A stretch of DNA of 64,000 nucleotides from Nitrospirota bacterium (lineage in GTDB: Bacteria > Nitrospirota > UBA9217): assembly GCA_963818475.1 (NCBI GenBank), contig CAWFSF010000005.1:160001-224000 (forward strand), written 5' to 3'. Shown here piece by piece: positions 1 through 64,000 of the stretch. A model generated the notes under the pieces. The model made no database searches. It saw nothing but the letters and a program-made list of their open reading frames with translations, and had not been told where the DNA came from. A program made the position numbers and the translations under genes. The first letter of the stretch is position 1; each line of letters starts with the position of its first letter.

Positions 1-310
1 GCACGTTCATATCGTCGTCCTCCACCCCCTGATGGGCCGAGAACGTGTCATGGCAAAGACCGGCCCGGATGCCGGGGATCTTGTTCGCCGCTACACTGGC
101 TCCCACGCCGCTGCCGCAGATCAGAATGCCCCGGACCGCCTTGCCCGCTCCGAGGGCTCTGCCGATGGCACGGGCATAATCAGGGTAGTCCACGGCCTCT
201 TCGCTGTTCGTGCCGAAGTCCTGCACCGTATGGCCGAGCGAGGACACGTATCGGGTGAGCACTTCCTTCAACCGGAACCCGCCGTGATCAGCTGCGAGCG
301 CTATGACCAT
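1..310 (-). CDS. rpiB: RpiB/LacA/LacB family sugar-phosphate isomerase (partial, one frameshift)
   Basis: Manual translation [16 protein letters not shown]...VDYPDYA, then after a frameshift [27 protein letters not shown]...[11 protein letters not shown]; runs off the window edge. Confidence 0.85.
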
Positions 311-453
311 GGGACGCCTCATTCACGTATGCGCAGTCAGATGGCTCCTCTGCGGCTTCTGTTCATACTTTAGTCCGTTTACCGATAAATTCTCGTGAAA
401 AACGCAAGGACAATAAAAAGATAACACCCGGGAGAGGGAAGTCAAGAGAGCAA

Positions 454-507
454 CGGGGGTCGCTTCACCATCTGACATTGTTGTCAACGTTGAAGGAACG
501 ACCCCCG
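454..507. repeat. REP-like imperfect palindrome
   Basis: CGGGGGTCGCTTC...GAACGACCCCCG with inner TGACA-ttgt-TGTCA. Confidence 0.5.
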
Positions 508-606
508 ATTTCGTCAGCCTGCTTATACGTGGACGTCCTGATATCTCCCTGCAATTTTATGATTCAAACGATCAGGGACAGGATACGTCGGGACCGTGCT
601 TCGCGA

Positions 607-960
607 TCAATAGCGGTAGATGTCCTCCTTCTTATCCAGGCCCGGTTCTTTCATGGCGGGTCCGGTGTCAGAAGGCATGGTCATGTCTTTCTCTGTGGGA
701 GCCGGCTTCTCGGAGGTCTCGTCCATCGGGTTGGAACCCGGCTTTTCCATTCCGCCGGCAGCCGAGCCTCCTGCGCCCGGCTGTGACTGCATCTGGTTGA
801 CCGTGCTCTTGCTCTGATCCTGGTCGAGCTTCTGGAGATCCTCGTTGCTGATCATCTTGTCACCAAGGTCCTTGCTCTCGGGCATCTTGTCATCTGCATA
901 GGCCATTCCAAAGGCAAGTACGAACGCCATTCCCGCTAAAAGGGATAGTACCTTTTTCAT
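607..960 (-). CDS. Secreted low-complexity hypothetical protein
   Basis: Signal peptide MKKVLSLLAGMAFVLAFGMAYA; GGAGG RBS upstream. Confidence 0.75.
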   Translation of the reverse strand: MKKVLSLLAGMAFVLAFGMAYADDKMPESKDLGDKMISNEDLQKLDQDQSKSTVNQMQSQPGAGGSAAGGMEKPGSNPMDETSEKPAPTEKDMTMPSDTGPAMKEPGLDKKEDIYRY

Positions 961-1166
961 AGGTATCACCTCCTTCCCTCACTTGAAATATTTCTCGATT
1001 ATATCTCCGGCTTTCGCGTTGTCAAGAAAGGGACAACTACGACTAAAGAGGGAAAATTCATGCAGGTGATCAGAAGCATTATTCATGATATTGCAGTACA
1101 CGGGTGGATGGAAGCGTCCGCAGATAGGCGCGACTGTTCAAGCACGCTTGCCTTTGCAGAACAATC

Positions 1167-1194
1167 TTGACATCACAAGCCTGCGTGGTAACCT
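1167..1194 (+). promoter_or_regulatory. Sigma70-like promoter
   Basis: TTGACA-N16-TAACCT upstream of the 1269 ORF. Confidence 0.45.
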
Positions 1195-1268
1195 TTAAAT
1201 ATACGTATGGCTGTCCAGCCGGCATGATCGGCGCACGGCAGCTCTCCCAGGAAAAGGGGTGATGCAGT

Positions 1269-1691
1269 ATGTTCGTTCGGGATTACGAATGGTATGTCAG
1301 GCACCTGACTGAGCACGTCCGCATGAAACCCGAGGACGTTGTCATTGTAGAGGACATCGCAGCGTGGTGCGCGGAGCACGGCGTGCAGGAGCGGGACAGG
1401 GACAAACCGCTCAAGCTCGTGTCCGGGAACGGCGCCGGCACGCACATGCTTATCGCCGCGATGATCCCCGACCAGGTCATCGAGGAAAGGATCAACGCCC
1501 TCCGGATCCGGAGCCAGCTCAAAAGCGTGGCCTTCGACCGGGCGGACTTGCTCAATTCAGCGACCAGGAAGCTCTCCTATCTTTTTCTGAAGGAATACGC
1601 ATCGAGCATTCCTGATCTGAAAGGCGACGAACTGGCTTCCGATGAATGGGTGTTCGAGCAGATGAAATGGTTTGGGATGTTGAACCCGTAG
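1269..1691 (+). CDS. Hypothetical protein
   Basis: 140-aa ORF with RBS and protein-like composition. Confidence 0.65.
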   Translation: MFVRDYEWYVRHLTEHVRMKPEDVVIVEDIAAWCAEHGVQERDRDKPLKLVSGNGAGTHMLIAAMIPDQVIEERINALRIRSQLKSVAFDRADLLNSATRKLSYLFLKEYASSIPDLKGDELASDEWVFEQMKWFGMLNP

Positions 1692-1768
1692 AAGAACGTC
1701 CTGATCATATATAAACTGCCGCATGTCATGGGGCGGTCTCAGAGGATCATGGAAAAGGGGGCATTCGT

Positions 1769-2404
1769 ATGAAAGTCGGCATACTCGGATCAGGAGTGGT
1801 TGCACAGGTTCTGGCAGGTGGTTTTCTGAAATACGACCATGAAGTAATGATGGGAACCCGCGACCAGGGCAAACTGGCGGATTGGAAGGCGAAAAATCCG
1901 AAAGTCCGTGTCGGCAGCTTCGCTGATGCAGCGGCCTTCGGCGAACTCGTGGTCCTGGCGGTCAAAGGCTCGGCAGCAGCGGAAGCGCTCCGTGCAGCAG
2001 CTGCTGCTCTGGCAGGCAAAGCGGTCATGGATGTGACAAACCCGATTGCCGACCTTCCCCCGGAGAACGGCGTGATCCGGTACTTTACCGACATCAACGG
2101 GTCACTGATGGAGCGCCTCCAGAAAGAATTCCCCGCTGCCCGATTCGTCAAGGCATTCAATTCCGTGGGTAACGCCGGTATGGTCAACCCGGCGTTCTCT
2201 GGCGGGAAGCCGACGATGTTCCTCTGCGGCAATGACGACGCTGCCAAGAAGACCGTCATAAAGATCATTGAACAATTCGGATGGGAACCCGAGGACATGG
2301 GCAAGGCGGAAGCAGCGCGTGCCATAGAACCGCTCTGCATGCTCTGGTGCATTCCCGGTTTCCTCAGGAACGATTGGATGCACGCGTTCAAACTCGTGCG
2401 ATAA
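1769..2404 (+). CDS. NADPH-dependent F420 reductase-like NAD(P)-binding oxidoreductase
   Basis: MKVGILGSGVVA Rossmann motif, DVTNP, VKAFN. Confidence 0.85.
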   Translation: MKVGILGSGVVAQVLAGGFLKYDHEVMMGTRDQGKLADWKAKNPKVRVGSFADAAAFGELVVLAVKGSAAAEALRAAAAALAGKAVMDVTNPIADLPPENGVIRYFTDINGSLMERLQKEFPAARFVKAFNSVGNAGMVNPAFSGGKPTMFLCGNDDAAKKTVIKIIEQFGWEPEDMGKAEAARAIEPLCMLWCIPGFLRNDWMHAFKLVR

Positions 2405-2654
2405 CGCCAGAAGGAAGACAGGGGGATATGTTTTCAACGCTGCAAAGGAAGGGGAACCCCTGTGTTCTTCCGGCGGTCTTCTTACGCAGCGCCCTGCTCG
2501 TCGCCTTTGTCTACCGTAGAAGTAATCGCTCATCAAAACCTTGTCCCGCAAGGAGTCCCACTGCGTTCCTATAATCAACCTATTCATCCCAAGTGCATCA
2601 CCAATGTAAGACACCAAAACGAAAGACACTTGGAGGTCCCCGGTCGATCGGATT

Positions 2655-3243
2655 ATGGAGAGTACGATGACAATTGAAGCGATCCTTTGGCGAAGGCTGG
2701 ACAGCCCGGGTCATGAGTACGCGCGGCTGTCGCGAGACGATGCGGGATGGCGGCTGGCCGGAACAGCGGTTTTTCAGCATGAGCAGCAGCCCTGCATGCT
2801 TGCCTATGTCGTCCTCTGCGACGAACAATGGCGAACGAGATCGGCGGAGCGTCTCCGGATGGGTGGGCGGCAGGCAGATTTCCCTTGAGGTGACCATTGA
2901 CAGCCAGGGATCGTGGCGAATGAACGGGTCCGTCCACCCGGAGCTGGCCGGATGCATTGACCTGGACCTGAACTTCAGTCCGTCGACCAATCTCCTTCCG
3001 ATCCGGAGGTTGAACCTGCTGGAAGGCCGGTCCGTGCACGTGACAGCTGCATGGCTGCGCTTTCCCGAGTTTACCCTGGAGCCGCTCGAACAGACGTATA
3101 CGCGCTTGAACGGCAACACGATCCGTTACGAAAGTTCAGGCGGTGCGTTTGTTGCTGAACTCAAAGTGAACCCTTCCGGCTTTGTTACAAGTTACCCTGG
3201 ATACTGGGAGGCAGAGACAACCTACCCCCAAGGAATTTCTTAA
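2655..3243 (+). CDS. Putative glycolipid-binding domain protein (DUF1089-like), frameshifted
   Basis: ILWRRLDSPGHE in one frame; GCIDLDLNFSPSTNLLPIRRL...YPGYW in the next. Confidence 0.8.
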
Positions 3244-3399
3244 TTGGAAAAACAAGGCACCTGTCACTTTTGACAGGTGACGGCGAACAGTAAATCAGAT
3301 ACAATCATGCTAGCAAATTGTCGAGGGTATCCAGCATCATATCGAAACCCCGTTTTTCAGCTGAGCCCATACACATCTAACACATTGAGATTGTAGAAT

Positions 3400-5277
3400 A
3401 TGGTCCTAGAAAAAAAACATAAATATCCAAAAGGGTCTGATACGTTAAAGACATTGGCGGAATTATTTTTGCCTCATTACGAGGGAGTAGACGCCTTACA
3501 TTACCGGGCAAACCATCCAGAGCAAATCGATCTTCTAAATAACTTGGAAAGAGATGACCTTGTAAAAAGAGAGAATGATATATACCGGATGCGATTAACC
3601 GGCTTGGTCTTGCTGAGCGATAGCAATGAATATGTAGGAAATCTCATATCCAAATTTGAAACTCTATTTAATATTTTAAAAAGCCATTACAAGACAAACC
3701 AGCGTGATTACATGAAGGTCGCCGAGTTGGCGTCGCTCTCTGGTTTTGCGCAGGAGGAAGTTAAGGAATGTCTTAGTTACATGATCGTTGCTCCTGTCTG
3801 GGCAGGCCACTCGACAGATTTTTATATAGATAAAGACCCTGGAATTAGGCCATCCGAGGAAATAGTTAAATATAATAATTTCCAGGAAGCAATCGATCGG
3901 GTTCTAAAGTGGTCCGATGATCGCATTAATGCACGACTTATACAAGAACGTTCTCTTTCACGTACCAAGCGATTGTCAAAAAACTTTATAGCTATGAGTG
4001 ATGTCTTTCCTGCAAAACAACCGGCACTTGGTGCACGCTCAAAAAAGAAACTAATTACTTTTGAAACTGCTTTCGACATATATACAGCCGTAAGTCAAAT
4101 AGGAGAAGGCGGCGCTGGACGAATTTATAAGGCAAAAGACAAGTCAGGAGATATGTGGGCTGTAAAATTATTAGATCCTGAAAAAGTTTCCGGTGACAAA
4201 GTCAGGCGTTTTAAAAACGAATTGACTTTCTGCTTGAAGAATGAGCATGCAAATATAGTTACCGTTACTGATCACGGTGTTTTTAAGAAAGGTACGAAGT
4301 CATCTCCGTTTTATGTGATGAAGCTTTATGATGGGTCACTCCGGACACTAATACGCGCAGGTATTGCCACCAATAAGATATTGGCTTACTTTGGGCAACT
4401 ATTAGATGGTGTAGAAGCTGCACATCTGCTAAAAGTTACTCATCGCGACCTGAAGCCAGAGAATATTCTTTATGACAGCAAAAGTGACCTTCTCGTGGTC
4501 GCAGATTTCGGGATTGCTCATTTTGAGGAAGAAGAGATGTATACTGCCGTAGAGACCAAGGACTCTACCCGTCTTGCGAATTTCCAATACGCGGCACCTG
4601 AGCAGCGAGGGAGAGGTAATGAAATAGATCGGCGAGCCGATATTTATGCGCTCGGGTTGATCTTAAATGAGATGTTCACAAGAGATATTCCGCAAGGGGT
4701 CGATTATAAAACAGTGGGCAGCGTGGCGCCAGACTATGCCTACATAGATGATCTTATAAAAAAAATGATTCAACAAAAGCCGGAGACTCGCATATTCATC
4801 ATCGAAGAGATTAAGAGGGAGCTGATTGCCAGGAAAAATGAATTTATTGTTAGGCAACAACTAGACGAAGCGAGAAAAAAGGTTATTTCAGTGGCTGTAG
4901 CTGATCAGGTAGAACCAGTCCGCCTGATCGGTGTTGATTATCAGAGCGGGAATCTCACATTCGAACTGAGCCGTGTTCCTGAACCTGGATGGATACAAAG
5001 ATTTCAGCAGCCCAAAGAAGGTTTTTCTGAAATAATGGGTAAAGGCCCGGTTGCATTTCAATTCAGCGGGAAAACTGCTGTTATCCCGGCGAGAGAAGCA
5101 GAAGCACAGCAATTAGTAAATAACTTTAAACAATATATCCAAATGGCTACACGGGGGTATCAATCCGACATTGCAACACGGTCGGCAAAGGAAGAAGCTG
5201 AGCAACGACGTAGATTAGAACGCGAATTGGCAGAAGCGGAGACTCGGGCGAGGGTACTTAAGAACATCAAGATTTAA
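3400..5277 (+). CDS. Hanks-type Ser/Thr protein kinase with unknown N- and C-terminal domains
   Basis: GEGGAG loop, AVK lysine, HRDLKPEN, DFG, APE; low GC. Confidence 0.9.
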   Translation: MVLEKKHKYPKGSDTLKTLAELFLPHYEGVDALHYRANHPEQIDLLNNLERDDLVKRENDIYRMRLTGLVLLSDSNEYVGNLISKFETLFNILKSHYKTNQRDYMKVAELASLSGFAQEEVKECLSYMIVAPVWAGHSTDFYIDKDPGIRPSEEIVKYNNFQEAIDRVLKWSDDRINARLIQERSLSRTKRLSKNFIAMSDVFPAKQPALGARSKKKLITFETAFDIYTAVSQIGEGGAGRIYKAKDKSGDMWAVKLLDPEKVSGDKVRRFKNELTFCLKNEHANIVTVTDHGVFKKGTKSSPFYVMKLYDGSLRTLIRAGIATNKILAYFGQLLDGVEAAHLLKVTHRDLKPENILYDSKSDLLVVADFGIAHFEEEEMYTAVETKDSTRLANFQYAAPEQRGRGNEIDRRADIYALGLILNEMFTRDIPQGVDYKTVGSVAPDYAYIDDLIKKMIQQKPETRIFIIEEIKRELIARKNEFIVRQQLDEARKKVISVAVADQVEPVRLIGVDYQSGNLTFELSRVPEPGWIQRFQQPKEGFSEIMGKGPVAFQFSGKTAVIPAREAEAQQLVNNFKQYIQMATRGYQSDIATRSAKEEAEQRRRLERELAEAETRARVLKNIKI

Positions 5278-5311
5278 AAAAGCTTGCCCAAAGGACACCA
5301 AACAAGGAACT

Positions 5312-5947
5312 ATGGGACATAAGGAATCTATGTTTGAATCAATTCGGAAAGAGTTCTTTTATGCAGTTTTGTTGTTATTGGCAACTGCAGCTGTTTCTTA
5401 CTTATACCATAGATACACTGTAAATGAATTGGAAGTTGATTATACAATTGTGGATATTAAAATACCTGTTAGCTCCAGCCTGGCTCTACAGAATAAAAAT
5501 GGCAAGCAGCAAGTGAATAAATTGAAAGCGATGAGGATACTTGTAAAGAACCAAACAGAAAGGCCAGTAGCTGTAACTTCAATCGAAGCCTATGGGTTAA
5601 AGGATTATTATGGTGTAAATGTTTCGCGCGTACATAATGAACAAGATGAAATCTACAATCAAGTTGCGATAGATTCGTTTGAAAAGAACGAAGGTAAATT
5701 AATAATAACGCATTTCGACGACCTTCCATCAAAAAGAGAATATGAAATATTTATTCTGGGGAATTTTTACCCAGTATATGTTCAGGTTAAATCTGACCTT
5801 GGAATAATCGTCGCTACTAAAACTATTGCTGTGAGGGGCATAGAACTTTTTTTTGCTCGTTATTGGTCATTAGTCATAGTTGTCACAGTACTATCTATGG
5901 CATTGGTTGTATACTATTATAAAAGTAAGAATGTTTCAAAATCATGA
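5312..5947 (+). CDS. Hypothetical membrane protein
   Basis: N- and C-terminal hydrophobic helices; low GC. Confidence 0.65.
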   Translation: MGHKESMFESIRKEFFYAVLLLLATAAVSYLYHRYTVNELEVDYTIVDIKIPVSSSLALQNKNGKQQVNKLKAMRILVKNQTERPVAVTSIEAYGLKDYYGVNVSRVHNEQDEIYNQVAIDSFEKNEGKLIITHFDDLPSKREYEIFILGNFYPVYVQVKSDLGIIVATKTIAVRGIELFFARYWSLVIVVTVLSMALVVYYYKSKNVSKS

Positions 5948-7077
5948 GTTACGAAATCAAACGAGCACTAATATTGTCGTCAAGACGATTGATTGCATTT
6001 TCAATCGATGTTTTTTTTGCTTTATTTACCTTATTGTTAATAGAAGGGTTCATGGGCATTTTTTTAGCACATTTCACGCAATATGACACAAGGGAAAAGG
6101 CCAATCAATTCATAAGTATCTTTAATGGCGCACATGTCCTAATAATTCCGATAATGCTCGGCATTAACAATTCAATCCTGTTTGACGGACAATCTATAGG
6201 CTCAAAGCTAGTAAGGCTAAAAGTTTTTTCTCTATCCTCTCCATGGATGTCTGTCGCAGGTTGCATTTTGCGCTCTTTCCTCTTGCTAGGCCCGCCATAT
6301 CTTTATCTTAATCTAATTTTCATTCCATATGCTTCGCGTAATGTTACTTCTGAATTGCAGATCCCATTCCTAGAATTCGCAACGCTCATATGGTTCATAT
6401 TAATAATGCCGATATCAATTATTGCAGGTCGAGGCCAACAAGGATTGCACGATTGGATTTTAAGTATCAGAGTTGCTATGTTGCCATCACAACGACCTTA
6501 CAAAAAAGTTACTCAATCTTCATTGTCAGTATTCGCTTTTTTAACTATATCGATTATTGTTTCAGTTCTCCTGACTCAAGTCATTCAAAATAGCGTATTT
6601 ATGAAGAGGACTGTTAGCTTAATAGCTCCTGTTACCGACCGTATTTAGAAAAAACCAGTTCCTTCTTGGGTTGGTCAAGCCTATTATGATTTAGAAGGTG
6701 CATTGGACCCTGATAAGTATTCTGATTTAGCTGTTCTACTTTTTGTTGAGATGACGCCTATGAAAATTGAGGACTCTGATATTACAATTCCAGCTTATAC
6801 AGAAATAACAGACATACGTGTAAGCACGTGTGAGCCAGGTATTAATAGATTGAAAGAGGCGACCCTGGCGATTGGGAAAAGCGTTCAGCATGCGAATTTA
6901 AAATCAAAGTTTTTTAAAATAACTCTTTCGCGCGACATTGATGTGGGTATTATTCGATATGCGTTATCCTCTGAATGCCTTTATCAGAACGAAATTGAAA
7001 AGCCCCTAGATTGCCACTTCGGCATAGGCGCAGGCCTCAGATTCGGTAAGGAAGAACCTATAGGGTCACCCATTTAA
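5944..7077 (+). CDS. RDD family membrane protein interrupted by an in-frame TAG at 6646-6648
   Basis: RRLIAFSID, GQSIGSKLVRLKV, QGLHD motifs; the frame stays open after the TAG into the 6703-7077 ORF. Confidence 0.65.
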
Positions 7078-7229
7078 AGGGCACCATCAAGCGAAAACAG
7101 CTATCTCGTGACGAGAACGGGGTGTAAGGGGTGCCTTCATATGATTATCAGACTTAAATCTGTAGTTATTGACATCATTGCAAGGCAGACTACGATAACT
7201 CCACAATCAAATCTGACCCCAGAAAGACC

Positions 7230-7390
7230 TCGAGGCTACGTGTACGTTCACTTTCGTTGCGACCCGGAAACTTGCTCACCCCGCTATACGGGGCTTTGTC
7301 GATGGGCTTCAAAAGGCAACGTTTCCCTCACCTCCTGCCATCCAAGCTACATGGCTTTGGCTTTTTGCCATGGCGGGACTTGCACCCGCG
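7230..7390 (-). mobile_element. Group II intron 5' (domain I) remnant without an RT ORF
   Basis: GCGGGTGCAAGTCCCGCC...GTAGCTTGGATGGCAGG...GAAGCCCATCGACAAAGCC...GGGTCGCAACGAAAGTGAAC...GCCTCGA resembles bacterial group II intron domain I; GTGCG start absent. Confidence 0.7.
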
Positions 7391-7448
7391 AAATACGGTT
7401 ATGAGCTTTAACACTGCAAAGAAGTGACGCTGTGACGCAATCAGCCAT

Positions 7449-7482
7449 AAAAAGGCCGGCAGTCTTATGATCTGCCGGCCTT
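7449..7482 (-). terminator. Intrinsic terminator
   Basis: AAGGCCGGCAG-loop-CTGCCGGCCTT followed by a T run on the minus strand. Confidence 0.75.
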
Positions 7483-7601
7483 GTCTCGATTACTATCGCC
7501 CTTCATACGCATCAGCATCAGCCGCGCTCGAAAACTCTATCGGCACTGCTGAGCTTTTTTCTGCGGCCTCATCGCAGTTTCTCGGAAATAACAAGTCAGA
7601 T

Positions 7602-8574
7602 TCATTTCTTTGCCAACGACTTGTCGAAATTTTTTTTGAAATCCTTGAACGCGACATCCGTAAGCGCGTAGAAATCCCGCTGCACCTTTCCGTCGGTTCT
7701 TTCAAATCGATGATCCCATTTCTCTCCTTGGTGAAACCAAAAGATCCTCCCTTACTATCAACCTTATAGAGCGGGACGCCGGCGTTCGAGGGTGAGAGAT
7801 CGTCGATGGTGCGAGCACCGGTGTCGATCGCGACCTTGCCGTCCCTTGTGACCAGTATCAATGCCGGCTCCATTTTGATCGTATCGAGGCCGCGCCCTCC
7901 CCAGGTGATGTTCTCTCCTGCTCGGCGTATTCCGGTCTGAAGGAATATGACAATCAGCCCGTCCAGATTAAGCTTGGTCGCAAGCTCTCCGATCTTGGGC
8001 AACATTGCTTCCCGGTACTCACTTAGATCAGATTGCTTCATGCCTTTTTTTTGTCTTTCGGCGCAGCGCTGCTCGGCAGTTTCCAGATCATATTGCAGGG
8101 TATGACCGGCATGTCACGAGCAGCGAGATAGTGCTTTATTTGATTCTGTCCGACATTTTCGAGGGAGTACTCTGCTTCCAATTGTGCGCCTAGTTGATTT
8201 AATTTTGCTACAAATCCCGTAGCCTCGCTTCCTGACTTCTGCTGTTTCGGAGCAGCCGGACGCTTCAAAAAATCCTGGAAGAGCGCGTTGTTCTTATAGC
8301 TTAACGGCACGAGTTTCCATTCCGGACGGTTCGCAAGCATATCGGTATACAGCCCGGCCGCGTAGTCGATGGTTGACTGCATCACCTCATCGTCGGTCGA
8401 TTGCGTTCCGATTTTGTCGATGTTAACCGACAAGATGCCGACTTTTTTGACGTTCATAAGAACATCATGGTTCACCATTCCCGCACATCCAGTCACGAAA
8501 AGTGCTGCAACCACGGCGAAAGTCGCCACCCATGAAGAAAATTTCAGCTTCTTGATCATCTTTGTTCCGTACAT
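7602..8574 (-). CDS. Lipoprotein of unknown function (frameshifted; ORFs 8038-8631 and 7493-8041 joined)
   Basis: Lipobox LFVTGC; break at an A-homopolymer near 8045; alternate frame ends ...FDKSLAKK*. Confidence 0.6.
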
Positions 8575-8627
8575 AGCGCCCCCCTTTTTATATGTTGTCG
8601 ACTGCTTCACTCTGTCAATAGCGTGTC

Positions 8628-9740
8628 TCACTGCACACCCTGTTCCTGCAGTTTCTTCCCGTCTTCTGCCAGTGTGCGCACATTATGGATTTCCCAGTTG
8701 CATTTGTCGCAGCGGCCTATCTTCATCGCTTCCTTGAAAGCCGCTTCGGCCTCTTCAAAGCGGAAGCTGTACTCATAAGCGAGCCCCAGGTTCCACCATG
8801 CACCCTGATAGCCCGGGTTCTGTTTGACTGCGACCTTGAACTGCTCTGCTGCCTCGGGCCAAAGACCGCTCCGGGCAAACTCTACGCCTCTGTTCATTTC
8901 AGGAAGCTTGAGACCGTTCTTTGCGAAAGACACGGTGACGTAGTCGATATGCGGAGTGATCTGCCGCACAAAATCGGCCACCCCCTCGTTGACTGCCTCG
9001 TTCAGCATGTCGTTTTTGTCGGGATCCGGAGGAAGCGTGTCCTGTGCCCGGGTAGTCCGTTGTACTTTCTTCGAGATATTTTTGCTCGCAACGATCATGC
9101 CGGTTGATATGTTCACGATCTGGACTGTTGCCGAAGCCGAGGCAGTCCCCAGCTTGATAAAGGTCGTATGTGCCTTCCCTTTCGCATCCCTTTTCTGCGG
9201 CTCCTTGCTGTCCTGTTTTGTATACGAGAACGCGGTAATGTCGCCGCTCAGAAGATATCCTCCCCCTACCAGCTTTGCCATTTCCGCAGCGATCGCCTGA
9301 CTGTCGGGGCCAACCAGCTTCGGGTCCACATCCCGGAGCACTTTTTCCATGCCTTCCCGCCCGAGCAGCCGGTTTTTTCCGCTGCGGTATAACCGGTCAA
9401 GAAGCGCGCCCGTCAGCGCCTGCGTTGCCGTCGGCTGCAGATTCGGGTTGCTTTCCCGGAGCTTCTGCTCCAGGATTGTACGGTCAAAGACCTCGAACTT
9501 TCCCGTTTCTACCAGCTGCCGCGTCAAGGCCGCTGTCATGACCTCGCCGCCGTCCCCCTTGAACTCAGTGATCAGGACTTTCCGCGGTTCCTTCAGATAG
9601 ATCTCGGCGGGCCGCGTAACGGGCACACGCATCGCGGGTGCACAGGCCGGAACCAAAAACAGTGCCAAAAACAGTGTCAAAACACTCGCATTGCCGCACC
9701 TTGATCGCATTCGTTTCCTCCGTCGAACCGGGATTTCCAA
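8628..9740 (-). CDS. CsgG/HfaB-like lipoprotein with C-terminal TPR repeats
   Basis: Lipobox LVPAC; GKFEVFDR and ASATVQIVNISTG motifs; TPR AWWNLGLAYE. Confidence 0.7.
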   Translation of the reverse strand: MEIPVRRRKRMRSRCGNASVLTLFLALFLVPACAPAMRVPVTRPAEIYLKEPRKVLITEFKGDGGEVMTAALTRQLVETGKFEVFDRTILEQKLRESNPNLQPTATQALTGALLDRLYRSGKNRLLGREGMEKVLRDVDPKLVGPDSQAIAAEMAKLVGGGYLLSGDITAFSYTKQDSKEPQKRDAKGKAHTTFIKLGTASASATVQIVNISTGMIVASKNISKKVQRTTRAQDTLPPDPDKNDMLNEAVNEGVADFVRQITPHIDYVTVSFAKNGLKLPEMNRGVEFARSGLWPEAAEQFKVAVKQNPGYQGAWWNLGLAYEYSFRFEEAEAAFKEAMKIGRCDKCNWEIHNVRTLAEDGKKLQEQGVQ

Positions 9741-10215
9741 GTGAGTTGTTGAAACTATCCGGTTATAATAATATGCAACTGAGGTACTATATCAAAAAAT
9801 GCCGTTGTTGCACACTACATTCTAAAAAAATTATCCATATCGGATTACTCCCTAAAGTTTTGTCTCATCGGATAGTTTACGTGCCTCGTAGAAGATCCAG
9901 ATGTCGAATCGAGAACGTTGTATAAGGCGGTAAGGGTCATGGATAAAGAGCTTCACCAATGACCTTAATCCCGATGTGTGACTAGTGCAGTGAAGACTGA
10001 CACCCGAAACCAATGAAACTGCGGCAATGGTTAAGGATGAAGATAACGACAAGGCTCGATGAGAAACGTACCGTTGCTCGTCACGAGACCCCCGAGGTAT
10101 GTGCAACCTTGGGCACACGGACCGCATGTTTCATACTTATTGCGTCTTGACTTATAGATAATTTTTGGGAAAAATAAAGATGAGTAAATTAATCCAAATA
10201 CAAGAGGAGGTAACT

Positions 10216-10431
10216 ATGAACACAGATATTCTCAAAGGCGGATGGAAGAAGATCAAAGGAGAGGTCAAAGTCCAATGGGGTAAGCTGACTGAAGACGATC
10301 TGACTCAGATAGAGGGCGAATCTGAGAAGCTGATCGGGAGCCTGCAAAAACGGTATGGTTACTCGCGGGATGAGGCCATGAAGGAGTATGACAATTTCAT
10401 GGCAAGACGCAAGAGTAAAAAGGCTGCATAG
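10216..10431 (+). CDS. CsbD family stress protein
   Basis: MNTDILKGGWKKIKGEVKVQWGKLTEDDL...LQKRYG; GAGGAGG RBS. Confidence 0.9.
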   Translation: MNTDILKGGWKKIKGEVKVQWGKLTEDDLTQIEGESEKLIGSLQKRYGYSRDEAMKEYDNFMARRKSKKAA

Positions 10432-10579
10432 CAGCTGCATACGCTTAGAAAGGATGCCAGTCTCCACATCAAGCTTTTTAAAAAAAGGCACGGATTCCGT
10501 GCCTTTTCCTAAAGGAGGTGAAAAAAATGGCAACTAATCTGGCAGTATATGGTATAAAGACGGTCCAATATGAAGAATT

Positions 10580-10737
10580 TACAACGTCACCTGCCGTGGC
10601 AATGAGCGTAAAGACATCTACAAAGACGCCGACCGAGAGCGCTTCCTCCGGATCCTGAATCAGTCCGTCAACATCTACAGCGTCAAGCTTTGCAGTTATG
10701 TCCTCATGCCCAACCACTTTCATCTTCTCCTGACCTG
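10580..10737 (+). pseudogene. REP-associated tyrosine transposase (RAYT, Y1/HUH) fragment
   Basis: Manual translation YNVTCRGNERKDIY...YVLMPNHFHLLL with HUH motif; no start or C-terminus. Confidence 0.8.
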
Positions 10738-10837
10738 CGCACCTAGGCGATTGGCGGTAGGATAGGCGAAGCTGGTGTTCTCTTCTTTCATTTTTATCGG
10801 ACGCACCTCGATCCTTGCGGTTGTCCCAAGACCTCTT

Positions 10838-10924
10838 AGGGTCAGTCTCGCGGCTTGACATTTCCCCTTTCGTCAGCTATTTTTTTATCATGTCCCGTCC
10901 CCTCCGCATCGAATATCCTGGCGG
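10838..10924 (+). pseudogene. RAYT 5' end fragment with GGGTCAG motif and TTGACA
   Basis: ATG at 10890 encodes MSRPLRIEYPG, a typical RAYT N-terminus, then breaks off. Confidence 0.7.
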
Positions 10925-11070
10925 ACCTTTAGGGTCTCAGTGTCTTGCTGCGGCAGTTGCCTGCTGAAAGCAGCAGCGAGATGAGCGAAACGCTGTGACG
11001 GTGATTTCCAATCAGGGGTGATTTCCAATCAGTTTGATCCCATCTCAATCAGGAAAGGAGGTGAGAACAA

Positions 11071-11457
11071 ATGAATTCAGTAAAGATCATTGCGGCCGTT
11101 ATTGTTGTGCTTTTCGTAGCGTCCTCTCTCGTAATAGCCAAACAGCACAAGCCGGAAGAACGCGGCAAGACCCTATTCAATGATACGAAGCTCGGTACAG
11201 CGGGAAATTCCTGCAATACTTGCCATCCGGATGGCAAAGGCCTTCTTGGCGTCGGTGACAAAAAAGGCTGGAAGACCCCGGGCGGCGAGTTCAAAACGCT
11301 GGAAGAGGCCGTGAACACCTGCATCACTATGGCCCTCAAGGGCACAGCCCTGGATGTCAAATCAGAGCAGATGAAAGATATCGTAGCCTACCTCAAGTCG
11401 CTAAAAGGCTCCGGCGCCGCGGCGCCGGCAAAAAAGAAAGCCCCGGTAGGCTGCTAA
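11071..11457 (+). CDS. Periplasmic monoheme cytochrome c
   Basis: Signal peptide; CNTCH. Confidence 0.85.
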   Translation: MNSVKIIAAVIVVLFVASSLVIAKQHKPEERGKTLFNDTKLGTAGNSCNTCHPDGKGLLGVGDKKGWKTPGGEFKTLEEAVNTCITMALKGTALDVKSEQMKDIVAYLKSLKGSGAAAPAKKKAPVGC

Positions 11458-11545
11458 AGAGCGTTTGGGCAGACTCGACTTCTTGACTTGTTGTTCCCTG
11501 CCCCAACTATCCCGATTATTGCGGCACGTCTCTCAGTGAAATAGC

Positions 11546-11579
11546 AAAGGCCCGGGAATCTCCCGGGCCTTCTTGTTTT
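11546..11579. terminator. Terminator between convergent genes
   Basis: AAGGCCCGGGA-ATC-TCCCGGGCCTT then TCTTGTTTT. Confidence 0.7.
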
Positions 11580-11627
11580 CTACGCTTCCTGTACCTCTGA
11601 GCCGGTCTGGGTCTCGCGACCGTCAGC

Positions 11628-12626
11628 CTAGTGAAGAAAGGCCTTCGGGCTCCTATATTCATGGCAGGTCACACAGACTTTCTTGGCCTGCTCATCCGTT
11701 ACTTTCCAAACATGGGGCTTGTGGCACTCCTTGCACTTCATGCCGGTATCCTTAACATGGGTCTTGTGTTTGCCGACCGTCAGGATATTTTTATGGCACG
11801 AGAGGCAGTTGCCCCAGTCAGGCCGTGCGGATTTGTGCGGCTTGTGGCACTCGTAGCAGTTGAACTGCATGGGCCCGTTTTCCGGCCGGTCGATCTTGAT
11901 CGCACGCTGGATCGTTTTTTCGTCGGGCTGGAAATGGGTGACATCGAGTGTCGCGTCAGCCAGCAGTTCTTTCCGGTATTTTTCTGCGCCATGGCAGTAG
12001 AGGCACTTCTTTATTCCCGGCTTGAGGTCCTTGGTCCTGTCGGTATGGCAATTGAGGCACGCAAGCTTCTCCATCCCTGTTCCGTGCACTTCCCGGTCCT
12101 TGTGGCAGGTCAGACAATACCGTTCCTCAAGGCTGAACTGGTGGGTCCGGTAGCCGTGGCATTTGGTACACTCGATCTTTTCCATAAAGACATGCTTTGC
12201 GTGGTATCTCGAATTGGCTATGCTCGGCGCGTTCGGCTCTTTATCGTTCTTTTCCCAATGGCAGGAAAAGCATGTCTTCCACGGCACGATAACTTCACCG
12301 TGCCGGGGTGAAACCTTGTTGTGACCGAGCACGGCAAAAGCAAAGACCTGTTTCATCTGGTCGGCCTTGGTGGAATGGTGGCACTCATGGCAGTTTACTC
12401 CATGATGTACGCTCTTCGACCATGCAACGTTTGCTTCATCATGCACATGACAGGTGCCGCATGCCTTGGGATTGTTCTCGAAATAATCGTTGATCAGGTA
12501 GGCGGTAACGAGTGACCCTATTGAGAACAGGATCAAGACTACGATGATAATGATCCTGGCCCTGCTTGAAATACCGGTGTTGAACCAATCACTTATTCTT
12601 TTGATAATTGACATTGGACTGAACAT
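11628..12626 (-). CDS. Membrane-anchored multiheme cytochrome c (11 CxxCH; NapC/NirT-like N-terminus)
   Basis: One N-terminal TM helix; 11 CxxCH motifs counted. Confidence 0.9.
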   Translation of the reverse strand: MFSPMSIIKRISDWFNTGISSRARIIIIVVLILFSIGSLVTAYLINDYFENNPKACGTCHVHDEANVAWSKSVHHGVNCHECHHSTKADQMKQVFAFAVLGHNKVSPRHGEVIVPWKTCFSCHWEKNDKEPNAPSIANSRYHAKHVFMEKIECTKCHGYRTHQFSLEERYCLTCHKDREVHGTGMEKLACLNCHTDRTKDLKPGIKKCLYCHGAEKYRKELLADATLDVTHFQPDEKTIQRAIKIDRPENGPMQFNCYECHKPHKSARPDWGNCLSCHKNILTVGKHKTHVKDTGMKCKECHKPHVWKVTDEQAKKVCVTCHEYRSPKAFLH

Positions 12627-12922
12627 GAAAAAAGCCTCCCCCTAAGATCTGCTGAATTTTTTACAGCTGTGCGATTTTTTCGAACTCTGCTTATCGTTCC
12701 ATCTGGAGAAATGCAAAAAGATGTACTTTTGTGACCTAATATTATCTACCTTGGAATAAAATGCAACTAAAATCTTAAATATTTCCTGCCTGCATTTTGC
12801 AACAGTTGTGCGCAAAAGGACATCCGAAGTCTATGCTGTTGTCCTTCAACCCGATTCGTGATATACAGTTATTCTCACCCGGCAGCCGAGGGTGTGATCT
12901 TGCGAGATTCGAGGATCGATCA

Positions 12923-13357
12923 ATGAACGATAAAGACCAGGCAATTGCGTGTTTTAAGCAAGGCTTCAGTTGAACCCAGGCCGTGCTTTCGACGTATGGC
13001 CAACGGTTCGGTCTGGACCGCGAAACGGGATTACGCATAGCAGGAGCATTTGGCGCGGGCATGGCACGGACGGGAGAAACCTGCGGGGCAGTGACCGGCG
13101 CGCTCATGGTCATCGGGCTCAAGCACGCCAAGACGCGTCCCGACGACGATGATTCCCGTGAACTGTCCTACGCCCTGGCGCAGGAGTTCATGGACGCGTT
13201 CAGGGAGAGGAACAAGTCGCTTTTGTGCCGCGAGCTTCTGAGCGTTGACGTGAGCACGCCGGAAGGCATGGCTGTGGTGCGCGAGAAGAACCTCTTCGCA
13301 GCGATCTGCCCACGGTTCGTGCAGGAATCGGCGGAGCTGCTTGAAAAACTGTTGTAG
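12923..13357 (+). CDS. C-GCAxxG-C-C family (seleno)protein, probable Sec at TGA 12971-12973
   Basis: MNDKDQAIACFKQGFS-U-TQAVL...AFGAGMARTGETCGAVTGA...LLCRELL...ICPRFV; TGA at the family's first conserved Cys; hairpin downstream. Confidence 0.85.
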
Positions 13358-13458
13358 CTTCTTTTCTGACGGTGCTTCAAGATCAAGAGCGCCTTCGCAG
13401 GCGCTCTCGCGCGGCTGGCTGATTTCCTGTTTCCCCAAAAAGTATTCAGCTCCCTGTC

Positions 13459-13836
13459 CTAGGCTGGCTTGAGCAGCCGATTGACCGTGTTCAGGAGGTC
13501 CCCGGTCTTGACCGGCTTCGATACATAGGCGTTTGCGCCGACCGCCATCCCCGCCTTCCGGTCATCCTCGGCGCCTTCGGTCGTGATCACGATGATCGGC
13601 AAATCCTTGTACTTCGGATCGTTCCGCATCATCGAGACCAGCTTGAGGCCGTCCATGATCGGCATGTTGATGTCCGTCAGGACCAGGGAAAATTCCTGAA
13701 CCGAAAGCTTCTTGAGGGCATCGACGCCGTCGTTCGCTTCGACGATCTTGCTTCCCGGGATCCGCTTTAGGGAGAAGGAGATAAGCTGGCGCATCGTGGG
13801 TGAATCATCAACAACGAGAAACGTGTAATCGGGCAT
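13459..13836 (-). CDS. Single-domain response regulator (CheY-like)
   Basis: LVVDDSPTMR, TDINMP, KP motifs. Confidence 0.9.
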   Translation of the reverse strand: MPDYTFLVVDDSPTMRQLISFSLKRIPGSKIVEANDGVDALKKLSVQEFSLVLTDINMPIMDGLKLVSMMRNDPKYKDLPIIVITTEGAEDDRKAGMAVGANAYVSKPVKTGDLLNTVNRLLKPA

Positions 13837-14310
13837 TTCCGGTCCTCTCTTTATTGCAATGCTATTGACACAATTACTGCGCCCACTCCAGCCGTAGAGA
13901 GCGGGAGAAACACCCTCACAATGCTGCACAAAGCGCAGGTTGCAACTTTTCTGTTTTGTATTGCCCCGCGGAGTCCGAGGACAGGCGGAATGAAATGGTC
14001 ACTGCTCTAATGATTAAAGCAGTGTCGTGTATGAATTGGTTGATTATAGGGATATGCACTCTTTTGTCAAGGCTGCTGATGGGGTAATGAGGACCGGGGC
14101 TCGTGCAGGGTTCTGGGGGACTTTGGGGACAAGCGTGTTGCAGGGGACAACTGAGCGTTGTTTTTATCATTTTCAGGGTCTACGCGCCGGGGCGTAGAAT
14201 TGTCGCCGAACATCGCAAGATCAAAAAGAAGGAAGTCCATTGCCACAAAATATCGTTTTATGATACTCTTGAAAGGAGACGTTAGGGATAACGGAAGGAG
14301 AGGATGAGCC

Positions 14311-14598
14311 ATGGCAGACCGTGACATCATGCAGGAGATCGAGGAGTTGAAAAAACAGCTGCAGGCACTCCAGGCAGCCAAAGGCCGGGCAGGCGCGCAG
14401 GCATCCTCGGAGGAGCCGGAACAGAAACTGCGGGAAGAGACCGGAGAGGCGGGAACCTGGCTCCGGGACTTGATCAAGCAGGCCGAGGAACTGATGGGCG
14501 GTCTCGACCTTCAGTTCAAGGACGTGCCGGCCAAGACAGCACTCGTGATTTTTTCGCTCGGTGTCCTGATGGGTCGGCTGCTCAGCCGCAGGGGGTAG
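14311..14598 (+). CDS. Hypothetical protein with C-terminal membrane anchor
   Basis: Coiled-coil N-terminus, hydrophobic C-terminal tail, RBS. Confidence 0.7.
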   Translation: MADRDIMQEIEELKKQLQALQAAKGRAGAQASSEEPEQKLREETGEAGTWLRDLIKQAEELMGGLDLQFKDVPAKTALVIFSLGVLMGRLLSRRG

Positions 14599-14602
14599 AA
14601 GT

Positions 14603-15091
14603 ATGGATGAGTTTCTGATAAAGATGCGCCTCTTGCTGAAGGCGGAGATGATCCTGTTCCGCCTCCAACTGCGCCGCACCGTTCAGCAGGCCGCGTTCTA
14701 CATCGCCGCCGCTCTTCTGGCCGTTCTGGCCGCGGGGATGCTGAATATCGCCCTCTATCTGTATCTCGCACCGCGTCTTGATAATGCAGGTGCTGCTCTC
14801 GCGGTTGCCATAGTCGATATCGTGCTGGCCGTGGCGGCGGTCGTTGTTGCCGGCCGTCTGCACCTTGGCCCCGAAGTTGATGCCGTGAAGGCCCTGCGCG
14901 AGGCCGCGCTGGCGGAGCTTACTGCTGATGCGGAGCGTGTAAAGACCCAGATCGCAGACCTGCACGACGATATCAAGGGGATTCGTACCGCAGTGAACGG
15001 CTTTCTGGGCTTTGGCGGCGTCGATCTTACCTCGTTGTTCCAGTGGGTGCCGGTGTTGCTCCGCGTCCTGTCGCGGCGAAAGGAACCGTGA
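14603..15091 (+). CDS. YqjE/phage-holin-family-like membrane protein
   Basis: Two TM helices then a coiled coil; follows the previous gene closely. Confidence 0.65.
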   Translation: MDEFLIKMRLLLKAEMILFRLQLRRTVQQAAFYIAAALLAVLAAGMLNIALYLYLAPRLDNAGAALAVAIVDIVLAVAAVVVAGRLHLGPEVDAVKALREAALAELTADAERVKTQIADLHDDIKGIRTAVNGFLGFGGVDLTSLFQWVPVLLRVLSRRKEP

Positions 15092-15110
15092 TTTCTCTGC
15101 TTGCTTTCCC

Positions 15111-16385
15111 TTACCTAAAAAACATCGAGGCGCTCAATCCCAGTCCGTAGGCAACGCTCGTAAAGGCGTCGCGGTGCTGCATCTTTTCCGGGCCGAACCG
15201 CTGCACGAACAGGTCCTTGACGCAGGGGATATGGGATGTTCCTCCGGTGGTAAAAACAACGTCAATGTCCTCGGGCGTCAGGCCGGCCTTCTGCACCGTC
15301 TCGTCGATGCACGCCGCGATCTTCGCGGTATGGCCCTGGATGGCCGCTTCGAATTCCTTCCGATCAACAGGCTCTTTGATCTCCAGGCCCTGCTCCCGGA
15401 AAAATATCATCGACTTCTCATAGGAAGACAGTTCGATCTTGGCTTTTTCGAGCGCCTGGAAAAGCAGGAACCCGTTATTGTCCTCGATCAGGTTTTCGAG
15501 GTTCGTGATGGCAGCGGGGTCGTCAGCCGTCATTTTTATGCGGCTGGAGGGCCTCCCTGACGCTGTTCGTCCGGAGCTGCGGGATCAGGTGCCAGTTGAT
15601 CAGCTTGAACGTGATGGGGCTCGGCATGTCCAGCGTCTGGCCGGTCATGCTTTTATACCGCACTTCCTTGCCGAAGTATTTGGCAACCTTCTCCCACATG
15701 AGCCGGGAATCAAAGGCATCGCCCGCGATGGTAGACCCCGCCCAGGGAGAGCACGTCCTTTATCCGGTCCGGCTGTCCGGACTTGCCTCCCGTCAGCTTG
15801 ATGACCGTAAAATCAGAGGTGCCTCCGCCGAAGTCGCCGATAAGGACGATCTTTTCCGCGCCTTTTTGCCAGGCTGTTCTCGAACGTCAAGGCGGCGGCA
15901 ACCGGCTCCATCTGAAACGCCACGTGTTTGAAGCCGGCGATCTCGGCGGCCCTTTTCAGCCTGCCTTCCGCCAGAATGTCCTTGTTCCTGTCCTCGGAAA
16001 AGACAACAGGCCTTCCCATGACCACATCCGGCACTTCGTGGCCCACGAATTCTTCTCCCCGTTGTTTGACGGTCTTCAGGATCAGGGCGATCATATCTTC
16101 CAGTTCGTACCGTTTCCCGTTGATGTATGTGTATTCAAAGGCCGCGCTCGGCAGAAAGGTCTTGATCGACTGCATGAATCTTCCCTGACCGCCCTGTTCT
16201 ATGTACTGCAGGATGGCTTCCTGGCCCAGATAAAAGCCGTTTTCCCGGTCCACAAAGATCACGGACCGCATGGTCTTTTCCGTAAGGTTGTGCGGATCGA
16301 TATCGATCACTTCCGTGCTGCCCTGGGAATTTACGGAAAGTGCTGAGTTGGTAGTTCCAAAATCCAGTCCAAAAACCGTGCGCAT
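15111..16385 (-). CDS. Hsp70-family protein (YegD-like), frameshifted
   Basis: GLDFGTTNSA, EPVAAAL, VFTTGGTSHIP...FTSVAYGL spread over several frames. Confidence 0.85.
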
Positions 16386-16542
16386 ATAATCATTCCTTAT
16401 GCCGAAGCTGCATTGATCCGAAGCCCCAAAATACTCATTTCGTGAGTGCCTGTCCAGATAAAAAACTTTGAACCTCTTACATAATCACCCTGCGTTAGAA
16501 TACCTTTGTATCATCAGGCCGTGCCCCTGATCCCCCACTTTA

Positions 16543-16571
16543 TTGACAACACAACTTTCCCATGCTACGTT
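16543..16571 (+). promoter_or_regulatory. Sigma70-like promoter
   Basis: TTGACA-N17-TACGTT with TG extension, upstream of the HiPIP gene. Confidence 0.4.
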
Positions 16572-16687
16572 TTTTTCATGTACAGATGGTAATTTCGCCG
16601 CAGCCGTAGCGGAGTTAGTAGCTCGATCCGATGAGGTCAATGACTCTGGAGATGACTGGAAATAACTAAAGAAGGAGGAAACACAAA

Positions 16688-16969
16688 ATGAACGAAGACC
16701 TGGACAAAATGATTTCTCGCCGCACACTGCTTAAAGGCGCTGCTGCAGTAACAGGCGTCGCACTCGTATCTGCTTTCGCCGGCGCACAAGCTGCAAAGTC
16801 GACCAAAGCCGTAGCGAAGTACCAAAACAAACCGAATGGCGATCAGAAATGCAGCAATTGCAGCCTCTTCATCCCCGGCAAGACGCCAACAGCCGATGGC
16901 ACCTGTCAGGTAGTGGAGGGTTCGATCAGTCCAGAGGCCTACTGTGCCTTGTATGTCAAGAAATCCTAG
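16688..16969 (+). CDS. High-potential iron-sulfur protein (HiPIP), Tat-exported
   Basis: SRRTLLK twin-arginine motif; CSNC...C...C four-Cys pattern. Confidence 0.9.
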   Translation: MNEDLDKMISRRTLLKGAAAVTGVALVSAFAGAQAAKSTKAVAKYQNKPNGDQKCSNCSLFIPGKTPTADGTCQVVEGSISPEAYCALYVKKS

Positions 16970-17189
16970 CCGGTAGGTTGGGCAAAACGTCTCGCCTTGT
17001 CCAGCAAAATTCACAGAATCATAGAACGCGAGGATGACGTTGTTTCATGCGTTGCGTGGCGTCTCACCCCTTCCATTTCTTCAGATTGCGAACATACCTC
17101 ATCCTGGTAAAAGCGAATAGGATGAAAAGCGGACTACGCTGCCGCCTGCAGTTCCAGGGATTCTGCCATTGCCGTACAGGAGGATTGCC

Positions 17190-18557
17190 ATGGACATGTC
17201 ACGACGCGAAGTATTGAAACTTTTCGCTCTGGCCACGGCCGCAGCCGCAGCCGACCCCCGGTTCATCTGGGCGGAGACATCCGGAGCAGACATCGAACCG
17301 CTTGACCGCGTGTTCATCGCGAACGAGGACTCGAACACCATAAGCGTGATCGATCCGCGGAGCAACACGGTCGATACGACGATCAATCTCACCAGTTTCG
17401 ACGAGGACCCGCGGCCGCCCTTCCGGTTCGTCACCGGCGGGGTCCAGCCCACTCACGCCGCCATGATCCACAAACCGCTGTATCACGGCTGCATCGACGC
17501 ACACGGCGTCGTGCCTTCACCCGACGGCAGAATGCTTGCCACGAGCGGCCGGGGGAGCAGCAACGTGTATTTGATCGACACGCTCGCCAAAAAGGTGATC
17601 GGCAACGCGCCTAATCCGCTCGGGGGCGCGTCCACGAACCCGGAGCGCATCTCGAGCGGCATCCTCGTCGGCCGGGAACCCCATGAGCCGACGTTCACGC
17701 GGAATGGGAAGGAGTTGTGGGTCACTGTTCGCGGCGAGGACCGGATCGCGATTCTGACGACCGACGCGGCAGTAAAACAGGCAGGGGGCGCGGCCGCCGG
17801 AGCGGTGCGCGAATACCTGCCGACCATCAACGGTCCGGCACAGGTATGGTTTTCCGCGGACGGCGGCCTGGCCTTTGTGGTGAGCCAGAAGGTGCCGAAG
17901 GTGGATGTGTTCTCGGTCTATGTTGATGAGAAAGGCTTTTCGCGGCCGAAGAGGCTGACGACCCTCGACATCGAAAGCCGGGACAAGGCGGGCTTTACGC
18001 CGTTCCAGAAGACGACGCCCGACGGCAGAGAGAACTGGCTTTCGCACAAGCTCGCGGATGCGGTCTCGGTCATAGAAACGAAAGGGCCCTTCCGGGTCCT
18101 TCAGACGATCCCGCTCGGCGACAAGGCAAGACCGAACCACCTGGAGTTCGTGGAGAACAAAAAGGGCAAGGCCGTCTACGTGAGTCTGGCCCGGGTGGAC
18201 GACGGCGGTCCGGGCGGAGCGGCATCGAGCCAGATCGCGATCATTGACCGTTCCGTGGCCCCGGATAAGAGGAAGGTGATTTCCACGTTCTTCACGCACG
18301 GCCGGGAGGCCCATGGGCTCTGGACGAACCCCGCCGGAAACCTGCTCTATGTCGCGCATGAGCAGGATGAACTGCCCGGCACCGCCAACGAGGGGCAGAC
18401 CGTGTGCGCGGCCTTTGACGTGACCAATCCGTTCAAGCCTTCATTCATCGCCCAGATTCCGCTCGGCTCCCTGAAGCTCCCTTCGGGAGAATTGAGAAAC
18501 AAAAAGAGCATCAACCTGGTCTACGTGCGGCCCGGGACAAAGGGGCAGACGGGGTAA
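17190..18557 (+). CDS. Tat-exported YncE/YVTN-type beta-propeller protein
   Basis: SRREVLK; FIANEDSNTISVID and VGREPHE repeats. Confidence 0.85.
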   Translation: MDMSRREVLKLFALATAAAAADPRFIWAETSGADIEPLDRVFIANEDSNTISVIDPRSNTVDTTINLTSFDEDPRPPFRFVTGGVQPTHAAMIHKPLYHGCIDAHGVVPSPDGRMLATSGRGSSNVYLIDTLAKKVIGNAPNPLGGASTNPERISSGILVGREPHEPTFTRNGKELWVTVRGEDRIAILTTDAAVKQAGGAAAGAVREYLPTINGPAQVWFSADGGLAFVVSQKVPKVDVFSVYVDEKGFSRPKRLTTLDIESRDKAGFTPFQKTTPDGRENWLSHKLADAVSVIETKGPFRVLQTIPLGDKARPNHLEFVENKKGKAVYVSLARVDDGGPGGAASSQIAIIDRSVAPDKRKVISTFFTHGREAHGLWTNPAGNLLYVAHEQDELPGTANEGQTVCAAFDVTNPFKPSFIAQIPLGSLKLPSGELRNKKSINLVYVRPGTKGQTG

Positions 18558-18614
18558 CATGGCGCGGAAACCGCAGAACAGAGCCGATTTCGCGAATGCC
18601 GAAAGGAGCTGTTC

Positions 18615-19049
18615 ATGATACGTTTTCTCTATGCTACCCGGACGGCATGCGCCCTTGCGGTTTTATTCGTTTTTGCACTACCCGCCTTTGCGGAGGAGCA
18701 TCGGCATGAGAACTCCGCGTCAGCAAACGCGTTCGGCAAATCCATGCATGAGGGAATGGATACGATGATGCGGGACATGGAGGGAGCGTCGATGACCGGA
18801 GACCCGGACCAGGACTTCCTGGCCATGATGATCCCGCATCATGAGGGCGCCGTGGAAATGGCCCGGCTGGTCCTCATCCACGGCCGGGACCCGCTCGTGC
18901 GTCAGTTGGCCGAGGAGATCATTGCCTCCCAGACTGCCGAGATCGGAGCCATGCGGAAGAGGCTGGCGGTCCTTCGGATCAAGCCTGATCCGGAGCCCGG
19001 CGGCTTTCCCGCCCTGAGGGGGACTCGCGGACCGGCAAAAACCGAATAG
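18615..19049 (+). CDS. DUF305 (CopM-like) Met/His-rich periplasmic protein
   Basis: DQDFLAMMIPHHEGAVEMA...IIASQTAEI. Confidence 0.9.
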   Translation: MIRFLYATRTACALAVLFVFALPAFAEEHRHENSASANAFGKSMHEGMDTMMRDMEGASMTGDPDQDFLAMMIPHHEGAVEMARLVLIHGRDPLVRQLAEEIIASQTAEIGAMRKRLAVLRIKPDPEPGGFPALRGTRGPAKTE

Positions 19050-19143
19050 CGGGGATGAACGTTACATACCGGCTACTTGACATCGATGCATTTAGTGCTT
19101 TCCATTCACTGGTACAACCGCAAGTTCTGCCCCCCACGACGGG

Positions 19144-19256
19144 ACATTGGGGACATCCTATGAAGTGCGTCTTCAAGAAAAACCGTCAGTTATCGTATTG
19201 GAATTTCAGCGAAAGCAAGTTGCACTTGACAAGGGGGTATAGGATGTCCCCAATGT
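19144..19256. mobile_element. 113-bp REPIN/MITE-like element with perfect 18-bp terminal inverted repeats
   Basis: ACATTGGGGACATCCTAT ... ATAGGATGTCCCCAATGT; near-identical copy at 27840-27936. Confidence 0.75.
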
Positions 19257-19320
19257 TTCCCCTAAATGATCGTTGTGATAGTAACAAGTATTTCATTCCG
19301 CTATCTTCATTAGAGGCTGA

Positions 19321-20253
19321 CTATTCGCGTATCGAATTCCCGAAATCTGGCATCTTCCCTTCATTGATATCTTTTATCCACTTATCAATTTTCCCATCAT
19401 CATACTCCCAGAAGCTTTTGCAGCCAATTAAAAACTCTATAACCGGTTTTTTATAGCCCTCTTTCAGTAAATCTCTCGCAAGAGACATATCAGGCCCAAA
19501 TGTAGCCAGAGTGGCAGAACCTGGGGTTCTCACTGCTTCCAATAGCTCATGAATAGCTTTCTCGGGCCTACCGTCGTTAAGCGCCAATTTTCCTAGCACA
19601 ACGTGACCATCATAGATGGCATTGCCATAGATCGGATCGTCTTTATATCTAGCGGCTATTGTTAATAGTTCTTTCGCATATTTTCCAGCCTCGTCATAAC
19701 GCTTAGACTTGAAACTTATCTTAGCTGCTCGACCTAATACATCGAATCTATCACTCTCTGTCTTTGCTTTATTTAATGCTATCTGTGATTTCTCAAAGTC
19801 GCTTAAGTTTGAGTATGAAATGTTAACGTAGGCCCAATAAGAAATGCCTATTACTACAAGTGCCACTGCAATTAAAAAGAATCTGTTTGGAGCTAAACGA
19901 CTTCTATCCTTGCTGACCTTATAATCGACACCCCACCCAATAGCAGCATATTGAATTGACCCCAATATGGCGAATAAAACAATATATAATGCCATACTGT
20001 CAGGCGCGAGAATCTGTATTAGTAAAGAAACCGGCAAATCGACAGTTTCGACAGGAATCCAAAACAGTTGGTGCTGCGCAACCATTGGCCCCGTGGTATA
20101 AATAATGGACATAATGATAATGAAAAGCAAATGTCCAATGCCGAACGATATTGAATAAAATTTGAAACCCAGTCGTTTTGTAGCGAAAGCTACCAAAACA
20201 ATTGAAGTTGCTAATCCAAGAACCGTATGTAAAAGGCTTAAATTTAACAACAT
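19321..20253 (-). CDS. Membrane protein with TPR-like C-terminus; putative immunity protein
   Basis: About four TM helices; directly downstream of the Rhs-PLA2 module; low GC. Confidence 0.65.
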   Translation of the reverse strand: MLLNLSLLHTVLGLATSIVLVAFATKRLGFKFYSISFGIGHLLFIIIMSIIYTTGPMVAQHQLFWIPVETVDLPVSLLIQILAPDSMALYIVLFAILGSIQYAAIGWGVDYKVSKDRSRLAPNRFFLIAVALVVIGISYWAYVNISYSNLSDFEKSQIALNKAKTESDRFDVLGRAAKISFKSKRYDEAGKYAKELLTIAARYKDDPIYGNAIYDGHVVLGKLALNDGRPEKAIHELLEAVRTPGSATLATFGPDMSLARDLLKEGYKKPVIEFLIGCKSFWEYDDGKIDKWIKDINEGKMPDFGNSIRE

Positions 20254-20322
20254 AATATAAAAACCCTCATAGATGCTTCATGTTGACTATTTTCTATTGA
20301 AGTACATTACAATTATCAGTTT

Positions 20323-22490
20323 TTAATCCCCAAATGGCCGGGGGTCAGCCGACCCCCCGGGGCAGTCACAAGGGTTAGGCTCATAACGCTGGCCCGGTCG
20401 TTTCATTGCAGTCCCTATTTTAGTTGCATCCCAACCATCAATTTTACTGGCTTCACCTGCAAGTGTGCCGTCACAATCAAGGAAACATTTGGCTCTTTTT
20501 TTCCAATCGCACCGAGAATTCTTTCGGCAGTTGTAGTAGCATTTATCATGAGTCTCGCATGCACTATCCAGCGGGTCTCCATCTTTCGCTGGTAGATAAT
20601 AACCTGGGGGATGCGGAGTGTATTGTTCTTTCTTTCCACCTGTCCAATCACCACCGCACCAGTTTCCGTGTTCTTGACTTAACCCAATACGGTCAATTCC
20701 TTTCAACGGATTATTTCCGACGTACGCATAGATGTTAATACCTCCGGCAATCCCTATCAGGTCAGCCTGAACGTACCTTCCAATAACGGGATTATAATCG
20801 CGGTAATAGTTGTAGTTCAGCCCCGTTTCAGCATCGAAGTACTGTCCAGGGAACCTAAGGTTGTTCGTGATCGTGGAGACGGTGACACGTCGCTTCACCG
20901 AAGGGTTTGTAGTCCGCAGACCAAACAACAGTGCCGGAACTGTCCGTCATCTTCTGAGGGGTGGCAAGATGATCGTTGTGGTAGTAGTACGTGTTCGCCC
21001 CCTCGATTTTCGCCAGCGGCTGACCATTCAAGTATACATATTCCGCTGTGATAGTTCCAGCACTATTCGACTCTGCAATGATCTGTCCGCTTAGACTGTA
21101 ATGGAAGATCGTTGTTCGTTGAGCCGACGACTTTCTTCACCCGCTGACCATTGCCGTTGTAGGTGTAATTGGCTGTCATTCGACCCGTCATTCACCTGAA
21201 TCAGATCGCTGGTTCTGATTATAGACATACTGGCGAGCAGCTTCTGTTGTCGTATTTCCGTTATTGTCGTAGCCAAAGGACAATCCATTGGCAGTATTCA
21301 ACTTGTTGGTATTCTGGTAGTACGTATAGGCATTCGTGTTCTCGGTCTGCCTGTTCCCTACCCCATCGTAAGTCCAGGCCAAACTACCCCATATGCCCGA
21401 TGATGCGGCTGTCCAGAGCCGATCAAGGTTATCGTAGGTGAAGCTCTTGTTCTTTGAAGTATCGAGACTGTCCGTAATGGCCGTTATGTTCCCATTATTA
21501 TCATATCCGGTATAGCTGAGGCTCAGTACCGACCCTGCTGTTATGGAGCTGATCCTGTACTGGTTATCGTATCCGATGGTGCCGCTCAGGCCATTGCCAT
21601 AGGTGATCGCATTCATGCCGCCAAAGGGCTTGTAAGTGATATTCGATGCGAGGTTGGCTGCACCGTTTAGAATACTTACTGCCTTGTCGTTGGTGTAGTT
21701 GTAGGTGATGACCTTGCCTGACGGATAGGTCATGGTTTTCATGTTCCCGTTCATGTCGTAGGTGTATTGCGTTAGGTACGTCACGGTATCGATTACCTTG
21801 GTCTCTTTTTTGACCTGCCCTTTTGGCGTGTACTCGTAGCTGGTCGTTCCTGATGCATCGGCCATGGAACAGAGACGGCCCTTGCCGTTTACGCAGGTAT
21901 CGTAGGAATAGACCGTGTCTGTATCAGCCGGATAGTCGATGGTCGTCAACCGATTCAGGGCGTCATAGGTATAGGAAATCGTGACTACCTTGGCGTCGGT
22001 TTTAGTCAGGAGATTCCCTGCAGGGTCATAGGTATAGGTAGTCGTGCCGGTATCCGGAGAGATAACCCGGTACACTCTGCCCCTGTCATCGTATATGTAG
22101 GTGGTGGCGTTATTATTGGCATCGGTGACCGTGGTCAGGTTGTTATTTGAGTTGTAGCCGTAGCCGGTGGTGATCGTTCCTGGCTGGATGGTTGCTAGCA
22201 ACCGGTTCAGCGCGTCATACGAGTACGTCGTGAGCGTTGTGTTCGGGGTTCGGAGTGAGAGTCTATTGCCTCTTGAGTCGTAAGAGTATTCGGTATAGCT
22301 GGCATCGGGGTTCGTGGTCCTTTTCAGGCTGTTCAAAGCATCATACTGATAGCTCAAGCTCTTCTGGAGGCTATTGCCCGCATCCCTGATCTCTTCCGTG
22401 AGTCTGTTCCCCTCTGAGTCATAGGTGTAATTGATGCTGTTGCCAAGGCTGTCGCTGATGCTGGTGAGGTTGCTGTTGGCATCATAGCCA
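20323..22490 (-). pseudogene. Orphan Rhs module 4 with phospholipase A2-like C-terminal toxin (5'-truncated, frameshifted)
   Basis: YD repeats near-identical to the main Rhs; NLRFPGQY core; DRIGL; HGNWCG...DPLDSACETHDKCY. Confidence 0.85.
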
Positions 22491-22534
22491 CAAATTAAAA
22501 GACCCTATAGGTTCCTCCAGGTGGACCGGAAGGC

Positions 22535-23200
22535 TCATCTTTTTGACGCTATTTTCGACAGTGCCTCGTATCTGTCATTATAAGCGTTACTTGATGACCT
22601 TTTTGAAGAGCACCAACCGCTCATCAAGGCAGCTTCATTCAGCGATGAGTACGCTGGTCCTGTCCCATATTTTTTTAGCTCAGGATCGTTCATTAAAGTA
22701 AGAGTTGCATGCCATATATATGCACGTATGGGACTCTGACCATCAGAATACGCGGCAATATATGAGACCCTGTCCGATTCCCCTGTAAGAAACCGTTGCA
22801 AATAAATAGTGCCTTCAGATGAGCAATCCAAACCTTCCATTCTTATTTTTTGGCCATCTTCAAGAACAATAGTGCCCTCATCAATAACGGATGTGACTTT
22901 GTATAAAGTCGCGTTCACCGGCATTTGTGGACCTGGATATTTACGATTTATTTCTTTCAAATTCCTGTCGAAATCAGAAAGATCATTTATTTCTGCCGAA
23001 GTAGGTTTTCCTATGGTAATCGTGCCATCACAGCTTCTTTCTGCTACAGCCATGCCGCAAACTTCTGTTCTTTTATTAGAACACGCCATCACCATGCCGA
23101 CAGAGATACAAACAATGAGCACAAAAATAGGTCGCATCATTACCATCTTTTTCTTTTTAGTTTGATTACCGACGTAGACCCTATATACGGGCAGCTTCAT
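22535..23200 (-). CDS. Probable lipoprotein with degenerate thermonuclease (SNase)-like domain
   Basis: MVMACS lipobox-like; KVTSVIDEGTIVLEDGQKIRMEGLDC. Confidence 0.55.
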   Translation of the reverse strand: MKLPVYRVYVGNQTKKKKMVMMRPIFVLIVCISVGMVMACSNKRTEVCGMAVAERSCDGTITIGKPTSAEINDLSDFDRNLKEINRKYPGPQMPVNATLYKVTSVIDEGTIVLEDGQKIRMEGLDCSSEGTIYLQRFLTGESDRVSYIAAYSDGQSPIRAYIWHATLTLMNDPELKKYGTGPAYSSLNEAALMSGWCSSKRSSSNAYNDRYEALSKIASKR

Positions 23201-23421
23201 TTGAGTTTTTTTCTTTTTTTATATATTTCCCAAACAACCACTGCCACGATGAAAGCAATGATTAGCTTCATAAGCTTCGGTAACGCTGGCGACCGAAATA
23301 TATTCCACTCATCTGTCCCAGTTAATTTATACAGATTGTTTTCGATTGATAAATACGTAACGACTATTATAAGCACTATGCTAACGATATTTTCTTTAAG
23401 CCATTTAAAGACTTTATTCAT
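23197..23421 (-). CDS. Small two-TM putative immunity protein
   Basis: MNKVFKWLKENIVSIVLII...; follows an orphan CT. Confidence 0.6.
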   Translation of the reverse strand: MNKVFKWLKENIVSIVLIIVVTYLSIENNLYKLTGTDEWNIFRSPALPKLMKLIIAFIVAVVVWEIYKKRKKLK

Positions 23422-23428
23422 AAGCGAT

Positions 23429-24072
23429 TCACTTCTTTTTATGGCAATCGACGAGACACTCAACTGCCTCGTAAACCGTCGTCGACGTGTTAATCCAGCC
23501 ATAATAAGGTAACGCTTTTTTTGCCCACTCCTTCGCTACGCGTATTGCTACCTCCTCGATCATTTTATCCCTCATGGCATCTCTAATTTCTCCTATAAGT
23601 ACCTTTGTCTCACAGCGCACTACGCAGGTAAGATATGGGCACGTAAATGAATTGGTATATTCAGCAATCGCAGTTAATTCTTGGTAGCTAGGAGGAGCTG
23701 GATCCCCTCCTATTGGCACACATCCCTCCATTGGATCGCAATAATATATAGAATCTAAACCGCGGGGATCTACTCGAATGATGGGGTTGTTTTTTACATA
23801 CGCATATAGTTGATCCCGCCTCTAAATCCTATGGGATCTTTCTCAATGTAGCGCCCGAGCACAGGATTATAATCTCGATTTAAATTATAATTCAGCCCCG
23901 TCTCGGGATCATAGTACTGCCCAGGAAAACGAAGGTTATTCGTGATCGTGGAGACGGTGACAGTGGCTTCACCAAAGGGTTTGTAGTCCGCAGACCAGAC
24001 AACGACCCCGGAACTGTCCGTCTTCTTCTGCGGGGTGGCAAGATGATCGTTGTGATAGTAGGCGGTAGTCAA
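23429..24072 (-). pseudogene. Orphan Rhs module 3 (core plus Cys-rich unknown CT), frameshifted
   Basis: [10 protein letters not shown]...NLRFPGQY; after a shift [15 protein letters not shown] followed by the CT. Confidence 0.8.
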
Positions 24073-24087
24073 CGAATCATGCGACTA

Positions 24088-24516
24088 TCATCTAAGCCCA
24101 AAATAATGGTTACTCGCTAAAAAGGTCAGGTAATAAATAAGACAGAAAACAAAAATATAGATTATGGAAGTGACAGTCTTGCTCTGAAAGAGCTTAAGCA
24201 TTCTATTTATACTAATAAGCGGCAAAGACATTGAGAAAAGGACTATAACAATAATTTCCTCTGCGACACCTTTTAAACCCATCAACAGTACTTTATTTCC
24301 AAATAAATAACGCTCATTCAAAAACATCACGCAAAACATACCCAACCAGAACAAGGCATTTGCAAACACCAAGAAGACAACCGCTTTTACTACGAATTTC
24401 CTTGTGTCATTAAACGTAGTTGTAAACGATTTCAAAGCAGCGATATAGATGATGCCCAATATTATCTGGCTATACTCATTTAAAAACAACAAGGCCATCA
24501 TGATATATTCTCTCAT
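24088..24516 (-). CDS. Four-TM putative immunity protein
   Basis: Highly hydrophobic; overlaps the stop of the upstream Rhs. Confidence 0.65.
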   Translation of the reverse strand: MREYIMMALLFLNEYSQIILGIIYIAALKSFTTTFNDTRKFVVKAVVFLVFANALFWLGMFCVMFLNERYLFGNKVLLMGLKGVAEEIIVIVLFSMSLPLISINRMLKLFQSKTVTSIIYIFVFCLIYYLTFLASNHYFGLR

Positions 24517-27455
24517 TGGCAGTCACACTTTTCACTAATCCTACCTTCTAGTTTTTTATAGCAGGATAATTCAGCGGCGTAACCAGGCTTTTCCATATCA
24601 TCTTCATAAAACAATTTCTTCAGTCCGAATTTAACTGGCCCTAATTCTTCGCATTGCTTAACATGTACATTTTCGTGGGCAGTAACGCACTGCTTCTGAC
24701 ATTCCGTAAGTTTAGGGTTTAAGGTAACGATGCCAGTATTTTTCCCGAACCTGATCCGGCAGTCTGTAACTGCTAGCTGAACTTTGTTGCCACTCCCCTT
24801 GCCGTTACCTTCAAGTTCACTTATTCTACTGCGTATATAATCTGCTTCATCTTTCGGGCAACATTTCAATCCGAGAATATCAACATAAATTAGCGTATTA
24901 TTTTTAGCATAAGGATATAGAGCAAAATCACCTATTTGTCCCAGCGGGTCGGCCTCGATATACTTTCCAATGACTGGACTGTAGTCACGCATGTAATTAT
25001 AGTGGAGCCCCGCCTCAGCATCATAGTACTGTCCAGGGAATCGGAGATTGTTCGTGATCGTGGAGATGGTGACGGTCGTTTCACCGAAGGGTTTATAGTC
25101 AGCTGACCATACGACTTGGCCGGAAGAGTCCGTCATCTTCTGTGGGGTGGCAAGATGATCGTTGTGATAGTAGTATGTGTTCGCCCCCTCCATCTTTGCC
25201 AGCGGCTGACCATTGAAGTATACATATTCCGCTGCGATAGTTCCAGCACTATTCGACTCTGCAATGATCTGTCCGCTTAGACTGTAATGGAAGATCGTTG
25301 TCGTTGAGCCGACGACCTTCTTCACCCTCTGACCGTTGCCGTTGTAAGTGTAATTGGCCGTCATTGACCCGTCATTCACCTGAATCAGTCTCTGGTTCTG
25401 ATTATAGACATACTGGCGAGCAGCTTCTGTTGTCGTATTCCCGTTGTTGTCGTACCCGAACGCTATTCCATTGGCAGTGTTCAACTTGTTGGTATTCTGA
25501 TAGTACGTATAGGCAGTCGCATTCTCGGTCTGCCTGTTCCCTACTCCGTCATACGTCCAGGCCAAACTGCCCCATATGCCCGTTGATGTGGCTGTCCAAA
25601 GCCGGTCAAGGTTATCGTAGGTGAAGCTTTTGTTCTTTGAAGCATCGAGACTGTCCGTAATGGCTGTTATGTTCCCATTGTTATCATATCCGGTATAGCT
25701 GAGGCTCAGCACCGCCCCTGCTGTTATGGAGCTGATCCTGTACTGATTATCGTATCCGATCGTGCCGCTCAGGCCATTGCCGTAGGTGATCGCATTCATG
25801 CCGCCGAAGGGTTTGTAGGTGATGTTGGATGCGAGATTGGCTGCACCGTTGAGGACACTGACTGCCCGGTCGTTGGTGTAGTTGTAGGTGATGACCTTGT
25901 CTGAGGGATAGATCATGGTTTTCATGTTCCCGTTCATGTCATAGGTGTATTGCGTTACATACTGAACGGTATCTATTACCTTGGTCTCTTTTTTGACCTG
26001 CCCTTTTGGCGTGTACTCATAGGTCGTAGTTCCCGATGCATCGGCCATGGAACAGAGACGGCCCTTGCCGTTTATGCAGGTATCGTAGGAATAAACCGTG
26101 TCAGTATCAGTCGGATAATCGATGGTCGTCAGCCGGTTCAGAGCGTCATAGGTATAGGAAATCGTTATTCCTTTGGCGTCGGTTTTGGTCAAGAGATTTC
26201 CGGCGGGGTCGTAGGTATAGGTTGTCGTGCCGGTATCTGGAGAGATAACCTGGTACACTCTGCCCCTGTCATCGTATATGTAGGTGGTGGCGTTATTATT
26301 GGCATCGGCGACCGTGGTCAGGTTGTTATTTGAGTTGTAGCCGTAGCCGGTGGTGATCGTTCCTGGCTGGATGGTTGCTAGCAACCGGTTCAGCGCGTCA
26401 TACGAGTACGTCGTGAGCGTTGTGTTCGGGGTTCGGAGTGAGAGTCTATTGCCTCTTGAGTCGTAAGAGTATTCGGTATAGCTGGCATCGGGGTTCGTGG
26501 TCCTTTTCAGGCTGTTCAAAGCATCATACTGATAGCTCAAGCTCTTCTGGAGGCTATTGCCCGCATCCCTGATCTCTTCCGTGAGCCTGTTCCCCTCGGA
26601 GTCATAGGTATAGTTGATGCTGTTCCCAAGGCTGTCGCTGATGCCGGCGAGATTGCTGTTGGCGTCATATCCGTAGGTTATGGTGTTCCCTTCAGGCAGG
26701 GTAATATGATCGATCTTGTTCGCCCCTCCGCAGGAGGTGCAGCCTCCCGCGACGTAGGCATATTGCGTGGGGCTGCTGTCGCCTGCTGCGGTGACCGTAA
26801 GCACCCGTCCGCTATCGTCATAGGTATAGGCAGTGCTGTTGCCGTTCGGGTCAAGGACGTTCCGGGGATTGCCGAGGGCATCGTGATCGGAATAGGTCGT
26901 TGTGCCGGTCAGCGGCTGGGTCGTTGAGGTCAAGAACCCGGTTGTCGGATCATAGGCATAGCTCGTAACGTCGGTCACATCAGTCCTGGGGCCGTCGATG
27001 CTCGTGAGCTTGCCGTTGGTATAACCATAGGTCGTGATATAGGAGTAGGCCGTGCCGCTGCCCAGAAACCCGGCATCGGTCGTGGTCAGGAGATTGCCGG
27101 TCGTGTTGTCATAGGTGTTGGTGATGGTCTTGTTTTGATTCGGGTCAACTATGCTCTTGACGATCTCCTGGGCCACCTTGTGGAACGTGGCCGCTGTAGC
27201 TTGCGGGTCGATCTCATACTGGTAGATGTACGTCGTGGTCTTCTGAATGGCAGCCCAGTCACTCGGGCTGGGTTGCTTGCCTCTGTCTTGCTCTTTAGGT
27301 TGCCGTAGGTGTCGTAGGTGAAATCGTTGGCTGATCTGAGCACAAGGACCGGCACGGACACCGTTCCCGTGTTTTCCCAGTATTCTTCGCGGGTGATCTT
27401 TGTCAGGGCATTCCGGGTATAGATTATGACATTGCCCAGGGAGTCGGTCTCTTTA
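24513..27455 (-). pseudogene. Orphan Rhs module 2 with HExxH metallopeptidase-like CT (5'-truncated)
   Basis: Rhs YD repeats and core, YVDILGL, CVTAHENVH...E..GY. Confidence 0.85.
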
Positions 27456-27625
27456 GGAATCGGAGGAATTTATTGTAGTCGGCAGTTTCTCTGAAGATCT
27501 GCTGGCGCTAGTTCCCCCGCGTAATCACGTGGTAGAAGGCACCTTCAAACTCGATGCGGGGTTTCCGTGGCATGCGGAGAGACAATCACTCGAAGGGGAG
27601 AATGTCAATTCTAAAGTCTGACCCC
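27455..27625 (-). pseudogene. RAYT N-terminal fragment with upstream GGGGTCAGA REP-like motif
   Basis: ATG 27573 MPRKPRIEFEGAFYHVITRGN*RQQIFRE...FLRFL, abutting Rhs sequence. Confidence 0.8.
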
Positions 27626-27839
27626 AATATGCCCTTTCGACGTAGAGAGCCCGGGACACAACGTTGAGGCGAATGACCTCGTGAGGGACAATACAGGGCC
27701 TCTCATAGAACTTGAGAATCTGGATAAGGGATGCTTGGCGGCAACGGCACGCCGGATATTTATAACGCTTAGAGAGCAAGTTCGCTTTACGTGAGAAAGT
27801 CGTCGAAGAAAATGCTGATGTCCGAACAGGACGCATGGG

Positions 27840-27973
27840 TGAAGTGCGTCTTCAAGAAAAACCGTCAGTTATCGTATTGGAATTTCAGCGAAAGCAAGTT
27901 GCACTTGACAAGGGGGCTATAGGATGTCCCCAATGTTCTCGTTACGTCCCCAATGTTCTCGTTACGTCCCCAA
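27840..27973. repeat. Second copy of the REPIN/MITE-like element plus 20-bp tandem repeats
   Basis: Matches 19161-19256; GTCCCCAATGTTCTCGTTAC twice plus a partial third. Confidence 0.8.
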
Positions 27974-27981
27974 GATGTCCA

Positions 27982-28662
27982 TTACGCTCCCTTATTGTGC
28001 CCCAATGCTCCAACCTTGAATTTATACCATAGAAAAACTATAAAAATAATACTTGAAATGATCAAAGTAACAAGAAGGCTGAGTGCTGTAATTCTAAGAT
28101 TAGTTTTCGCTAAATCAAGTTGATGGACAGATGACTTCAATTCCTCTGTTAATTTACTCCTTTTGTCATCAGGTGCATAGAGAACTTCTCCATTTTCATT
28201 ATTTAAGTACGATATACTTTCACCGGTAGCTAAATAATGGTTTTCGGCTATTTCAAGCCTCCGTTTTGATGTGCTATTTTTATTCATCGCTTCTTTTCTT
28301 GCTTCTGTTGAATCCACCTTGATAAAGACTTCAGTTATCGTATCGGACATCATAAAAAAGCTTAAAATGGGCGGACCGAATGATGTTATAACTAGGAGCG
28401 CCCCAATTATAATGAGAATAATTGGTGTTTCAAGTTTACGCGTTCCTTTAACGCCCGACATATACGCATAAATACTGAAGAACAGAAGATAAAGGAATAG
28501 GATGCGAGACACATAGTAAAGTAAGGTTGAAAGGAATGGAAATGAGGTGCTGGTTATCTTACCTGATTGTGCTTGGTATGAATTCAGTACTAGTATCAGA
28601 ATGGTGATCAATAAAGCGATAAAGATAAAAAAGAGGTTTTTCTTATACAAGTAGTAGTTCAT
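27982..28662 (-). CDS. Four-TM putative immunity protein
   Basis: Hydrophobic helices, low GC, downstream of orphan Rhs 1. Confidence 0.65.
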   Translation of the reverse strand: MNYYLYKKNLFFIFIALLITILILVLNSYQAQSGKITSTSFPFLSTLLYYVSRILFLYLLFFSIYAYMSGVKGTRKLETPIILIIIGALLVITSFGPPILSFFMMSDTITEVFIKVDSTEARKEAMNKNSTSKRRLEIAENHYLATGESISYLNNENGEVLYAPDDKRSKLTEELKSSVHQLDLAKTNLRITALSLLVTLIISSIIFIVFLWYKFKVGALGHNKGA

Positions 28663-28728
28663 TATTTAACACCCCATAATGTATATATGTAAAATTTTTT
28701 ATTTTGCTATCCTACTTCTCACACAGCG

Positions 28729-31658
28729 TTAATATACACATTGCATCCCAAGGCCTCTCAAAATGTCAGCTATTTGTCTAGCAAACCATATCTGGCGAGT
28801 TTGTGCATTTGCCAACAATTCTCTTAATTCCCTACTTCTCTCAGAGCAAAAACTTAACTGATTCAATTCACGCTGAATTTGGTTTATCAAGCGTGCATTT
28901 GCGTCTGCTGCGTCTTGAAGCATATCTAATCGCTGAATATCATAATAGTTTTGTCTAGCTCCGGCTGCAAACTGTAGAACACTACAAATTCTGTCTACGG
29001 TACCTACGCTGATTAACCCTGCAGGATCCGTCCGGTCCACTGGATTATTATCTGCATAAACGTAATCATGAAGATTATTAGGTGTCATAGTAAAAAAAGG
29101 CACTACAAATAAACTTTTTGATTGAGAAATAAAATTTAATTGCAGGGGATCAGATTCAATGTATCTTCCAACGACGGGGTTATAGTCCCTGAAATAATTG
29201 TAGTGGTTCCCCGTCTCTGCATCGTAATACTGCCCTGGAAATCTCAGGTTGTTCGTGATCGTTGATACTGTGATCGTCGCTTCACCGAAGGGTTTGTAAT
29301 CTGCAGACCAGACAACGGTGCCGGAACTGTCTGTCATCTTCTGTGGGGTGGCAAGATGATCGTTGTGATAGTAGTACGTATTCGCCCCTTCCATCTTCGC
29401 CAGCGGCTGACCATTGAAGTATACATATTCTACTGCGATTGTACCAGCACTATTCGACTCTGCTATGATTTGTCCGCTCAGGCTGTAATGAAATATCGTG
29501 GTTGCTCCATTCACGACCTTCTTTACCCGCTGGCCATTGCCATTGTAAGTGTAGTTTGCCGTCATTGCTCCGTCATTCACCTGGATCAATCTCTGATTCT
29601 GATTATAGACATACTGGCGAGCAGCTTCTGTTGTCGTATTCCCGTTATTGTCGTAGCCAAAGGACAATCCATTGGCAGTGTTCAGCTTGTTAGTATTCTG
29701 GTAGTACGTATAGGCATTCGTATTCTCGGTCTGCCTGTTCCCTACCCCGTCGTAAGTCCAGGCCAAACTGCCCCAGATACCCGTTGATGTGGCTGTCCAA
29801 AGCCGGTCAAGATTATCGTAGGTGAAGCTCTTGTTCTTTGAAGCATCGAGGCTGTCCGTAATGGCTGTTATGTTCCCATTGTTGTCATATCCGGTATAGT
29901 TGAGGCTCAATACCGCCCCTGCTGTTATGGAGCTGATCCGGTACTGGTTATCGTAGCCGATCGTGCCATTCAGGTTATTGCCGTAGGTGATCGCATTCAT
30001 GCCGCCGAAGGGCTTGTAAGTGATGTTCGATGCGAGGTTGGCGGCACCATTGAGTACACTGACGGCCCGGTCATTGGTGTAGTTGTAGGTGATGACCTTG
30101 CCTGATGGATAGGTCATGGTCTTCATGTTCCCATTCATGTCATAGGTGTATTGCGTTACGTACGTCACGGTGTCTATCACCTTGGTTTCTTTTTTGACCT
30201 GCCCTTTTGGCGTGTACTCGTAGGTTGAAGTTCCTGATGCATCGGCCATGGAACAGAGACGGCCCTTGCCGTTTACACAGGTGTCGTAGGAATAGACCGT
30301 GTCTGTGTCTGCTGGATAGTCGATGGTCGTCAACCGGTTCAGCGCGTCATAGGAATAGGAAATCGTGATTCCCTTGGCATCGGTTTTGGTCAGTAGATTC
30401 CCTGCTGGGTCATAGGCATAGGTCGTCGTACCGGTATCGGGGGAGATAACACGGTATACCCGACCATTGTCGTCATATATGTAGGTGGTGGCGTTGCTGT
30501 TGGCATCGGTGACCGTTGTCAGGTTGTTATTTGAGTTGTAGCCATAGCCGGTAGTGATCGTTCCGGGTTGGATGGTTGCTAGCAATCGGTTCAGCGCGTC
30601 ATACGAGTAAGTTGTGAGCGTTGAATTCGGGTTGCGGATTGCGGATTTGTTGCCTCTGGAGTCGTATGAGTTTTCCGCATAGCTGGCATCGGGATTGGTA
30701 GTCCTTTTAAGCCTGTTCAGAGCATCATACTGGTAGCTCAAGCTCTTCTGGAGAGCATTGCTCGCGTCCCTGATCTCTTCCGTGAGCCTGTTCCCCTCGG
30801 AATCATAGGTATAGTTGATGCTGTTTCCAAGGCTGTCGCTGATGCTGGCGAGATTGCTGTTGGTATCATATCCGTAGGTTATGGTGTTCCCTTCCGGCAG
30901 GGTAATATGGTCGATCTTGTTCGCCCCTCCGCAGGAGGTGCATCCTCCCGCGACGTAGGCATATTGCGTAGGGCTGCTGTCGCCTGCCGCGGTGACCGTA
31001 AGCACTCGTCCGCTATCGTCATAGGTATAGGCAGTGCTGTTGCCGTTCGGGTCAAGGACGTTTCGGGGATTGCCGAGGGCGTCGTGATTGGAATAGGTCG
31101 TTGTGCCTATCAGCGGCTGGGTCGTCGAGGTCAGATACCCGGTTGTGGGATCATAGGCATAGCTCGTAAGGTCCGTCACATCGGTCCTGGGGCCGTCGAT
31201 GCTCGTGAGCTTGCCGTTGGTATAGCCATAGGTCGTGGTATAGGAGTAGGCCGTGCCGCTGCCAAGAAGCCCGGCATCGGTCGTGGTCAGAAGATTGCCG
31301 GTGGTATTGTCATAGGTGTTGGTGACGATCTTGTTTTGATTCGGGTCAACTACGCTCTTGACGATCTCCTGGGCCAGCTTGTGGAACGTAGCAGCTGTGG
31401 CTAACGGATCGATCTCATACTGGTAGATGTACGTCGTGGTCTTCTGAATAGCAGCCCAGTCGCTAGGGCTGGGTTTGCTTGCCTCTGTCTTGGTCTTTAG
31501 GTTGCCGTAGGTGTCGTAGGTGAAGTCGTTGGCGGATCTGAGCACAAGGACCGGTACGGTGACTGTTCCCGTGTTTTCCCAGTATTCTTCACGGGTGATC
31601 TTTGTCTGGCTGTTTCTTGCATAGGTCGTGACGTTGCGGAGGGTGTCGGTCTCTTTTA
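28729..31658 (-). pseudogene. Orphan Rhs module 1 with helical unknown CT (5'-truncated)
   Basis: Matches the main Rhs from KETD onward; RTDPAGL; helical CT. Confidence 0.85.
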
Positions 31659-31721
31659 AAGTGCATTCAGCTTGACAAGCCAAAGAGCTTTCGCGTATGT
31701 GATAGAAATACGTAAGCAGCC

Positions 31722-32625
31722 CTACTCTGCATTTTGGAATGCTACATCATAGTCCTTTAGTCCGGCGTTGGGTAATAACACTTTTTCAGCCGTGTATGGT
31801 GGTTGCAAAACCAGCAGGTCATAAACAATGCTCTTTTTATAGCGCTGGAGAATGATATCCTCTGTACCCTTAACAAATCGAATACTGTCAGCAAATCTAG
31901 GATCTACCCGAAGCAATTTCTGTTTAGAACCTGAGAGTATCCCGTCTGACTCTTGCATTAAGATAATATCGCCAGCGTCCGTCAGATACACTATCTTTCC
32001 ACTTCCCGACACGCTAACTGATAGACCGTCATCTATTTGGTTAACTGCACCTGACTTATTAAGCTCAACATTTGCAATCCTCTTATTAGAATCTTTAACG
32101 TAACTAAAATAGACTCTTTTTGAACCCTTGCTCCAAGTGGGAGAGCTGAAGTGTTTTCCTTTTGCAATGGAGTACACTCTTCCGTCAGTAATTGACAGAT
32201 AGCACAACTCACCTGGTTGATCATGATGCATATCATTTGCAGCAAAAGCTATTCTTCCTTCACCGTCAATCGACATCCCGCGAATATAATCTTTACCTGT
32301 TGGTATTTCTTTCAAAATTGAAGAGGTTTTTTCATCCAACACTCTTATTGAAGCTGTACCCTTCTGGGGTTCTTTATTTGCGACAGCAACAGCGATAATC
32401 TTTCTTCGTGGTTCGTAAGCGACAGACGTTATCATGTAAGCACCTGCTTCATCAAGTTGATAAATTATTTGGCCTTTCGGATGTTCCCTCGAATATTCAG
32501 CAACAGCAAAATCTCTCGCGCAGACTATTACATACCGTTTCTGGCATGATTGGATTGCGAGTACATTGGGCAAGCAATGCTAGCAACAGACCGATTAATG
32601 TCAATTCAGTTATTTTTCTAACCAT
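31722..32625 (-). CDS. Exported TolB-like beta-propeller; putative immunity protein (frameshift after the signal peptide)
   Basis: ATG 32625 MVRKITELTLIGLLLALL; FSSPTWSKGSKRVYFS PD40-like repeat. Confidence 0.65.
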
Positions 32626-32658
32626 ACTTTCTCCGTTATTGTGATGACCAGTCAGTTG

Positions 32659-35600
32659 CTACTTCTTATTTTTGCAACATTCAGGCGAGTTGGCTTTAAA
32701 GCATTTACCAGTGACATATCCAGCAAAAGTCGCACAATTGTTCGTTAGGCCCCAGCGGCCGAGAGGCTTACCAAGTATCAACTCATTATTTACGCAAGTT
32801 TCATCAACACATTTTAATTCTTGGCAACTGCCTGTTTCGGTACTATGATCACATAGTTTAGTCTGGGCTAAATAAGGAGAACCGACTAAATCACCGCAGT
32901 CCATTGTACCCATACCCATAGACTTTGTAGAAGTTCTTACCCACATATGCTGTACCCAGTTCGGAACCCAGGGAACATTAACTGATCTACTGCATATTTC
33001 AACCTTCAGGCCTTTTTCATCAAAATAACTAATGGAATTATTTTTTGCATATAAATACAGATGATTTTGCCCTCGATTGATCCCAATAGGATCAGCTTCC
33101 ACGTATGTTCCGAGTGGTGCATTATAATCACGATTAAGGTTGTAATTCAGGCCCGTCTCAGCATCGAAGTACTGCCCAGGGAATCTGAGGTTGTTCGTGA
33201 TCGTCATGATGGTGATGTTGACTTCGCCAAAGGGTTTGTAGTCAGCGGACCATCAACCATCCCCTGAAGCTGTCCGTCATCTTCTGCGGAGTACCTAAAT
33301 GATCGTTGTGGTAGTAGTACGTATTCGCCCCCTCCATCTTCGCCAACGGCTGTCCATTCAAGTATACATATTCCGCTGCTGATTGTTCCAGCACTATTCG
33401 ACTCCGCGATAATCTGACCACCTCAGGCTGTAATGGAATATCGAGGTTGTTCCATTCACGACCTTCTTCACCCGCTGGCCGTTGCCGTTGTAGGTGTAGT
33501 TTGCCGTCATTGACCCGTCATTCACCTGGATCAATCTCTGGTTCTGGTTGTAGACATACTGGCGAGCAGCTTCTGTTGTCGTATTCCCGTTGTTGTCGTA
33601 TCCAAATGTTATGCCATTGGCAGTGTTCAGCTTGTTAGTATTCTGGTAGTACGTATAGGCATTCGTATTCTCGGTCTGCCTGTTCCCTACCCCGTCGTAA
33701 GTCCAGGCCAAACTGCCCCAGATACCCGTTGATGTGGCTGTCCAAAGCCGGTCAAGATTATCGTAGGTGAAGCTCTTGTTCTTTGAAGCATCGAGGCTGT
33801 CCGTAATGGCTGTTATATTCCCATTGCTGTCATATCCGGTATAGCCGAGGTTCAGGACCGCCCCTGCTGTTATGGAGCTGATCCTGTACTGGTTATCGTA
33901 GCCGATCGTGCCGCTCAGGCCATTGCCATAGGTGATCGCATTCATCCCGCCGAAGGGCTTGTAGGTGATGCTGGATGCGAGGTTGGCGGCACCGTTGAGG
34001 ACACTGACTGCCCTGTCGTTGGTGTAGTTGTACGTGATGACCTTGCCTGACGGGTAGGTCATGGTCTTCAGGTTGCCGTTCTGGTCGTAGGTGTACTGCG
34101 TCACGTACGTCACGGTGTCGATTACCTTGGTCTCTTTTTTGACCTGCCCTTTTGGCGTGTACTCGTAGGTCGTCGTTCCCGATGCATCGGTCATGGAACA
34201 GAGACGGCCTTTGCCGTTTAGGCAGGTGTCGTAGGAATAGACCGTGTCTGTATCAGCCGGATAGTCGATGGTCGTCAACCGGTTCAGCGCGTCGTAGGTA
34301 TAGGAAATCGTGATTCCCTTGGCGTCGGTTTTGGTCATGAGATTCCCGGCAGGGTCGTAGGTATAGGTCGTCGTACCTGTATCCGGAGAGATAACCTGGT
34401 ACACCCGGCCCTTGTCGTCGTAGATGTAGGTGGTGGCGTTGCTATTGGCATCGGTTACCGTGGTCAGGTTGTTATTTGCGTTGTAGCCGTAGCCGGTGGT
34501 GATCGTACCGGGCTGAATGGTTGCTGTCAGCCGGTTCAGCGCATCGTATGAGTAAGTTGTGAGCGTTGAGTTCGGAGTTCGGAGTGAGAGCCTATTTCCT
34601 CTGGAGTCATACGAGTATTCGGTATAGCTGGTATCGGGATTGGTAGTCCTTTTCAGCCTGTTCAAAGCATCATACTGGTAGCTCAGGCTCTTCTGGAGGC
34701 TGTTGCCTGCATCCCTGATCTCTTCGGTGAGCTTATTCCCTTCGGAGTCATAGGTATAGTTGATGCTGTTGCCAAGGCTGTCGCTGATGCTGGCGAGGTT
34801 GCTGTTCGCATCGTATCCGTAGGTTATGGTGTTCCCTTCCGGCAGGGTGATATGATCGATCTTGTTCGCACCTCCGCAGGAGGTGCAGCCTCCCACGACG
34901 TAGGCATATTGCGTAGGGCTGGTGTCGCCTGCTGCCGTGACCGTAAGCACTCGTCCGTTTTCGTCATAGGTATAGGCTGTGCTGTTGCCGTTCGGGTCAA
35001 GGACGTTCCGGGGATTGCCGAGGGCGTCGTGGTTACTGTAGGTCGTTGTGCCGATAATGGGCTGGGTCAATGAGGTCAGGTACCCGGTTGTGGGATCGTA
35101 GGCATAGCTCGTAACGTCGGTCACATCGGTCCTGGGGCCGTCGATGCTCGTGAGCTTGCCGTTGGTATAACCATAGGTCGTGGTATTGGAGTAGGCCGTG
35201 CCACTGCCCAGAAGTCCGGCATCGGTCGTTGTCAGAAGATTGCCGGTCGCGTTGTCATAGGTGTTGGTAACGGTCTTGTTCTGATTCGGGTCTACTACGC
35301 TCTTGACGATCTCCTGGGCCACCTTGTGGAACGTAGCAGTTGTGGCTAACGGATCGATCTCATACTGGTAGATGTACGTCGTGGTCTTCTGAATAGCAGC
35401 CCAATCACTCGGGCTGGGTTTGCTTGCCTCTGTTTTGGTCTTCAGGTTGCCGTAGGTGTCGTAGGTGAAATCGTTAGCTGACCTGAGCACAAGGACCGGC
35501 ACGGGCACCGTTCCCGTGTTTTCCCAGTATTCTTCGCGGGTGATCTTTGTCTGGCTGTTTCTTGCATAGGTCGTGACGTTGCCTACGGTGTCGGTCTCTT

Positions 35601-36720
35601 TTACGACCTGTCCGTTCTCGCCGAATTCTACGGTCCGAATGTTCGTGTTCAGGACCGCGCCGGAGCTGTCTTTGATCGTGGTCGTGACCTTTGTCTTTGC
35701 ATAAGCAGCGAGGTACTCGAAATCGATTACGCCTGTTCCGTGGGTCTGCCTGGTCACCCGTCCGTTGGTGTAGGTATTTACATACTCGCCTTTGCCTTCG
35801 TCCACGCTCGTCATGAGATGCATGTTGTTGGGATTGGTATATCCGTAGGTGATGTTTGCCTCGGGGCCGGTGACGGAGGTAAGGTTGCCGATGTTGTCGT
35901 GACCGTAGTTAACCGTCCTTCTGCTGTCGGTGATGCTGCTGAGCCTGCCGTTAAGGTCGTATATGAAGGTTACTTGTGCGCCGGTCAGGTTCCCGGAGGC
36001 GTTTTTTTCCTCTATTTTGTAGATCTTGTAATCGTATGCCACGATAAGCGGGGTCGTCCCGACATTGTAGAGCAGCAGGCCCATGAGACCGTCACGGACC
36101 TGGGCGGTATAGGTGATCGTGATGGAGGCTCCTGTTGCGTCAATGAGCTGAATAAGACGACCCTGGGGATCATAAACGTCCCTGGCCCCGCTTTTGTCGG
36201 TGAAGGTATAGCTGTTGTCAGCGTTCTGGACAAGGGTGCCGCTTTCGCCGAGGGGGGTGATATAGTTAATAGTATAAGGATTATTATCAACATCAACAGG
36301 GTTCCAGCTGAACCGCCGTTTCCAGCCGCATTCTTTCCTGAGGGTGACGGAGCCGTCGGGGTAGGTATAGAGTCTGCGGTCGTAATTGACGGCCCAGCCG
36401 TAGCCCAGGGGGCTGTCGTAGCCGGAGCGGCTGTTGTAGATCCGCCGTACCGCGATCGGGTAAAGGTTCCCGATGGTAAGATCGGTGCGGGAGGTGGTTT
36501 CAGCGCCGGCCAGCAGGTTGATGGGTTTGCCGGCAAGGCCGGGGATATAGCCGTTCATGCTGGGAGCAGGATCGTCTGCGCAGGCGGCGATGTCGTCGGT
36601 GTCGTTCATGACGGCATCCTGCCTGGTGGCGCTTTCGGAAACCGACAGGGCATGGGCAACATTCGGGACGTATCCCGAAAAGAGAAATGCAATCAGCAAT
36701 AAACCTGTCAACCTACGCAT
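32659..36720 (-). CDS. Full-length Rhs/YD-repeat toxin with Sec signal peptide, DUF6531-like domain and papain-fold-like CT (frameshifts about 33200-33420)
   Basis: MRRLTGLLLIAFLFSGYVPNVAHA; GKPINLLAG...RIYNS...LGYGW; FDEKGL; QHMWV...TNNCATF. Confidence 0.9.
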
Positions 36721-36759
36721 GAAATCCTCCACAAATCTTTGATGGTACGCTATACGTTG

Positions 36760-37575
36760 TCAATTGTTCGGGCAGCAATTAGGATTTCCGCAGCAAGGGT
36801 CGCCACAGCAGGGGTCATTCCCTAAGCCTTCATCGGTCCATCCGTTGCAGTTGTTATCCAAGCCGTCACATATCTCCTGCTGTGGCAACTGCTGATTCTG
36901 ACACGTTCCCCACTGGCCGTTCGAGCATGTCTTGCTCCCCTGCCGACAAATGCCAACGCCGGCCGTACCGACGGGACCTTCATAGCAGGCACTGATCTCG
37001 CCGTTCGAACAATTTCCCCCGGCGCGAAAAGTGAAAATCTGATCCGTTATGTATCCAGGGCTGCGGATAGACATGGAGCCACAATTCGAAGGAAAGTTCG
37101 TTTGGCAACAGCCTGCTCCGTATATGTCCTGCAAATAAAATCTGACGGTGTGCAAACTGCCCGACGTAAACCCGGTTATACCCGTCGTGACAGAAAATCC
37201 CTGCTCAAGTCCCAGTTGGTCCCCATATACTGATATGGATACCTCTGAGAGAAACCCTTTATACACTCCATCAATTTCATAATGAAGCTGAGCCCTCGTC
37301 CCTGCTCCTTGTACCGGATTATAATCCCAGGGCTGTAACCCTTGCAGCGACCAACCCGGATTACAGGGCGCCCCGTTTGGGATCATCGGGTTAAAGGTCT
37401 GCTGTGGGGCGGAGTCCTCGGTCAACGTGTATCTTCCTAAAATAGTAAAAAACGATGTGGCTACGTAGTCGGACGCCGGAGAATTAACAGTAATAATTCC
37501 GTTGGCGCCCCATGAAAACGCGGGGGGGAGGATAGCAACAAAAATCAATAAAAGATTCAGTATTCTATTCAACAT
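36760..37575 (-). CDS. Secreted Cys-rich protein with MopE-related repeat
   Basis: Signal peptide; CYEGPVGTAGVGICRQG...EICDGLDNNCNGWTDEG; CCGDPCC tail. Confidence 0.75.
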   Translation of the reverse strand: MLNRILNLLLIFVAILPPAFSWGANGIITVNSPASDYVATSFFTILGRYTLTEDSAPQQTFNPMIPNGAPCNPGWSLQGLQPWDYNPVQGAGTRAQLHYEIDGVYKGFLSEVSISVYGDQLGLEQGFSVTTGITGFTSGSLHTVRFYLQDIYGAGCCQTNFPSNCGSMSIRSPGYITDQIFTFRAGGNCSNGEISACYEGPVGTAGVGICRQGSKTCSNGQWGTCQNQQLPQQEICDGLDNNCNGWTDEGLGNDPCCGDPCCGNPNCCPNN

Positions 37576-37595
37576 TTTATTATCCTCATCTGCTA

Positions 37596-40500
37596 TTATC
37601 GTCGGATCACTAGGGTTGCATATGCGGTTGAACTCGAACCTGTCACTGTATTGCTGGCCCCTATCATGATCGTATATACGCCCTCCTCGGAGAGGATGAA
37701 CTTCTTCCCAGTCGTATCTTGGGCATCAAGCGCGTTCCAGTCGATGTTGTGGCTACCCGCGGCTTGCATCGCGTTGCTCAGGATTGTGACCGTCCCTGCC
37801 GGAGAAATAACTTTGGCTGTTACATTGGCAACGCGCGAAAGAGAGTACGTGATGCAGGCAAACTGACCATAAGAGAGGACAATCTCATAGGGGTCGCTGT
37901 TTAAACTGAAAATTCTGGGGGTATCTCCGGTCGTGATAATGTGATTTTCCCTTAAAAGGGATGCTATGGTACACGACGCAGTGGCATTAACAGCGCCTGC
38001 GACGAGCACTCCCGCGGAGTTTCTGCCGTCCCAGTCGTACGTATGGCTGCCGGGAACGGTCGCTAAACCATCTGTAATTCTTGCATTGAAGATATCAACG
38101 TTTACCCGCGAGGCCTGCCCGAGAACGTAGGTTATGGTCATGGGATCATTCTTATAGGGATCAAAAGCATCTTGTGAGCAGCTTATGTTCCCGGTTCCAG
38201 TCGGCACAGAAGGACTGTAGACGGTCGAACTGACGCCGTCTGTTGCCTCAAGAATATAAAGATACGCCTCATCCGGCACGGTTTTCCCTGTGCTGTCCTT
38301 CCCATCCCAGGTAAAGAAATATGTCCCCAGAGTTGAACAATTCTGTGAAGTCTGGTAGATCGGCGTTCCCCTCGGACCCTGCTTCTCGGGAATGACCTTG
38401 AGCGTTACCGTTGCCGCTGAACTGACGGTGAAGAAGATCGTGCTGGTCTCGAAAGCATTGGTGTTGATCATATTGCTGCCTGAGACCACATTGGAAATCG
38501 TCAAGCTTTGCAACAGAGTTATGGTCGTCGCAACCATAGCGTTGTTCCCTACCGCATCACTGGCTGTAATAGTGATGACGTTGTCGCCGTCAACTAATCC
38601 CGAGATACTGCAGCTCCAGGTGCTTACGGTGGGATAGGTGACCGGACCCAGCGTAGCAGTTGTATTCACTGACACAGTTACGCTTGCTCCACTCTCCATA
38701 GTCCCGGTAATTGTCTGGCTGTTGGTATAGGTTGGTGAGGTTATCGGATCTATGCTGATCGTCGGTGGGATGGTATCCACCGTAAAGTTCACCTCAGCAA
38801 AGCCCGTATTACGCGCCTCATCCGTCGCTTCTACCCGGACAGTATGAGAATCATCGGACAGCGTATCGAGCGCATTGCTCGAAACTTTAGCAACGATGTT
38901 GCCGTCCACTTTGACGACGACGGTACCGTCGCTCACGGCATATGTCAGCTGAGGTGTTGCCACGTTGGTAAATCCTGCAAGCGGCGATGTAATGGTAACG
39001 ATGGGGGCCGAAGTATCGAGGATGATCGTGTCAGCATAAGGGTCGGACCAGTTTCCCGCTGCATCCTTGAACATCACCGAGACGGTCTTAGTCCCGTCTT
39101 CCGCCGAGAGCGTCCAGGCCTTTGTCGCGGCGTAAGGCTCCGGAACGGACCATGCAGCGTCCTCATTTCTAAACCGCATCTCGGCGATATTGCTCGCATC
39201 CAGAGCTGTCAAACCGAGGGTCACCGTTGCATTGTTTGTGGTAATCGCTCCGTCGTTGATCACAATATTCCCTGATGCGATCTGATACGGCGTCGTTTCC
39301 CTGGAGATTACGCCATTCCCAAGCTGGCCTGACGCGTTATAGCCCCAAGCCCAGAGCGAACCGTTGGATTTTCGCGCTGCGGTGTGATATTGACCGTTCG
39401 CAATAGACACCCACACATTTTCAACTCCAATCCGGGTCGGTACATGCTTGTCTGCGGTGGTGCCGTCTCCCAGTTGACCATAACAATTATTGCCCCAAGC
39501 CCAGAGGGATCCGTCTGATTTGAGTGCGATGGTGTGATACTCGCCCGCGGCAATATGCGTCCACACGGCATCGCTCCCGATTTGCACCGGGGCAAACCTG
39601 GTTGTTGTAGTGCCATCGCCCAATTGACCGTTGGCGTTGAGGCCCCACACCCAGAGCGTGCCATCCGTTTTCAATGCAACAGTATGGGCCGCGCCGGCGG
39701 CGATCACTGACCACGTTGTCTCGCCGCCTATGCGAACAGGGGAAAGTCTCTGAACGCTGGTTCCGTCTCCAAGCCGTCCGTTCCAGTTGATGCCCCACGC
39801 CCAGAGAGACCCGTCTGATTTGAGTGCGATGGTGTGGTAAAGACCTGCTGCAACATGCGTCCATGTTGTATCTGTGCCTATTTGGGCTGGAGTAGCCCTG
39901 TTCGTCGTGGTGCCGTCGCCCAATTGCCCTGCGTTGTTCTGCCCCCAGGTCCAGAGTGTCCCGGACTGCAAGGCTACGGTATATGCCCACCCCGCTGAAA
40001 CAGCCGACCAGTTGTCCGCGATCCCTACTTGCACGGGCGAGGTTTTATTGATAGTCGTTCCGTCACCCAGCTGTCCATTCCCGTTATTTCCCCATGCCCA
40101 CAGCGTCCCGTCCGACTTCAACGCCATTGTGTGTAAGCGCCCTGCCGAGATCGCCTCCCAATTTGCATCGCTCCCGATCTTGACCGGTGTAGTTCGTTGA
40201 GTTGTCGTGCCGTCTCCCAACTGCCCGCTGCCGTTACTTCCCCACGACCATAAGGTTCCATCGTTCTTTAAAGCTGCGGTATGTGAACCCCCTGCCGCGG
40301 CCATGGACCAGGAAGTATCAAATCCTATCTGAACAGGGGTGGCGCTGTTGACGCTGGCGGCGTTGCCTAACTGCCCATAAGAATTATCACCCCAGACGGA
40401 CAGGGTGCCGTCGGTTCTTAGGGCAACGGTATGCCAGTTTCCTCCCGAGACCGCAGTCCACGTCATCCCCGTACCTACCTGTACCGGCGTGCTGCTGTTC

Positions 40501-41786
40501 GTCGTGGTGCCATTGCCCAGCTGCCCCGCATTATTATACCCCCAGGTCCAGAGGGTGTTGTCTGACTTCAAGGCCATGGTGTGACTAGTTCCCGCTTCAA
40601 CGGAGGTCCACGTTGTCCCGCTCCCGATTTGCACTGGGGAATATTTGCTTACGTAGCTGCCGTCGCCCAGCTGCCCCGCATTGTTATACCCCCATGCCCA
40701 GAGGGTGCCGTCTGACTTCAAGGCCACGGTGTGACTATTTCCCGATGCAACGGAGGTCCACGTTGTCCCGCTCCCGATCTGCACTGGGGAATATTTGTTT
40801 ACGGTGCTGCCGTCGCCCAGCTGCCCCGCATTGTTATACCCCCACGCCCAGAGGGTGCCGTCCGATTTGAGGGCCAACGTGTGCTGTGCGCCAGTCGATA
40901 TGACTACCCAATTGCTGTCAGTGCCAATTCTGACAGAGGAATACCGGTCTACAGTCGTACCATCCCCCAGTTGTCCGTTTCCATTATAGCCCCACGCCCA
41001 CAGCGTTCCGTCCGACTTTAACGCTATTGTGTATGTACCTCCTGCCGAGATCGCCGCCCAATTCGAATCGGTCCCAATCTTTACCGGCGCGGTCCTCTCC
41101 GTTGTGGTTCCGTCTCCCAGGCGACCGTTCCCGTTGAATCCCCAAGCCCATAAAGTCCCATCGGATTTCAACGCGATTGTATGTGCGCTCCCTGCCGAGA
41201 TCGCCGCCCAATTCGTATCGGTCCCAACCTGCACAGGGGAATATTTGTTTACTACGCTTCCGTCGCCCAGTTGACCGTTACCGTTATTTCCCCAAGCCCA
41301 CAACGACCCGTCGGATTTTATAGCCACGGTATGATACGTGCCGGCGACTATCTTTATATATACGTTCTCTGTCGGCGGCGTGGCATCAACAGTAAACGCG
41401 ACTTCTGCGAAACCGGTTTCTAAAGATGCATTCGTAGCCTCCACATGGACGGTATGTGGGCCGTCGGGCAGCGCATCAAGATTGTCTCCTGAGACCTTTG
41501 ATACAACGGCGCCATCAACTCTGACAATTGCTGTACCGTCACTGACACTGTAAGAGAGCAACGGAGTATTATTGTTTCCGAGGGTTGCTGTCGGTGAAGT
41601 AATTAAAACAGATGGCGGGCTGGCGAATACGTTTGTGGTAAAAACCGGCAGGAGCATCAGGAGAGTGGTCAATACTACCATCACAATTGACTTCCGCGTG
41701 GGCCGCGTTACAAAGTCATTTCGCATTCTGAGATCCGTCATGAAATCCTCCGGGATATAACAACAATTTGAAAAAGTCTTCTGCAC
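37596..41786 (-). CDS. Large secreted protein: 14 RCC1 repeats, Ig-like domains and C-terminal FlgD-Ig-like domains
   Basis: 14 x G[TS]LW.WG.N..GQLG-type repeats; WDGKDSTG and WDGRNSAG motifs; signal peptide. Confidence 0.9.
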   Translation of the reverse strand: MQKTFSNCCYIPEDFMTDLRMRNDFVTRPTRKSIVMVVLTTLLMLLPVFTTNVFASPPSVLITSPTATLGNNNTPLLSYSVSDGTAIVRVDGAVVSKVSGDNLDALPDGPHTVHVEATNASLETGFAEVAFTVDATPPTENVYIKIVAGTYHTVAIKSDGSLWAWGNNGNGQLGDGSVVNKYSPVQVGTDTNWAAISAGSAHTIALKSDGTLWAWGFNGNGRLGDGTTTERTAPVKIGTDSNWAAISAGGTYTIALKSDGTLWAWGYNGNGQLGDGTTVDRYSSVRIGTDSNWVVISTGAQHTLALKSDGTLWAWGYNNAGQLGDGSTVNKYSPVQIGSGTTWTSVASGNSHTVALKSDGTLWAWGYNNAGQLGDGSYVSKYSPVQIGSGTTWTSVEAGTSHTMALKSDNTLWTWGYNNAGQLGNGTTTNSSTPVQVGTGMTWTAVSGGNWHTVALRTDGTLSVWGDNSYGQLGNAASVNSATPVQIGFDTSWSMAAAGGSHTAALKNDGTLWSWGSNGSGQLGDGTTTQRTTPVKIGSDANWEAISAGRLHTMALKSDGTLWAWGNNGNGQLGDGTTINKTSPVQVGIADNWSAVSAGWAYTVALQSGTLWTWGQNNAGQLGDGTTTNRATPAQIGTDTTWTHVAAGLYHTIALKSDGSLWAWGINWNGRLGDGTSVQRLSPVRIGGETTWSVIAAGAAHTVALKTDGTLWVWGLNANGQLGDGTTTTRFAPVQIGSDAVWTHIAAGEYHTIALKSDGSLWAWGNNCYGQLGDGTTADKHVPTRIGVENVWVSIANGQYHTAARKSNGSLWAWGYNASGQLGNGVISRETTPYQIASGNIVINDGAITTNNATVTLGLTALDASNIAEMRFRNEDAAWSVPEPYAATKAWTLSAEDGTKTVSVMFKDAAGNWSDPYADTIILDTSAPIVTITSPLAGFTNVATPQLTYAVSDGTVVVKVDGNIVAKVSSNALDTLSDDSHTVRVEATDEARNTGFAEVNFTVDTIPPTISIDPITSPTYTNSQTITGTMESGASVTVSVNTTATLGPVTYPTVSTWSCSISGLVDGDNVITITASDAVGNNAMVATTITLLQSLTISNVVSGSNMINTNAFETSTIFFTVSSAATVTLKVIPEKQGPRGTPIYQTSQNCSTLGTYFFTWDGKDSTGKTVPDEAYLYILEATDGVSSTVYSPSVPTGTGNISCSQDAFDPYKNDPMTITYVLGQASRVNVDIFNARITDGLATVPGSHTYDWDGRNSAGVLVAGAVNATASCTIASLLRENHIITTGDTPRIFSLNSDPYEIVLSYGQFACITYSLSRVANVTAKVISPAGTVTILSNAMQAAGSHNIDWNALDAQDTTGKKFILSEEGVYTIMIGASNTVTGSSSTAYATLVIRR

Positions 41787-42398
41787 GTAATCCTCCTGAG
41801 GTCACGAATCTACCGACCCGGCAATCTGGATCAGAAATAACAAGTGACAATTGTAAAGAGATGGAAGGCCCGTCAGCTGGCAGGAGGAGTTCGTTTAGTC
41901 ATGTACACCGTCCTGCAATGGAAGCATTCGTAATAGAAAGTGCGCAAATATAGCATACTTCAGAAGTTTTTCAACCTAAAATTTTAGTTTTAGACATCAG
42001 TAAAACAGAAGTGACGATAAACACCTTGATATGAGCGGCCGGATACAATTCGGGGTATTTTAAGGCTATCGCCAGAATGCTGCAATTAGTTGCAAAATAT
42101 AAGGAGAAAAAAGGATTTGTTTTTTTGCTGCCCTTATCAGCCTTTAATCCGATGTTCCGTGACCTCATGCTTATTTAGTTAGTATGATGGCTCTGATTTG
42201 CAGCAACATGCAAGGCCGGACTTTAGTATGGAACAAGAACCAGATCTGATATGCCCTGCTTGTACCTTGCGCCCTATGCTGGCATCGCTGCCATGCGGAG
42301 ATTATTAGTAATACCTTTATATTATTGACATAACCATAGAGTTGCGCTTTCCTTTAAGTGTGGGGTATTCTTGAAGCACCACTTAAAGGAGAATTACC

Positions 42399-42947
42399 AT
42401 GAAAAAGCAAAAAGAAAAAATAGACATGCAGAAAATGATGGAAATATACAAAAAGCTGGGAACTCCGGGTGAGCCTCATAAGCTGCTGGCGAAACTGGAG
42501 GGAAGCTGGACCACCAAGTCCATTGGTTGGGAGGAAGGCAAGAAGGTCATGGAATCGAGCGGCGCGTGCGAGCAAAAAATGGTCCTTGACGGCCATTACC
42601 TGCGGCAGGAGTATAGAGGAGAAATGATGGGAGCGCCGTTTACCGGATTAAACTTCCTGGGGTACAATAACCATACCAAGAAGTACGAGTCGATCTGGAT
42701 CGACTCAATGAGCACAGCCATCTATTACTTCGTGGGGAAGGGAAGCACGGATGGCAGGACCATTACGCAGGAATGCAGCTACGACGACCCGGTCAAAGGC
42801 CCGGCTGTCTGGCGCAGTGTTACCAGGATCAAGGACGACAATACCCTGGAGTTTGAGATGTTTATCACCCCCGAGGGCGGCAAGAAAGAGAAGATGATGG
42901 AGATGACGGTTGCACGGAAGGAAGCCGTCGCTCGCAAGGCAGCGTAA
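42399..42947 (+). CDS. DUF1579 family protein
   Basis: PGEPHKLLAKLEGSW...GYNNHTKKYESIWIDSMST. Confidence 0.85.
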   Translation: MKKQKEKIDMQKMMEIYKKLGTPGEPHKLLAKLEGSWTTKSIGWEEGKKVMESSGACEQKMVLDGHYLRQEYRGEMMGAPFTGLNFLGYNNHTKKYESIWIDSMSTAIYYFVGKGSTDGRTITQECSYDDPVKGPAVWRSVTRIKDDNTLEFEMFITPEGGKKEKMMEMTVARKEAVARKAA

Positions 42948-43061
42948 AAGGAGTGGCAGGAATTCGAAATACGGAATTCGGAACACGAAATGGTGGGGGC
43001 GGGGTTAAGTCCCATTTGAAAATTTAGGCGTGCTGCCGAATCGGGGGATTAAGATAATCAC

Positions 43062-43084
43062 GTAGGGGCGGTCAAACCCGCCCT
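43062..43084 (+). repeat. GTAG-type REP-like sequence
   Basis: GTAGGGGCGGTCAAACCCGCCCT. Confidence 0.45.
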
Positions 43085-43134
43085 TATTCCAAGTTTCCTA
43101 AGTGTCTTTCTGTCGCCTTTTTTGCGAGACGACC

Positions 43135-44496
43135 TTAATTGTCCCTATGTCGGCGCACCAGGTTACAGCGAATGGTGTTTTCAAATTTAAGCCGCTCTGC
43201 CGAACGCCGGTTGATGTCCGGATTGTAGAACTCGAACGTGTTCCCGCCCCGGTTTTTCGCGTGATACAGGGCAATGTCCGCGTACTGGAACAGTGATTCG
43301 ATGCTGTCGCCGTCGTCGGGATAGACGCTGATGCCCATGCTGGTCGTGATGGTGAACTCGTGGCCGGCGGTGATGCATTTATCCCGCATGGCGTCCAGGA
43401 TATTCAGGGCAATTTCCGTCATGTCCTCCGGCCGTGTGATGCCGGCAAGCAGGATGCTGAACTCGTCCCCGCCGATCCTTGCAACGGCGTCCGAATCCCT
43501 GATCGCGGCCCGGAGACGCTCCGCCACCGTCTTGAGGAGCTGATCGCCCGCCTCGTGTCCCAGCGTGTCGTTGACTTCCTTGAAGTGGTCGAGATCGAGG
43601 AAGAGGAGTCCCGTTTTCGTTCGATTGCGGCGGGCTTCAGCGATCTCGAAGCGGATCAGTTCCATAAACAGCCGCCTGTTCGGCAGGCCCGTCAATACAT
43701 CGTGATGGGCCATATGCCTGATCTCCTCTTCGAGTCTTTTGCGATCAGTGATATCCACGATGAAGGCGATTCCGTCCGGCTGCCCGTCGAGCTTCGCCGC
43801 GCCGAAAAGTCCCCAGAATCTCGACCCGTCCCGGCTGAGATATTCCGTTTCGTAGGGCGTGATGCGACCCGTCGCACTGAACTGCTCGGACGCCTCTCTC
43901 ATTCTCGCCTGCCACTCCGGCGGGACCAGACGGCCCCAGCGCCGCACCCGGCCCGCCGAGAGCTCCTCGCGATTGGAGCCGACCATCGCGAGAAATTTGT
44001 CGTTTCCGTCGGTGATCCGCCCATCGGCATCGAAGTACGCTATGCCGATGATGCCGCTCTCGCTCAAGCGGCGGAAGCGTGCCTCGCTATTCTGGAGGGC
44101 TTCGACGGCCCGCTTTCGCTCGATGGCATACCGTATGGAGCGCACCAGGAGATTGCGGTCGACCTTTCCCTTCGTGAGGTAGTCCTGAACGTCCAGGTGC
44201 AGGGCCTTAAGAGCGACCTCGTCGTCGTCAAACCCGGTGAATACGATGATCGGGATAGTGGGGGATTGGCTCCTGATCTTCAGGACCGAGTCCATCCCCT
44301 CGCTGTCGGGAAGCCTCAGGCCCAGGAGCACGATGTCAAATGAGCCCTCGCGCAGGACCTGGAGCCCCTCGGACAGCCGTAGCGCGCGGACGAAGGTAAA
44401 AGAAGGCTCTTGCACCATTGCCAGCATCAGCCGAATCAATTCTGCATCGTCTGGATTATCATCGATCGCGAGCACACTAATATTCACGTTCTTCAT
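43135..44496 (-). CDS. REC-PAS-GGDEF diguanylate cyclase
   Basis: Receiver domain, PAS domain, HDVLTGLPNR, RIGGDEF. Confidence 0.9.
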   Translation of the reverse strand: MKNVNISVLAIDDNPDDAELIRLMLAMVQEPSFTFVRALRLSEGLQVLREGSFDIVLLGLRLPDSEGMDSVLKIRSQSPTIPIIVFTGFDDDEVALKALHLDVQDYLTKGKVDRNLLVRSIRYAIERKRAVEALQNSEARFRRLSESGIIGIAYFDADGRITDGNDKFLAMVGSNREELSAGRVRRWGRLVPPEWQARMREASEQFSATGRITPYETEYLSRDGSRFWGLFGAAKLDGQPDGIAFIVDITDRKRLEEEIRHMAHHDVLTGLPNRRLFMELIRFEIAEARRNRTKTGLLFLDLDHFKEVNDTLGHEAGDQLLKTVAERLRAAIRDSDAVARIGGDEFSILLAGITRPEDMTEIALNILDAMRDKCITAGHEFTITTSMGISVYPDDGDSIESLFQYADIALYHAKNRGGNTFEFYNPDINRRSAERLKFENTIRCNLVRRHRDN

Positions 44497-44863
44497 AGCG
44501 TTCCCTCGGCGGTGCCATTATCTTGCGGGACCGGATAATATTACTTATGAAAGCATTAAAGGCAAGTGCAGACTGTGGTCGACGTAGTAATGGGGGTGCC
44601 TGTGACAAATTATTGTCTACAAGGGAATGCCAATGTAATTAATATATTAAAGACTGCAAGTATTTTCTGTGATTTTAGTCACAGGTGGCCCGATTAAGGA
44701 AAGATCACCATAGGATCGAAAAGTGATCCAGAATTACCCGAATGATAAAAACCCATTTACTCTGTAATCACAATAACATTCCTCTCAATCTCTCATAAAT
44801 GGGAAAAGCAACATGGTATAATGATTACAGACACGATATTCAGGTGCAAAAAGGAGGCGCACA

Positions 44864-44998
44864 ATGGGAGACAAAGGCGGCAAGAAAGGCAAGGAAAAGA
44901 GCCAGAAGCAGAAAACAATGAAACATGTGCATGACGTGCAGCAGCAGAAGGACAAGCAGCAAAAGAGTTCGCTTGAAGGCAAAAACAGAAGCTTATAG
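44864..44998 (+). CDS. Small Lys/Gln-rich protein (44 aa)
   Basis: AAGGAGG RBS; MGDKGGKKGKEKSQKQKTMKHVHDVQQQKDKQQKSSLEGKNRSL. Confidence 0.6.
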   Translation: MGDKGGKKGKEKSQKQKTMKHVHDVQQQKDKQQKSSLEGKNRSL

Positions 44999-45274
44999 GG
45001 ACGCCGTTGAAAGTAACGTACGTAACAGCTAAGGCATCGTACTGTTCAAAAAAAACATCGAGCCGCAACCCGAATCCGTAGGCAACGCTCGTAAAGACGG
45101 CCCTGTGATGTATCGCGCACTACCCTCCCATCCCGTCCTTTAGCCGCATAGCCCAGACTCTATCTCAGCCAGCCAGATCTTCCAATTGCATGCACGGGGG
45201 CAGTCTCGACCCTCCATGGCCTTCCCCTGCTATACTTATTGATACATACCTTTATCGCAGAAGGAGGAGCCGCC

Positions 45275-46202
45275 ATGGCGAAGAACCGAAAGATCCGGAA
45301 AGTATTCAAAAGCAAGCCCACGATGGAAGGGGCGGGAGTGCATCTGAGGCGGGTTTTCGGGAACAGCGAGGTCCCGCTCTTCGACCCGTTCCTGCTGCTC
45401 GATGATTTTCGCAACACCGATCCCTATCATTACATCAAGGGTTTTCCCTGGCACCCCCATCGCGGCATCGAGACGATCACCTACGTTCTCACAGGCGACG
45501 TGGAGCATGGCGACAGCATGGGAAACAAGGGCGTCATCACCTCGGGCGACATGCAGTGGATGACTGCGGGGAGCGGCATCATCCATCAGGAAATGCCCAA
45601 GGGAGACGACAACGGCGTGATGGAGGGTTTTCAGCTCTGGGCAAACCTGCCGAAGTCGCATAAGATGATGGACCCGCGGTACCGGGACATTAAAAGCGCG
45701 CAGGTGCCGGAGCTCGTGACGAAGAGCGGGGCACGGATCAAGGTCATCTGCGGGACGGTGGACGGAAAGCAGGGCCCGGTCAGGGACATCGTCATCGACC
45801 CGGAATATCTCGACGTCACCGTGCCCGCCCATACGGAGTTCGTGCATACGACCAGGCGCGGCCATACGGTCTTTGCCTACGTGATAGGCGGCAAAGGGCG
45901 TATTCTGCAACGAGAAGAACCCCTTTGCCTATGACGCCGTGGGCGAGAACTATTTCGACATGGAGCGCGATCCCTATCATCCACAACGGGACCGCGGTGC
46001 TCTTCGGCGACGGCGATCAGGTGACGGTCGCGGCACAGGGCGAAGCCGGTCCGCTTCCTGCTGATCTCCGGCAAGCCCATCAGGAGAACCCGTTGCCTGG
46101 TACGGCCCGATCGTGATGAACACGGAAGAGGAGCTTCAGACGGCCTTTGACGAGTACCGGGACGGGACGTTCATCAAGCACCAGAAGCCGCAGCGTTCGT
46201 AG
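45275..46202 (+). CDS. Pirin family protein (frameshifted)
   Basis: DPFLLLD, HPHRGIET, WMTAGSGIIHQE, WYGPIVMN. Confidence 0.9.
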
Positions 46203-46264
46203 TTACAGGCAGTGGTTTCGGCTAATAATGGCATCAAGCGGCAATCAAACAGGGGAAATAATTA

Positions 46265-46293
46265 TTGACGCTGTGGTCGGAATACACTATAGT
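46265..46293 (+). promoter_or_regulatory. Sigma70-like promoter
   Basis: TTGACG-N17-TATAGT. Confidence 0.6.
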
Positions 46294-46341
46294 TAAGCAG
46301 TTTCACAACTCACAGCTATTTAATTTTCACGGAGGTTTCAT

Positions 46342-46638
46342 ATGGAAATACTTTTTCTCCTGCTGAGCGGCACCGCGGTCCTAGTCATGGTCTATGCGCT
46401 CTATAGCGCTCTCTCCCTGAAGAGCAAGATCCCCGGCGGCAAGGTAAAATCAACATGGAATATGCTTACCTCGCTCATCGTCATGTTCACGATCGGCTAT
46501 CTCGCGACCCCCTTCTTTCGCCTGTTGCCCCCGGAGGTCAAGGACCTCCTCGTCGGCGTGATCTTCCTGGCCGGCGCCATCTTCGTAGTGATCGTGATCA
46601 AGCTCTACTTCAAGATCATCGAGGACCTCGGTCTATGA
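46342..46638 (+). CDS. Three-TM hypothetical membrane protein
   Basis: Hydrophobic helices; GGAGG RBS. Confidence 0.7.
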   Translation: MEILFLLLSGTAVLVMVYALYSALSLKSKIPGGKVKSTWNMLTSLIVMFTIGYLATPFFRLLPPEVKDLLVGVIFLAGAIFVVIVIKLYFKIIEDLGL

Positions 46639-46892
46639 ACCCTGTAACGAAAGAGCATATCGACCAGATGCGTGAGATCATCCATGAGGTTCTGGCCGGA
46701 AAGGCGAGCAAAATCTTCCTTGGCAGGATCGACGGAATCATTGCGGATTGGGGCGAGGATAAGCTCTCCGCTGCACAGGCCTGTGAAAAGGTGCAGAAGA
46801 CCGTCAGCCTGTTCATTGATGAGAACCTGGCCAAGGAGATCGGCAACAGGTGTGCGCCGATCGTCATGCGCGAACCGCCAACGAGGAAATAG
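46635..46892 (+). CDS. Hypothetical protein
   Basis: MNPVTKEHIDQMRE..., ATGA-coupled to the previous gene. Confidence 0.65.
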   Translation: MNPVTKEHIDQMREIIHEVLAGKASKIFLGRIDGIIADWGEDKLSAAQACEKVQKTVSLFIDENLAKEIGNRCAPIVMREPPTRK

Positions 46893-47024
46893 CTGCCCTG
46901 CCGGATTTGCAGCGCAGCCATATGGTTTTATCTTGCGACCCTTTAGGGGCCGTTTAATGTTTATATATACGGTCTTGAGTCGCGAGTGAAGATTCCTGGT
47001 CCGAATTCACTATTCTGCCCGCTC

Positions 47025-49040
47025 TTATTGCTCAGGCTGCTTTCTCTTTGTCATAATCTTTGAAATCTCGCCGCTGATCTCACCGACGTCATAGGGTTTA
47101 CATACCACTCCGCAGAAACCGTATTTTTCATATTCGGCCATGATGGGGTCCCTTGAATAGCCGCTCGAGACGAGGACCTTTGCATCAGGAGCAAGCGCTT
47201 GAAGGCTCTTGACGGCGTCTTTGCCTCCCATCCCGCCGGGAATGGTCAGATCCATGATCACGACATCGAAAGGGTTCTGTTCACTCTCTGCCTTCAGGTA
47301 TACCGCTATCGCTTCCTTGCCGTCCCTGGCATATTCCACAACATACCCAAGCTCGCTGAGAATATGGCCGGCAACATCTCTTACCAATTCTTCATCATCC
47401 ATGATAAGGATCTTCCCTTGACCTGCCTGAACTGATTTCACTTCCTGGGTCACCGGGGAGAGCGTGTCCCTCAATGCGGGAATATATACGGTGAATGTCG
47501 TGCCGGCCCCTGCTTTTGATTCAACGGAAATTTTCCCGTCGTGCCGGTTGATGATGGATAAAACCGTGGCAAGACCCAACCCGGACCCGTTCGTTTTTGT
47601 CGTGAAATACGGTTCAAATATTTTCGGCAAATGTTCTTCCGGGATGCCTGTTCCCTCGTCGCGGAACGTGATCTTTACATAATCGCCTGCTTTGAGCGAA
47701 GCGGCGTTGTGTTTTTTCACGACTGCGTTTTCAAAAGCCAGATGAACTGCTCCCCCCTTCGGCATGGCATGGACTGCATTAATGATCAAGTTGTTGAACA
47801 CCTGGCTTATCTGGCCCCGGTCAACCTCGGCGCTCCAGAGGGACGCGGGAACGGTATGAAAGCATTTAATATTGGAGCCCGACATCGCAAACGTGCTCGC
47901 CTCCCTGGCAATGTCAAGGAGCGATGCGGGTTTCTTTACCGGGGCGCCGCCCCTGGCAAACGTCAGCAGCTGCTGTGTCAGGTCGGCGGCCATTTTAGCC
48001 GCCTTTTCCGTTTCAATAAGCCTGGCGAATGATCGGTGCTCGGCACCAAGCTGCATCTTCACCAGACTGACGTTTCCCAGGATGGAGGTAAGCAGGTTGT
48101 TAAAATCATGCGCCAGTCCGCCTGCAAGCAAGCCGAGCGATTCTATCTTCTGGATCTTTTGCATCTCCTGTTCCATGCGATATTGCGCCGTGACATCGCG
48201 GAATACGAGAACGATCCCGATGGTCTTGCTGTGCTTGTCCTTGATCGGCGCGGCGCTGTCTGCAATGACTATCTCGGTTCCATTCTTTTTTATGAGCGCA
48301 GTATGATTGGCCAGACCGACGATCATCCCGGATTTGAGGACCTTCTCCACGGGATTTTCGCATTTTTCTCTCGTGTTTTCGTTGATGATGTTGAACACCT
48401 CGGTAAGCGGTTTTCCCAGGGCCTCTTCATTCGTCCAGCCGGTGAGCTCTTCACTTACTTTGTTGAGCAGCGTGACATTGCCGTCGATATCCGTGACGAT
48501 GACCCCGTCGCCAATGCTTCTCAAGGTTACCGCCAGACGCTCCTTTTCAGCAGCTATCGCGTCTTCCGCTTTTTTCTTCTCCGTGATGTCGCGCGTTATC
48601 CCGAGTAAAGCCGTGATCCCATCCTTTTCATTACGGAACGGAACCGCACGGGTTTCAAGCCAAAGGCGCCGTCCTTTCAACCCGACCATCTCGAAGGTGA
48701 ATATTCCTGACCCGCCGTTGCATACGTCCCTGGTCAGCTTCATGAAGTCGTCACGATACGCTGAAGTAACAAGAGGACAGACGCATTTCCCCTTGACCTG
48801 TTCGAGCGATTCAGCCTCGATCATGTTCAAACCCGCTCTATTCATGAAGATCAGGTTTCCCTCGGCATCTATTATCTTTACACATTCCGGCTCTGTTTCG
48901 ATAATGGAGTTCGAAAGATACTCGCTTTGTTTCAGCTGCTCCTTCATCTTCAAAAGATCTTTGTTTATGCGGAGGATGGAATAATGCCTCCACCCGGCCA
49001 TAAGAACAATGAGGATAATTACAAAACTGATATGTTCCAC
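47025..49040 (-). CDS. Hybrid PAS-PAS histidine kinase with receiver domain
   Basis: GGLAHDFNN H-box, N/G boxes, C-terminal REC (DLTIPGG). Confidence 0.92.
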   Translation of the reverse strand: MEHISFVIILIVLMAGWRHYSILRINKDLLKMKEQLKQSEYLSNSIIETEPECVKIIDAEGNLIFMNRAGLNMIEAESLEQVKGKCVCPLVTSAYRDDFMKLTRDVCNGGSGIFTFEMVGLKGRRLWLETRAVPFRNEKDGITALLGITRDITEKKKAEDAIAAEKERLAVTLRSIGDGVIVTDIDGNVTLLNKVSEELTGWTNEEALGKPLTEVFNIINENTREKCENPVEKVLKSGMIVGLANHTALIKKNGTEIVIADSAAPIKDKHSKTIGIVLVFRDVTAQYRMEQEMQKIQKIESLGLLAGGLAHDFNNLLTSILGNVSLVKMQLGAEHRSFARLIETEKAAKMAADLTQQLLTFARGGAPVKKPASLLDIAREASTFAMSGSNIKCFHTVPASLWSAEVDRGQISQVFNNLIINAVHAMPKGGAVHLAFENAVVKKHNAASLKAGDYVKITFRDEGTGIPEEHLPKIFEPYFTTKTNGSGLGLATVLSIINRHDGKISVESKAGAGTTFTVYIPALRDTLSPVTQEVKSVQAGQGKILIMDDEELVRDVAGHILSELGYVVEYARDGKEAIAVYLKAESEQNPFDVVIMDLTIPGGMGGKDAVKSLQALAPDAKVLVSSGYSRDPIMAEYEKYGFCGVVCKPYDVGEISGEISKIMTKRKQPEQ

Positions 49041-49340
49041 GGTAACGGCTCCTTTGGGGAGGGATTTTTGAAAATATACGTTTTGCAGGTTTTTTTGCAG
49101 CTCATAACCGCTGAGCTAGGCTGGCCTGGAACCATTCTTGTTCATCGGAGGATATCACAGAAAATCGCTGAAAGTAAAGGGATTATGTGGAGGTGTGGAG
49201 CGGTCCGGCGCGAACTATGGAGTCAGCGGATTTCCGCGGTTTGCGGGATTGTCGGCTTGTTCGGTTGCCGGCAGCTCACGACGGCCTTCAATGGGAGGCG
49301 GAGTTGGAGGGCTTTCCTGATCACAAAGACGCTTTCATAT

Positions 49341-49460
49341 TCAATCGACCTCGCACCCTTTGTCCCGAAGTGCTTTGAAGACCCCGGCGAGATGTTCCCT
49401 CCCGCGGACTTCGACGGTAATGACTACCTTTGTTCTGCCGATGGGCACGTCGCTGTCCCT
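49341..49460 (-). pseudogene. C-terminal ACT-domain remnant resembling threonine dehydratase
   Basis: RDSDVPIGRTKVVITVEVRGREHLAGVFKALRDKGCEVD* with no upstream body. Confidence 0.6.
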
Positions 49461-49472
49461 GATGAGGGAACG

Positions 49473-49509
49473 AAAAAAGCCGGCAGGGACCTCGACCCCT
49501 GCCGGCTTT
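49473..49509 (-). terminator. Intrinsic terminator of the candidate ncRNA
   Basis: GCCGGCAGGG-loop-CCCTGCCGGC followed by T6 on the minus strand. Confidence 0.85.
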
Positions 49510-49529
49510 CGTTATTGACAATAAATTAC

Positions 49530-49823
49530 GGCGTTGCTTTGGACCCGCATCTTAATCATACCGTTGATCCTCGGGATATTCGGTAGGAACGATCACTTCG
49601 AAGATCTGCTCTCGCAAATCCTGAGATGGTTCGTTTCCTTCCGAATTCTCCTTCGGCCTCCGGGGCTTTCCGCTTACCAATCTCTGGTGACCTGCAAACC
49701 GGCAGTGTAACAATCCTCACGGACTGCTGTTTGCCGTTTCCGGATCACGCCTGGTTGGGCTTAAGGCCCTCAACGAAAGTTAAGGATACGTTTAACACTT
49801 CTCAGTGTCGGTCCGGCAACGCC
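49530..49823 (-). ncRNA. Candidate large structured non-coding RNA (about 294 nt), family not recognised
   Basis: Ends pair (GGCGTTGC/GCAACGCC, GGACC/GGTCC, CGTATC/GATGCG); four GNRA-capped hairpins; G-U pairs favour the minus strand; TATACT upstream, terminator downstream; no credible ORF. Confidence 0.75.
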
Positions 49824-49831
49824 TTACTGTT

Positions 49832-49861
49832 AGTATACCTCCCTTTGTCAAGCGGTGACAT
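49832..49861 (-). promoter_or_regulatory. Promoter of the candidate ncRNA with overlapping palindrome
   Basis: TATACT at 49837-49832, 8 nt before the first paired base; ATGTCA 18 nt upstream; TGTCA-N5-TGACA at 49846-49860. Confidence 0.55.
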
Positions 49862-49982
49862 TGAGGATGTGCAAGGGGAAACAAAAAAGCCATCACCTTG
49901 CTGGTACTTTAGTCGAACTTGTTTAAACTCGTTGCCGATCTCCCCTCCGGCAGGTATCGGTGATCGTTGGCGCATGCGTTCT

Positions 49983-50729
49983 CTAACCGGCTTTCCGCAT
50001 CCTTTCCGCCTCGCGCTCGCGTATCTTTGAATCGATAAGCCCCTGAAAGCGCATCGCCAGTTCCGGCCCTTTAGCCCCCTCGCCTTCGTGCTTAAAGAAC
50101 ACGAAGGCACGCTCCCATTTCTGCGCCAAGATCATTTCCACCCATTGCGACAGATCAGCGTCCGTGTAATCGGAGCGGCGCAGACGCAGGTATCCCCAGT
50201 CCGCCGTACTGACGATCTCCGTCGCCGGGTCCTCATCAGCATCGGCGATGCACAGGCTGCATCCCTTTTTCCGCAGGAGGTCCAGGATCGGTCCGTCGAG
50301 CCAGGATGCGTTGCGGAACTCGAATGCGCATGACGCCACCTCGGGGATAAGAGCGAGCATTTTCTCCAGCGCTGCCGCGTTCGCGGGAAAGGTCCTGGGA
50401 AACTGAAACAGGACGGGCCCCAGCTTCTGGTCCAGCGTTGCCAGAGACCTGAAGAGGTATTCAATTTCCGAACCCACGTTCATCAGCCGTTTCCAGTGCG
50501 TTATCACCTGGGGAGCTTTGAGCGCAAACACAAACCCGTCCTTCACCTGTTCCGCCCAGGAACCGAGCACCTTTTCTGTAGGCATGTGATAAAAGGTGTT
50601 ATTGATCTCCACCGTGTTGAGGCGTTCACTGTAAGCGTGAAGCATCTCTTTGGGAGAGATTTTCTCAGGATAGAATGCCCCCTTCCATTCTTTGTACGAG
50701 TATCCGCTGGTGCCGACGTGGACTTTCAT
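49983..50729 (-). CDS. DUF72 family protein
   Basis: VGTSGYSYKEWKG.FYP, VEINNTFY, LGPVLFQFP. Confidence 0.92.
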   Translation of the reverse strand: MKVHVGTSGYSYKEWKGAFYPEKISPKEMLHAYSERLNTVEINNTFYHMPTEKVLGSWAEQVKDGFVFALKAPQVITHWKRLMNVGSEIEYLFRSLATLDQKLGPVLFQFPRTFPANAAALEKMLALIPEVASCAFEFRNASWLDGPILDLLRKKGCSLCIADADEDPATEIVSTADWGYLRLRRSDYTDADLSQWVEMILAQKWERAFVFFKHEGEGAKGPELAMRFQGLIDSKIREREAERMRKAG

Positions 50730-50786
50730 AGGTCATCACCGCCTTTTTTTCTTCATCGCGAGACCCAAGCCGAAGCAAAAGGCATC

Positions 50787-50894
50787 TCTCGCAAAGGACG
50801 CCAGGAAAATCCTAAGAGCGGCTCGCTTTTGCTTTTACACTAAAAAAGATCTTGATTCAAGCTTCCCTTTGCGCTCTTCGCGAGCTTTGCGAGA
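50787..50894. repeat. Intergenic palindromic repeat element
   Basis: TCTCGCAAAG ... CTTTGCGAGA. Confidence 0.6.
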
Positions 50895-50957
50895 TATCTT
50901 CTTGCCCTCATGTAGCATTTGAGCTTTTCTCTGCGCCTCTGCGAAAAATTTTCTTTT

Positions 50958-52567
50958 TTAAAATGACTTACCATCTCCCACGGTCTTCTCCCGCATCACA
51001 TCGCGGGCGCTCTTATCATCGCGCATTCGCAGGAAAACGGGCTGTCTCATGACAGCATCCGCAGTCCAACCGGTAAAACCAACCTCGCAGACCAGCTCCG
51101 GCTTTACCCAGGTGACCGGGGCATTGGTCTCCGGCTTGACGCTGAGCGGGCTTTCTTTGCGGATCAGGGGCTCCAGTTGTTCGCGAATGTCCTTTAACAT
51201 TTTCGAGGTGAAGCCCGTTCCCACCGAACCGATCGGGACCAACGCGTCCCCTTCATAGGCGCCCAGGACGAGGCTGCCGAAATATTTTCTGCCGCCCCCC
51301 GCTTCCGTGAAGCCCGCGATCACTCCCTCCTGCGTCAGCCGCGTCTTTATCTTCAACCACTGCCCGCTCCTTCTGCCCGCCTCGTAGGTGCTTTGGCTAT
51401 GCTTCGCAATGATCCCTTCCAGCCCCTTTTCTTTGGCGACCCGGTAGAACAAGCACGCCCTCTTTCGCCACGTGATCGCTGAACCGTATCCGCGGGTCGG
51501 AGGGAAGTATTTTTTTCAGGACCTCTTTTCTCCTGAGAAGAGGCAGGTTCGTCATATCATGTCCCTGAAAGTAGAGGAGGTCGAAAACAGAGTAGAGCAG
51601 GTGGCCCTTTCCGGAATCCTGGTAATTCTGCAGCGCCTGGAAATCAGGCCGTCCCTCGTCATCCACCACGACGACTTCGCCGTCCAGCACAGCGTCAAAT
51701 CCTAATTTCCGCAAAGAGTCCACAACAGGAGAAAACCTTTTGTTAAACGATAGATCCGTTCCGGGAATAGAGCGAAACGTCCTTGCCCCGGATCTCGGCA
51801 ACAGCCCGGTATCCGTCCCATTTCACCTCAAAGATCCAATCCGGATGATCGAACGGTTCCCTGGCCACGGTCGCGAGCATCGGCTGCAGAGCGTGCGGCA
51901 TTGGTTTGGCCGGTGCATCCTTCAGGCCTTCGCTTTCCATGGCTTCGTGAAGACGGATCTGGTTCATTTTTTTTTGCTGGAAGGACCTCTCCGGAACCGC
52001 TTCGAGCATCTCCTCCAGCGTTTTATGGGACACCACGGAGCGGTTTTGCGTGAGGATGTCCCCTTTGGCAGGGTCACGGTCTTTTTTCTTCAGAAGAAGC
52101 CACGACTTCCCGTCCTTTCCGGTTTTCACCAGCGCAAATTCACCGTGCAGCTTTTCCCCTTCGAGCACGAACTTCAAATCCCCTTTTCTGAGGCCCTCCA
52201 GAAGCAGTTTCTCGTTTTCATTCTCATCTCGTGCCAAAGGGTGGTGATAAAAACCCCGGTCCCAGATGATGACGCTTCCTGCGCCGTAATTGCTTTCCGG
52301 AATAACGCCCTCGAAATCCTTGTACTCCAGCGGGTGGTCTTCGACCATGACCGCCAGCCTTTTCAGGGAAGGATCGAGCGAAGGGCCCTTAGGCACGGCC
52401 CAGCTCTTCAGCACCCCCTCGAGCTCAAGCCTGAGATCATAATGAAGCGCCCGGGCCGCATGCTTCTGAACAACGAATATGCGACGGCCCACCTCTGGCC
52501 GAAGGCCTGGCTCCGGTTCGGGTGTTTTCTCGAATTTGCGCTTTCCTGTATATTCAGTCAATTTCAT
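50958..52567 (-). CDS. ligD: LigD 3'-phosphoesterase plus ATP-dependent ligase (two frameshifts)
   Basis: FVVQKHAARALHYDLRLE, SWAVPKGP; EVKWDGYR, LDGEVV, LEGIIAK, WVKPELVCEV. Confidence 0.92.
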
Positions 52568-52587
52568 GACAACTGCCTCGTTTTATT

Positions 52588-52716
52588 ACCACGGAGTCAC
52601 GGAGAGAGAAAAATCTGAAGTTCCGAAAAGAACGACTGTAACGCCCACTGGCTTCAGATGTGCTATAGTTACCTGATTTCTGCCTTTGTTTCGCGGTTTC
52701 TCCGTGCCTCCGTGGT
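52588..52716. repeat. Intergenic palindromic repeat element
   Basis: ACCACGGAGTCACGGAGA ... TCTCCGTGCCTCCGTGGT. Confidence 0.65.
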
Positions 52717-52730
52717 CATGTTTAATTGCA

Positions 52731-53625
52731 TTACAAATGCGGCAGCTTCTGTTCTTTCACGAGCACCTCATGAAAAAGGTCGCCCATTCTTTCTGCCCTG
52801 CGCACAGCTTCCGAATGCATGATCTGAAGCTTTTCCGGGTCTCCCCTCTCCAGGTCCTCCCATGCAAGCGGGAACGAAACAAATGGTTTTTCCCTGGCAC
52901 GCAGGGAATAAACGCAGATCATGGTCTTCGAAGCGTCGTTCTGAGACCAGTTGATAAAAACCTTAGCTGTCCGGTATTGTTTCGCCATCTTCGCGGTCAC
53001 CAGGTCCGGATAATGTTTTTGCATGATCTCTGCCACGGCCTTTGAAAATATCTTCGTATCATCAAAGGTCGTCTCTTTTCGATTCAACGGAACAAAAGCA
53101 TGGAGCCCTTTCTTGCCCGAGGTCTTTACAACACTGAAAAGTCCCATGCGGAAGAGCAGGTCCCGAAGTATCAGCGCCACTTTGGCGCAATCCAGGATGC
53201 CCGCCCCATCTCCGGGATCCAGGTCGAAGACCATGGAATCGGGCGTCTCCGGCGATCATTGCCCTGGCCAGCGGCACGTGAAGCTCAAGGGCCGCAAGGT
53301 TCTCCGCCCAGATCAGTGTTTCCAGATCATTGACCAGGCACTGCGTCATCGGCTTTGCATCGCCATGCACGACCTCCGCTGTTCTCACCCATTCCGGACG
53401 GTGCGAAGGACAGCGTTTCTCGAAAAAGGAACTTTTTCCCACTCCTTCCGGATAGCGGGTAAACGTCACGGCCCTGTCTTTCAGATGGGGCAGCATGAAC
53501 GGCGCGATCCCGCGATAGTACTCCAGGATCTGAGCCTTCGTGAAGCCATGGGAGGGATAGAGGTCTTTTTCCAGGTTCGATAACGGGAGCCTTCTCCCGG
53601 CCATTTCAACGAATGTCCGGCTCAT
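52731..53625 (-). CDS. Stand-alone LigD polymerase (AEP primase-polymerase) domain, frameshifted
   Basis: LSNLEKDLYP, RYPEG, FFEKRCP, FDLDPG, KTSGKKGLH, YSLRAR. Confidence 0.92.
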
Positions 53626-54407
53626 CGATGCTCCTTCACTTTCTGCATGCTCTCTTCAAGCGCGGCGACCAGATCGGCCGGGCCTTCTCCCTCTTCTTCC
53701 GCCAATACAGGCGCCTCAACGGTCGCCTGCTCTTTTGCCTTCTGCTTCAGGAGGTCCATGATCCTTGTCCTGCGCTCGTTCGCATATTTCCCCGGCTCAA
53801 AGTCATGCATCATGTCCTTTATGCTCTTGACTATCCGCGTTTCTTCTTCAGCCTCGATCGTGCCTTTCTTCGGCGGGATGTCTTCGTGGAGAAGTATTTC
53901 GTCGCTGTAATGAAGGGTGATCAGTTCCAGCGCTCCCTCCCTGCTTATGACCGTCACCAGATATTCACGCTCGGCCAGCACGAATTTTGCCAGCCCGGCC
54001 TTGTTCGTCCGGTTCATCACCTCGACCAGCAGCTGATACGCTTTTTCTCCCCCTTTCGCGGGAACGAGATAATAGGGGTGATCAAAATAGATCGGGTCTA
54101 CTTCCTTCAGATCGATGAATTCAAGGATCTCGATCGTACGGCTCCGCTCCGGGGACAAGGATTCCAGTTCCTCGTCCGTCACCAGGACGTACCGGTCCGG
54201 CGCTGTCTCGTATCCCCTGACGATCTCGTCCGGGGGTACCAGCGTTCCCTCTTCCGGACAGAACATTTTTCGCGAGAGACGGGAGTAGTCCTTGGTGTGG
54301 AGCAGATGAAAGGAGACCCGCCCGGGTTCGAGGGCCGTGACCAACCGGACCGGTATCGCCACGAGGCTGAAACTGATCGTCCCGCTCCATATTCCCTGTA
54401 CGGCCAT
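53622..54407 (-). CDS. ku: Ku protein (NHEJ)
   Basis: IWSGTISFSLVAIPV, IVRGYE, VDPIYFDHPYYL, DLVAALEES. Confidence 0.93.
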   Translation of the reverse strand: MAVQGIWSGTISFSLVAIPVRLVTALEPGRVSFHLLHTKDYSRLSRKMFCPEEGTLVPPDEIVRGYETAPDRYVLVTDEELESLSPERSRTIEILEFIDLKEVDPIYFDHPYYLVPAKGGEKAYQLLVEVMNRTNKAGLAKFVLAEREYLVTVISREGALELITLHYSDEILLHEDIPPKKGTIEAEEETRIVKSIKDMMHDFEPGKYANERRTRIMDLLKQKAKEQATVEAPVLAEEEGEGPADLVAALEESMQKVKEHR

Positions 54408-54450
54408 GGCATGCCTCCTGGTTGACGATATCTAAAGATACAACACCTTT

Positions 54451-54550
54451 GACACGGATCACGGCGGATAAGAGCCTGATAAGGTCGGATTCTTATCTGT
54501 CTTCGATTTTCATCCCCCTGATCAGACGTCCATCCGACCCTATCCGTGTC
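54451..54550. repeat. Intergenic palindromic repeat element
   Basis: GACACGGAT ... ATCCGTGTC. Confidence 0.55.
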
Positions 54551-54613
54551 CAAAGTTTTTCCTGATCTCTCCTGCGTCCTGTGTGCGAATTATCCTTAAC
54601 TCGGGTCTTCCCC

Positions 54614-55387
54614 TCAGGCAGCTTTCTTCAGGCTCGCTTCAAGAGCCTGAAGCAGCTTGTCTGATTCCGTCGGTCTCAGTTGCCTGGGGGGCAGGACCGC
54701 GATCTTTTCTCCCCGTGCTTTTTTATCGATCATGAACTGCAGCTTCTTCTGATGCTCGTTCTGGAATTTGCGCCGGTTCAAAAGGAACGGTCAACTGGTC
54801 GATCAACTCGCTCCCGATCTTCAGTTCTTTCTCCGACAGGGGAACATGCTCCAGGGCGAGGGATCCCACGGATACCACTTCGTCGGCATAGCGCAGGGTG
54901 TTCAGGCGAAGGATATTCCCGCTCGCTTGCAAGGCCCCGAGGATAGGACCGTTTTCTCATGGTCCAGGTGCAGATGCCTGCCACGTCCATCTCCTGCAAC
55001 GCCTTGACCAGTGCAGTATATCCTTTTGCCCGGACATCCGGCTCCAGGTAGTAAACGCGAGCAAGGAAGAGCGGGGTCGATCTGTTCCACTTTGACGAAT
55101 TCGTGGACCTCGATCATGCGGCTGCTTTCCGATGCGGTCTGTTCGAGCTCCTCCGGATCGACCAGGATATATTTCCCCTCCTCCAATTCAAACCCCTTGG
55201 TTTGTTCTTCCGCCGGCACCGGCCGATTTTCATAGGCACAGATCATCTGCTGGCGAAGTCTCACCCGGTCATGTTTGTGAAGGAGGTGAAACTGGATCCG
55301 CTCCTCCCGTACCGCGGAATGCAGCTTGACGGCCACGTCCGTTTCACCAAAATGGATATTCCCTTTCCAGATCGTTCCCGCAGCCAT
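54614..55387 (-). CDS. ku: Second, divergent Ku protein (several frameshifts)
   Basis: IWKGNIHFG, IQFHLLH, KGFELEEG, LRYADEV, LLQALEASLKKAA*. Confidence 0.88.
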
Positions 55388-55607
55388 TGAAGTTCCTCCG
55401 TATCCCATCCTTTAATTGGGACTGATACTATCTTCTATGTAAAGGATATCACCGGATAGCGCAGGCGTCAACGGTGCGCCGGTCCGTTCCCTGATAGGAA
55501 AGTTGCAGCGGTGAAAGGCCGGCCTCCCCTCGCCGGTTTGACTCCCTGCGCGGAAGGGGCTACCTTTAACGGTAGGTAGAAAAAATGATCTCGAAAGGAG
55601 GAAGGAT

Positions 55608-56777
55608 ATGCAACAATTAGCATTGTTGTTGGGTATGCTGCTTCTTGCCTGGCCGTCCGCGGCGCCGGCCGAGTACGGCACGATCGATGCCCTCGCGAAG
55701 GCGTACAGCGTCGAGCAGTGCAAGTCCTGCCACGGCAAGGTGCACGGGGAATGGCAAGCATCCTACCATTCCCAGTCGATCGTGCACTCCCTCGGCGGCA
55801 TGAGGAACTTCATCGTCGTGGGACTGGGTCAGGAGTGGAAGAAGCCGGCGACCCGGGAGAACCTGATGCGCTGCATGGAGTGCCATGCCCCGCTGCTCAG
55901 GGACGCCTCGGAACCCCTGATGAAGGAGATCGCGGACCTCATCGTCGCTGCCGTCGATGACAAGGACGACGCCAAAAAGACCGCGGCAAAAAAGGAACTC
56001 GCGAAGCTCAACGTGAACTGCATCGTGTGCCACAATATGAAGATCGGCGCGGAAAAGAGTCTCCGCGGCGCACCGGTCCCCGGCGTTTACTATGGCCCGA
56101 CCGGCAAAGCCTCGCCGGCCCACAAGACGGAGAGATCGACGGAGATCACCTCGGCCATTTTCTGCGGCCAATGCCACGGGATCCTTAACGCGCCCGACGG
56201 CGAGTGGTTGGTCTGCAACACGCTCTACGGCAGCTATCAGGACGGCTACCGGGGCAACGGCGGGACCGAGACCTGCCAGGACTGCCACATGAAGGCACAG
56301 AACCGGGGTCACCGGTTCCCCGGTGCCTATGATGCGGATATCCTGAAGGACGGCATCGGCCTTGATGTGCAGGCTGTGGGCGTGAAGCTGTCGCCTGGCA
56401 AGTGGGTGCCCACCGCCATCGTGAACATCGGGATCACGAACCAGGCGGGCCACCGCATTCCCGATGGCTGACTATGGACAGCCAAAGTGGTCATGGAAGT
56501 GACCGCAAAGACAAATGCAGGAACCGTCGTATTGATAGGAAAAAAGGAATATTGGGAAGTGGGGCTCGACGTGGACGGAGATCATCGCACGGGCGCATGG
56601 CAGATCAGGGAGATTGTGGACCTCTCGCTGCCGCCGCGCAAGACCACGACGGAGCGTTTCATAACGGAGCTGCCCGAGGGAACGAAGAGCGCCGAGATCG
56701 AGGTGAAGATAACGGCCTATCCCTCGCCCAAGGCCGAGGTCCCGGTGTCTAAGGTCGTCAAGACGATCATGTTTTAA
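55608..56777 (+). CDS. ExtKL-type pentaheme cytochrome c selenoprotein, probable Sec at TGA 56469-56471
   Basis: Five CxxCH; GHRIPDG-TGA-LWTAKVVMEV continues in frame into the 56487 ORF; SECIS-like GTGGTCAT-GGAA-GTGACCGC. Confidence 0.88.
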
Positions 56778-56791
56778 CGAAGCCGGTTATG

Positions 56792-56834
56792 AAAAAAGGC
56801 CGGGTCGCTTATCCGTGATCCGGCCTTTTCTTTT
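56792..56834 (+). terminator. Intrinsic terminator (probably bidirectional)
   Basis: A6-GGCCGG...CCGGCC-TTTTCTTTT. Confidence 0.75.
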
Positions 56835-57059
56835 GTCAACAGGGTTTTTAAATTACGGCAGGAGTGCGTCTTGTTTTTATCAAGTTCCCCTATATAACGT
56901 TGATGTGTTTAGTGCCTATTGCGAAAGAGAAGAAAACCCTTCCGCCCTCTCACCGTATCGTCGCCTTTTACGAAAGCACCTCTTAGGATCATTGATCAAT
57001 AAATCAGTCGCTGGTCCACCGTGCGTAAAGCTTGCTGTCGAATAGAACACAAGGGGAAA

Positions 57060-58382
57060 CTACGCCGCGCGTTCCGCCTTTTGCGTCACGGGTTTGATAT
57101 TGAAATTGACGCGGAAAAGGTTGGCAGGATCATATAGTGCTTTTACCTGCTGCATTCTCGCATAGTTGGCCCCGAAGCTGGCCTCCAGCATCTTATCCTG
57201 TTCCTCTGCAAGACCCGCAAAATTCAGGTACGTTCTGGACTGGGAAAGGTCTTGCACTTCTTTGAGGGATGTTCTCGTCCACTGGATATTGGATACGTCA
57301 TCTTCCCGGGCATCCCAGTTAGACTCATAGTTGATGGTGAATTTGACATCCCGGCTTCCGAAAGCGGTCTCTGCGGGAGCAACCCGCGCGAACGCGCCCC
57401 CCATGGGCCAGATGTCGATCGACGTGAGCAGGGACGGCCGGGAGGCGCCATGCCGGACCACTGCTTCGATCACCGGTCCGGTCAGCTCCTTGATCAACGT
57501 CGATTTCCAGTAATATCGCCGGCCACTCGGATAATCTTCATCGAAGAATTTTTGGACATTTACCCATTTTTTGCGGCTCGTCAGGTCCGCTACCGCGGGT
57601 TTGCAGGTCCTTAGCGGTTTCAGCATCGCCTCAGCCTTCTCCGGCGGTCCGAGGTAGCAGCCTAACAGAAAAAGAACGGTGCTGCCACGGTATTTTTCAG
57701 GCACATCCGGCAGATCCGGCGCCGTCCAGAGCGCAGCCAGGACCATAAGCTCGTCCGGCGCCTCCGCCATGTATGCACGCAGGAAATGGAGAACGTCCGC
57801 AGCGTGATCCAGGGAAAACAGGGTAACGCCGAACAGCAGTTCGCGCGGGACAGGGTAAAGACGCGAGACAAAAGAGGTTACGATCCCGAAGTTGCCGCCG
57901 CCTCCCCGGAGCGCCCAGAACAGATCGGCGTGCTCTTCGGCATTTGCCCGGCGCAGCGCTCCGTCGGCGGTAACGATCTCGGCCTCGACCAGGTTGTCCG
58001 CTGCGAGTCCGCGTTTCCGCAGCTGCCATCCCATGCCGCCGTGCAGCGTGAGACCTGCGTATCCGGTTTCGGCCACGACACCCGTTGGCGTAGCGAGGCC
58101 ATGGACGGCGGTTTCATGGTCTACATCGCCGAGGACTGCGCCGCCCTCGATATGTACGAGCCTATGCTTCAGGTCGACCCGTACGGACCTCATCTCCGAC
58201 AGATCCACGACCATCCCTGGCTTCTTGTCGATCATCCCGTTCCAGAGCTTTCGCGATTGTCCATAGAGATCGTCATCGGGCAGGACCAGCCTGCCGCGAA
58301 GGCTTGCTTTTAAAGCATCAACTGCCGCTCCTTCAAGGATGGCTTCTCCTTCCCTGAGCGTTCTCACCTTCATATTCGACAT
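57060..58382 (-). CDS. FAD-binding oxidoreductase (berberine bridge enzyme family) with internal deletion
   Basis: DLFWALRGGGGNFGIVT, YDPANLFR; RGGGH segment absent. Confidence 0.85.
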   Translation of the reverse strand: MSNMKVRTLREGEAILEGAAVDALKASLRGRLVLPDDDLYGQSRKLWNGMIDKKPGMVVDLSEMRSVRVDLKHRLVHIEGGAVLGDVDHETAVHGLATPTGVVAETGYAGLTLHGGMGWQLRKRGLAADNLVEAEIVTADGALRRANAEEHADLFWALRGGGGNFGIVTSFVSRLYPVPRELLFGVTLFSLDHAADVLHFLRAYMAEAPDELMVLAALWTAPDLPDVPEKYRGSTVLFLLGCYLGPPEKAEAMLKPLRTCKPAVADLTSRKKWVNVQKFFDEDYPSGRRYYWKSTLIKELTGPVIEAVVRHGASRPSLLTSIDIWPMGGAFARVAPAETAFGSRDVKFTINYESNWDAREDDVSNIQWTRTSLKEVQDLSQSRTYLNFAGLAEEQDKMLEASFGANYARMQQVKALYDPANLFRVNFNIKPVTQKAERAA

Positions 58383-58587
58383 GATGGCACCCCCGTTCAC
58401 AGCCTTTTCAAGAACCCCGACTCAAACGCAAGCCCTGCAAGATGCGCTTGGAGTAGCCTTGGAAGAAGGGACAAAAGAACCAAACTATTTCCAATATAGC
58501 ATCTTTTGCGTGGTGGATAACTCTCCTGTGAGTGGCGGCCGCTCTGAAACCTTGGTATCATAATACGCGCGAAAACATGCGCCCGCT

Positions 58588-58616
58588 TTGACGATAGTGC
58601 GATCCGGTGCTATCCT
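58588..58616 (+). promoter_or_regulatory. Sigma70-like promoter
   Basis: TTGACG-N17-TATCCT with TG extension. Confidence 0.55.
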
Positions 58617-58666
58617 TAACAATGAGGAGTGTATCTGTCCTGATTATCCTAAGAAGGAGGCATAAC

Positions 58667-59645
58667 ATGGCAACCACGATAAAAAATAAAGATGAGCTGA
58701 CCATCACACGCATTTTTGATGCGCCCCGCGAGTTCGCCTGGAAAGCATGGACAGAGCCCGAGCGGGCTAAGAAGTGGTGGGGGCCGCAATATTTCACCGC
58801 GCCGGTCATCAAGATGGATCTCCGCGTGGGCGGCAAGTATCTCTATTGCATGCGCGGTCCCGACGGCAGGGACTATTGGAGCACGGGAGTATTTCGCGAG
58901 ATAGTTCCAATGGAGCGGCTTGTGATGACCGATAGTTTCGCCGATGAGCAGGGAAAAGTCGTACCGGCTTCTCACTACGGAATGGTCGGAGACTTCCCGC
59001 TTGAACTGCTGGTGACGGTGACGTTCGAAGCATATCGGCAACAAGACAAAAATGATCCTGCGGCATGAAGGTCTCCCGGCTGGCCAGATGAGGGACATGA
59101 CGCTGACCGGATGGAGCGGATCGTTCGATAAACTCGCCGAGAGCATCGTGCCGGTCGATCACACCCGGGTCATTGCAGAACCGGGAAAGCCGGAGGTCGT
59201 CATCACACGGGTGTATGACGCGCCGCGAGTTCAGGTGTTCAGAGCGCACACAGACCCGAACCTGATCCCGCAGTGGTGGGGGCCGGCACGATACACGACG
59301 GTGATCGACAAGATGGACGTGAGGCCGGGCGGCCAGTGGCGATTTGTGCAGCACGATGATGCGGGCAACAAGTTCGCATTCCACGGCGTGTATCATGATG
59401 TCCTTTCTCCCGAGCGCATCGTCGACACCTTTGAATTCGAAGGCACGCCGGGCCATGTATCTCTTGAAACGGCGACGTTCGAGGAGATGGGCGGCAGGAC
59501 AAAGTTCACTGCCCGGTCCGTGTTCCAGACGGTTGAGGACCGCGACGAAATGATCAAGGCAGGGATGGAGGAGGGCGTGTTAGAGACCATGGACCGTCTT
59601 GCAGAGCTTCTGGGGAAGCTTAAAATTGAACGGAAGGCGGCATGA
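58667..59645 (+). CDS. Tandem SRPBCC/AHSA1 domain protein (frameshift near 59035)
   Basis: Two ITR.[FY]DAPR...WWGP domains. Confidence 0.85.
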
Positions 59646-59675
59646 GTTTGACTTCATGCAGCAAGGAGGTGTGCG

Positions 59676-60095
59676 ATGAGAACCGTAAAACAATTACTCT
59701 TGGCCGTTCTCACGATGTTTCTCCTGATCTCGACAGCGGCAGCCGATGAGAAAGGCGGGCAGACCGCGGTGCCGGGCCCGGTCGTGATCAGTCTGGCAAA
59801 GTTCCCCATTACCGTGGGAGGCGGCGATTATGACCTGATGACGATAATCCAGGATTTTCCAGCTGGGGCAGGGTTCCCAACGCATAAGCACGGCGGGCAC
59901 GTGCTCGTAACGCTGCTGAGCGGTGAAATGACCCTGCACGAGAAGGGCATCGAGCGGGTGATCAAGTCTGGGGAGACTTGGACCGAACGCCCCGGCGATG
60001 TCCATTCAGTAGTAAATGCAGGGACAGTGACGGCGCGGGTTGTGGTAAGCATTCTGATCCCCAAAGGGGCCGAGGTCACCACGATAGTGAAATAG
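59676..60095 (+). CDS. Secreted cupin domain protein
   Basis: Signal peptide; PTHKH, GETWTERPGDVH. Confidence 0.85.
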   Translation: MRTVKQLLLAVLTMFLLISTAAADEKGGQTAVPGPVVISLAKFPITVGGGDYDLMTIIQDFPAGAGFPTHKHGGHVLVTLLSGEMTLHEKGIERVIKSGETWTERPGDVHSVVNAGTVTARVVVSILIPKGAEVTTIVK

Positions 60096-60136
60096 CGTAT
60101 ACAAAGGGCGGTTCAAAAAGCTGGGATTAAGGCTCT

Positions 60137-60199
60137 CACGCGGAGGTCACGGAGAACGCGAAGTTTTTAAAGAATTTTTTTCTCCGCGATCTCCGCGTG
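60137..60199. repeat. Intergenic palindromic repeat element
   Basis: CACGCGGAGGTCACGGAGA ... TCTCCGCGATCTCCGCGTG. Confidence 0.65.
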
Positions 60200-60255
60200 C
60201 CCTCGCTGTGCCGGCTTTCAATCCGCGGCTTTTTGTAGTAGTAATGGAAAACCCG

Positions 60256-60600
60256 TTAGTGATATCCCCGCTCTCCGAAGGGTTTGAGTTTGTCCAACCA
60301 CATCGCCTCAAGCGCTTTCAGATCATCCCGGTAGTCGTACGCCGGATCGTCAACGGGTTTGAGCTCGTCGAGGACCTCGACAACGAAGTTCTCTTCTCCC
60401 AGCTCTTTCCAGTCCTTTGCCAGGCCGGCACTGGGGAGGAAGGTCCCCATCTTGAGCTGAAAACGGATGCTGTTGATCGTGCCCGCGGTATTGACGCTTG
60501 CCGTGAGATAGACACGGTTGTTCCTGACGTTTTTAACCTGGACGATCCCCATGGGCCGGATGCTGTTCTTGTATTCCTTGACCCTTTCCCTGCGATTCAT
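60256..60600 (-). CDS. GIY-YIG-like small protein
   Basis: MGIVQVKN...RFQLKMG...DWKELGEENF...DLKALE.MW. Confidence 0.75.
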   Translation of the reverse strand: MNRRERVKEYKNSIRPMGIVQVKNVRNNRVYLTASVNTAGTINSIRFQLKMGTFLPSAGLAKDWKELGEENFVVEVLDELKPVDDPAYDYRDDLKALEAMWLDKLKPFGERGYH

Positions 60601-60862
60601 GATGCATCTCCTTCTGAACTCCTAGGGGGCCAGTGTCTTATGCCCGTGAGTAAGAACTTAACCACATAAAAGGCATTATGCAGAGCTGACGTTATAGGAA
60701 ATAATAGCAAAAAGCAAGGTTATTGGACGGGGTAATTTCGAGGTAACGATGTGAATCGGTAAGGTATGCGATTGGGGAGGTTCTCGTTCAGCGCTTTGCC
60801 TGCAGGCGCAAAGCCCCTCCCCTTCGAGGCAGAGATCGTTCTCTGTCGCGGCAGCAGGATGA

Positions 60863-61306
60863 TCACGCTGCTTTCTGCTCCGTCTTGAGAATGTAGTTCC
60901 GGAAATCTTTTTCGATATTTCTGATGAAGTTCTCGCGTCGTTCCGAATAATGGACGGTCTTGACCCTCAGGTAGATCTTGTAGTCGAGGTAGAAGTACAA
61001 CTCGAAGCTGCTCGCCCCGAGGCCTGCCAGGATCATGGTGTTCTTGAGCCGCATCAATTCCGGCGTGACCGCAAAATCCACTTTAAAAAGAGCGACGATG
61101 ATGACGACCAGGACAGCAAGGATCACATTAAAGTTCGTAAAGAACCTCCGCTCCAGTTCGGCATACTCGATCGATTCCACGTAATCGAACATTCTGCCGG
61201 CCTTCGCCTTGAACATTTCCCAGTCACAGGTCCGTGCATGGTAAAGAAGTGCTTTCCGATAGTTTTCCACTTCCTGATTGAATTGCTGCTCCATCCCCTT
61301 TCTCAT
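60863..61306 (-). CDS. Two-TM hypothetical protein
   Basis: AGGAG RBS; two hydrophobic helices. Confidence 0.7.
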   Translation of the reverse strand: MRKGMEQQFNQEVENYRKALLYHARTCDWEMFKAKAGRMFDYVESIEYAELERRFFTNFNVILAVLVVIIVALFKVDFAVTPELMRLKNTMILAGLGASSFELYFYLDYKIYLRVKTVHYSERRENFIRNIEKDFRNYILKTEQKAA

Positions 61307-61419
61307 GCCATTCTCCTTTCACCTGAAATGGTTCATGCTGCCTCCGTTTTATCGATTGATGCACGCCAATGACAGCGTGAACTTAACAGCCCAATAAACC
61401 ACTTACTTGCATTAATTAT

Positions 61420-61435
61420 AGCAACTATCATGCCC
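61420..61435 (-). promoter_or_regulatory. Sigma54-like promoter
   Basis: GGGCAT-GATAG-TTGCT (GG-N10-GC) upstream of the 61306 start. Confidence 0.45.
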
Positions 61436-61849
61436 TGTCTCAAAAACAGGGACTGCAAAATAGGCTCGTACCCTGCCGCGTGGAAACAGATTATTTTTCA
61501 AGACGTTATTTTTGGATCAGGTTTATTGCGAGGCAGAACAGCAGGATATTTTGATCAGGTGGGTGTGCAAATGCTACACACTATGGCGACATTGTTACTT
61601 TTTTCCACGCGTTGTCCCTTTTACACGCCTGAAGCGAGAAGCTTGCCGCTGTCGGTTGCACAAAAATCTCTTTTTTTGGATGACCCGTTTATTTCTGGAT
61701 AGCGTAGGTATCCGGTAATCCAGCTCTGGTAACTATGATCGAAACGAGCAGGCAAGATTGAATCATCCAAGAGCGTCCTGCCCTCTCGTGCTGCATTAAT
61801 GCGAGACACACGAATTCAAGCCAATTTGGGGGAAAGGAGGTGAAAGGAA

Positions 61850-62191
61850 ATGAACAGGTATAAGATTAAGTTGGTTATTGTTTCGGCGATCGCGGTATTT
61901 GCGCTGATGCAGACGGCCGGCGCCAATGCGGCCAACCCGGCGCAGCCGAAGTCGAAGCAAAAGCAGGTTACCGGCCAGGTGGTGTCGGTAAGCGATACCT
62001 CCATCGTGGTCAAGGGGAAGACCAGGGGCGCCGTGACACTGGCAGTGAACGAGAAGACCGTGTTCGTGGGCAACAAGGCTGCCAAAGCCGGAGAGCGGGC
62101 TGCGGTGAAATATCGCGCCGACAAGACCGGAAACACGGCAACTAAGATCAAAGTGATTGCCGAAGCACCCAGAACAAAAGCTCCTCAGTAA
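61850..62191 (+). CDS. Small secreted basic protein (OB-fold-like)
   Basis: Signal peptide; VTGQVVSVSDTSIVVKG. Confidence 0.7.
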   Translation: MNRYKIKLVIVSAIAVFALMQTAGANAANPAQPKSKQKQVTGQVVSVSDTSIVVKGKTRGAVTLAVNEKTVFVGNKAAKAGERAAVKYRADKTGNTATKIKVIAEAPRTKAPQ

Positions 62192-62264
62192 GCTGCTGCC
62201 CGGTCTTGCACACTTTAAGGCAGGCGCATTATGCGCCTGCCTTTTTTATGCGGACAGGAGCGGC

Positions 62265-62489
62265 CTATTTGCAGCCTGCACAGGATGACGATGAGCAGCC
62301 GCCGCAGCCGGCACTGCCCGGGGAACCTGAGGACGCGCTGCTGGACGACCTGCCCGTACCGAAGCGCGACATGAGCTTCTCCGTGTTGGCGGAGCCGCAC
62401 TTTTCGCACGCCACGGCCGGATTCGATCCGAAGACCAGCTTCTCGAACTCGGCATTGCAGTCATTACAGTGATATTCGTAGATAGGCAT
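62265..62489 (-). CDS. FmdB family zinc-ribbon protein
   Basis: MPIYEYHCNDC...FE...CEKCGS. Confidence 0.9.
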   Translation of the reverse strand: MPIYEYHCNDCNAEFEKLVFGSNPAVACEKCGSANTEKLMSRFGTGRSSSSASSGSPGSAGCGGCSSSSCAGCK

Positions 62490-62678
62490 CAAGATCACCA
62501 ATGTCCAAATCCGAAGCTCAAAATCCTACAGATAAGTTCGAATTCTCAAAATTGCAGATTTAAAGACAGCTCGGGCCTGATCAACCGCGAATGAACGCGA
62601 ATAGTTACGCTACTGTTTTTTCATGAATTACGCCGTTCATTCGTGTCTTCGTGTCTCCGTGGTTAAATCCGCCTTGTC

Positions 62679-63326
62679 TTACTTCTTCTCCAGCTTCTTC
62701 CAGTCCGCCAGGAACTTCTCGATCCCGATGTCCGTGAGCGGATGCTTGACCAGCTGGTCGATCACGCTGAACGGTATCGTTGCGATGTGCGCGCCCACCA
62801 TGGCAGCGTCCACCACATGGAGCGGGTTCCGGACGCTGGCCACGATCACCTCGGTGGGATAGCCGTAGTTGTCGAATATCGTGACCATCTGCTCCACCAG
62901 GTCCATGCCGTAGTGGCTGATGTCGTCGAGCCTGCCCACGAAGGGACTGACGTATGCCGCGCCGACCTTGGCCGCAAGCAGCGCCTGGGAAGCGGAGAAC
63001 ACCAGGGTCATGTTCACCCTGATGCCTTTGTCAGCCAGCACCTTCGTCGCCTTGAGCCCGTCCTTGGTCATGGGGAGCTTCACCACGATGTTCTTGTGGA
63101 TCTTCGCCAGCTCCAGGCCCTCGACCACCATCTTGTCCGCTTCAAGGCTTACGGCCTCGGCGCTGATCGGGCCGTCGACGATCTCGCAGATCTCGGCGAT
63201 GACCTGCTTGAAATCCCTGCCCTCTTTGGCGATGAGCGAGGGATTGGTGGTGACCCCGTCAACCACGCCGAAGCTCGCCGCCTCGCGGATCTCTTTTACA
63301 TTCGCAGTATCGATAAAAAATTTCAT
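62679..63326 (-). CDS. fsa: Transaldolase / fructose-6-phosphate aldolase
   Basis: [28 protein letters not shown]. Confidence 0.93.
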
Positions 63327-63398
63327 GCTCGTTCCTTTCCAGTTCCTGTTAGTTTTTTCCTGAACCCTGGCCCCTGAACCCCGGACCCTGGACCCTAT

Positions 63399-64000
63399 TC
63401 ACTTCCGCATTGCCGCTGCAATCACCTGCACCGTATGCAGAACCACGGCGTCCGACCCGGCCCGCTTGAGCGATTCCGCCAGCTGCATGCGGCAGCCGGG
63501 ACAGCCCGTGACCACGACCGGCGCTGCCGTACCCATGAGGTCCTTTGCCCGGGCGTCGCCGATGGCATTGGAGAGACGGTGGTGGTTGATGCGCATGACG
63601 CCGCCGAACCCGCAGCACTTGCCGGGATGCGCTGCTTCGACAAGTTCGATCCCGGGAATGGACCGCAGCACGGACCGCGCCGTCTTCGCCAACCCCTGTC
63701 CCCTGCCAAGATGACAGGGCTCGTGCCAGGTCACGCGCTGCGTCAGCGTCCCCAGCGGAAGTGCGGGCATGACCTCTGCCAGCACTTCATGGATGTCCAG
63801 CACCGGCACCGGAGGCGCTCCCGAAAGCGCGAGCAGTGCAGGATATTCACTTTTGAAAGTCAAGCCGCAGGAGGCGCAGGCGGTCACCACCCGGTCTACC
63901 GAAAGCGACGCAAAGAGCCGCTGGTTCTGCTCCGCCACTGCCCGCGCCGCTTCACGGTCGCCGAGCGACAGGAGCGGCCTGCCGCAGCATGCGGCATCGT
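63399..64000 (-). CDS. CCG-domain Fe-S oxidoreductase (GlcF-like), 3' part
   Basis: CCG motifs, TACASC, HEPCHL, GCPGC; starts outside the window. Confidence 0.85.
   Translation of the reverse strand, partial: DAACCGRPLLSLGDREAARAVAEQNQRLFASLSVDRVVTACASCGLTFKSEYPALLALSGAPPVPVLDIHEVLAEVMPALPLGTLTQRVTWHEPCHLGRGQGLAKTARSVLRSIPGIELVEAAHPGKCCGFGGVMRINHHRLSNAIGDARAKDLMGTAAPVVVTGCPGCRMQLAESLKRAGSDAVVLHTVQVIAAAMRK

Follow-up and report, generated by a model that had tools for sequence, protein, structure and literature searches.

A Probable Stand-Alone Structured RNA Gene and Its Family, Nearly Universal in One Class of Nitrospirota

The minus strand of the window, the whole 64,000-nt stretch of Nitrospirota DNA analyzed here, very probably carries a real, new and stand-alone member of a structured RNA family. 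The RNA core is closed by a helix (P1) joining its two ends and has promoter-like and terminator signals of its own. Its family is near-universal in the host's GTDB class and has expanded into paralogues, the fold is kept through compensatory changes, and RNA-sized pieces of relatives are abundant in RNA libraries. On balance we favor the reading that the locus is a stand-alone, multi-domain noncoding RNA gene of about 300 nt, a clade A paralogue of a class-wide family, whose product would act in trans as the scaffold or regulator of a ribonucleoprotein (RNP). The RNA is new as a family; as a kind, it joins the few large and ornate bacterial RNAs.

The Locus and Its Transcription Signals

Coordinates are collected in Table 1. 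The 301-nt stretch over the RNA folded at −123.1 kcal/mol, compared with −84.7 ± 4.7 kcal/mol for dinucleotide shuffles (z −8.16), and none of 100 shuffles folded as well. The opposite strand folded more weakly (−108.2 kcal/mol, z −4.3), and the strand was fixed as minus because of the many G-U pairs together with the promoter and terminator. The core scored 289.3 bits with covariance model R1 and 191.5 bits with model R2.

The description of the minus strand in the initial annotation, which was made from the sequence letters, agrees with the window. Its TATACT box is present, 7 nt upstream of the RNA. Among 60 copies of the family examined, a scripted search recovered a −10 element in 47, and most of these have an extended −10 (TGnTATAMT) ahead of the RNA. 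A TTGACA element was found in 17 of the 47 promoters, and its spacing to the −10 occurs at background level genome-wide. The intrinsic terminator proposed earlier was recovered as a stable hairpin (−29.5 kcal/mol, z −4.71), which is kept in the clade A copies. A simple terminator scan overlooked this hairpin, in our view owing to pairing between the flanking A run and part of the T run. A coding role of the region was considered and rejected, as the internal 54-aa reading frame lacks conservation and is broken by frameshifts or stops in eight of nine clade A homologues.

Table 1. Features of the RNA locus in window coordinates.
Feature	Start	End	Strand	Details
Structured RNA core	49529	49824	−	296 nt, clade A paralogue; MFE −123.1 kcal/mol, z −8.16
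−10 box TATACT	49832	49837	−	7 nt ahead of RNA start
TTGACA	49846	49851	−	8 nt upstream of −10
ATGTCA, −35-like hexamer	49856	49861	−	18 nt spacing; consensus scan, 9/12 matches
Intrinsic terminator	49473	49509	−	G+C-rich 11–12 bp hairpin, then T run
P1 5' strand AGGCGTTGC	49816	49824	−	pairs with 49529–49537
P1 3' strand GCAACGCCG	49529	49537	−	pairs with 49816–49824
P2 5' strand GGACC	49810	49814	−	pairs with 49541–49545
P2 3' strand GGTCC	49541	49545	−	pairs with 49810–49814
Hairpin H1 ACACT-GAGA-AGTGT	49795	49808	−	consensus helix
P4 5' strand CGTATCCT	49783	49790	−	pairs with 49546–49553
P5 5' strand TCGTTG	49771	49776	−	pairs with 49561–49566
P4 and P5 3' strands	49546	49566	−	consensus pairing
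Left domain	49661	49770	−	GGG/CCC closing helix, CAACC/GATTG, GTGATC/GGTCAC, GAAACGG/CCGGTTT, GTGA-capped hairpin
Right domain	49567	49658	−	GGCC/GGAT, GGA/TCC, TTCG/CGAA, 17-pair long arm with GAGA cap

A Fold Kept Through Compensatory Changes

Model R1 was built from ten copies and holds 304 positions and 92 pairs; R2 has only 20 base pairs and so works mostly as a sequence profile. In alignment A4, 39 matches aligned to the model and therefore with inflated pairing, 84.3% of cells form standard pairs, compared with 34–45% when the 3' partners are slid by one to three columns. Both sides change in 74 of the 92 pairs, and none of 500 shuffles equaled the observed values, a control that is inflated by the two-clade phylogeny; an all-against-all test gave many spurious covarying column pairs. 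Because model fitting inflates pairing and the two-clade split creates false correlation, the clades were tested separately in MAFFT alignments, where compensatory changes were found in 18 of 73 predicted pairs within clade A and in 18 of 44 within clade B. P1, H1, P5, the CCGG helix and the long arm were recovered in both clades separately, and P2 only within clade B, being visible in clade A in individual folds. Covariation among homologues had been named at the outset as a check on the fold, and each clade by itself supports it. A search for pseudoknots and extra pairs by all-against-all column covariation gave no usable signal, swamped by the split between the clades. The alignments based on the covariance model, A4 and A6 (457 and 465 columns), were too wide for building a better model, and A5, made with MAFFT, confuses the registers of the two clades.

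P1 pairs the ends of the RNA (GGCGTTGC/GCAACGCC), with 95.6% of cells paired and four of its nine pairs the same throughout the 38 rows that have letters. This invariance of sequence exceeds the needs of pairing and suggests recognition by a protein or enzyme, besides termination and end protection. P2, absent from R1 and added by hand for the pairing test, has the family-wide form CGRACC/GGUYCG, with 77% of cells paired and both-sided change in three of six pairs; within clade B alone one of its pairs occurs as AU in 19 copies, GC in seven and UA in one. H1 (helix 18–22/32–36 of A4) is 91.8% paired and changes on both sides in all five pairs. The corresponding values are 85.2% and five of seven pairs for P4, and 85.9% and five of six pairs for P5. 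Helices 6–12 of the left domain are 66–89% paired, with both sides changing in nearly all pairs, and helices 13–20 of the right domain are 78–100% paired.

Most of the structure that had been read from the window sequence reappears in this consensus. The three nested end helices of the initial annotation (P1, P2 and CGTATC/GATGCG) all pair, and its GAGA hairpin (H1), its GTGA hairpin (49709–49728), its GAGA-capped long arm (49589–49634) and its ATTCGG/CCGAAT pairing all belong to the consensus supported by covariation. The exception is a three-way-junction helix, AACCaGGCGTG/CACtGCCGGTT, with the hairpin CCG-GAAA-CGG. Their pairing of 66.7% compares with 65.3% for shuffles, of which 53 in 500 reached the observed value. 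Covariation prefers GTGATC/GGTCAC with GAAACGG(C)/(G)CCGGTTT (helices 9–10) over this junction, in a comparison made on A4, which is fitted to a model holding the preferred helices and favors them. The suggestion of ribozyme-like complexity is borne out to the extent that the modeled fold is large and multi-domain.

Distribution and Paralogues

Four paralogues occur in the window's own genome. The second copy is 86% identical by BLAST, with similarity reaching from about 110 nt upstream to about 75 nt downstream and so taking in promoter, RNA and terminator. Two further, diverged copies were found with R1; both have a terminator and one has a recognizable −10. Across the GTDB family, R1 matched 63 of 64 genomes, with 1–5 matches each, and the single genome without a match is 68% complete. 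The GTDB class consists of the same 64 genomes as its one family, and R2 likewise matched 63 of them. In a sample of the phylum all 27 family genomes matched. Outside the family, in 123 genomes from 21 families, R1 gave no match under strict filters, by which weak relatives could be missed. Under the same filters R2 gave only short, marginal matches (14–21 bits) in six of these 123 genomes, and these matches were taken as noise.

A pattern scan over 185,579 species genomes returned at least 119 loci. Among those listed, 30 hold 34 model matches, and all 30 of these records are named as Nitrospirota, Nitrospirae, Nitrospiria or Nitrospiraceae MAGs. The other 89 listed loci come from many phyla, none is titled Nitrospirota, and none has a model match. 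Overall there are about 100 copies; tandem copies are common, and one genome has four within about 8 kb. The near-universality of the RNA in an uncultured class points to an important, lineage-specific function.

Two Clades in Different Genomic Settings

A tree of 60 copies splits into clade A and clade B, with a few divergent copies outside both. Clade B is the ‘core’ type, which is kept in every such genome, and clade A comprises the window copy and other extra paralogues. The clade B copies lie head-to-head with a conserved gene row in 34 of 37 cases, which encodes a chorismate-binding enzyme (TrpE/PabB-like), an SMC-like ATPase, thymidylate kinase (tmk), DNA polymerase III delta' (holB) and a PSP1-domain protein. 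The core gene is thus passed on vertically at a fixed position. Synteny also brought up the SMC-like ATPase as a candidate partner. It was found in 27 of 27 genomes of the family and in 23 of 123 elsewhere (E ≤ 1e-5), and because full-length relatives occur in families that lack the RNA, its position is not informative and the candidate was rejected. Among the flanks of the copies, no conserved neighboring gene for an RNA-binding protein was seen.

Clade A flanks showed no shared neighbors or ORF cluster, and conservation of the unit reaches no further than the promoter and the terminator. A unit limited in this way, with variable neighbors and an internal ORF that is not conserved, points to a stand-alone gene. 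A larger mobile unit around the clade A copies was rejected, since conservation stops at these two signals, and so was a phage origin, the one pattern match in viral contigs failing the model. The RNA could still be part of a mobile or defense system, such as an omega/HEARO-type guide, a retron or a fragment of a group II intron, as the multiple copies, their variable places and the 79–91% identity of clade A copies between related genera (by BLAST) would suggest. However, synteny of the core copy extends across the class, the clade A copies have no conserved ORF beside them, and the HEARO, group II and retron models have no match at the locus. The flank ORF clusters, part of whose ORFs were scanned against Pfam, likewise showed no conserved gene for a nuclease or reverse transcriptase next to the RNA, and we consider such a system very improbable.

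We see an equally slight chance that the RNA is a cis-regulatory leader or riboswitch for a downstream gene, with attenuation conceivable for a large structured element that has a terminator-like hairpin or U run at its end. From copy to copy among the 60, however, the downstream genes vary in both identity and orientation, with no conserved same-strand gene among them, and the terminator or U run follows directly on the RNA. Copies stand in tandem, the conserved neighbor of the core copy is upstream and divergent, and in the window the next minus-strand gene begins about 430 nt beyond the terminator.

Relatives in RNA Libraries

Twenty public runs contain part of the stretch, each with a small share of its words, and six of these are RNA libraries. 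Four metatranscriptomes from four studies were compared as contigs at a likeness of at least 80%. In all four, contigs of 137–258 nt that are 80–99% alike matched within 49526–49819 (one, 38, one and two contigs per run), and the summed word depth reached about 2500 in one run; this evidence consists of assembled contigs of relatives, for which DNA carry-over is possible and transcript ends, strand and level are outside the scope. No contig in the four metatranscriptomes covers 49300–49525 or 49820–49975. The independent transcription proposed in the initial annotation is thereby supported, by promoter and terminator signals of the gene's own and by relatives' assembled contigs that cover the RNA and not its adjoining flanks.

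Some details of these libraries are recorded as side observations. One run (X18) has a separate contig on 49985–50050, in the DUF72 gene. In another run, two loose ends next to 49806 and 49809 are presumably sequencing adapter. Contigs also end near P1 and leave some of the stretch uncovered, which are weak hints.

Promoter Architecture and the Leader of Core Copies

The two clades differ in how the RNA is placed between its signals. In clade A the −10 ends 4–8 nt before P1 and the RNA is followed by a separate hairpin terminator. In clade B the −10 mostly ends 42–71 nt before P1, giving core copies a leader of about 45–60 nt with a near-invariant box that clade A copies lack, and five to seven U residues follow directly after the 3' strand of P1. 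This U run suggests that the closing helix of clade B may itself be the terminator. The box in the leader resembles an inverted repeat at the DNA level. A hairpin in the leader was searched for with RNAalifold, which gave nothing convincing (−3.5 kcal/mol). Pairing of the box with an internal GAAGAG was rejected by eye, as the internal segment varies in some sequences and the leader is constant.

A leader transcribed only in core copies raises the question of catalysis. A ribozyme whose multi-junction core removes this leader, or reacts in trans, would be in keeping with the size of the RNA, its multi-domain fold and its invariant paired segments (P1, CCGG, GGG/CCC and CAACGG), which are like those of large ribozymes, and the library contigs, which stop near P1 and before the conserved terminator, are a weak hint in the same direction. 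However, no known ribozyme family matches, neither a cleavage site nor a catalytic motif was identified, and the inverted-repeat character of the leader box would fit a DNA-level element. We therefore judge a ribozyme of this type unlikely.

No Family-Wide Link to NHEJ or CsrA

The window copy lies beside Ku, LigD and DUF72 genes in a shared orientation, from which the initial annotation had raised a possible link to non-homologous end joining (NHEJ) and had proposed tabulating the neighbors of other copies. By tblastn (E ≤ 1e-3), Ku, LigD and DUF72 were found at none of the 55 loci (300,231 bases) that hold the other 59 copies. The ancestral core copy stands in synteny with unrelated genes, and a different ORF, of 414 aa, precedes the second copy in the window's own genome. 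At the window locus itself, LigD is broken up into four ORFs and the second Ku is a truncated one. The adjacency is incidental, and as a property of the family the link to NHEJ is refuted by the gene content of these loci. That the RNA serves the neighboring NHEJ genes as a cofactor or regulator, for which adjacency and orientation in the window locus alone would speak, is thus extremely improbable.

A role as a sponge that titrates CsrA/RsmA had also been left open, on account of ten GGA triplets. The count is correct, but it is no excess over dinucleotide shuffles (7.7 ± 1.9, p = 0.175), and eight of the ten triplets are paired in the MFE fold at two or more of their bases. CsrA (PF02599) was not found in the window's own genome and was found in one of the 64 class genomes, against 63 of 64 for the RNA, and in none of 32 high-quality genomes. 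The likeness to sponges of the CsrB/RsmZ type, with several paralogues and GGA triplets, is offset by a host class that mostly lacks CsrA and by triplets that are mostly paired and not enriched, and we give a sponge function practically no weight.

Possible Function

With regard to function, a trans-acting RNA that binds protein or is catalytic is most likely. By analogy, the RNA may be a protein-binding scaffold or regulator, which we put forward tentatively. The folded RNA would act in trans, its invariant P1/P2 clamp tying the 5' and 3' ends together; in core copies the clamp and the U run directly behind it probably double as the terminator. Conserved junctions and loops would most likely form a binding platform for one or more proteins, giving an RNP scaffold or regulator akin to 6S, Y, OLE or raiA-type RNAs. 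The extra paralogues, the window copy included, may be diversified or dosage copies. This mechanism is an analogy, because no partner protein, target or activity has been identified.

Alternatively, the RNA could be a base-pairing regulatory sRNA or an RNA sponge whose exposed loops pair with targets. Within a genome the loops vary from one paralogue to another, which is also seen in multi-copy sRNA families, and the gene has a strong promoter and its own terminator. However, about two thirds of the nucleotides lie within conserved helices, the window RNA greatly exceeds typical sRNAs in size and structure, and no conserved single-stranded seed was identified, so we regard this alternative as decidedly unlikely.

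Beyond the scaffold or regulator preferred above, a bolder reading would make the family a novel ribozyme or the core of an essential RNP that is class-universal, highly expressed in environments of sediment and groundwater type, self-terminating and diversified. We consider this rather unlikely, though if true it would mean a biochemical role that has no described counterpart. Few large bacterial RNAs have elaborate conserved folds, and past examples proved to be ribozymes, RNP cores or global regulators. The family is well delimited: its boundaries are clear, its covariation is strong and it shows signs of high expression. It offers a concrete target for RNA-only cryo-EM, biochemical screening and metatranscriptome mining. 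It can serve as a marker RNA for annotating this lineage of Nitrospirota, and its distribution corrects a tempting guilt-by-association link to NHEJ.

Comparison With Known RNAs

Over the whole window, the 4227 models of Rfam 15 gave a single match at gathering threshold, a group II intron piece at 7252–7391. At E ≤ 10 over 49350–49950 there were only weak terminator-hairpin and chance miRNA matches. None lies within 49529–49824, apart from a mir-204 match (49824–49897) that overlaps the first base only, and a CsrC match at the terminator hairpin reached 13.9 bits against a cut-off of 61 bits. At three paralogue loci (L002, L042 and L043) all matches at E ≤ 1 were far below gathering. They include CsrC across the L002 copy (1517–1875; 16.7 bits against 61, E = 0.17) and at the L043 terminator hairpin (23.1 bits against 61), and Thr_leader at 2281–2353 of L043 (28.1 bits against 55), which overlaps the last 22 bases of that copy. 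An Rfam scan had been suggested as a first check, and its outcome supports novelty. In the full text of the literature, with supplements that might list unnamed candidates lying outside this scope, no description of a Nitrospirota RNA family was found.

Nor is the window RNA a diverged form of RNase P, 6S, SRP or tmRNA, in line with the initial annotation, which saw no hallmarks of these. All four are located elsewhere in the window's own genome with scores above their cut-offs, namely canonical bacterial type A RNase P RNA (RF00010, G000:C2:505670-506043, 278.3 bits), canonical 6S RNA (RF00013, G000:C6:2028120-2028299, 87.6 bits), small SRP RNA (RF00169, 72.9 bits) and tmRNA (RF00023, 189.6 bits); a diverged housekeeping RNA was accordingly ruled out.

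There are nevertheless likenesses in architecture. As in RNase P RNA, a P1 helix closes a molecule with two multi-helix domains and some paired segments conserved in sequence, but RF00010 has no match at the window locus. Like 6S and Ms1-type RNAs, which are abundant and stable RNAs of a few hundred nucleotides, the window RNA has paired ends and a strong promoter of its own; it is branched, with two multi-helix domains, whereas 6S RNA is a rod with a central bubble. Bacterial Y RNAs of the YrlA type likewise have a stem of conserved sequence formed by their two ends, with a U tail behind it. The window RNA is much larger and matches no Y RNA model, and Ro60/TROVE (PF05731) was not found in its own genome (91% complete), so that a bacterial Y RNA was rejected. 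The family also resembles OLE, GOLLD, ROOL, raiA and HEARO RNAs, which are likewise stand-alone genes of hundreds of nucleotides with many helices supported by covariation, each in one lineage, present in environmental RNA libraries and with a function not obvious from context. None of their Rfam models matches the locus or its paralogues, and, in contrast to these RNAs, the present family belongs to Nitrospirota, occurs almost throughout its class, where it is syntenic, and has tandem paralogues.

Gene neighborhood of the RNA in the window

Feature coordinates are given in the table. The adjoining NHEJ cluster (Ku-Ku-LigD-DUF72) looks degraded or affected by frame errors across window 50958-55408 (minus strand). 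LigD is broken into four ORFs, and the second Ku ORF covers just half of the Ku domain. On the other side, a gap of ~430 nt (window 49041-49472) separates the terminator of the RNA from a gene for a PAS-histidine kinase-receiver protein. No recognisable gene was found in this gap, and a 219-aa ORF overlapping it (48927-49586, plus strand) had no Pfam match. Elsewhere, a match to group II intron domain D1-D4 (RF02003, 112.1 bits, E 2.9e-24) was observed at window 7252-7391 on the minus strand, the sole Rfam gathering-level hit within the window.

Features in the window and at related loci (G000, source genome; other G numbers, further genomes of the class; C, contig)
Feature	Position	Strand
TTGACA with -10 box, 8-nt gap	window 49846-49851 with 49832-49837	-
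TTGACA with -10 box, 8-nt gap	G000:C5:451055-451074; many further loci	
Clade A upstream element	window 49880-49915; equivalent place in other clade A copies	
PAS-histidine kinase-receiver gene	window 47025-49040	-
LigD, ligase C-terminal part	window 50958-51452	-
LigD, phosphoesterase and ligase start	window 51743-52567	-
LigD, two overlapping Prim-Pol ORFs	window 52731-53234 and 53062-53625	-
Second Ku ORF	window 54902-55408	-
Clustered RNA paralogues	G006:C90:4685-12884	
Clustered RNA paralogues	G010:C12:189063-197701 and 350590-351295	
Clustered RNA paralogues	G016:C3:47631-49241	
Clustered RNA paralogues	G007:C67:84597-87827	

Promoters and flanking elements of the RNA family

Of 47 promoters identified for the RNA family, 17 place TTGACA just 8 nt upstream of the -10 box; these belong to both the core copies (clade B) and the extra paralogues (clade A, including the window's copy). 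Genome-wide, the most frequent spacing of TTGACA/-10 pairs was 17 nt (52 hits); the 8-nt spacing was at background level, with two of its five hits coming from the RNA family itself.

Core copies carry a leader of ~45-60 nt (e.g., loci L042:1955-2000, L090 and L131). Its near-invariant box, reading G(A/G)TCTTTGAAAG or TCTTTCTAAAGA, sits 25-30 nt upstream of P1, the helix pairing the ends of the RNA. This box, absent from the window's copy, forms an imperfect inverted repeat at the DNA level and might function as an operator or in processing. Clade A copies of different genera share a moderately conserved element, AAGG[C/T]GAT[C/G]G...GTTTCCC, 45-100 nt upstream, which may represent a candidate insulating terminator or regulator site. 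At the other end of clade B copies, a run of 5-7 U begins right after P1 closes, and a hairpin of its own is lacking there; the closing helix of the 300-nt RNA may thus serve as its own intrinsic terminator.

Arrangement and divergence of paralogues

At the loci listed in the table, RNA paralogues occur in tandem or in clusters, frequently adjoining the core copy. A same-genus genome holds a 3' fragment only (L006, G003:C4:156166-156346), with 90% identity to the window's copy across RNA positions 209-301; this fragment may reflect either decay of a copy or the assembly. In core copies, a GCTGC/GCGGT stem bears the conserved 7-nt loop AAGTTGA (columns 108-124 of alignment A7). A GNRA-capped hairpin takes its place in clade A (window 49709-49728), a hint that the paralogues differ in a tertiary or protein contact.
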